From NCBI RefSeq assembly GCF_031769215.1, contig NW_026782047.1:1364001-1428000 (forward strand): 64,000 bases of DNA. The letters run 5' to 3'. A program made the position numbers and the translations under genes. The notes under the pieces are model-generated. The model was not told the DNA's origin and made no database searches. It saw nothing but the letters and a program-made list of their open reading frames with translations. Shown piece after piece: positions 1 through 64,000 of this stretch. Within the stretch, counting starts at the first letter, position 1. Each line of letters begins with the position of its first letter. The DNA comes from Ylistrum balloti (taxonomy: Eukaryota).

Positions 1-1767
1 GAAGACGATTATCAATCAAATACATGTCATTAATAAAACTAATGAGGCAATCAATCACATAATATTTAAAAGACACTACAATTTACATATTGTATGACTT
101 ACAATGTTAGCAGTCATAAGTGCTTATCATTGATCATTAACATAGTTGTTGTCGAACTAGCATCCAGTGGTTCAGTGTCAGAAGATCTGTTGGTGAATTT
201 AACATATGAAACGTTGCTACCTGCCCATCATTGTCATTTTTTTCTTTGACTACGGAAGTTTGGTTCCTTGATAAGAACACTCCCCATCCCCAGGGAAAAA
301 AGAAAAATGTACCCACAAGTATTCACATGAATGAAATAAGACTGAACTTTTTTTCATATAAAAATATAATTGTTTTAAATCATAAAAGTAAACCAAACTA
401 CTAATGAAAATCTATTTAATTTTCTCTAGGAAAAGGATTAAATTTGACCTATGTGACAGTTCATTTCTAAGTGTATAGAGTATATCACCAAATGTATAGA
501 ATGTATCACAGATAAACGAGAAACAGGTAGTAAAATGTATACATCAAGATGATGGACGTATTCAGTTAAAAGGATACAACACCTTAAACAGCATAAATAC
601 ACCTTTTTATGATGACAACACAAGAAAATTCTCAAGCGGCTGAATTTTTATATAAATAAAAAAACAAAAACAAGAAAATATGTTTTCTGTGTCTAGAATG
701 GAACAACACTCCTTGTGCATGGAATTGTGTGATTAACTCACCAGGTGAAAAAAAAACTGTAGGCAAGAATCCACAACAGATTAACAATATTTATCCAGTG
801 ATAGACATAACTAACAATACATTTTACATGTAAAAGTAGGCTTAAAATTATGTGAAGATAAAGCATGCCTTAAATCATCCCCCAAACAAATTGCCAAAAA
901 TACTTGTTCCAAAGATTGTTTACCTGTAGTTTACTACTGAAATTTATTACTGATTTGATGGTTTACAATTGCATGTACAAAATTATGTATAATAGAATAT
1001 TAGAGAATACATGTATATATAATATTAAAATATAAAGTGAGGCACATCATAATTCGTATGTAGAGATATGTTTTTTTAATAAAGAGTAAATTTGATTAGA
1101 TTATAATGGAGAACAGACACTTATCACCAACCCAATAGATCATAAAACTGACCAATTACTGTATCTACAAATAGTATGTATATGCATATTGTATACAAAA
1201 AGTTAATTCTTTTTTTCATTTGATAAATTTTGTAGTAAGTGGTGTAGTTGACTATCTAGGCACTATAGAAATTCTTTTCAAAATGAATGTAGCTGTTCAA
1301 TTATTTGATTTGTTCAATGCTAGTACAGTGTCATCAATTATATGGAAACTAAGGTGAGGTTTGCTAAATATCATCCATGGCTAGATTACGAAAGCAAATC
1401 ACTGATCAGATCTTTGTGGAACAATGTAAACACAATGTAACATTTTGAACTAAAAACTAAAACAATATCTAAAACTCAAACCTGCATGTCCATCACAAGA
1501 TCTGTCAATAGGACCATCAACCAGCATTAAACAATTGTACAATATCAACAGTCACTTCTCAACCAAATTTAACAAAAATAATGCTATAAAAAAATGAATT
1601 CGTGTTTACGAAATGCTCAAAGACAACAGTTGTTTCCTATCTAAATTGCAGCATTTTGGAAAGTGACATCAAAAGTTCTTGTATGAAAGGTCACCTTGAC
1701 CTTGTGTGGAAGGCCCCACTATGACCATATGCTGAAAGTCACCTTTACTTTTCACTGGAAGGTATAA

Positions 1768-4700
1768 TCACTTCCTTGGGACTCCTGCTTGTTGTGGGTA
1801 AGGAGAAGACTGTAATGAAATTGACACCACATACAATATTTAGATGACATGATATACAGACAAGAAGAATGTACTGTAACCCAAGATATAGAGTGTGTTT
1901 ACTATCCAATACAACAGTTCTGTAGAGAGCCACTTTCATTTTGACACTGTCTTATCTATTCCCCCAAGGCTCATCAAACCTTAATTCATGCTGTTACATT
2001 TTTTCTTTTATATTTATTATTTGTATAATTCTGTTAGAATATTCATACGAAACATTCTCTGACATATTGATTCTAAGTGATCATAAAAGCAGTAATTTGA
2101 TATGGTAAAGTTATACCAAAATATGACATGACAACGATGACCTTGACACTTACGAGGAGTCGGATTCCAAACTGTGCATGATCCCCACTCCCAGTAGCAA
2201 GAGCAGACTTCAGTTGTCCAGAGGGCAACACCCCCACATACTGGCCATTTGTGCTCACTGACATTAAGGTGACAAATTGTTTAGCTGCTACAGAAACCTG
2301 AAATAGTGTCTCCACACCATGCTGGGATCCTGGTGGCTACAAATTAAAAAGTATTTATATAATATATTAGTGTCTCCATACCATACTGGGATCCTGGTGG
2401 CTACAAATTAAAAAGTATTTATATAATATATTAGTGTCTCCATACCATGCTGGGATCCTGGTGGCTACAAATTAAAAAGTATTTATATATCATATTAGTG
2501 TCTCCATACCATACTGGGATCCTGGTGGCTACAAATTAACAGTACTGTATTATATGTTATATCAGTGTCTCCAAAACAAACAGTACTGTATTATATTATA
2601 TATCAGTATCTCCACACTAGGCTTATGAAAGGTATTGATTATATCAAATTAGACAGTAAACAGTTCTTATGGTAAGAAGTGATCAGATCATAAAATCATA
2701 TAAATATTGGAGAATCATAAATTGATTGTTGTTTGTATATAACAAGGTTTTTGTAAACCATTTAAAGTTAACAAAATATATAGGGATATTACAAAGCATA
2801 AGGCTTCCTTCACAAGGGAGTTTATTGTTGGGCTACTTACCATGTTCATGACCATGGTGTTACCCCTGATGATTGCCAGGTAATTGTAGTTGTTGTGAAG
2901 ACGAACTTGGTTTTTCCCCTCGTTTACCACAGTCCAGACAGCTGAAAAAAAATTAAATGTTACTCTAATGTATCTTTTACCATCAAACCATGGTAAAACA
3001 ACCACAACAGCTTCCCAGTTTGAGTTGTTCAATTTATTATTCATTTCAACATATTTCGCTCTATTTGAGCTTCACCAGGACCTAGGGCGAACTATGTTGA
3101 AAAATAAAACTGAGGAACTCAAACTCAGAAGCTATAATTGTGGTTGTTATAGCCTGATCACTACAACACATTTGCCTAGCATACATTTGGGTATCCAGTA
3201 TGGGACACCTGGACCTGCCCTAAGATAAAACCATGGCATTGGCTTTATCCCTTATACCTTTTAACCATCAAATGTATCTCCCACAAATCTTGTTGGTAAA
3301 ATCAGCTTACTTACATCTCTCTGATTAAACATGACAATAATGTTAGTCTTATATCATTAACCATCATTAAACACTGACATCTAGAATATATATTTGCCTT
3401 AATGGAACTTGCCATGGTTTTCATTTCCACCTTTTCTGGACCACTTCTGATTTTACTCTCTCTAATACAGGGAGAGGGGTGTAAATACTCACCATTGTTC
3501 ACCTGTGGCCCCTCAGGACCAGCCCCGTCCACAACCAGTTCCCCAGTAGGTGCCATTACAATTTGTAGGGAGTGGCCGCTTGCTCGAGATATGAGCTGAA
3601 TGACATTGTTTGTCGTGAAATTACCCTGAAACATCAAAATAACAATAACCAAGCTAAGTAAAGGGTTGCTTACTAGTATTCAGTTCTTTCAGCAATCTAT
3701 AAATCGGCAATCAAAGAAAATTGGTTCAATAAAAGATACAAAGTAAGCTGTTTTTACTTCAAAACACTTACATATTTTAACCTCTTAAAATCTCACACAT
3801 TTGTTTATCTTTGTAAATGAAACAATCTAAACCTGTCTTCAATCCTTGATGTAAATTTCAAGTGAATACTTAAAAGTTAATGTAAATATCTACATAGTAG
3901 GTAGCAATTATGTGACATAGCTGTTAAATGTATAACTACCGCCTGTCTAAAGATATCATGTGACCTATCTATTTACATCTGTTTAAAGAGACAATGTGAC
4001 CTAAATGTGTACACCTCTCTAGTCAGGCTATCTGACCTGTGTACACCTCTCTAGTCTGGCTATCTGACCTATCTATTTACACCTGTATGAAATGACCATG
4101 TGACCTAAATGTTTACACCTCTCTAGTCAGGCTATCTGACCTATCTATCTACACCTGTATAAAATGACCATGTGACCTAAATGTGTACACCTCTCTAGTC
4201 AGGCTATGTGACCTATCTATTTACACCTGTACAAAATGACCATGTGACCTAAATGTTTACACCTGTCTAGTCAGTCTATGTGACCTATCTGTTTACCCCT
4301 GTATAAAGAAACCATGTGATCTAGCTTTTTAAACCTGTATATAGAGATCACATGAACTAGCTGTTTACACTTTGTGAAGTTGTTGTTTCTAAATGTCTAG
4401 AAAAACCAAGTTATCAAGTTTTTTTTTTCCCTGTCCAGAGAGACCATATGACCAGAGTTTTATTGTCTTGAGAGACCATGTGGCTTAACTGGTAATATGT
4501 AAGCTATTCAGTGTTTACCAGTATTGGATTGGCAGAATTCTGGTCGATATGGCCTACTGCTTTGTTTGCAACCCAGTTTAGCTCACGTTCTGTCATCCTT
4601 CCCATGGCATCCACCTCCTTTGACAGGAATCCAAGAATACCATGCTGCAAAATCAATCATATAAAATCATGATAATTGTTAAGATAATGAAAATACTTTT

Positions 4701-6312
4701 GGAAGTTAAAACTTACTTCTCTCATCGAAAGAATTAAATCTTATAACATTTTTACCTGTTTGCAAAAGCTAAGCCTTGTGCAACAAACAAGACACGATGT
4801 TATATGTCAAAACTCTGACACTGTATACTTTTGATATATCTGTACCCTTCAGTTTCTTCAACAAAATAATTTGACCAGGTAACAGAAAATCTGGCAATAC
4901 ATTTTCAGTGACAAAATAAGAATTGCTAATTTCACATGAAATGATAACTTGGGGTAATGTCAATACATACTGCATACCGTATGTCAGCACAGCCATATGG
5001 AGTCTGGGGTCATTTCACTAAAATAACACATTTGTATGGAGTCAGGGGTCATCGCAATAGAGTAGCACCTCCATATGGAGTCTTTGGTCATTTCACTACA
5101 GTAGCACCTCCATATAGTGTCTGGGGTGTCAATAAAGTAACACCATTATGGAGATAAGGGTCATTTCAATACAGTGATGCTATTACGGAGTCAAGTGTCA
5201 TGTCCATAGAGTGACACCATCTGGAGTCAGGGGTCATGTTAATATAGTGACACCATCTGGAGTCAAGGGTCATGTTAATATAGTGACACCATCTTGAGTC
5301 TGGGGTCATGTTAATATAGTGACACCATCTGGAGTCAAGGGTCATGTTAATATAGTAACACCCTCTGGAGTCAAGGGTCATGTTAATATAGTGACACCCT
5401 CTGGAGTCAAGGGTTATGTTAATATAGTGACACCATCTAGAGTCAGGGGTCATGTTAATATAGTGACACCATCTGGAGTCAAGGGTCATGTTAATATAGT
5501 GACACCATCTGGAGCCAGGGGTCATGTTAATACATTGACACCATCTGGAGTCAAGGGTCATGTTAATATAGTGACACCATCTGGAGTCAAGGGTCATGTT
5601 AATATAGTGACACCCTCTGGAGTCAGGGGTCATGTTAATATAGTGACACCGTCAGACCAAGCAGTCATTGGTTATGCCATTACAGTTACACCATGTGTGT
5701 GTATTTCCATCATGAAGATTAGATGATCGAAAGTTGGAAGACTGTCAACTTACTGAGTTCTTAGGGGGTGGAGCAACTACTCGCTGCTGCTGGACTACAA
5801 CAGTTGGCTGTTGATAAAAAGATTGGCATTTATCATATAGTAATGAGATCATAATTGAACTTTAGACACAAACAGGCCAATGATTATCAGGATATTTATT
5901 CTTCTAAATACAATTATATTTAAGCAAATAAAAAGATCAGGCCTTTACACACAAATAAAAAGTTTGGTAAAATGTTCATTCAAAACCTATGAAATAAGAT
6001 AAGATATTTGTATTGTTAATTTTTATTATCACTTAACAATCCTGTAGTGGTCGATATATGTACACTCTCTCAAGTTTTTCTTAAAATCTCAAACCTTCTG
6101 AGAGACATGCTAAATCTCCTTGTTACCTTAGATTTGGGCTCTAGGACAGAAACTTCATACTGAAAAAAACTTACCCCAGCAGTTGGGTATGTTGCCTGTG
6201 GCTGGGCACTATAGGGAGGTGGCACTGGTCCACCAGGATAGTAATTAGGTCCTGGGGGTTGTTGATAAGATTGAGGCATGTTTCCGCCAGGGTAGCCACC
6301 TTTACCTGCCAT
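1768..6312 (-). CDS. Uncharacterised 258-aa protein: Pro/Gly/Tyr/Gln-rich N-terminus with PPPY motif plus C-terminal beta-trefoil-like (fascin/FGF-type fold) domain; 7 coding exons
   Basis: Coding exons (minus strand): 6312-6175, 5807-5754, 4644-4519, 3625-3493, 2941-2841, 2336-2154, 1809-1768. All have GT-AG junctions with matching phases; total 777 nt, ending TGA. Protein: MAGKGGYPGG...PPPYSAQP...PTVVVQQQ...HGILGFLSKEVDAMGR...GNFTTNNVIQLISRASGHSLQI...QVRLHNNYNYLAII...FVTLMSVSTNGQYVGVLPSG...AQFGIRLLSSPYPQQAGVPRK*. The fold call is inferred from three ~45-aa repeats. Confidence 0.85.
2304..2538. repeat. 64-bp tandem repeat, 4 copies, spanning a splice acceptor
   Basis: Unit tagtgtctccataccatgctgggatcctggtggctacaaattaaaaagtatttatataatatat starts at 2304, 2368, 2432 and 2496. 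Confidence 0.95.
3910..4360. repeat. Intronic minisatellite, 72-bp period built from two ~36-bp subunits
   Basis: tgacctatct recurs at 4065, 4137, 4209 and 4281, alternating with tgacctaaatgt subunits; edges degenerate. Confidence 0.85.
5040..5650. repeat. 36-bp intronic minisatellite, ~13 well-conserved copies plus degenerate edge copies
   Basis: Unit gtgacaccatctggagtcaagggtcatgttaatata; source of the repetitive ORFs 5166-5633 and 5319-5726. Confidence 0.95.
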
Positions 6313-6329
6313 TTTGATTTATTCTTGAG

Positions 6330-7192
6330 CTGAAATATACAATGAGTAAGTTGTTATAGCTGAATCCATTATTTCAGGGTCTTTGTAGTCCATGGACCTA
6401 TAATATCGGTATTATACGTTCCTGCTCTGGTCCGAATGGTTCTGATTACATATGAAAAGTTATGCTTTTTCCTGCCAAAGATCACATTTTGTGCGAGACC
6501 ACAAAAGCCATTAAAATAAGTTAATTGTCCTGCTTAGTATATACGGTACAAAAACGAAACTATAGACAAAGTGAACTGTCATCCAATATCATCAGCTTAT
6601 GAGCGTTTTATGTACATTACGCACCTGACGCTGATAATCTTTCAACAATTTAATGTCATTGTGTTTTAACCTGTTCGCACGGTAACCTGCTGTGTCACTT
6701 TAATTATATCAAATGAAATTAACACGAAGTAATAAATTTAAACCTATCACTTTCATTTTGTACACTTCGTTGGATTGCCCGATATCTAAAAATATCAGTC
6801 ATCACTCATCAAGTATTTCACATCACCAACTGACATCGTTGTACATACTATTGTAGAGTCGAAGTTGTGTACTTATTATTAATTCATGATCATCAAAACA
6901 TTCCTTTTTCTCGATAACATAAGATGTTAACATACCTGTGTGATCTTACTGGAACTTTGATACTCCACCTGAAACTGAAGAATCGTCACTTATTAGCCAA
7001 TCTACCAGATGACTCTTAGTCACAAGGCAAATAACAAACAGCTTTTCCGCATTCGCAAGAGCCTCGGGTTTTATTATTAACATACTGTATATTGTCCGAT
7101 AAGTTCCGAACAGAAAATCTTTGTCTTTTGTATGCTTTAATCTTTTCTCAGAACTCAAACGCACAGGTGACTGCTAGTGTAGGTCTTCCGTA
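6330..7192. promoter_or_regulatory. Putative bidirectional promoter / 5'-UTR region shared by the beta-trefoil gene and OAF
   Basis: The two start codons diverge about 880 bp apart. The acceptor at 6330 requires an upstream non-coding exon, and a candidate donor (cacag/gtatgt) lies at 6936. TSS positions are inferred. Confidence 0.5.
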
Positions 7193-9991
7193 ATGGATTC
7201 TTTGGTCAAATTGGGTTTGTTGATATCAGTTTTGTTTTTCCTTCAGCAAACTAGTTCCCAGTTAGTTGTCAACGTGAAAAATCGCGGAGGAGATGTTGTG
7301 ATTGAAACTATACAGGCTAACACGTCTAATGACGTAGTGCAACTCCAGTTCCAGAACACAGACGGAACGATTGTGCACCAACTAATTGACTACAAATCTG
7401 TAAGTGACGTGATGAAAATTGTCCATTCATGTGATCTAAAAACTTCTACCGCGTTATGGATTTACCTCGTCCCAACTCTCGTTTATTTTCCATCATAACT
7501 GGAAGACATTTCGCACCAGGTTGAAGTCCTGCATTGGAGGAATAGTTACAGTTTCCGTATTCAATTATTCGAATTCAGGGTCATTCGAAATAGAAACACA
7601 TCAAATTCCGTTCAACATTTGCAACAAAAATGGCATCATATTGTTCATATGACCCAATAACCACGTTAAAAAGATGACACTCCATTTTGTACCAATTACT
7701 TAAACAAACTTTGTGTTACTATTTCAAAATGACCCTGTATTTGTTATTATAACTGACTACTCAAAATGCTAACTCTCCCTCAAATGCATTACTATTACCC
7801 ATATGAAGGGTAATGCCCAACCTGATGAAATAGTCAAAATCATCTATCAGATAAGAAATAAGCTAATTTATTATATATTCGTGCAATTTTAGTGTTATGA
7901 AAACTATATTTCACATGGAACATGTCCATTTTCTGTATTCAGACATTTGCTTAGACATCACATTATTGTCACATAGATATACAATTTAATTAAGGACATG
8001 TGCTATATATATGTTCACCATACACATTCATGGGTCTAGTTTATCATACTTGACAGATCTAGATGCATTATATATATGTATATATGTACAGGTTGGGCAC
8101 TCTGAACTCTTTATGACTAATGATCCCACTATGTAATTTCTGTACTCTGTAGTTAGGGAAGAACAAATTAAAATTGGTGATATGAATTGTTATATATTTT
8201 AGTATATGGTTACATAAATTTGTTTTTATACAATACAGTGTCGCTTTGGCTATCAATAATGTTTAAAGATGATGCACTTTTAGGGTGTTCAGTGGTCAAT
8301 TTATTATCGTGAGACCTCTTCAATTTTATTTCTAAAAAAAGATGGGTTTGATGATGTAAAATTTAAATATTCCCAGAAATTCTTCAAGTGGCATCATGTA
8401 CATGACTCCTAGCTCCCTTGTAGGTTGATTATGCATGTAAAATAACTATGTGTTTCTATACTTGTATTCCAAATTACACAACTTTTTATTAATTAATTAC
8501 TCAAAGCTCTAACTTTTACTCAAATGCATTATTCATTAACGGGAATGTGTCTGACCTGATCATATACAATACATTATATAATTGAAGTTCACAATTTTTT
8601 TTCTAACTATTCTGTTTATGTTTTCATAGGTGCTTGCTGTTTTAAGCTCTTGTGAATTGTTATGATGTATATATGTTACAATTATAGGAGGCCCAAATTT
8701 TCAGAGCTCATGTTCTGTGGGAAGAAGAGCAGGGATTTTCCCAGTACAAACCACAAGTGTTATGTTTTGTTACTCGCTTCAACAAAAATGAGTTTATATC
8801 AGCGGATGCTATGTCAAAATTAAGACAGGTATGTAAACTCTGACAGAGTTAAGTTTTAATGTGTTCAAATCCATAACTTACTCCATTAGAGAATTCACAA
8901 TTGCATATGATTAAATGAACAATTGTTAAAATATTCTTAATATTTACAATAGATGTATATGATGTGCCATTGATATAAGATTTTATGAAGAGATCTTGGT
9001 TGTAGAAAAATCCAACAGCTATTCGTCAGCCAGAGGAGGAACGCCCCCCAGAGTTACACACAATGGACACTCAGGTTTACTTAGACCGTGGAGGACTTAT
9101 CTCCCCTCATCTTACAGCTACCTGTAGTGATACAGTTGATTCCATTTATACTAAGGAAAGTGACATCAGATTGTGGGCCAGAGGTACATCTTCATCTTGT
9201 ATTACTCTTCAAATTTTACACTGACATATTTTTCATGTACTGCGATACATATCATAATGTGTCTGTTGCATCAACTCTTTTATTGTCTGTCATGTGACCT
9301 GTGTTATACACCCTCATGATTAGAATATAATCAATATTTCATTAACAAAAGAAAAAAATAGTCAAATTTTGGGTTCAGTTATTCCTGTCATACTTAAAAT
9401 CAATTTCAAGCATTGCTAAAATAAAAGCTCTTTCTCCTACTTGAAAAGTGTTATTTTCCCAAAGTTACAAAAAAAAACCATAGCAGAATATTTCCCTATT
9501 TTCTGCAAAAATATAACTTTACACAGGCAGCTCTATTGAATTTAGGAAGAGAAAAGCACTGATCAGTAGAAGAAGAGCCTAAGGACTTTCTCCAAAGCTT
9601 TTGTGATTTTTTTTCCACAGGCTTGCTTTAGATGAAACAACACATGTATTGTTTCATCAACTCCGAGAGAGATGTAGCTTATGTTGTTTAACTGTGTGTA
9701 TTTGTACTGTTTACCACAGCTCCAGGGAGAGATGGTCTTATGAGCACTGTACAGCGACTTTACCCAACTAAATACCAACACTGTCACCAAGTGGAGGATG
9801 CCACAAAGCCGTGTTTATGTACATATAGTCTTACTGTGGGTTGGTACCCATGTGGCCTTAAGTACTGTCGTGGCAAGGATTCCACTGGCAAGTATGTCAG
9901 TTACCGCTGTGGCATCAAAACCTGTAAACGACATCTCTCCTTTGACTATGTATCCAAACAGAAAATGTATTGTATGTGGGATGAGACCTGA
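7193..9991 (+). CDS. OAF: Out at first protein homolog (secreted), 265 aa, 4 coding exons
   Basis: Exons 7193-7399, 8688-8828, 9006-9183, 9720-9991 with GT-AG junctions and consistent phases. Signal-peptide-like N-terminus; motifs QLVVNVKNRGGDV, LCFVTRF, MSKLRQKNPTAIRQPEE and the Cys-rich end PCLCTYSLTVGWYPCGLKYC...YRCGIKTC...CMWDE match the OAF family as I recall it. Confidence 0.93.
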
Positions 9992-11617
9992 TGGATGCAT
10001 GTATCATTAAGATAGTGGTTAAAATATGTTTAATGTGAAATGAACACACTGGCCTTGCTCGGGTGCATAGTTTCTGATACACATACAAATAAGTCAACAA
10101 TACTCAGTGTATTGTATTCATGATTGGCTCTAGTAAAATGTGGATGTATACAGCATGAATGTTTGAGCTTTGTGAAGTAATTTTGTGAAAAGAGCTATTG
10201 GTATTGAATAAGCCGTAGTCTCGCATTACATAATTTTCTTTTGAGAGTTAATTTACAGAGACTGAAAGGATCAAGCTTGCACCATTTTGCTGTAATTTCA
10301 AACGTTCCTGTGCTAAATCTTAAGCTGTACATCCAAAGTTACAACAGTGATGGACATAGGTTTCTGAGGTACAGCTGGGTGAGAAATGCTATACGCTTGT
10401 CTTGAAGCTACCAGTTGGAGTCGGAAAACAAAATATCAGATGTCTCATATGTAAATGTGTACCAGAGCTCACATGTTGAAACTTCAGGCACATTAGAACC
10501 CAATTGTGTAACAATATATTGGAAGTCTGGCATATCAAAACTTGCATGGTACCTGGTAAATGTTCGTCTTCAGAAGTTGTATGTGTAACAAAGTATTAGA
10601 ACTTTCATGTGTAATGTTGTGTGAAAAGTTGAATATGTAAAAGAATATTCGCAAGTGTGCCGGTATATCAGAACTAATGTAAAGGTATACAAGAGTCTAC
10701 ATGTGTAACTAAATGAGAGTGTAAGGGTGTGCAAGAGCAGTGGTGTATCATAGCCTGCACATGTAAGAATGTGGCAGAACACCAACAGCAAAGGTCTTTC
10801 ACAGCTTTGTATTAAAACTTTAGTGTGTAACATTGTATCACAGCTTTTAGATGTTAAGTGAATTGGACAGGTGTATACAAATACCTGGTAGATGTAATAC
10901 TATTCAAAGTACTTTCTGTTGTATTGTACTGTTTGAAGATCTTAAGAATCCATGTTTTTGTGTTTGCAATGTCGGCAACCTCTTGTCCAACAATATGTGG
11001 TCATGACCTTCCAAATCTTCAGTAACAAGGTGTTTTAAAGGATATTTAGATAGAAAGACTTTATAATCAGTTTTTATTGTACAGTTACCACATCTATATG
11101 TATTTAGATGATGTTCTATGTTATATTTAAACATTTGTTTGACTATGTTATATCAAAAGAAAAAAAATTTTGGAAACTTTTTAAACACTGATCAAAAGTA
11201 AAGACATGTTGGGTAATTCTAGTATTTTTCTTGATTTGAGCAGGTCATGATATGACCAATATCAGATGAAATCATGTGAGTTGTTGACATTATTTTAGAC
11301 AATATGTTTTACATTGTTGCTAGTGTCAGATGAATGTTTAACAAATAAATATGTATGATCAATTATGAAATTTTATACCAGTATTTACATGTTATACAAA
11401 GAACTATGATAATCTTATATTTGTAATATTATTGGTCAGAAGACTTTCAAAGTCTCGAACACCAGAATGTGCTTACATTGTTGTTTTAATGTTTTATTTT
11501 TGTTGCAGTATATAGTTAAGATATGCCAATATCAGCATGAATTAAAAAGATTTACAAAAAAAGGATTTTTTTGTAATTTCTTCATCAGTCAATTTCATAT
11601 TACAGACATTAAATTTC

Positions 11618-11745
11618 ATATCTGTAAACGCTCACCAGTACTTATGTTTTACAAGTATGACAAGTACTGTGTAACACTATATCTGTAAATACTCACCAGT
11701 ACTTTTGTTTTACAAGTATGACAAGTACTGTTTGACACCATATTT
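11618..11745. repeat. 61-bp tandem duplication
   Basis: atatctgtaaa...ctcaccagtactt.tgttttacaagtatgacaagtactgt at 11618 and 11679. Confidence 0.85.
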
Positions 11746-12269
11746 GCTGCTTATGCTTTCTCACCTATTCATCTTGATGATCCATGTAATGGTTTGCTTG
11801 CTTGGAGGTGGAGTTTCGTGTTAACGAACATTTCAGAGGTGATCAGTCGGAGGCCGTCCTGAGTAATTACAGTGAAGTTGTTCAAGGACACCACAAAGCC
11901 TTCACAGACCTGTGTTTCTTGACTTCCATTTAAATGGCAAAATACTATTACATTGACTCCGAAATACTACTTTCGAATTCAGTTTTTATGGTTGGTACCA
12001 GTGACTTTAAAATTCTTTTTTTTTGCAATTGGATAGGAATTGTTGGGAACTGCACTGACAATACTTACTTGTATTGATCAAGACTTAAAACGTAAGTGAA
12101 GCAGAAAACCTGGACACTTTTTCAGGAGTCTCGGAGTAAATCTTTGTTCACATTTTGCCATAGTTTGAGTTTGAATTGAGATTTTGTTGACATATTTCTA
12201 TTTCATTTGTTGTTTTTTCAGAAAAGCAAACCTTTTGTCTCATTGCAAAGGTTTCATAAGCACATAGGA

Positions 12270-13677
12270 GTATTGTCACTAACATGACTGAGACACCACA
12301 GCTAGACAGACAGTGTTATGGTATGATTTTAATGCTATGTGTATTGTCACTAACATGACTGAGACACCAGACAGACGGTGTTATGGTATGATTTTAATCC
12401 TATGTGTATTGTCACTAACATGACCGAGACACCACAGCTAGACAGACAGTGTTATGGTATGATTTTAATCCTATGTGTATTGTCACTAACATGACTGAGA
12501 CACTACAGCCAGACAGACGGTGTTTTGGTATGATTTTAATCCTATGTGTATTGTCACTAACATGACTGAGACACTACAGCCAGACAGACGGTGTTTTGGT
12601 ATGATTTTAATCCTATGTGTATTGTCACTAACATGACTGAGACACCACAGCCAGACAGACGGTGTTTTGGTATGATTTTAATCCTATGTGTATTGTCACT
12701 AACATGACTGAGACACCAGACAGACGGTGTTATGGTATGATTTTAATGCTATGTGTATTGTAACTAACATGACTGAGACACTACAGCCAGACAGACGGTG
12801 TTATGGTATGATTTTAATCCTATGTGTATTGTCACTAACATGACCGAGACACCATAGCTAGACAGACAGTGTTATGGTATGATTTTAATGCTATGTGTAT
12901 TGTCACTAACATGACTGAGACACTACAGCCAGACAGACGGTGTTTTGGTATGATTTTAATGCTATGTGTATTGTCACTAACATGACTGAGACACCACAGC
13001 CAGACAGACGGTGTTTTGGTATGATTTTAATCCTATGTGTATTGTCACTAACATGACCGAGACACCACAGCTAGACAGACAGTGTTATGGTATGATTTTA
13101 ATGCTATGTGTATTGTCACTAACATGACCGAGACACTACAGCCAGACAGACGGTGTTTTGGTATGATTTTAATCCTATGTGTATTGTCACTAACATGACC
13201 GAGACACTACAGCCAGACAGACGGTGTTTTGGTATGATTTTAATGCTATGTGTATTGTCACTAACATGACTGAGACACCACAGCCAGACAGACAGTGTTT
13301 TGGTATGATTTTAATCCTATGTGTATTGTCACTAACATGACTGAGACACCACAGCCAGACAGACGGTGTTATGGTATGATTTTAATGCTATGTGTATTGT
13401 CACTAACATGACTGAGACACCACAGCCAGACAGACGGTGTTATGGTATGATTTTAATCCTATGTGTATTGTCACTAACATGACTGAGACACCACAGCCAG
13501 ACAGACGGTGTTATGGTATGATTTTAATCCTATGTGTATTGTCACTAACATGACTGAGACACCACAGCCAGACAGACGGTGTTATGGTATGATTTTAATG
13601 CTATGTGTATTGTCACTAACATGACTGAGACACTACAGCCAGACAGACGGTGTTATGGTATGATTTTAATCCTATGT
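12270..13677. repeat. 71-bp satellite array (~20 copies, with 65-bp deletion variants) between the convergent OAF and CCDC47 genes
   Basis: Unit gtattgtcactaacatgactgagacaccacagccagacagacggtgttatggtatgattttaatcctatgt. Confidence 0.97.
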
Positions 13678-16039
13678 TCAATCAATGAAAACTCCACAAC
13701 GGATTCTTGGTGTTGACATGTTTTATTACTTCAATAGACAATGCCAATGCCATAAGAGGCAAAAATTGAAAGATAAGAAGTCAAACCCTTTTATTATCAC
13801 AAACTGGCTAGACTGATTATTTTACAGAACAAAAAATGAAGTTAAATTGTACCTAAAGACCATACAATGTTTGCACCAGTCTGAACCTATGCTTGGTAGA
13901 TATACATCTGTACCACCAACAACAAACAACACAGTTATGCATTGCGTTATGGCCAATATCAAGGTAATTAATCTGCTTTGTAATTATCTTATTTATCTAG
14001 AGACAAACATCTGGATAGCAAATGATGTGTATCAAGTCTGATGAGCAAGATATAGAATAAGGTAGATATGCAATATATCTCTAGCTAAATGTTTAAATAT
14101 TTACAGCCAAAGTCGATTGCACATTTGAAGTTTTTCCAGGTTTCATTAACCAGAAATTGTGAATGATATCAAGGAAAACATTAAAATTATTTACATTGTA
14201 AAGATATCGCTAACTAAATCTAATTTCATGTTTTGGATTCCTCAGAGTGTTTTAATCAAGAGGTAAGATAACTGACCTTGAAGACTTTTACTTAAAGGTT
14301 CTTTCGAAACATGTTGGTTGATCTTGTGTACAGGTATCCAGTACCAAATCTACGGTACTGACAAAGTCAGTTTGTAGATTTTTTCATTTAAAATCCTTAT
14401 TATGAAGTTATATAACATCAATATACATACACTTTAATTTGTTTTTATATAGAAACAACTTATCAAATCTCCAAAACATTTTACACAATACATCTGTCAC
14501 TTACAAAACATCAAACCATCCTCTCATTCACAACATCAAAATGAAATTAAACATCTTGGCTATCTCAAGTCACACTAATTTGAACCAGTAAAGGTAGGTA
14601 AAAATTGTAGCCCGCTAGCATAGAGTTGAGCTGAACAATAATTATAAGTTTCTGCTAACTTTATCATTTTATACCTTAAATTGCCTGTCATAAGACAATT
14701 GTATTATATACTAATAACTTTGGATTGAAAAGCTGTTAGGTCACACCCAATGATATGTCTTTACAAAGAAAAAACCAATGAAATCTTCCTAACCCAGTAC
14801 TTAAACAATGTAATACTTTTTATAGCACTGCCTAAAATGAATTGAGTATCAAACGGTCTAATAAAGTACCATAAGACTTTAAAGCTTCAAATCATGATTT
14901 TGGTTATTTCTCAACAGCAGCATGTCAACTTTTTCCTTTTTACTTGCACACATTCTATCATGTCAGTCAAAAAACACTTGTTGGTTTAGAGAGACAAGCT
15001 CACTGACCAGTAAAAAAGAGGTCAATGAATAGGAAGACTACAATAACACAGTACAAAGGTACTGTATCATAGATATCAAAAACATTTTTTTGTACTTTTT
15101 GTTTTTTTTCTGGAACTAAGAAGCAAACGATACTTTTCAACGTGAAGTTATATTGTTGGACATTTCTTCCCAGGCGCTGCATATCATATTGTAACAGGTC
15201 AGCAACAAGTATATGCTCCACAGGAGGCACAAAAATAAGGGTGGAAAAAATCTAGAAATAATATGTAATGCAATGAGAAATGATGTCCCCATTTACCATT
15301 TGAAAAGAAAAAAGGGATCTCTGAATGAAGTGGTTTATTTCTGTGTAACAAGAAACATCTGGTTTTCAACCTGGAATTATATTTAGTTGGAATGATAAGT
15401 CACTACCAAGAAATGTAAGGAGCAATAGCAAAGATAACATGATTCTCAGAAAAGTGTAGAGTGCTAAGTCTTAAAAGTTGGCTAAATACATTAAGTGGCT
15501 TTTACGAAGATAATATGAACTAAAGGTATGGGATGATACACTTTTAAATAAAAAAACCCCACAGGTAAATTAATATTGGCTCTTACAAACAATAGCAACC
15601 AACTTTTATTCACCATTCACAAATCTTAGTTTATAACTGACTGCAACAATCACACAAGAACAGTTGTTGGTAAACCATTATTACAGATATATCAATATCA
15701 ATTGGACAGCTTTCTCCGTTTCTCAGAAACTTCACAATACATCTGACAATCAAACTGGACAAGACTTGCGTCAAAATCCTGACAACCCACCATAGATCAG
15801 ATCTGTAAAAAATAAAGCGGAATTTCAACTCGTAATATTTAATGTCAAACAAAAGTAAACAAAAACGAAAAAAGATATATTAATACTTACATATTTATAA
15901 ACAAAAGAATACATGAAATCTTAACATGAGAATTAGAAAGATTCAAAATTACCTAATTTTTTGTAGGTACTCTTTTGAATGAATTAAGCATAAAGAGTTC
16001 ATATAGGGCTTTAAAGTTGTAATAAAGACATTAACTTAC

Positions 16040-19000
16040 CTTCATCATTTTCATTTTTGGTTGTTTCCTCTTCATTTCTCGTCGACTTTCTCTTTCCTTT
16101 AAATAAAGAACAAGTAATCCATATAAATTAGTAACAAGAAGCCCACGGACCTTAACAGCCATCAGACTACAAAACGTTCAGCAGAGAGAAGGATTATTTT
16201 ATCTACATTGAATGACATCTTACTTACTGTTTTGCATGACGCAGATGGTACTTTTGGTGAACATTAGTTAACTGTAACAAGTGTTATCTATTTTTTGACA
16301 GTTTTCAGATAGCATTCAACCCTATATGAGTAAGTTTCCTTTCTGAAGGCACAGCCCTTGTGTCAAAAGGGGTTAATCATGTCTCCTACATATAAGTAAT
16401 AAGTCTTCCCCAAATGATATTTCAGGAGGAATAACATTTGGACCCCCGACATTCTGTCTGCCTCAATTAATTGTGTTCTCTCACTGATGTTTACAAAAGG
16501 ACCATCTCAGGATCACTTCAGACAAGTTAGAGCTCAATCCTACTTGGTGGCACTTTAGAAGAAGTTTGAAAGGTTTACGCACTTCAAGTCAGATGACCTA
16601 ACAGAAGCCCATGGGCCTTAACCATCATATGACTATAAAGACCTACATGTGAAAGAAGCAAAGTAAGCCTAAAATAATTTGCTCAACTATTTTACAGCTA
16701 AATAGAAGGCATTGATTGTTCATCAAGACATTTTCTGCAAACTTGAAATCATATTCTTTACACAAGCACTTCACAATTTCCATTACTGCGGACATATTGC
16801 TTGTTGAAAAAGCAAGCTGCTGACCTAATATCAAGACCCTTAGCCTTTTGGTTATTGTGAAGTTGCTTAAGCATTTCAACTAATTTGACCCCCGTGACCT
16901 TGAAAGTTGGTCCAATATCAGCACCCACATCCTTTTAGTTATTGAGATGAAGTCATTTAAAGATTCTAAAATATTTGACCTTGACTACCAATCCTGACTA
17001 TGGCGTATAACCCATTAGACCTTGACTACCAATCCTGACTATGGTCTATAACCCATTAGAACTTGATCTACCAACCCTGACTATGGTCTATAACCCATTA
17101 GAACTTGACCTACCAACCCTGACTATGGTCTATAACCCATTAGAACTTGACTACCAACACTAACTATGGTCTATAACTCATTACAACTTGACCTAACAAC
17201 CCTGACCATGGTCTATAACCCATTACAACTTGACCTACCAACCCTGACTATGGTCTATAACCCATTAGAACTTGACCTACCAACCCTGACTATGGTCTAT
17301 AACCCATTAGAACTTGACCTACCAACCCTGACTATGGTCTATAACCCATTACAACTTGACCTACCAACCCTGACTATGGTCTATAACCCATTAGAACTTG
17401 ACTACCAACCCTGATTATAGCTTATAACCCTTTAGAACTTGATCTACCAACCCTGACTATGGTCTATCACCCATTAGAACTTGACTACCAACCCTGACTA
17501 TAGCTTAAAACCCTTTAGAACTTGACCTGCCAACCCTGACTATGGTCTATAACCCATTACAACTTGACCTACCAACCCTGACTATGGTCTATAACCCATT
17601 AGAACTTGACCTACCAACCCTGACTATGGTCTATAACCCATTACAACTTGACCTACCAACCCTTACTATGGCCTATAACCCATTAGAACTTGACTACCAA
17701 CCCTGATTATAGCTTATAACCCTTTAGAACTTGATCTACCAACCCTGACTATGGTCTATCACCCATTAGAACTTGACTACCAACCCTGACTATGGTCTAT
17801 AACCCATTAGAACTTGACTTACCTCCCACTTTCTAGTTTTATCAGGATCTTCCTCATTCATCATGCGTTCTTTCTCCTGGCGTCGTTTCTCTTCACGACG
17901 AAGTTGAGCTGCTTCCTGGAGCTGAGAATGAGCTGCTTTCAGGAATTGTTCTTCTGCTTTCTTCCTGTTCTTTTCAGACTTGTTTCTGGCCTGAAATAAT
18001 ATTTCAACCATTGTACAGGACATCCTTCAATATGGAATTATATAGGAACAAGGCTAGTGTTTTCCAGAAATAGTTTACAGGCCTTGTTTATATACCAACA
18101 ATACTACTATTATCACAGTAACTAAAATTGAATAACATCATTCTTACTGTAATGGAAATTCAGCACAGACAGTCTATATAAACCCACATAAACAAGATAA
18201 TTAATAGAATTACAGTCTCATACTGACATACTGCCTCACCAAGTTTCACTCTTATCCCAAAGTTGAAATTACAGTGACAAGTAGTGTAGAAGATAAACCT
18301 TAGGCAAACCATTTATTTGATGTAGGTTAAAGGTCAACTTGTATGTCAGACTGATCTCTTTTTGATACATTTCTCACCGCCTGTCCAAGGTGAAACCACC
18401 CATCAAGTAAGAAGTGTATGAGATCGAGTCCAGACATGAAAGCAGAAGAAAATGGATGGTTACAATGCAAAACTATAGTCCCCCAATTTCCCCTATCTCC
18501 CTGTGGGGGACATTTAACCAGATCAGAGAAATATGTAATTAAGGACCTGAAAAGGACTGCTCCTTCCTAAAAGTCTCAATTCATGTCAAATGACAATTGA
18601 GTGTATGAAGACAATAAGATAAATGCCTTTAGTAAAATTGTGTTCATTCACAATTATTTTACTACATCCTTTCCTCATATGTTGTCACATTTTATATGTG
18701 TCTTGTCAGATTAACATGAAAGGGATATTTTGCACAAGTTAGGATTTCATACTTTTGAAGAAATCTGTAGAAAATTATCTTCTTATGTTCTTATTGAAAA
18801 TGTACACACTTGTGATTTATCCACTACTCTGCATAAAATCTATGATCCAGTGACTTTCAGGTCCAAATTTTGTGATGCATCATATTTAGAACATTGGGCT
18901 GGGAGTATTTTCACAGATTTCGCCTGTACAAACTAAGTACAGGAGAAATATTTTGATGTTGAAAGTCAGAATAGCCAGAAATTTTGCAACATGGATGGAA

Positions 19001-22000
19001 TATCTCTTTCACATCATTGTTATAAGTACCATACCTCCTTGCCGAGCTGCAGACGACTGACTTTCTCCAGGCAGTAGAAAACTAGCTGTAACAAGGGTTT
19101 CATGTGCTCCATATCAGAAGGCTTGCTCTTACCCTTGCCTGGTACTGTTAAACAACAAAACCATTACCCTAATAATCTGCTTGAGAACTAAATTATGCAC
19201 TACCAAATTAATGAATTATTCAGACAATAAATATTGTTGACCAGTATCATCAATAAAGATACGATGCAAGAAACCAGATTTGCGTCATCTAGAAATGGTC
19301 TAGATCCCAGTTAACCAGTTTATATTCACTGGAGAATAACTGAATTATCTTTTTCTTTCAAGAAATTTTGCTATGAACATTCTTTTTTAGTAGTTCTTCA
19401 ACAAATTCCTAAATGCCATTACAATAAGCACTATATCATGATAATTTATCTACACATTTTGTCAAATTCATTCAATACTTACGTGTTCCAGCAAATATAC
19501 CCACACAAAAATACACCCCTATACCTTCATTCACATATGTATATACTTTTAGCATTGCATGCACCATATGTAGGCAAAGAGAGACAAACTCCTGTCTGTG
19601 AAGGAACATATAGGCAAAGAGAGACAAGTCCCAAATCAAACCTTTACCAATAGTGTCAACTATAATTGACTATATGTATATATAAAATAACTATATAAAA
19701 TAAATAATTATATATAAATATACATAACTATATAATTAACTATAATTGATATCATGGTAATTTTACATAAAATATTGTATCCCAAACAGGTTTCAATTTT
19801 GGGTAGTAACACAACAATGATAAATGGACTGTACTCAAACTTTGTACATGTGTATAGCTACATGAATAGAAATAATGGAATAGGTGTGTTGAGTGTGATG
19901 AGGAAACACATGTGTTAGATATACTTACCATTAAAGCAAAATATCATTACAGGTTTAACTTCAGGCATTTTTGTGGTTTGGGATTCACTGTGAATATCAA
20001 AACATGGAGTTAAAAAAATGTTTTGCAAGTTTACAAGGATAGTGTTAGTGGACTATGATGTATCCTATATAGAGATCAATCTCAGGAGTGATGTCTCTTA
20101 TCTTGGATAGGGAAGCTTATTTATAGATCTCTGAATATCCTGTGGGCCAATAAAGCATTGAATGTTTCCTACTCTACACTTCGTCAGAAAAAATATAAAC
20201 TCATTTTTCATAACCATCCACTTTTCACAAAGTTGAGAGAAGTTTAATTATCTAGATCTTGACTTCTCTAAAAAAATACTGGGTCATTTGCCTGAACACA
20301 TAGGTTCCTTTCCGGTTTTATGTTTTTTCACTCATCAAAATTCCCTTTGTGCTCCAATCCAACCATACAGGAGTGAAAATTTTACAGAAAAAATATTTAG
20401 CTACACTCATTGTTATTTAGTTTATAACAGTTGAAAAGGAATAACCATTAAGTTTTTTATTTCAGTGTTAATGCAGTCAATGCAGCGGTGAGTCAAAACA
20501 TCAATTTAGTCAAGCCCTTTAAATATACATGGTCACTTACTCTTGTGATTTAGCCCCACAGAACTGGTCAGAGAAATGCATAAACTCTATAAGACCCTCA
20601 AACTTGGTCAGCACCTGGCAAACCTATAAAAATACACAAAAACATGTCAAAGAGATTATAAGTTATGAACAAGTGTTACAAAATAGGGACAACATTTGTC
20701 TCTGATATATAAATACACTTGAAATTTACTTTTTAAATCAGAATATGTATATATCCTTTTAAATAAGAGCAAATGCCATTTTAATAAAGTACAAAGCCCA
20801 TCTGTAGAAGGTATCAATAAATATCTAATTCTGTTGTTCTGGTTGCATTGTTCCAAGGTTGGAAATGTCTATATGGGCATCCTAGAATAAATACTAAATG
20901 ATGTAGATCTTAACTCCAATAGTGAAGACAACATGTTATGAATAAATGGAGCAATTCAATTAATTCTACGATGTTTTTATAACAACATAGCATAAGCAAA
21001 GCGTCACTGGAGTTAAAGTGCCGACAAAGAAACTCACTCCTTTAAATTCCATCTGGATCAATACTTTAATTCCATATGTGGGTAGTTACTGATCAAAATC
21101 ACTATGACAGCTCTGTCTTATGTCACTACAATCATATCTCTTTCTCTTTGTAAATCAGCAGTTCTATTCTATATCTCATTAAAATATGAAGATACTTCCC
21201 TCTAAAATTACTTACCTCATTATCTACCTACATGTAGTTATCTTGGTGGTTGGGGAAGGGGTAGTGAATAGCACGACAACACTTCCCTCTAAGAATACTT
21301 ACCTTTTTATCTAAAAGAGCACTAGAAGCCTCTCCCACCTCACTCAGTAGCTGGTAAGAGTTTGGCAAATCAGTATATCTATCTAAATTCTTCTTTTCTG
21401 TAAACTGACTCTGTGAAATACAAATTGGAACTTCTTTAATGTCACTTAGAAAGAAATATGTGAATGACATCAAAATGTATGTTAAATTTCAGATTTGTGA
21501 TGAACTTAGCATCATATAAAATGCTTTTAGCTTTGCTGATTGGCAATGTCGTTTTTCTGAATTAATAATTTATCTTTCCATGCCAGACAAAAGTGAAAAT
21601 AAACTCACTGCAGTCCTACTTACCAAATCTATCATCTCTTTGTGTAACTTAGCACAACTCCTCTTTGTAGCAATGGCAAATACAAACTTGTCCATTACAT
21701 TCTTGTCAAGATCAATTGTCACCAGCTGTCAATGCAAAATATTGAAATTCTGAGTAGGGGTTTCATTAGTGATGTATTGTCTACCATAACAACAGTGAAA
21801 CTGATGAATGCTCCCGAAAACAACTCTATTGGACACAAAATTTTAACAATGGGCAATATTTCTGTAATGAAGAGGGATTACAGACAATAAAGTTAGCACA
21901 CTGTACATTCTCTCAGTACAAAACAATGTATATGCAAAGTTTCAATGTCTAAGTTTAAATGAAAGAAAATTATAATAATTTTAGCAAAGGAAACCAAATC

Positions 22001-24798
22001 TGTAATTTATGGGTTGCATGCCCTGAATTTGCTTCACAATGTATACACTATTTTTCATTATCCTAGGTTTAATGCAAGCGAAGTTAAGCTCATGACATAA
22101 AATTTCAACAAAGGGCAATAACTCCGTAACTGAAGGGATGCAGGCCCTGCCTTTGGTACACTGCATTTTGCTTTTATAAGACCAATATAATCAGCATATT
22201 TCATTATTTAAGTTAACATGCAGGCCAAGTTGTGCTCTTGACAAAAATTTCAACAAAGAGCAATAACTTTGTAATTAAGAGATTGTGGGCCCTGAATTTG
22301 GTACACTGTGTATCTTCTTATCATGATCAATGTATACATCAAGTTTTTTATCTTAGTTAATGTGCATGGAAAGTTATGATCCGAGAGCAAAATTTTAGCA
22401 AAGGGCTATAAACCTGTAAATTAATGGCCTGAAAATTTTCAGGAAGTATAAAAATAATAATAATGTAACTTTGAATAAAACATATCTTCATTCAAAGTCT
22501 AGAAACTTCATGTTTAGAGATAAAAGTGCAATTTCTCAGAATTATTCCCAAATTAATGAAAACAGTAAGTAAATGTTTTGTGTTGTCTTTAAAGTTACTT
22601 GTGAAAACTGCAATTAAATACTGTTTGATGTTTGCAATACATACTATTTGATCGGAGGCAGGTTTGAACATGTTGGCCATTGTGCTGATGAGATCTTGTC
22701 TCTTCAACAGCCGAAGCTCTACCAACATCCCCTCCAGAGCACTCCGTCCACTACACCACAGTGCATATACATTCTCTGACTCCTTCATCAAGGTACCAGC
22801 CTGTGCCTCCTTAGTGGATCCATCATCACCTAGAAATATAGTTACAGGGTAATATGAACATAGCATAAAATCTTAACTGCTAAATGAAACTGTTTTTTGT
22901 TTGTATCTCACTGCCTTGATTTTATCTAAATATGGTTTGCCATTTGACACAAGACTGAATAATATTATACTTAGATATGGCTGTGACTACTTTGTATCTG
23001 TAACCTTATATGTAATACAGTGTTCTGTAAATACTTACCAAACTACTGTTGAGATTTAATATCATACAAATCTACACTGAATTCTGCTACTGGTATCAGT
23101 GACCTGGAGTACTTCAGAAGTAACAAAAAGGCAGCATCATATATAATTATTATGCGACAAACTCACCTACAATGTGGAAGTTACTCTCCAGTAGGTCACG
23201 GTTCGACTGAAGCCATGCCTGTGCTAATTTGTGGTTCTTGTTTTTACCATGGATGAAGTTAAGAAAATAGACAGCAAGACCTGCTAGCATAAGGATCTCC
23301 ATGTAGAAGCTGTCCCAGTTTGTACGTAAATGGCCTGGCACCTGTCAAAGGCATTGTGACAGTAATAGCAGTATAATTATACATCTAGAATCAGCTATTT
23401 TCACCTTAACTTTGTTTGAACGAATGAATTTCAGTCAGCAGGGCTCAAAAAAAAAAAAACTTTAAAAAATACTCATTCATCAGTATAAACAGGATATCAA
23501 TTGGTAGACAGTTTTATTCGAAAAGTATGAAGGATAACAGGGAAAAAATTTACTTGTCTGACGGAGCTAGTTGACAATAAAAATCACACATCTGTCGACA
23601 AAATCCACTCAACAGGATGAGCAGACAAATGCTTTTACTCAGCCCTGGTCAGAATTTGTCAAAGTGTGCTAACTTAAAAATTACTAGATTTCTCCATACA
23701 ACATTCAACCTACATACCTTAGCCATTTTCAAATCAGGAAGTTTGTCTTTAGACTTTCCTGAGCTGGCACCTTGACTTTTATCAAATCCGATAAACTCAT
23801 CTGTATCTGTGAAGTGATCAAACTCATCGTCGTCATCGTCAGTCTAAAAATAAAACAAAAATATTTAACATTGCGCAGCAACATTGATTGTTAATTTGTT
23901 TCACCGGTGAGACTTTAGAGGCACTTCAAAAGGAATAAATCACTGTAATGGGTTATTGAGGCAGTTCAAAGGTACAAACTATTTTAGATGGTACATAAAC
24001 CAACCAGATTGTAATTCAGTATTAACACCTGATTATGAATCAACAGTACTACTTAATTCTAACCTTTTTGTTTTACAAGTTGTTTTCTGCTTTAGTATTA
24101 TAGTAAATTAGAAATACCTCTATCGTAGAATCATCTTCATCCTCTCCCTCACCATCCCCTTCCTTCTGGTTTGAAACTTCTACCTCATCTGGAAACTCTG
24201 CTCTGTCCTCATCCTCCAACACATCAACTAAAGAGAAAGGAAGAAATCAAAATAAGGCAAGTACATCTATCAGCTGATAATTCTTTTGGGAAATCAAAAT
24301 AAGGAATATCTTACATTAATTTGTTTTATTCCAAATACTTATTTACTGAAAAAAAACACCAAGCCAAAAGCATGTGTATCACTTTTTGTAAAACTTAATG
24401 ATCATCTCTTTATAAAGTTATCAAACAAACACACCAATTTCAATTTTAATACATGTATATCTTTTATATATACCATGTAACCAGTGATAAGGTACACAGA
24501 CTTAAGTAGCATGACCATAATATAATCTATGTACTTCAACCCAGCTTTTACCTAGTTATAACAGATCAGATTATGTCTTTTCATGATAAGATACATTTTT
24601 TGCTGTATGTAAATTTCAGGAAAAATACTGTGGTTATCTGTTCTATTATAATCGTATCAACATACCATCATCAAATTCTTCAAATTCTGCAAAGTCATTG
24701 TCTTCAATATCAGCATCATATGGGTTTCCTGCTTTCACTGAGATTATTCCAGTGACAAGGATAACAGCGAATACCAGCCAGCATGTGAAGGTCTTCAT
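16040..24798 (-). CDS. CCDC47: CCDC47 / PAT complex subunit (ER Ca-binding membrane-protein chaperone); 12 coding exons resolved (472 codons), final short exon unresolved
   Basis: Exons: 24798-24666, 24227-24118, 23843-23718, 23341-23167, 22829-22645, 21725-21624, 21410-21303, 20623-20541, 19987-19929, 19144-19035, 17990-17823, 16096-16040. All GT-AG and in phase. Signal peptide, acidic [12 protein letters not shown] region, TM segment [58 protein letters not shown] and the coiled-coil end [25 protein letters not shown] match CCDC47. Confidence 0.95.
16133..16990. repeat. Degenerate interspersed repeat(s), probably a non-autonomous DNA-element family
   Basis: Two related heads, aacaagaagcccacggaccttaacagccatcagactac (16133) and aacagaagcccatgggccttaaccatcatatgactata (~16600), plus ttgacccc/gtgaccttga motifs. 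These resemble common mollusc repeats as I recall them; the family assignment is inference. Confidence 0.45.
16997..17820. repeat. 42-bp (some 41-bp) minisatellite, ~20 copies, abutting a CCDC47 splice donor
   Basis: Unit ctatggtctataacccattagaacttgacctaccaaccctga; the last copy merges into acttac|ctc, the donor of exon 17990-17823. Confidence 0.95.
18230..18510. repeat. Probable decayed non-autonomous element ending in a GC hairpin (HINE/Helitron-like end)
   Basis: Terminates in aaaactatagtccccca...tggggga, an imperfect palindrome of the kind that ends many bivalve non-autonomous elements (recalled, not searched). Confidence 0.35.
21830..22440. repeat. Degenerate ~145-bp tandem units with aagggcaataactc box
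   Basis: aaatttcaacaaagggcaataactcc-like motif at 22111, 22256 and 22401 (145-bp period), with a weaker copy near 21849. Confidence 0.65.
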
Positions 24799-26669
24799 AC
24801 TTCTAATCTGAGCAAAAACAATACATCTTATCATAGATATTTATAATCAATGATTATTTGTAGTGCACATTCATTAAAATATTCTGTATGAAGTTGTAAA
24901 GCAGAATACACAAAATTTGGCCAATAGATGAGAAAACAATGCATTGCCAAAAATCAATTAAACAGAATTTCTTCAAGTTATCCAGTTTCAATATGTGTAA
25001 GTTCTGATTGTTTGGTGTGAATTTTGGTAGGAGCCAATGAAATACATGTAATTCAAATTAAACATGGTTTTCAGGTCATAAGTAATGGCATGTCCTCAAT
25101 CATATGATAAAAAACATGCTGTTGACTAGTTTTCTTAAAAATTAATAAAACAACATAAGATAGTACCACTAATTATGATTTAATCCTTGTGTTAGAAAAA
25201 CCCAGGTGATTTCAAAAAAAGTCTGTGCAATTGTGACTGAATGAAATACCTCAGTGATTCAATATACTGTAACATTGCCTAAATATCTGATGCAGTTCTT
25301 TGATAATTTCTCGCTTTTGGATTATTTGGCAGAGCATTATAACATAGGAGAAACCTATAGTCGTTTATAACCCACATGGGATACTGTACATGTCTCATGT
25401 CTAAAATGATGGAGAATACTTTATTTATTTTTAAAGCATGTGAAGGCTTGTAAACCAATGTATCAAAATGACGATTTTTAACCTCGTTTGCACAAGATGA
25501 CACACGTTCCCTCTGATCCAAGGGTCGATGTTCCCAACCTTGCAAAACCTAGTACTAATATATGGATATCCTCCTCCTCTAAACAACGTACTTTAACAAA
25601 ATCGTATCGTATGTAAGGTGGTCGGCTAAATTATTGCGGCTTATGGGCCAAACTATAATACAGCAAGACAGTCGTTAAACAATAGCAATCGCATTTGGCT
25701 GTGATGCGGCTGCCAATTGTAATCGGCTGAGCATCTCATATCCTCCTCTACGTCAGTAATACTGAGTAATAGTAATTACGCTAGATTTTCAGTTTTTTCC
25801 AATTCATACACAACGTGCGATTGTCTTTAGGAATAAGCAAAGTTTAATTGTGTGTACTTATTAGTTATTTTCCTAAAAAAACCTAAAACCGTCAAAAGTG
25901 GTGACCATTCACAAGTCTGACGCCGGTCCACCAGTGAAGTAAAATCGATCAAAATTTTGATAAATTTTCAATCGATGAATGTGGTTATTGAACCAAGTAG
26001 GTAATAATGGGCTTGTGATGACGACATTGAGTCAATGCATTATAAAATGTAGATTGATTGCCTATTTTTTGCGCGAATGTGAACATGTGAACCTCACCGA
26101 CGTTGAAGGAAGCTTGCCTCGTTCTGATTCTGACAGGAGAGTTCCAGTCGGACGTGCTGAAATGATTACCTCCCCTAGGCCTGGTGATGGCCATGGTACA
26201 GTGTAGTGCTTATGACGACTGTATAATTCATGGATTCAGCATCATATTTTTATGTGATAGAATTAATATTAATGTTAGAAATATTAACTTTCATATCGTT
26301 TTTGTAATAGGATTAGTCATATTTGAATTTTTTCCGCAGTACTCAAATATCGTGATTTTTTAAGTTAGTAAAAAAATAAAAGACAGTTCTGATCAATATT
26401 TATCAATACTATAGTTATCAATATAAATGAAAATAATTCAGTGTTTGAAATGAAATTAGGCTCCGTGGTAAAACATCTGCTGTGAACTTGAATGCACGGG
26501 CTGGGATATAGATATATATCAAACCCCCTATTAAAGGTCTCGGTTAACAAATATTACGGATCAACATGCTTGATATAGTATTCTAGGCATAGCTTGAATT
26601 AAAATTATTCACCTGGAAGAAATTAAGATTTTCATTCTGAAAACACCGAAAAACCACGGACTTTAATCT

Positions 26670-27440
26670 ACGAGGACTGATTGTTAAGTTGTAAGCTTTG
26701 TATTGAAGAAGTGAAGCAGGGATGTCCTTTTTTCAGCTTTACTATTCCCTGACTACTTAAGACGTTGTTGAAGAGGTAATACTATAAAGTTAACAAGGCA
26801 AGTGACTTTTTTGCAAAATGGACAAAATCGCTGAAAAACAGAGATTCAATATTTGCATAAGAAAGCTCTAGCCCCTTAGGAAAACCATACTGATAGAGCA
26901 ACAACACTAGGGATTGACGCTCTTCATATGCTTCAGTGAAAAGGTGCGTGGCAGACAGAGCCTTGGGGATGACGCCCGCCCTGGAAAACATGTCACTGTG
27001 TTATGGTTGACCGAGGAGTTACATATGTATATATATATAGCCAGTACAGGTGTGATTTAAGGAAAGATCTTGCTATCAGATAGCTTTCAAGCCCGTTGGG
27101 TACCAATATATCTGACAGTTGATCAGAATCACACCAGGCAGGCTTTGTTGCGTGCTAATCTGAACCTTTTAGAGACAGATACTGTTTACTTTCTGCACAG
27201 GTTCGTGACTATGGATGAAACGTTGGTTCATCATTTCACCCCAGAGACCAAAGAACAATGGGAGCACCTTGAATCAGTCCTAACCAAAGAAGGGATGCTG
27301 ATGGTATTCTGATGGTAGATTATCTGCAAAAGGGACACACAATGGATGGTACATATTATGCATTACTTCTTAGGCAGTTAAGAGAAAATATTAAACTCAA
27401 GCGCCGCGTAAAACTCAGTAAATGTGTGCTATTCCACCGA
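26670..27440 (+). mobile_element. Decayed mariner (Tc1/mariner DD34D-type) transposon, 3'-truncated
   Basis: Starts TA|cgaggactgattgttaagttgtaagctttgtattgaagaag, nearly identical to the terminal repeat of the copy at 50758-51495. Broken transposase fragments: GRQSLGDDARPG-like, ARWVP, RFVTMDETLVHHFTPETKEQW, DYLQKGHTMDGTYY. Multiple stops and frameshifts; no right TIR seen. Confidence 0.88.
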
Positions 27441-28411
27441 GTAAAACATTTACCTTCCTTAGTTATATAAAAAAATATTTCAAAATACATCTAGCGATAA
27501 GATTGAGTTTGATAAATCACAGATATGAACCAGGACATGTCAATATTTAAGTCCGCAATGTGATTGTATTGTCCTTGTTGTATGGAAAAGACTTAAAAAT
27601 AAGTGATATCGATTTAGAAAAATCATGATAACGGGTACGTCACGATAATGGGTCTCCAACCAGTAGTTGATGTTTAGGTAATTAAAAATTAATGCATGAA
27701 ATAATAAATGAGAATAATATCAAATAGTCCGCCATGTTGCTTTTGTATCCACCATTGGAGCAAAGGAAGACTGGAACTGTCAATTTCCATGTCATGAAAG
27801 CAGGACTTAGATCCAAATCTGAGCTGATAGTACATGTAAGTGCGAGACCTCTCAAACTACACTCTCTTTGTAGTCTTTTGTATCTAATCTATTGAAAGAT
27901 ACAAAGAAAGTAAAAATTATCTTTGTGCATCAACCTCTTCGTGAAAATGGTGATATTGGGAAACCTAAAATAGTACGTTTGGATCAGCTACACAAATTGC
28001 CTATGACTAGGACAAAGAGAGGGATAATAAGCTCCATGTAATGCTATTTTTTAAGAAACGTGTACCTGCTAAAATTTGAATCTATGACAAGCCATGATTT
28101 GTTCATTGAACCGAAAATATTGAACCAATGCATGACAAAATTGAATTAGATAAAGACATCTAATTTTGTTACATGTTACCTTTTTGTCATGATATATCTT
28201 ATATTTTTATGAAACATATTCATGATATTTAGTATTAGATATCTAAGATCGATTTATGAAGGAAGTTTCTTTTGGACAAGTTTTAATTTACATATGGTTA
28301 TTAGATCATGTGATGTTCCTAACATGGTGAACGCCATTAAAACACAAGAAATTAGCATCTTTCAATAAAAACTGAGAATAGATACAGTAGAGCCAAGCAC
28401 TGAAGAAAACT

Positions 28412-28455
28412 GCTTCATACAACTGTTTCATCCTTCTAGCTCTCGTCAGTGATGG
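28412..28455 (-). ncRNA. Degenerate hammerhead motif (same repeat family)
   Basis: CCATCA CTGACGA GAGC TAGAA GGAT GAAA CAGTTG TA TGAAGC; core boxes kept, stems eroded; flanks homologous to the 62717-62885 copy. Confidence 0.62.
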
Positions 28456-28555
28456 TAAAGATTTTAAAACCTAAGGATCCTCACGTTATCTAGATGGGGA
28501 GGTGCACTTGCCCCATATAGCAATAGATTTCGTAATTTTTCTTTATTGGATCACT

Positions 28556-41400: not shown

Positions 41401-42176
41401 TAACGCATTTTAGTATACAGAAGTGTAAATGTGGAAAAACAAAATGTTCCCGTAGAAGATACTTTTGTTCAAATTTGGTTAACAACTCTTTACAGTGCTT
41501 CATATTCCATATAACATTAATTGCACTTTCGAGTATTTAAAAAGACTATAGTACGAACAGTGGTAGTAAGACGCCATGAAACGCTATTAAAATGGGTTTT
41601 TGTGAACTTTAGAAATCCAATCTTAAAGAAAATGGTCCGGGTCCTTAGCATTTACTAATGTAACTGGGAATTTCTTATCGATTAAGCATAGTTATCTTTT
41701 TTCGTATGCTTACGGTCAATATCAAATATAATATAGATACTTTATAGATTTTAGTATTTATTAATTGTAGTTATTGAATAAAGTCCATTGAATATCTTCA
41801 TTACCTAGAACACTTCTTCTACCCTACTATATCACAAATTACACGTCCACTTTTTTTTTGTATCTAAGACACGAGCTAGTCCTACAATTCACAAACAAAA
41901 AGGATATCAACAATTTACTTTATTCCGTATAAAAAGTAATCTTTTTATAATCCTATATCTATTATTCATAATTTGTAACTTTCAGCCTAGCTCAGCTATA
42001 TCATTACCAATAAATATGATACAGTTGTGCAGTTCTGTTATTTTATTCCTTTTTAAATCAACATGTAATTAAAGTAGAATACTTGTCGAGATAATGCGAT
42101 ATACTGCATCATTACACGAATCTACATATATGTACATATGTCATTAGATACAGCAAGGCCAAATACAAGTTTAACT

Positions 42177-42219
42177 GCATCACCAACTGTTTCGAACTTA
42201 TAGGATTCGTCAGTGATGA
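42177..42219 (-). ncRNA. Degenerate hammerhead motif (same repeat family)
   Basis: TCATCA CTGACGA ATCC TATAA GTTC GAAA CAGTTG G TGATGC; core boxes kept, stem II and cleavage site eroded. Confidence 0.58.
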
Positions 42220-44834
42220 TAAAGGTCTACATTTTGAAACGAAGGACTGAGGAAAATTTTAGTGATCGAACGAAATGCAAAAAATCTAAAATGGGGAGGC
42301 GCATTGCTGGTTGTTATGGTAAACAAATAACTAATGCAGAGTGATAATGGAAATCAGACTGGTCCCAATGTAAATAATGATAAACTAAAAGTTGAACGTA
42401 CCTAAAACTGCATGCAAATAGACGATAAACAGCAATGCAAAGTAATTGTCGGAGAAAATAAAAACAAACAAGACAAATATTATATCAAACCCTTTATTGA
42501 ATAACTTGTTCCACTTGTTTGAATTACAAATAAGTATCAGTTATTTACATAATATGTATACACCAAGAAAGCAGATCCCAATATTCGCATGTCTCTATCG
42601 AGAAAGCAGACAATATTCTGCGTTCTCGCGTTACAGGTTTCACTTAATGTCTGTCAATTAAAGTACCACTCTTAAAATCTTGGTATATTTACATAAATAT
42701 TGTTTCGATGTTCACGTATCTGTAGTCCATGCACTACATTATATCTGGAACAGCCAACGTCATTTAATTACTTATCTCAATGCTTTCACCTTTCATAAGT
42801 CGAATGTGTAATTAATTCGAAATTACAGTTTGGTTATTCGTGTTTATAAAGGAAAATGAAACATAAATACAATATATACAGTATATCGTATATCGGGATT
42901 TTTTGTGCGTTCCTAATCTTTACGAATTTAGCGACCTTTTCAAAATAACAAAAAATCAAGATAACAAAATTTGCATTTTTTTTTAAAAAACACGAGTAAT
43001 ACATCTATAGAGTTGCTGTACCTACATGCACCTGAATACTTTGTAGTCGTGACCACTTCTACGATAGATAAATACTAGTTGGTAGGTAAACTTCATATCT
43101 AGTATGACTAGTCAATACGATCTCCAGTTGATGTTGGATCTACTCTGATCAAAGTCTTCAAGAGACGCATTCCAAATTTCTGAGGCGATGGAATCGAAAG
43201 AAAAGAAAATAAGCAAAATTTGAAAAAAGACATATTTTTGGAATTTTCGCAAAAATATCCCGATATACTATATATGCGTTGTTATAGTCGAAGTTTTGCA
43301 ATTTCTTGTTATAAGTCCTACATATCTCCATTGATATGATAATATAGTAACTGACCTAAAGCTGTAATCAGTACGTTTCCTAGACTGATGGTTTTAATGT
43401 AAAGAGTAGAGACAAGTTATTTATGTTATTTACTCATCAGTTTTTGTCTTTAACTTTTTTACGGTCTTAAATTGATTCAAATTGCCATTTAAAATTAATC
43501 TAGATTTAAAACAAAAGTTTCGTGTCGTATTCTAATTGTGTTATATTAGGGTTTTTAGCGCTGATTTACATTCCAATTCTCCGTCTCTCAGGATCTATAA
43601 GACAGCTGTTTGATATGTAAGTAAGACGTAATGGACGATTTGTTTTTATATACCTACCATATGGTACAACATTGCTTCAAATGTCTTGGATGAAAACTTC
43701 CCGAATATAGGAATATAGGACGTTGTTTAAAGTTCATAAATCATAACAAAGAAAATTTTAGCCTGTGCTATTAGGATGACTAGTGTGAGGCGCTCTCTAT
43801 TGTGTAATGAATTATGTATCTTGATTTATCATTGAAATTATCACGTTAACTTGGTTTCATTTACTAAATTTTAAAAGTGTCAGTCCTGACTATTCCCTCC
43901 TGTCTATATATAACTTTGCAAAACTGTATCATCATGATGACTCAGCCTATTATTCTACTTCTATGTAGATGTCTCTATTCAGGACATTCCTTGTCAAACT
44001 TAGTTACATATTTATCTGTTAATTTTTGTATGTGCGATCTCGTTTCGTCAAGAACTAAACTGCTTTTTCAATGTGCTTAATTCGGGAATCTTTTGAAAAG
44101 CTCTCGGTGAAGGATAGTTGCTGAAAGGAACATATGAAGTAATACTGATATCTATACTTATATAGGTGGTAAATGATCTTGTATTGTTGTTCCAGTAGAA
44201 ACTTGATTTGATTTCATGAGGGGATTCTATTTCATTCACGGTGTACATTTCCTGTTTGAGATAAGAAAACAAAAATATGATACATTGCAGGAAGTATGTT
44301 TATCTACATAATTCCACCCAAAACCGTAATGAAAACCCAAAACAAGAAGAAAAAACGACCAATCAAAGCTACGTATACAAGATTGTCTACAGTATACAGG
44401 TAATCAAAGCAATATATATACAAAGTGTTAGAGCTGTCTAGTAAACTCCCTTGCATTTACAGGTAAGTAACCTTATTCGACTAAAAACTGAGAAGCCAAT
44501 AAATTGACCAGACTGTCAATTGATCTACCTGCTAACAAACAAATTTCATGTACACCACGCGACCTGTTCATGTACACCACATAGTCTGATCATGTACACC
44601 ACATAGCCTGTTCACTGGTCATGCTATAAGACAGATGGCCTGTTAAACTGACTGCATGTGCTGTAAAATGACCATCATATGAGCCGATAAGGTTTTCAGT
44701 CGAGTGAAAAATGACACCCTGTGAATGATGGTACTGTGAGCCAAGTAGCCTGTAACGTGGTCAGAATGGGTATCATGTCCAGTCGAAAACTGACCAACCT
44801 TCATAGTGAACTGACCAGCCTTTATTTCTATTTC

Positions 44835-44865
<31 letters not shown>
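44835..44865. repeat. (CA)n(TA)n microsatellite
   Basis: Direct reading. Confidence 0.9.
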
Positions 44866-46343
44866 CTTGTATTTATATATTTATTTGAACCTTCAAATTA
44901 CAAAAAAAAAAACCCGGTTATTTCATCTTACAACAGACAGATATTACGGTACTGTATCATCCCTCCTTTTGTCTACATTTATGAACAAATAAAAATCATA
45001 AAAAAGAAATAACAATAATTGGACAAAATATATGAAAAAGCCTATAATATCTACTGTAGTTTAACACATCCCGTCTAATTTATCTCCTAGAATACCTCCA
45101 TTATCAAACGATAGCACAGAGAATGCTTAAAAGTTTGTAAGAAGACACCAATGTGTGTTGTCATATAATTAGGACGTCATGTAAAAATGTACAATAGTGC
45201 CATAAATATACACACATAACGGATGTAACTCCGACGTATCTGTACAAATAAAGTAGAATGATAACTATCCTTTATTGTACATTTAGCGTTCCTGTACAAA
45301 TACAATAGGATGATAACTATCATTAATTGTACATTTAGCATACGTACCGTAACAATGCATAGCATAGCATCCTGGATATAACCCACATCATAACCTTACC
45401 AAACAAACTGGTTGGTATACTATTCTTTACAGCACTTGCGTTTCTGCGTTATATATATATAAACTTTGTACCTTTTGTACTTACATATTATATTACATAT
45501 CATAATATTGATTTGTTCATTGGTCTATCAAAGGACGTTGATATATATATATACATCAACATTGGAATAATTGGAATATTACATTATTTATTCACTATGA
45601 TATTACGAATATATCATAGAATATCTCGTTACTTTCTCAGTATAACGTGTATGTCTATTATCTCTAGATAATGGTTACAAAAAAAATCAGAAAATTATTA
45701 GATAATCGCGATTCTGGAACATGATATTACCACAACAAGAAATTTGATAAAACTTTATATAACGATATGGTTTAAAGATTTGATTTTGTTATAAAAATAC
45801 ATGTCATTACACTGCTATTGTGTCAACCATCAAACTATGTCTACCTATACATAGCAAAACTCATTTACATATAAGAGATATAATTCTTATAAAATCGTGG
45901 CCATAATGAACTTTTTAATTACATTCAGTCATCACTATCAGTTTGACTGACGAGATTAACTCGAATGTGATTTCTAAATTATCCATCTTGAATGCTGAAT
46001 GTCGGGTAAGGAACGAGTCGTTCCACATCCGGGCTTCATAATTTAGTAACAAGTAATCTGATTGGCTCAAACTTTCTAATCAATCAAACTACTCGTAACT
46101 GAATTTGAGCGTAATATTCAGCACTGAAGACATTTTAGCTAGTGGATGTAGATATCGATGTAGATATCGCATTTATATTTCAATTAATAAAGAAGTTAAG
46201 ACTTATTCTTACAGATTGAACATTATAACTAGTATGGGTCATAGTTCAATTACTGATGTAGATGGTTGGAGATATCGCAACGAAAAATCTGTATTTAAAG
46301 CTTCATTGAAGACTTTCATAACCAATGAATTTTCCATCGGTAG

Positions 46344-46860
46344 TATGTCCCATCACTAAAGTAACTCTGTCCGTTGATGCTATGTCCCATCACTAAAGTA
46401 ACTATGTCCGTTGATGCTATGTCCCATCACTAAAGTAAATTGTCCGTTGATGCTATGTCCCATCACTAAAGTAACTTGTCCGTTGATGCTATGTCCTATC
46501 ACTAAAGTAACTATGTCCGTTGATGCTATGTCCCATCACTAAAGTAAATTGTCCGTTGATGCTATGTCCCATCACTAAAGTAACTTGTCCGTTGATGCTA
46601 TGTCCTATCACTAAAGTAACTATGTCCGTTGATGCTATGTCCCATCACTAAAGTAAATTGTCCGTTGATGCTATGTCCCATCACTAAAGTAACTTGTCCG
46701 TTGGTGCTATGTCCTATCACTAAAGTAACTATGTCCGTTGATGCTATGTCCCATCACTAAAGTAAATTGTCCGTTGATGCTATGTCCCATCACTTAAGTA
46801 ACTTGTCCGTTGGTGCTATGCACTAAAGTAACTATGTCCGTTGATGCTATGTCCTATCAC
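46344..46860. repeat. 36/37-bp minisatellite (~14 copies) with a 109-bp higher-order trimer
   Basis: Unit atgtcccatcactaaagtaactatgtccgttgatgct; the actatg variant recurs at 46401, 46510, 46619 and 46728. Confidence 0.95.
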
Positions 46861-47022
46861 TACTGTGATTGTAAACATTTTACAAATTCTATAGTAGGAA
46901 TGATCGTTGAAATTATAAAGTTGGATTTCATCATTTGTTTTTTGAAATATTCCTTTACAAATGGTCATCTTGGAAAGGTCGAAAATACCCTAATTCAACC
47001 TTGAATTCAATATAATACTGAA

Positions 47023-47211
47023 TACTTCAGAAGTCCGTTTAAAATGCTATGGGTGTGTAGTACGTCAGAAGTCCCTTTATAATGTTATGGGTGTGTAGTA
47101 CGTCAGAAGTCCCTTTATAATGCTATCCGTGTATAGTATGTCAGAAGTCCCTTTATAATGCTATCGGTGTATAGTACGTCAGAAGTCCCTTTATAATGCT
47201 ATCCGTGTATA
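47023..47211. repeat. 38-bp minisatellite, ~5 copies
   Basis: Unit tacgtcagaagtccctttataatgctatccgtgtatag (47061, 47099, ...). Confidence 0.92.
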
Positions 47212-50017
47212 GATTGTACTATAGAACCTAATCTGTACAAAATCTGTAAAAACGTGTTGGTAACTAACTACAACGAAAGATCAATACGTATTAAACCTGA
47301 AACACATCAAGCTCTAAAATAAGAAAACCTTTGGTTGTTTAAAATATTATTGACTGATTCAAATTAAACCCCTGATACAAAATAGTGATACATGTTTGTA
47401 TTTACTGTATCAAAATAAATCTTTTTTAAAGATGAAGGCCATTTTCTTTTCATACATGTATATGCAGATGTTTTCTTATCAGTGCAAAGTAATCATAGAA
47501 AATAAGATATAGATACATGTGAATTTTTGACAATTGAAAGATTTAATCTTTGCATCGACCCAAACTCTTTTATCATTTTAAGATTTCAAAATATAAAATC
47601 ATGCGTACATGTATTGAATAGTTTGTGAAAAATGAAAAACCTACAAAAGTTGATTTCGAGAAAAAAAATTTTTTCCCCTCATATTTTTTATTTAGAAGGA
47701 TAGTGACGTTTGAAACCCGTTAAGTAATCTTTCTTCTATCAACAAAGTGCAAAGCAGTACCTAAATAGGTATCTATTTTTTTCGTCGAAATTATTTTCTT
47801 TATGTTTAAGAAATGTTGACGCTTTAGAGGACATCAATGTATAGATTGAGGGTCTTTCTGTTCCGCCATGCCTTTCTGTACATACAGCACTTGGAAAAGA
47901 CAATATAAACACAACATCCTGAAATACTCGTTAGTTACGCTCCAGTGACTTTGTGTACATTAGTGTTGATTGTATAGCGTTTACTGAAGTATTGACGCCG
48001 TTTCTATAGCTTTACCATGCTGTCTGTACAGTCATCCCAATAACCGGAAATTAACACTCGCTCATTTTACACGGTCAGTATACACGGGAAAATAAACAGA
48101 ACATAATAAGCAGCAAGGTACAAGAGACATTTTACGAACCACATAAACACATTAATTTATGTCAGTGTTGAAGAGTTATGTTCCACGGTAAGTACGTAAA
48201 CATGTAGGTATTTCGTTACCACAGCACCAGACTAACTCGTACCTATTAACCTGTTTGTTTTAGATGTTGTATGTGTTTACCATTGGCAGAGATTTAAAAC
48301 CGATCAATGTATTAAACAGACTTATAGAGAAGTACTTGTCTTTTTGAAAACGATCGAGATTAAAAGCACATAACGTTTCCACCTGCTCTGCGACTAATAT
48401 CCTGCAAATATGAACATTTACGGTAGAAACTTATTGAGATTTCACAAGTGTAGGAATCCCGATTTGTCAATCCTTTTATTATTTAACATCCGTTTGGCAA
48501 TCATACTCCTCTGCGAAACTGATCTTAGATTAAAAGATTTCCCATCGAGATCTTCCTTAATGACGATGAGCAAACAATAATACTATTGTATTCTTTGTAG
48601 CAGAACATCAAACACTAACCTTTTTGAAATAGTAAAACCTCGTACTTTTGTTTCGAAATCAAACCAAAATAATGAGTTGGATTCATCACTACAAGGGAAT
48701 AATTGGATGGACAATTTTTATATGTAACTTTCAATCCAGAGGTATTTTTCTTTTTCAGTTGTGCTTATATTCAAAAACGGATTCCGTACTCAAATTACGG
48801 TCATCATAGCTATCAGTAAGAGATTTAACAGATTATAACTGGAGAAGAGAACTACAGCTTTGACTCGTTTCCAGGCTAAAATCAGTCTTTTATGGGATAG
48901 GAAAATTAATTAATTAGAAATTTAATAGGTTCATATAATAGAACCGGAGTTTTATCTAGTGTCCATGCTAAACATACTGTTATTTCAAGGAATAATTATC
49001 GCACGAATACTTAATTAAGCATGGAAGGCATTTTAACATAGAGTCCTTCCATCGCCTAACCCAGTGCATGTTAAGAAAGGACATAGACCGCGTGGAGGAT
49101 GTTTGTGTACGGGAAGACAGGGTTAACACTAAATGATGGATTTTTGATTCCAGGATTTTCCTTAGCTTATTAGATTTTTACATGTATAAACAAATGTTAA
49201 TTAATGTTGACAAATCGAGTACGGTGTGATTTGATTTTACACCGGAACGTCAATAAAAAGCAGGGTATTTCCTCAGTCTAATACACTATTAACACCAGAA
49301 TACTAATTATTAAGGATAAATCTTAATTAAGTATTATGAACCCCCATGTTTACAATACAAAATCTCTTGGCATCTATTGAAAACATCTTTAAGTAATTTA
49401 CCAATTCTGAAACAACATCTCAAGAGGGGAAGTTTAAATTTGATAGAGCACGACATTCGGTGTAAGAATCTTGTTTGACTATTTCGAGAAAAAAATGTAT
49501 AGCTATTTATGCATCAATTATAAAATAAAAGCAAGCTAATAGATAAATGGTTAATGAATAATAAACGCTCAAAAAAAAAATAAAAAAAAAAAAAACATTC
49601 TGACAAAAAATAATGAACCCCTTATTGAGGTCTGAATAATGCTACAAATTTTGCTTTAGTTCCTTTGTTAGCGACGGTACGTGTGCGAGCATCTTCATAT
49701 TGGTACGGCGTCAAAGTGAGCGCGTTTCGCTAGAGTCTGTCATACGTCAAGCAGTAACATCAACGACCTCACTTACTCCACTGTAACGCTAATGGGAACA
49801 ATCGAAAGTAAATAAGGACTTGCAATCTCCTACTACTTCCGAAATTGACGTACTGGTGGAAATCAAAATCTCGTAATCTTTTAATACTTTTGTTTTACAC
49901 TTAAAACGATATCGAATCAAAGAATAAATTTGATAGAAATAAATTCATATTGGAAAATTATATATTTATATATGTCGATATTTATTCATTGTCATGTAAT
50001 ATATATGCGTTTTGCAT

Positions 50018-53000
50018 TCAGTGACCCTTAATATCCCCGAGTTCGTCGTCAGGTGGGACCAGGATTGAAAGCGTCACAGCAAACAAGAGGATAAGGAAAC
50101 AAACCAGCAATGTCCGATCTATTACTAGCGCCACCTGCTGCCACTCCAATTTTATGAAATCTTTTCGATCTTGGTCCGCTAAACGCATTTCGTTCCTTTC
50201 AATTGTCCAATTCACTTTTTGTAGTACCCGCACAAACTGTCGTTCACAATATTCACTGTTTGCGACGTTCAAGCGTCTGGTGAATCGTGGGGAAACACCA
50301 CCATTTTCAGAAGGAACTTCTGTTTCGAATTTGTCAAATTTGTAGTATTCTCCTTGTGGAACTTTTTCCTGGAAAGAAATCAAGACAGTGTTATTTTGTT
50401 ACCTGTAGTCATTGAAAATATATCAACAAACCATAAATGGCCGATCTATACAATCTTTAGAGACATATAAAATTATAACGCAGATTTAATCCTTCTCATA
50501 TCTAAAAGATATACACATATAACTTGTCATCATACCGTCCGCACTGATCAATCATCAAATTCGTATTATTGACAAGAGATCCCGTAGGGAGACAACCATT
50601 ATTTAGTCTTTATTTGTCACCGTTTTTGTCCCTGTTCTTTCCTCAATTTTTGTGCTTGTAAATATACGAAAGTTGAAAAAATATTTTTTTTGAAATAACG
50701 ATAATGATCACAGACGCCTCCTCAGCTTTAGGCCTAAAGCATCACTAACGAGTCCTACGAGGCTAATTGATAAGTTGTGAACGTCATATTTAAGAGTTTG
50801 ACCTTTGCCGAACATATTGCATTGTTTTTAAACACAATCCCCTTCAGTGTCTTTACACTTTTCATCCATAGTTGCAAACCTCTTCAGAAACTGACCAGGT
50901 TCTGCTTCTAAAAGGTTAAGCTTAACACGCAACAAAGTTCGCCTCGTTTGACGCTGATCAACTGTCGGAAATCTTGGTAACATACGGTATGAGAGATTTC
51001 TCATTGCAAGATCTTCTGTAAGATTAGAATGTACTATTTCCTGTAGTGGCTTTCACTCTGTAACTCGCCTGCCAGCAATAAAACTTCATGGACTTTATTG
51101 ATAATTTTTAGGGTTGCAACGGTGACAGTTTTCCCAGCATTCGCGTCATCCCCAAGGCTCTGCCTGTCATGTTTAAATTCCGCCATCCACCTTTTCAATG
51201 TAGCAATCATGTATGAAGGGGCAACATTCCTTAGTGTTGCTACCATATCAGTATGAATATCCTTAGGTGCTAGACCGTTCTTATACAAATATTGATTTAC
51301 TGCTCTTTCTGCGATTTTTTCCATTTTCCAAAAGTCAAAAGTCTTGTTGACTTTACGGTGCTACCTCTTCGACACAACCTGACCAAATGACTTTGGCTAC
51401 ATAGACTTAACTACTAAGTGGATAGTAGAGCTGAAAAAGGACATCCCTGCCTATCTTCTTCAATACAAGGCTCACTACTTATCAATCAGCCCTCATATAA
51501 GGACGAAGCAGCTCTGCTACCTATGCTAAATTGTGATTTAAAGGTGCGATTCTTTCGTGCAATCTTTAACTATAAATCCAAGATGGTCGCCTGACAGCCG
51601 TTGTGTTTTTCGGATCCGTTCCAAAACCAGAAACGAGCAACTAGGTACCAAGAGAAACCTACATACATGCATGAGGTTCCAATTTATGTAAAGTTTCCCA
51701 TAAAAGCCGCCTACACCTGTATTTCTTTCAAACTTTGCATGTTTATAGTACAATAGATGACGACAATATGACAAAAACATACACTTGAATTTTACTCTTT
51801 TAGATAAAAAAGGCCCAAAGGACCCACACGTTAATGAACTGACTACATGTCCAAACGTGCATTAGTTACATGTTTTTGTATCACCTTTTTCATAAATTCT
51901 GGTTTTGTTACCTTCCCAAATCATTATTCACCATTTATATATTGGTAATGGAAAACAATAACGATTAAAAAAAAAAACAATTTTCAAAACCAGGTTATCA
52001 CAAAATATATGAAATCTTATGAAATAAGTTTTGTCAACCATTTTTATCTATTTGATAATTAGTTCAATATGTGTTCTATCACCACGTAAATTTGAAACCA
52101 GCAAAATTGAAACTTCAATGAGGCAAACATTTTAAAAGAGGCAATGAACAGCATAATTGCGCCATTAGACATATTAGATCATTAAAAGTTGTAAACATAG
52201 TTAGAGACTGATGTACATTATAATCTTATAGTTGTTCTTTATTATTATTTTTTATCAAAATATTCATATTCGGTTTGCAGCATTTGAATACTATTTGCCC
52301 TGTCAATGACTAGACTTAAGTAATATTTGATTGCGAACACTGTCCTCACAGAACATGAGGAAAATCAGGCCGACACATCAACAAGTTCAGTATAACAATG
52401 CAGTGGCCCTCAATAAGCCAATTTCCTTCTCTTTGGCTTGCAATTCAATATCCAAGTTTTATCAGTAATTGTTAAATCAGGATTAAAATAACTATATTGC
52501 ACTTTGTTTAACAACATCGAAATGCATTTGAGAGCAAAATTATTATAATATGTCATAGTAACGTAATACATCATTATTTTGACGTCAGAGTAGTAGATTA
52601 TAAATGTATACTTTTTCATCAAAATGACTAAAAGAATGTTTGACTTCATTTATCTATCAATAACTATTTTTTGAATGCTAGAAAAATATATTCCCAAATT
52701 TAATATTTTTTTTGTGCACAGAGTATACATATAATTTGTTTTTGAAACGGAAAAAGCTATAACGTAAGTCTTTGATGACGTAGGCTTCAAACATGAGATA
52801 TCATGAATTGTAAAAATGTTCACTTTTTCATTCCTTAGGGGACAATGGGAAACGGGCGCATCAACTTTACGAGAGATCAATCCAATACTGTTCAAGAAAT
52901 AACAGCATGGTTTACAGACTACGGACATAAGGCGATTTGAATATCCGATCTTCAGTAAGCTAAAGAACATAATCACAGAGGGAATGACACAACAATATAA

Positions 53001-55967
53001 ACATTTTCAATTAGAAAATATTGTCTCTTAAATAAGTCACGTCAGGTTATCGACTAATTACTGTAAAAAGGGAAACATAGTAAAGTTTGTACCATTCCCG
53101 GCTCCGGTGGAGGTTCCGGTAGATCCAGCTTGATAAACAGGATCCGGGCAAAGACACCAAAGCAAACCTTCTTTAGTAACATGGGAACCTCAAACCCTCG
53201 GGAGCCTTTGTGGTGAATATTCAACGTGAATACATTCATCGCGGTGGCGAATGAGACAATTGCGATGGTGATGCCGTAATACAAACCTATAATAGAAAAA
53301 AAACATTGTTTTTATAAAGGGACTCGAATGGTAAGCTTTGTCCAATAAAAATGTAAATAACATTTAAAAGAAGTGATATATAGGTTAAAATAAAGCTGTG
53401 CTTCAAAACTTGAAAAGCAAGTGAAGAAAAAGATGGGTTTACTTTTCAAAATAGGAACATATGAATCCTTCCAAATGTCGAAGTATTATTTCAATTGATT
53501 AGATAACGATAATGAAAACAGTGGGACAATAATACATTGTACATATGTCATAACACGGAAATATGAAATGTGGATTTTGTTACCGTAACAGAATCTGTAA
53601 TAACTGATTTTGTATAACATTATGCATAGTGTATGATTTTTTTATTATACACACACAACTATACAAACATAAAAAGACAATTAGTGTTGAGAATGCTTTT
53701 GAAAAATACAGATTAATTGTTAATAAGACATGTGGGGTAGAAAACAATATCATTGATGTAAAATTAGGGAGATTTTTGTAGTGAATTGTTACCAATACAG
53801 GTATTTCAGTGAAACGATTCAAACAATTCGTTAATTGGATATAAGCTGACGTCTGGGAAAAGACTGACTGATGGTGTGTTACACAAGTCAAAGACCCATA
53901 GGAAAAAGGTTGTCATTTTATATAAAACAAAGACCAATAAGAAGTAAGTTTGAAAGTGTCATTTCTTACAAAACACAAACCTACCTGTAGCAGGTTGATA
54001 TTATCATGTTACACAAACCAAAGACCAATAAAGTTGAAAGTGTCATGTTATATAAAACACAGGCTCACCGGGGAAAAGGTTGATAATTTTAAGCAATATA
54101 AAACACGGGTTACATAGAAAAAACAGTGTTAGTGTCATGTTATAAAAACTTTAAGAATAGATGCTGTAGTGTTTACCAGGACATAAATCCACTAAGAAAC
54201 GGTACACGGTACCGTGTTGAAAAGACCCACTAGGGACACGTTTGTAAACGAGTGCGGCTTACTCTGGCATTGTTAGTTGTGTATTCAAGAAGTATTGCCA
54301 ATCGCTATCAACAACAACCATTTGCTATAGAGCTGAAAACAACAACTAGTACTAATAAGTATTCCGATTGAAAGTAATTGGAGTTATATTGGATTATCAC
54401 GTGATCTATGATAATCACGGTTATCACCAGCAAGGCTAAAAAATAACCGAGCGAAAAGAGGCTTATTCATCGAGGTGTCGTAAAACCAGGAAGTTGGAAA
54501 CAGCTCTAGGATACAGTATAATGCATTATCTCGCTATACTAAAACTCATTCTAAATTTGCTATACACTTGTGTGCATTTGTTTAAAGCGCATCACGTTTT
54601 TCGATACTGTAGCTTTTTACAAATTTAAAGGAAATAAAAATAATAATTTTGTGAGAATTATGGAATTATATGGAATTCCCATCCACTGATAACGCTTCTA
54701 GAACCACATCAAAACAAATATTGAGGTTCATAAAAAGGAAAGAAAAGAGACGACAGAGCACTTAATGCTGTCAAATAAAGGATCGATAAGAAATCCAAGA
54801 AACAGACAGGATGAAACAAACCTGTAAATAGGAATCGGTAAAAACAACAACAACAAAAAAACATGGGGTTAAAAAGGTCTCATGAAGCATGGATACATTA
54901 AATTAAACCATTTGAGAGCAAGGTCATGATACACATTGTTCTTAATTACGGCCAACACTAAAGTGTATGTGACAGTTTAACTCGGGAAGTTATAGTTATC
55001 TGGGTGATGCCTTTATATTTGCCACTGGGAAGGGCACATTTTCTACGTCATCAAAAACAAAGACGTGCGAGAGTCTTCGTGAATTTCTTTTTTTAATTTG
55101 GTACCAAAGAGCAAAGAACCTAAATTGCACAGAGAAGGGGAGTGGTGTTTTTTTTATCTATCACGAAACAGAGATAATACGTATTTACTAAGATGCACTG
55201 AAGTAATCTTAACAATTTATGAGCATTCAACATCGTTACCGTATATTCCATATTCACGTTTAAAAACAAAGAAAGAAATACGTTGGACATTGGCATTGAA
55301 TAATAATAAAAAAAAATACAAAGAAAAAGAGAAGAAGGGACGTTTTACAGCATGGCATTAAAATATAAGTACGGCATCTTTACCTTTTTACAAAACGAGA
55401 ATTGAACAGAACTTGTTAAGATGATGAGCACACGTAATCGCCACGCGCTATGGTATGTACGTGTTTTGATTATGCAAAATACTTGCCAACATTAACAGTA
55501 TGAAAAAGATCGAAGGTCAGGAATGAGCTGCATAGGCAATGAAAGAGTATTTAATTGTGGAAATAAGAACTGCATTAACGTAAATTCAGTTTAAAAAAAC
55601 AGGAATTTAGTAATATCGATCAAATTAGTTGAAAGGAAATCTAATTGTAGAATAAGAGTAATCGCGATTTGTAACACTTTCGAAATGAAGGCGATTTTGG
55701 ACCTGTCACTGGGGCAATTCCGTAAGCATTCAAACATGGCGGCAATACCGATCTACTTGAAGCTGTTTCGCGATTTTATTATCGTGCACTCTTCTTCTTC
55801 GTTTGAATGATTAAAATAAATTTCTTAATTTCGTTAGAAAAAATCATCTCTACTTCATCGTCTTACTTTAATGAGGTTATCCCTTATGATTATTGTTTTT
55901 TTGTTAAATGTTTTTCATTGAATATAATACATATAAAACAAAACACGTCTTCATCCTTTCCTACTTG

Positions 55968-56004
<37 letters not shown>

Positions 56005-59000
56005 TTTGTAAAAGTTTTTCTTATCTTAAACCCGTATTTCTCTGTTACAATCTGCACTTTGTGGGAGTTTACTGTTTTTAACTTCAATACGTGTCATGAA
56101 ATGGAAATAACTTGTTCACAGCTGTGGTAAGTCCTATTGGTTTGAGCAAGAAATCTCCTTTCCTGTTAAGTTGATCTACCTGACTAGTTTACAACTAGAC
56201 TTTGCCGCATATTTTTGTTGGTACATATATGTAAAAAGGCACATAAAGTCAACAACTACTTATCGAATGTCTTTCCTCTGTAACACATCACCTGAATATT
56301 TTCACCCGACTCACAAAAGAATGTGGGGGTTAACGTGACTCACGTATGAAGAGTATGATGTGACTTAAATATGAAGAGCACCACGTGACTTACCAGCAAG
56401 GGATACCATGTTACTTACCTATAATGGGTGCAACGTGACTTACCTATGAGGGGTACCACGTCTGACACAGGAGGCAGTCGTTCGGCCACGATCATTAAGA
56501 AGACTGTCATGGACAGCAACGTGGTAATCCCCATGGATATTTTCTCTCCTGAGTCCGAGGGCATATAGAAGCCAAGGAGAGCCACCAGAGTGATGAGTAT
56601 ACACGGCATCACCATGTTAAACAAGTAAAACAAAGGTCGTCTCTTCAGCACGATGTAATACTTCATGAAGTCATACGGGACGGGACAACACGAGAAGTTG
56701 ACGGGATGTAGGTTGTAACTAAATGTTATAAGCTCCCATTCAGAACTAGGTATGTAATTAGTTAGGTCCCCGTTCTCGCCCATTTTCACCATCTTTAGCT
56801 TCATATTATCGAACGTCCAAGAAGCAAATTCCATACTGCAATTCTGGACATCGAATGGAAAGTAACGCACATCCATAGAACAAGAACTCTTAAATATCCA
56901 CATGGACAACCACGTAACATTTCCGTCCGGAGTGACGATTACATTTGTGCTGACTGACGATAGCGAAGACCCTACATCTGCACTGAAATTCAAAGCATTA
57001 GTTATAAGTCGAGTTGTAAGACCTCAATGAAAACATAAGTTTAACAGTGTAAAGATATTTTACTTTGACAAATGTATACAGGTTTGTAGAGGCTGTTGAT
57101 AAGGTATGTTTAAGGTAAAGGACTGTCTGTGAAGTATATTCAGTGCAAAAGCAGCCATAAACACGGTCGTCTCGTAAAAAGACCTTTGGCCATTGGAGTT
57201 ATCGATACCTTCAGAAAATAAGCCTAGTCTAATGATAACGTCTGGCTTAAATTCTTAACTATCAATTATTGGGAAACATTTTCTAAATATTGATATGAAC
57301 GAAGCCCGACTAGCATCTGTTTACTACGAGGCACCTAGTTTCGGCAATATCGATAGAAATGGCAAGACCCTCAATTAAAAGTCTAGACACGTTAATGACA
57401 TCGGGTTTATAACATTTCAAAACTACCGAATAATTACACAAAAACATCATCTATTTCCAGAAATTCGAATAAATACCTTAGAAACAGACAACTTGTTCAA
57501 TAATAAATCTTCCAAGGTCATTTCTGTGCTAAACATTATAGTATGTACAACGTAACGTTTTGGCAAGTTATTTCAATAAAAATGAAATACCCATACATGT
57601 TAAAAATTAAAATTGAAAAAAAAAACCCCTGTCATTAGTTCAATGATACTATTATTCGAAGAATGCTTAAATCAAATTCTGCTAAAATATGTACGTTAAC
57701 AGTAGTCAGATATGGCTCCGCCAGCGAATTGAAAAAAATATCTGTGACAATATTCAAATTATAAATTTATGTATGTAAATAACCCTATAGTCCTATGATT
57801 CAGACAAACCGTAATCAGGAAGAAACCCAGTTTTAGACATGATCAAAATAATACTCCATCTGGATGAGTTCGTTAGTTAATGGTTGTTGTTATCAGAAAT
57901 CGTAGAAAGCTACAGCGATAGGTATAACCGTATTGGGTATAACAGCCACAATATAGATTCCAAATTGAATGAAGCATTGGTAATACGGCCTTCACGGGAT
58001 TCACTGTCGTGTTATACATCATTGCTTGATCTTGTTACCATCACTTGCTAAAGTTTGAATGACAGACAACCTATCAGAGTGGTTTTGAGGATCTGACAGC
58101 CACTGTGTTGTGGATGATATAGTGTACGTTCCCATTCATGTATACAATTGTTTTATAAATTATGTGATCTTTTAGGTTTCGCAATTGAAATAATATTCTC
58201 TGGTCATAACATTGCATTGTTTCGGAAATGAGGAACTGACTAACTGATGAATCTCTCCGAAGCGAAGTGATATACTGCTATCGATGTAATTTCATTTTCA
58301 ACGGTAATTTCAATAATGTAATTGAAATATTGTCCACCTATTCTTACAGATAATGTTTATGTTACAGTAGAGGCAACTAAATGATTCCATTTCAAACCAA
58401 TTTATATCTTTATGCTCCGAAAACAACATTAACAACCATTTAAGCCATGAACGCAATACGGCTGTTGTAGACAATTTGTTCTAAATGACGATTTCGTGGC
58501 TGATTTAAAACCTATTTTGGAATATTGCTTTTTGACATCAACAATTTCTATTAGAACCAAGAAGTCCAAATATGGAGAATTCAAAGATGTGTTTGTACAT
58601 GATTTTCCCCCTGTCTGCTGATTATGATAGACATCTCATGACTTCTACCAGAATGGTTTCGCACACTACATGGAATCAATAGCGTCAGGCACTTGACACA
58701 ACACACGTTGATACACTTTATCACTAAAACCACAGTCATCATAGGTTTTTACATTAACAAAAACACAAATCCGTAGATGCTTTTATTTAAGATCTGATAT
58801 AGTTTCTGTACTTTTTTCTTTTGGTTTTTGTCAACTGACGTTCAAATTCGTACCACAGGGTTTCAAAAGACCCAGGTTGATAAAAAATATGAAGAAATTC
58901 TACGAGTGATCTCATTTAAAACTATCCTATTTCTTGTGCGATAAGAAGATGGACGTATGTGGCAATCTTTTATTTGCCTGTTGGTTCGGTTGTTGTATAC

Positions 59001-59831
59001 CTTGTTCTCATTTTGAGAACGTTACATTATCTACTTGGATTTTCATATAAAGAAATTACTTTATTTGATAATAATATTTCATCCATTTCTTTTACTTTGT
59101 AAAGTTGTATTATTTTATCTATGTTATCACACCAACCTTAGCATCAGTATGTTGCTATAAATAACCATATATCATGAGATGTAGTGCACATTTAGAATCG
59201 ACTTATATTTCATCAGTAGCATAACAGTTGCTCAAAATGTAACTCTTTGTCTTGTTCAACAACTGTTTACAAAAAGGTACCAATAAATCACAAAACAGAA
59301 CCTATAATTCCATTAAAAAGCTATTATGTGAACATCATCAATTCAAATTCTATTAAACTAGGACAAAACATGAACAAAAGAAATATGTACACAGAGACTC
59401 CTGAACACGTAGTAGAAAAATAAGACCAGGTTTTTCGGAAAAGTATGCATCTTTTCTTCATCGACGACACGCGACATTTACAATCTATGTTAGCAATATC
59501 ACATTCTCAAATAAAAACAAGATATAAAACAACAATTTATAGAGTTTCAAAACTAAAGACAGAAAACTTACTTATTATACAATATTACATCGAGTTTCAA
59601 CAAGAAAGACAGAAAGCTCACTCACTGTATAATTATATACTGGTTTTTCTTACGTTAAGGCAGGAAATTGTACCTATCTAACAATAAAATCGGTTTTCCT
59701 CTGGAAGGGACTATAACTTACTTATTGTACAATAATATGTCGGGTTTCCAAACATCTGAATAAGGTATCCTGACAACGTCAATATTGTTATATTTCTTTG
59801 GGTCCCATTTCAGCATGTAATCGAGCCATCC
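50018..59831 (-). CDS. Nicotinic acetylcholine receptor alpha subunit, alpha7/alpha9-10-like Cys-loop channel; 5' exons not located in the window
   Basis: Exons 59831-59722 (110 nt; WLDYMLKWDP...VWKPDILLYN), 56982-56444 (Cys-loop SSCSMDVRYFPFDVQNC, loop B SWTFD, vicinal CC in FSCCPVPY, M1, M2 GEKISMGITTLLSMTVFLMIVAE), 53286-53093 (M3) and 50368-50018 (EWQQVALVIDR, M4, TGA). GT-AG junctions with consistent phases. Confidence 0.93.
50739..51514 (+). ncRNA. Hammerhead motif interrupted by the mariner element
   Basis: Left half GCATCA CTAACGA GTCC TA (50739-50757); right half TA TAA GGAC GAAG CAGCTC (51496-51514). Removing the element and one TA restores stem II GTCC-TATAA-GGAC. Confidence 0.7.
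50758..51495 (-). mobile_element. Internally deleted mariner element with both TIRs and TA target duplication
   Basis: TA at 50756-57 and 51496-97 flank inverted ends (cgaggctaattgataagttgtga ... tcactacttatcaatcagccctca). The minus-strand ORF 51324-51034 (MEKIAERAVNQYLYKNGLAPKDIHTDMVATL...TLKRWMAEFKHDRQSLGDD) is a mariner HTH N-terminus. Sequence then jumps from ...RFATMDE straight to the C-terminal KCKDTEGDCV-like motif, so most of the catalytic domain is missing. Confidence 0.9.
55968..56004. repeat. (CAT)12 microsatellite in nAChR intron
   Basis: Direct reading. Confidence 0.95.
56335..56459 (-). repeat. 25-bp degenerate tandem repeat (5 copies) spanning the nAChR exon donor
   Basis: gtgact(t/c)ac-like motif at 56335, 56360, 56385, 56410 and 56435; the unit is 16 nt of exon plus 9 nt of intron. 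Confidence 0.8.
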
Positions 59832-62746
59832 CTGCAATGAAAACAATTTTAAACATAAGTAAACAGTAAATAGGCGGTACCATATTTACGACTCGTTTGA
59901 GACTAGGCTACGTATGTGTGTGCAACTGTTATATACTTCTCACATGATAATTGCTCTTAATATAATGTGAAATTAAAATTTCGTAACGAATATACTTGAA
60001 GGTCAAACTATAGAAAAGCCTTTTATGGACGCTCTTCGTAAAACTCTTACTCCAACTAATATCCACTACCTTTACATAAAAACAACAATCATACATGCTT
60101 TCTGAAATACATCGCAATAACACTTAATTCGTCAGGCGTGCCTGTCAGCTATTCCGAGCGCACTTAAATATTTCCAAGAATACAAACATGGACATCTGTA
60201 CTCATAAAACACGTATTTTCCCAAACATTGATTTCCTGGGTGCGCTCTTGTGTTGTGCATTTCATGCCATTATGGCGACATTTTATACTCAAATAAATAT
60301 GACTTTTAGATTTGTTCGGGTTATCAATCTTGTTTTAAGTAGAGGAGCAATGAATACGAATAGTCATTCCAAACTTACGGAATCCATAATGATCCGGTTC
60401 CTTAATTTTTGCAAGAATCAATGGTAATGTTGACAAATGTGTGTTGCAGTTTTCCTGTATTGGGGGAAACAGTGGACGTAAAGATGTTTTAAAGTTAGGA
60501 AGGAACAGTGTAGTAATTTGTAAAGGAGTAATGGATAGAATTCAAGAAAAATAGAACAACTGATACAAGAGGTTCGGATATTATTCTTCAATGACGAGAA
60601 TCTCTAAAAATCCCTTCAAAATCAATTTATCCTAGAAACTTCCTAACCCTTTCAAAAAGCTGACCGTCCTGGATGTTATCATGATTACTCAACGAGATCA
60701 TCACCTTACTAAACAAAAACCTCAAAGGAAACTTTCTCTCTTCCCAACGTGACCCTCCGTGGGTGCTATCATGTTCCACAATTCAACCCTCGAATGCGAT
60801 CTTCCTTGAATTCTTACATTCTTCCAAGGTATGATGTTCCCTAAAAGCCACGCACGTGACTTATTTTATTGGCATTATTTACCATTTGAGTATTGCTAAA
60901 CTCTGCAAAAAGCCGTCTTATTTTCCACGAGTGTGATAGTGTATATTTAAGTAGGTTATAGAATACATTGTATTACTTCCATTATAAGAACTAATACACA
61001 AACAATTATATTTGTTATCATTGAAGCTATGCATTAAGTGACACTGAATCACACCGTTGTATGGTTTACTACCCGTGCGCTTTAAGCAAGTAATATGTTT
61101 CCCTTAGAGCATACTCTATTCAATATACATCTTCAAGTAAGCGGTAATGGGTTACATAGAGCTCGTTAATATGTTCCAATGTATAACGAATGAATGCATT
61201 GGTTGTGATGTATTGCGAAGCTTTGTATTCTACAATAGTAATGATGGAGATGCTGTATGAGAGCTGTATATTTATCATTAAGCAGCATCTTCGAAGGCGT
61301 CAGATATGTAAAGGACATTCGACTTCTATCAAAGTACATACTCAGAGACTCTAAATAACACATAGCTTATACCATTTGATTAGACCAACATCATTCACAA
61401 GTTAATTTCCAACAACACCATACCGATGTCATTGTTCACTATTATATCCTGATATGCAGAAAACACAAATGGAATCTCCAATATTGCACTCAAAGTTTTC
61501 GGTCATGTTTTATTTGAAATAAAATTGCAGCATAAGAAAATCTGGGCACCAGCTTCATCGCTTTACCGATGTATCCTCTCTCCCTTTGATTTCCAAAACA
61601 CGAATCTACTTATAGATATCTTCATAACAGCAATAAAACGAAGAAAGACAAAAATAAGCGTAATAAAAACCAGCAGTTAAAACCAGAATAGTGAGTCTAG
61701 CATACGTCGCAAAGGCACCATAAAGACTTGGGAACCTTTAGGTGACACAACCAACTCTATCCAGACATAGTGATCTTTCGAGAGTATCAAACTTTTAATT
61801 GTTGAAATAAAAATCAAAAACCTTGAATGTTATTTACGAGAACGATTATCAAGATCGTCACTGTACTTTCATGATATTCTGATAGATATCTCCGACTATG
61901 CCATTAATCAGGTAACGAGAGATACTGATCCAAAACTTTTCATTCAAAGTATTTCCATCAATAACAAAATTGACATGTAAACTCTGTCCATATGACAGAC
62001 TGCCATACTATATTCGAACAATGAGCAGTGATGATGACAGAGCCCTCAGTCTTCAGCAGATATATAACTCCGTGGATGGTAAACAGTTTGTCGGCTGCCA
62101 GGGTACGTTATAAGCCTGTATAAGACATCTGTATTCTTATGAGTAGTGACACTGGTTTAGAATACACTCTTGAACGTTTTCTTTTTCTCTTCTGTCATTA
62201 TCTGATATCCTACTTTTTCAACTTGACATAATGTAATTGTTTAGATTGTGACGTGGATTGTGACGCCTGTTTCAGTACTTAACACAAGCACAAGCTTTTT
62301 TTTCTGTACATCCATAATTTTGGTCCGCACATTACTGAAGATTTGAAGTAAGATGAAACAGCACCATCCTCATATTGCCAATTGCTTTATCAGGCTATTC
62401 TATATTAATATATCAATTCAAACATAAAATGCCATATATATTTAGCATTGTGTTATTTGTACAACCCTCTTCAACTGGTATATTATGGCATTGTAACATT
62501 ATTATTTTACTTTTTTTATGGGATTCCAATAAATTTCATCAACATCAATTATATCACTATTTAATTTCACAGGAAATTTCTCGACTTCCAGTTTCAAAAT
62601 GCTCCATTTACTTGTGTCATACAGATAATACATGCTACTTTTTAAATTAGGCTTATTATGCAAGATTGTACAAAACACATAAACGAATAACAACTTTCAA
62701 TAAAAAATAAGAAAAGATACAGAAGAGCCAAACAATGAATTAGAAT

Positions 62747-62790
62747 ACATCATACAGCTGTTTCGTCCTTCTAGAACTCGTCAGTGATGC
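62747..62790 (-). ncRNA. Minimal type I hammerhead ribozyme motif, core intact
   Basis: Minus strand reads GCATCA CTGACGA GTTC TAGAA GGAC GAAA CAGCTG TA TGATGT: stem I GCAUCA/UGAUGU, core CUGANGA, stem II GUUC/GGAC, GAAA, short palindromic stem III (ACAGCUGU), GUA cleavage triplet. Confidence 0.8.
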
Positions 62791-64000
62791 TAAAGGCCTA
62801 AATTTTAAACCTTAGAGGCGACTGAGGGAAATCCTAAGTTATCGAAAAAAAAGTCAAAATCTAGATGGGAAGGTGTACGATCCCCATTAATCACTAACTT
62901 TCATAATTTCCATACAATTATATGTCTGATAATGTTTCAATATGTATCCTCTTCTTGATAGTAGTAATAAATTTAGATACGATTTCTCTGTTTGTGGTTA
63001 CAGATTTCATGCTTTAAATTTTGCATGTTTGATAAACTTGATAAATATCAGATAACATAACATGTATCGTCTAATTGCTATTGTAAATTTCTTTCCCACT
63101 TAACACGAGTAGGTTGTCAATTTGTCAATGTATTTATTGAATGCTCAATTTTCTTGCTATGGAAAGTTTTAAGAACCATTTTATGACCATTTATTCTTTT
63201 TGAGAAAACCGTTGAAAAGCAAAAGAACAAAACATTACTTTTCCAATTTTCAAGAATCATGACATGATTTGACTCATTGTTACATCTATATATTGATAAC
63301 ATAAAGAGAAATTCTTTATTGTCATCATTTCCTCTTTGGTTTCCATGCTGCGATCTTTGTCAAGAATCGTCATGGTAACATATAATGTAACCGTTTGTGT
63401 GGTTGGTTCATTTGGTGTTAGTATTGACCAATCAAATGCTACATAAAGTGACGTTTCACTGTACCAGTTTAAATCAATTAAAATCATTAACTTAATTAAA
63501 ATCCACTGAGCATTACTGAGAAATACTTGCAACGAATTCATATTTGGTGGACGGAAAGAATGATTGATATCATGACTGGAATGCAGCATTATGTGTTATC
63601 TATTTGGTGCATGCTGACAAATTCCCTGATATTGTGACTAATTGCACCGTTTTTCACCACATCTTCATACATCACGCGGCACCAGCCGATTGTCGTATTT
63701 ACCGTATGATAAAGCTATCTGTTTTCTACACGTATGTATAAAGACACTAAGCAATTGGGGAGGAGACTGGAGAAGCCCAGTCATATGGATGAGAGAACTT
63801 TGTAGTTATCGTGGCAAATACTACATTATTTAGCAATAATATGAAAAATGTAGTGACTATATTGATAAAGAAGACCGCAGTGCTATTAATTAATGCAGAA
63901 CAGACAGAAAGAGAAAGACACGACGACTATAACTTCTATTTTCATCACATTAAATGGTTTTGTAGTACAGTAATACTTTCAGATCGGTGTTTTGGCAATT

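What the first reader, a model, noticed from the sequence alone, without database searches (positions are those of the whole stretch)
62717..62885. Intact minimal hammerhead ribozyme in an nAChR intron region, part of a five-copy dispersed repeat
Seen: the minus strand at 62790-62747 carries every element of a type I hammerhead: 6-bp stem I, CUGACGA, 4-bp stem II with a 5-nt loop, GAAA, palindromic ACAGCUGU stem III and a GUA site. The surrounding ~130-170 bp recurs at about 28380, 38340, 42150 and 50710. Established: minimal type I hammerheads with a short palindromic stem III occur in Penelope-like element terminal repeats and in non-autonomous retrozymes, and can cleave as dimers. Inference: this is a non-autonomous ribozyme-bearing retroelement family present at about 1 copy per 13 kb here. 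This copy is on the nAChR sense strand, upstream of the exons found, so it could cut the pre-mRNA if the intron spans it.
Basis: partly seen in the sequence, partly recalled or inferred. Interest (0 to 1): 0.8.

Follow-up and report, generated by a model that had tools for sequence, protein, structure and literature searches.

The report
Hammerhead-ribozyme retroelement copy in nAChR intron
A complete self-cutting hammerhead RNA motif really sits on the sense strand of an acetylcholine-receptor intron, but it is one shortened copy of a roughly 400-base mobile element present thousands of times in this bivalve genome, and nothing shows that it cuts the gene's RNA.

Summary
The minus strand at 62790-62747 has every hammerhead core base, a 6-bp helix I, a 4-bp helix II, a 2-bp helix III with a palindromic loop, and a GUA site. 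Rfam Hammerhead_1 matches end to end at 29.4 bits, below the 34-bit cut-off.

It lies in a 254-bp, 5'-shortened copy (62916-62663) of a non-coding unit of about 400 nt. Copies share one 3' end and have scattered 5' ends. Copies that reach the head run on into the tail of a preceding unit. That is the insertion style of Penelope-like elements and animal non-LTR retrozymes. The ribozyme core occurs 6,648 times in the genome, often as 45-bp arrays.

Exon-by-exon homology places the copy in sense orientation inside a 5.6-kb intron of an nAChR alpha-like gene.

Function is not shown:
- No RNA data were available.
- The lone motif is predicted to misfold and to need a partner copy.
- An inverted decayed copy 400 nt downstream could mask it.
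- Stems across copies show neutral decay, not covariation.

The most likely reading is a passenger insertion and a new member of a known kind. Earlier notes of this scan already describe this family's arrays and other sense-intron copies elsewhere in the same genome.

The parts
62747..62790 (-). Complete type I hammerhead motif with helix I of 6 bp, helix II of 4 bp and helix III of 2 bp plus a palindromic tetraloop. The predicted cut follows GUA, between 62753 and 62752.
   Evidence: Sequence read. RF00163 gives 29.4 bits over the full model. Core and stems were scored.
62663..62916 (-). 5'-truncated copy (254 of about 400 nt) of the dispersed non-coding element. It carries the hammerhead 91 nt from the element's 3' end, which reads ...TTTTGTACAATCTT.
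   Evidence: Family profile positions 77-331, E 1e-70. Alignment to 29 genomic copies. The copy is also present in contigs of another individual.
62314..62466 (+). Weak, decayed copy of the same element in inverted orientation, tail to tail with the main copy. Its broken ribozyme region is 76% complementary to the intact one.
   Evidence: nhmmer E 0.011. Inverted repeat arms 62330-62362/62757-62789 and 62448-62464/62666-62682. The two are paired in the 531-nt fold.
38293..38463 (-). Family copy with a broken core (CCGACAA in place of CUGACGA).
28342..28559 (-). Family copy with a damaged helix II and C11.1 changed to U.
42143..42303 (-). Family copy with damaged helix II, helix III and cleavage site.
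50711..50762 (+). 5' half of a family copy, broken inside loop 2 by an insertion of about 760 bp.
   Evidence: profile positions 169-227, and the sequence print.
51520..51559 (+). 3' continuation of the split copy (profile match 278-314). The rest of the ribozyme starts a little upstream and the element tail runs a little downstream of this range.
   Evidence: profile positions 278-314, and the sequence print.
54468..54580 (+). A further 5'-truncated family copy, antisense to the receptor gene, in the next intron.
   Evidence: nhmmer E 1.6e-10.
59721..59831 (-). nAChR exon encoding GWLDYMLKWDP...WKPDILLYN. It is the first exon downstream of the ribozyme.
   Evidence: Paralog HMM positions 92-128, E 4e-12.
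56442..56984 (-). nAChR exon holding the Cys-loop, the vicinal CC of alpha-type subunits, and TM1-TM2.
   Evidence: ORF. Pfam PF02931 positions 91-216 on this place. Paralog HMM positions 128-304, E 3e-48.
53162..53296 (-). nAChR exon encoding TM3.
   Evidence: ORF. Paralog HMM positions 301-345, E 0.027.

Best explanation
The motif is the ribozyme of a retroelement, not a device of the receptor gene. The family unit is about 400 nt, AT-rich and non-coding, with one classical metazoan type I hammerhead 91 nt from its 3' end. I infer that new copies are made by target-primed reverse transcription. Synthesis starts at a fixed site (...ACAATCTT) on an RNA that is multimeric or circular. That would explain why copies share the 3' end, stop at scattered 5' positions, and, when they reach the head, continue into the tail of a preceding unit. 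This is the pattern of Penelope-like elements and of the animal non-LTR retrozymes thought to depend on them. The window copy is a 254-bp, 5'-shortened insertion that landed in sense orientation in the 5.6-kb intron between the DEKNQ exon and the WxDxxLxW exon of an nAChR alpha-like gene. Its ribozyme still has every required base. With a 2-bp helix III it belongs to the class that cleaves well only when two copies pair through the palindromic loop. There is no second intact copy nearby. I therefore expect it to cut the pre-mRNA slowly or not at all, and to be a neutral passenger.

Shown: the motif, family membership, copy anatomy, copy number, strand, and position between homology-defined exons.

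Inferred: the RNA-mediated copying mechanism, dependence on a Penelope-like enzyme, weak activity, and neutrality.
For: Motif. A family-typical copy (L022) reaches the Rfam cut-off at 34.1 bits, and genome hits go up to 41.6 bits.

Abundance: 3,942 first-look candidates for the 241-nt query. The core pattern occurs 6,648 times against 0 for the reversed control.

Anatomy:
- 30 copies share the 3' end, with 5' starts from 1 to 246.
- All 7 copies that reach the head continue 5 to about 230 nt into a preceding tail.
- At least 38 loci hold a contiguous tail-head junction, built as a partial unit plus a full unit.
- The unit is 401 nt, 37.7% GC, with no open segment over 53 aa.
- It has no tRNA, 5S or 7SL head.

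Penelope-like elements with their own, different hammerheads just 3' of the GIY-YIG domain exist in this genome.

Gene context.

Weak lone activity: the monomer's lowest-energy fold is -9.3 kcal/mol against -3.5 for the hammerhead fold, while the dimer's lowest-energy fold, -24.7, is a double hammerhead with an 8-bp helix III. The motif is masked by the inverted copy in the longer fold.

Neutral decay: only 10 of 30 and 22 of 51 dispersed copies keep an intact ribozyme or core, and broken pairs outnumber compensated ones. For helix II pair 3 the counts are 3331 C-G, 213 U.G, 130 C.A and 14 U-A, against 8.3 doubles expected.

Literature: short palindromic helix III and dimer dependence (PMC4209133, PMC7229834); partial tandems and 'tail' in Penelope-like elements (PMC8557442, PMC11167929); retrozymes as derivatives of these elements, with 44% of Xenopus tropicalis copies overlapping introns (doi 10.64898/2026.07.22.740005).
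Against: - No autonomous partner was found. None of 30 GIY-YIG loci carries this ribozyme or this tail as an integral part.
- No target-site duplications were detectable.
- No long arrays of the whole 400-nt unit were seen, unlike textbook retrozymes.
- In this copy the ribozyme differs from the family majority at 2 of 44 positions against 42 of 211 elsewhere (p 0.014). Both changes keep pairing as G.U, which could hint at constraint. However, several other copies show the same contrast, and the helix II change is shared with other copies, so conservation among source lineages explains it.
- Energy models ignore tertiary contacts and protein help, so real activity could be higher.
- No RNA data of any kind were available.
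Confidence: 0.75

Rival explanations
1. The intronic ribozyme has been co-opted. It cleaves the nascent nAChR pre-mRNA in competition with splicing and so tunes receptor output, as proposed for conserved intronic hammerheads of amniotes.
For: Sense orientation inside a 5.6-kb intron. All catalytic bases are intact. Divergence is lower in the ribozyme than in the rest of the copy, and both changes preserve pairing.
Against: The same low ribozyme divergence is seen in unrelated copies. About a third of sampled copies are intact anyway. The monomer is predicted to misfold and to be masked by an inverted copy. Unchecked notes of this scan list many other sense-intron copies in this genome, which argues that they are tolerated rather than selected. 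There is no expression or orthologue evidence.
Confidence: 0.07
2. It is a fragment of an autonomous Penelope-like element's terminal repeat (a solo pseudo-LTR), not a member of a separate non-autonomous family.
For: 5' truncation, partial tandems and a short 'tail' before full copies are hallmarks of Penelope-like elements (PMC8557442, PMC11167929). Neighbouring family copies lie in the same orientation as the endonuclease gene in 4 of 4 such loci.
Against: None of 30 copies extends beyond the 400-nt unit into coding sequence. None of 30 GIY-YIG loci has this ribozyme. In the one Penelope-like family whose 3' end I aligned (11 copies), homology ends about 100 nt after that family's own, different hammerhead, and in the Penelope-like loci that hold a copy of this family the distance from the endonuclease to that copy varies from about 450 to 1,150 nt. 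The helix proportions (I 6 bp, II 4 bp) are those of classical satellite or retrozyme hammerheads, not of the minimal Penelope type with helix II of 7-8 bp (PMC4209133).
Confidence: 0.1
3. The repeat spreads at the DNA level, as a satellite, a miniature inverted-repeat element or Helitron cargo, and the ribozyme is an inert hitch-hiker.
For: The 45-bp and 81-85-bp internal arrays are DNA-level expansions (scan notes). No target-site duplications were found.
Against: A fixed 3' end with graded 5' truncation is the signature of reverse transcription from the 3' end. No Pol III-type head was found, and I saw no terminal inverted repeats or Helitron-type ends when reading the head and tail sequences, though I ran no dedicated test. 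The ribozyme columns are less diverged than the rest of the unit (8.2% against 15.9%), as expected if source copies need the ribozyme.
Confidence: 0.05

Closest known systems
Animal non-LTR retrozymes (Cervera and de la Pena 2020, PMC7229834; Li, Clavereau and Pollet 2026 preprint, doi 10.64898/2026.07.22.740005)
   Same: Non-coding, AT-rich unit of a few hundred nt with one type I hammerhead. Helix I is 6 bp, helix II is 4 bp and helix III is a weak palindromic stem that favours dimeric cleavage. There are thousands of copies, including monomers scattered in introns. Such elements were reported in a mollusc (mussel). A link to Penelope-like elements has been proposed.
   Different: In my sample the family occurs as single or 1.1- to 1.6-unit insertions with a fixed 3' end, not as long head-to-tail arrays of the whole unit. 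Instead, the 45-nt ribozyme alone is expanded into arrays. Circular RNAs were not tested. This exact ribozyme sequence was not found in the searched literature.
Penelope-like element pseudo-LTRs with minimal hammerheads (Cervera and de la Pena 2014, PMC4209133; Craig et al. 2021, PMC8557442; Frangieh et al. 2024, PMC11167929)
   Same: 5' truncation, a partial tandem ahead of a full copy, a short 'tail', a ribozyme near the 3' end, and a palindromic helix III.
   Different: No reverse-transcriptase/GIY-YIG open reading frame is attached. The genome's own Penelope-like elements carry other hammerhead sequences. Helix lengths are of the classical type, not the minimal type.
Newt satellite 2 and Schistosoma Sm-alpha type I hammerheads (as summarised in PMC4209133 and PMC7229834; Rfam RF00163)
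   Same: Same core, a helix II with the same GUCC/GGAC stem as the Rfam consensus, a very short helix III with a palindromic loop, and residence in repetitive DNA.
   Different: Different flanking element and host phylum. The loop nucleotides for the helix I/II tertiary contact are not evident here.
Conserved intronic hammerheads of amniotes (Rfam HH9 and HH10)
   Same: Sense-strand hammerhead inside an intron of a protein-coding gene.
   Different: Those are single-copy and deeply conserved, with stable helices. This one is one decaying copy among thousands, and no conservation data exist. I recall this comparison from general knowledge and did not test it here.

Membership tests
Hammerhead ribozyme, type I (Rfam RF00163) | Conserved core C3-U4-G5-A6-N7-G8-A9, G12-A13-A14, the A15.1-U16.1 pair, and H17 at the cleavage site | tested here: met
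   CUGACGA, GAAA, an A-U pair and GUA are all present.
Hammerhead ribozyme, type I (Rfam RF00163) | Three helices around the core, with helix I open and the G10.1-C11.1 pair present | tested here: met
   Helix I 6/6, helix II 4/4 with one G.U, helix III 2 bp. The Rfam alignment covers model positions 1-45.
Hammerhead ribozyme, type I (Rfam RF00163) | Score at or above the curated gathering threshold of 34 bits | tested here: not met
   The window copy scores 29.4 bits. A family-typical copy scores 34.1, and other genomic copies reach 41.6.
Hammerhead ribozyme, type I (Rfam RF00163) | Self-cleavage at the predicted site | not testable with these tools
   The only public run found holds DNA contigs.
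Hammerhead ribozyme, type I (Rfam RF00163) | Covariation supporting the helices | tested here: not met
   Within the family, 2 double-sided changes against 59 broken cells in 51 dispersed copies. Helix II pair 3 doubles: 14 observed, 8.3 expected. Other hammerhead families in the same genome keep the architecture with quite different helices.
Animal non-LTR retrozyme | Non-coding unit of about 150-450 nt with a type I hammerhead, low GC, and no LTR, primer-binding site or polypurine tract | tested here: met
   401 nt, 37.7% GC, longest open segment 53 aa. One hammerhead per unit. LTR, primer-binding-site and polypurine-tract motifs were not searched for specifically.
Animal non-LTR retrozyme | Head-to-tail tandem repeats of the whole unit (dimers to multimers), so that two ribozymes can release a monomer | tested here: inconclusive
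   Tail-head junctions are common (at least 38 loci). In 12 loci they are a partial unit plus one full unit, and only some of those give two ribozymes about 400 nt apart (L008/L075, L082). No arrays of two or more full units were seen.
Animal non-LTR retrozyme | Expressed as linear and circular RNAs of unit length | not testable with these tools
   No RNA run was found.
Penelope-like element (autonomous) or its pseudo-LTR | Adjacent open reading frame with reverse transcriptase and GIY-YIG endonuclease | tested here: not met
   No extension beyond the unit in 30 copies. 30 GIY-YIG loci lack this unit as an integral part.
Penelope-like element (autonomous) or its pseudo-LTR | 5' truncation, partial tandem before a full copy, and an optional 30-40-bp tail | tested here: met
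   L022 has only about 30 nt of tail ahead of the head.
SINE (Pol III-transcribed short interspersed element) | Head derived from tRNA, 5S or 7SL RNA with an internal promoter | tested here: not met
   ARAGORN finds none in six full-length copies. Rfam finds only the hammerhead.

The most novel reading that the evidence does not exclude
Lone sense-strand copies such as this one may be activated in trans. Abundant transcripts of the family, especially of the 45-nt arrays, could pair with them through the 8-nt palindromic helix III to form double hammerheads. The element family would then act as a genome-wide, dose-dependent cutter of host pre-mRNAs that carry sense-intronic copies, this nAChR gene among them.
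Probability: 0.05. Interest if true: 0.7.

Novelty: new member of a known kind. Interest (0 to 1): 0.25.

Why it matters
This copy alone matters little. Hammerhead-bearing retroelements are known across animals, a mussel among them, and intronic monomers are common. The family is still a convenient natural data set. It offers thousands of copies of one classical dimer-dependent hammerhead, in single, partial-tandem and 45-nt-array forms, many of them on the sense strand of introns according to scan notes. That could be used to ask whether such ribozymes ever cut host pre-mRNAs. It could also be used to test the recent proposal that animal retrozymes are copied by Penelope-like enzymes, because here the fixed 3' start site and the run-on into a preceding unit are clearly visible.

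Tried and rejected
- **Chance motif:** rejected by the Rfam alignment, pattern statistics and copy number.
- **tRNA-, 5S- or 7SL-derived SINE:** no such head.
- **Integral part of a Penelope-like element:** not seen in 30 GIY-YIG loci. The profile hits there are separate neighbouring insertions.
- **Target-site duplications:** longest shared flank words average 5.1 nt against 5.1... corrected value 4.8 nt in the control, so there is no signal. The 5' boundaries are imprecise.
- **Covariation by genome-wide counts of helix II variants:** no excess of compensated doubles. A stricter version limited to dispersed context had only 33 exact wild-type matches and was underpowered.
- **Patterns over 35 places with ambiguity codes:** One fold request was too long and was split.
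- **RNA evidence:** the only run found (X1) holds DNA contigs from another individual (about 1% differences). It confirms that the copy is present but says nothing on expression or cleavage.
- **Tail-anchored, unbiased census of 5' ends:** I did not try to obtain them another way.
- **Spliced protein model:** I did not build or search a joined model of the receptor. Exons were matched piece by piece against a profile of intronless paralogs.
- **Organism:** earlier scan notes call the genome a scallop. I did not verify this.
Full report
**1. The observation**

The minus strand from 62790 to 62747 reads as follows:
- helix I 5' strand GCAUCA
- core CUGACGA
- helix II GUUC/GGAC closed by UAGAA
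- GAAA
- the palindrome ACAGCUGU, which forms A15.1-U16.1 and C15.2-G16.2 around the loop AGCU
- A17
- helix I 3' strand UGAUGU

Every invariant core position is present. Helix I pairs 6/6 and helix II 4/4, each with one G.U. The predicted cut lies between 62753 and 62752.

Rfam's Hammerhead_1 model aligns over all 45 positions at 29.4 bits, E 1.8e-5 for the 301 nt searched. This is under the curated 34 bits, so the whole-window gathering scan is empty. A loose core pattern occurs six times in the window against 0.76 expected.

A family profile raises the count in the window to seven copies or fragments.

**2. The element that carries it**

*Abundance.* A 241-nt query around the motif gave 3,942 first-look candidates in the 648-Mb assembly. 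The 40 that were scored were 78-86% identical. The ribozyme core with its palindrome occurs 6,648 times, against 0 for the reversed control. RF00163 itself finds copies up to 41.6 bits.

*Copy structure.* Aligning 30 copies with flanks shows a sharp common 3' end (...TTTTGTACAATCTT) and 5' starts scattered from position 1 to 246. The window copy is 254 bp, 62916-62663, and so is 5'-shortened.

The unit is about 401 nt and 37.7% GC, with no open segment above 53 aa. It has no tRNA-like head and no Rfam match other than the hammerhead. The ribozyme's cut site lies 91 nt from the 3' end.

*Run-on into a preceding unit.* All seven copies that reach the head of the unit continue upstream into the tail of a preceding unit, by 5 to about 230 nt. 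A query spanning tail and head found at least 38 loci with the contiguous junction. In twelve of them the layout is a partial unit followed directly by a full unit.

A fixed start with graded 5' loss and run-on into a preceding unit implies reverse transcription from one site on a multimeric or circular RNA. This is the description given for Penelope-like elements: 5' truncation, partial tandems forming pseudo-LTRs, and an optional 30-40-bp 'tail' (PMC8557442, PMC11167929). It also fits the proposal that animal non-LTR retrozymes derive from them (doi 10.64898/2026.07.22.740005).

*Internal arrays.* Inside some copies the 45-nt ribozyme alone, or an 81-85-bp piece, is expanded into arrays. Earlier notes of this scan already describe these arrays.

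**3. Link to an autonomous element**

Thirty loci with a GIY-YIG domain were fetched. Several carry their own hammerheads just downstream of the endonuclease. These share the core and a palindromic helix III but have quite different helices. That shows Penelope-like elements with ribozymes live in this genome. It also shows that the hammerhead architecture is kept across unrelated helix sequences.

None of these loci carries this family's ribozyme or tail as an integral part. The four profile hits are separate insertions at variable distance, though all lie in the same orientation as the endonuclease gene. The partner enzyme is therefore inferred, not identified. Target-site duplications were not detectable.

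**4. Gene context**

The open reading frames on the minus strand at 56415-56993 and 53054-53284 encode the Cys-loop, a vicinal CC, TM1-TM2 and TM3 of a nicotinic receptor subunit.

The genome has at least 150 ligand-binding-domain matches, most in uninterrupted frames of 400-500 aa. I built a profile from twelve of those intronless paralogs and searched stop-to-stop pieces of the minus strand one by one. The pieces line up without gaps. The coordinates below count on from the window into locus L031.

| Profile positions | Coordinates | Note |
|---|---|---|
| 30-76 | 67749-67615 | beyond the window end |
| 77-91 | 65480-65436 | DEKNQIITTNCWLNL; beyond the window end; weak alone at E 0.08, but contiguous with its neighbours in the profile |
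| 92-128 | 59831-59721 | |
| 128-304 | 56984-56442 | |
| 301-345 | 53296-53162 | |

The ribozyme therefore lies in sense orientation in a 5.6-kb intron. This rests on homology, not on transcripts.

**5. Would it cut?**

This is the classical metazoan design: helix I of 6 bp, helix II of 4 bp, and helix III of 1-2 bp with a palindromic loop. The literature describes this design as poor in single form and active when two copies pair (PMC4209133, PMC7229834).

Folding agrees with that:
- The 44-mer's lowest-energy fold (-9.3 kcal/mol) extends helix I over C3-U4-G5. The hammerhead fold costs -3.5.
- Two copies together fold at -24.7 into a double hammerhead with an 8-bp helix III and free cores.
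- No second intact copy lies nearby.
- A decayed inverted copy at 62314-62466 is 76% complementary to the ribozyme. It pairs with the ribozyme in the lowest-energy and centroid folds of 531 nt of context.

These are energy predictions with unremarkable z-scores. They ignore tertiary contacts, co-transcriptional order and proteins.

No RNA run was available. The one run found holds DNA contigs from another individual with about 1% differences. Those contigs enter the copy from both sides, so the insertion is shared.

**6. Selection**

Among 30 sampled copies, 10 keep an intact ribozyme. Among 51 dispersed copies in all fetched DNA, 22 keep the core. Stem changes there are mostly one-sided wobble changes (39 cells) or breaks (59), with 2 double-sided changes.

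Genome-wide counts for helix II pair 3 are C-G 3,331, U.G 213, C.A 130 and U-A 14, the last in seven loci. The product of the single changes predicts 8.3 doubles. So there is no covariation inside the family. Copies decay neutrally, with frequent loss at the two CpG sites.

The ribozyme columns are nevertheless less diverged from the majority than the rest of the unit, 8.2% against 15.9%. In the window copy the figures are 2/44 against 42/211, p 0.014. Many copies show this contrast, and the window copy's helix II change is shared with other copies. I therefore read it as constraint on the source lineages, not on this insertion. The sample was chosen by similarity to a query that contains the ribozyme, which may inflate the contrast.

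**7. Verdict**

The intron does span the copy. The idea that it trims the receptor pre-mRNA is possible but unsupported, and on present evidence unlikely.

The kind is known: non-LTR retrozymes and hammerheads linked to Penelope-like elements. Intronic monomers are common in other animals, at 44% of copies in Xenopus tropicalis. Notes of this scan already list this family's arrays and other sense-intron copies in the same genome. Those notes are unchecked, and I used them only as leads.

No paper in the searched library holds this ribozyme sequence. None links retrozymes to scallops.

Noticed in passing
L079, L081, L083, L084 (leading partial units); unit positions 304-308: In 4 of 10 independent tail-head loci the leading partial unit begins inside the helix III palindrome (AAACAGCTG, CAGCTG or AGCTG). 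That is 7-11 nt upstream of the ribozyme cut site and just 3' of helix II. It may be a reverse-transcriptase stop at the folded ribozyme or a transcript start. The sample is small and was truncated by the query design.
   Followed up: partly
L085:1440-1500: One copy has a clean internal deletion running from helix I (GCAT) straight to CAGCTG. It removes the whole catalytic core and helix II, and its breakpoint is at the same palindrome as the 5'-end hotspot.
   Followed up: no
window 50711-51559: A family copy is split inside loop 2 of its ribozyme by about 760 bp of foreign DNA, with TA at both junctions. This agrees with another first-reader note of a mariner-type insertion. The element tail resumes at about 51520.
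   Followed up: partly
window 62314-62466 (+): A decayed inverted copy lies tail to tail with the intact one, 196 bp apart. Together they make an imperfect long hairpin in the intron RNA.
   Followed up: partly
window about 28556-28630 (+): Next to the 28.4-kb family copy lies a tRNA-like stretch with good A-box and B-box matches on the plus strand. It is probably the head of a tRNA-derived SINE. ARAGORN does not call it.
   Followed up: partly
G000:C422:240415-261997 (L056-L059, L073): Five GIY-YIG matches spaced about 5.3 kb apart on one strand, four of them in open frames of 755 aa. This looks like a tandem array of apparently intact Penelope-like elements.
   Followed up: no
L048, L062, L064-L066, L069-L071: A Penelope-like family carries an unusual hammerhead-like motif about 120 nt past the endonuclease match. 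It has CUGAAGA, GAAA, a GCGC palindromic loop and a 5-bp helix I, but almost no helix II and no G10.1-C11.1 pair.
   Followed up: no
G000, many contigs: At least 150 matches to the nicotinic-receptor ligand-binding domain, most in uninterrupted frames of 400-500 aa and often clustered (for example C411, C316, C108, C345). The window's gene is one of the intron-bearing minority.
   Followed up: no
window 62687-62833 in run X1: 6,189 contigs of another individual's DNA run match the stretch laid (59600-63999) at 90% likeness or more, and nearly all of the summed depth falls in this bin. Many show 42-47-nt 'goes back' joints, which are 45-nt ribozyme arrays. The arrays may be under-represented in the assembly.
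   Followed up: no
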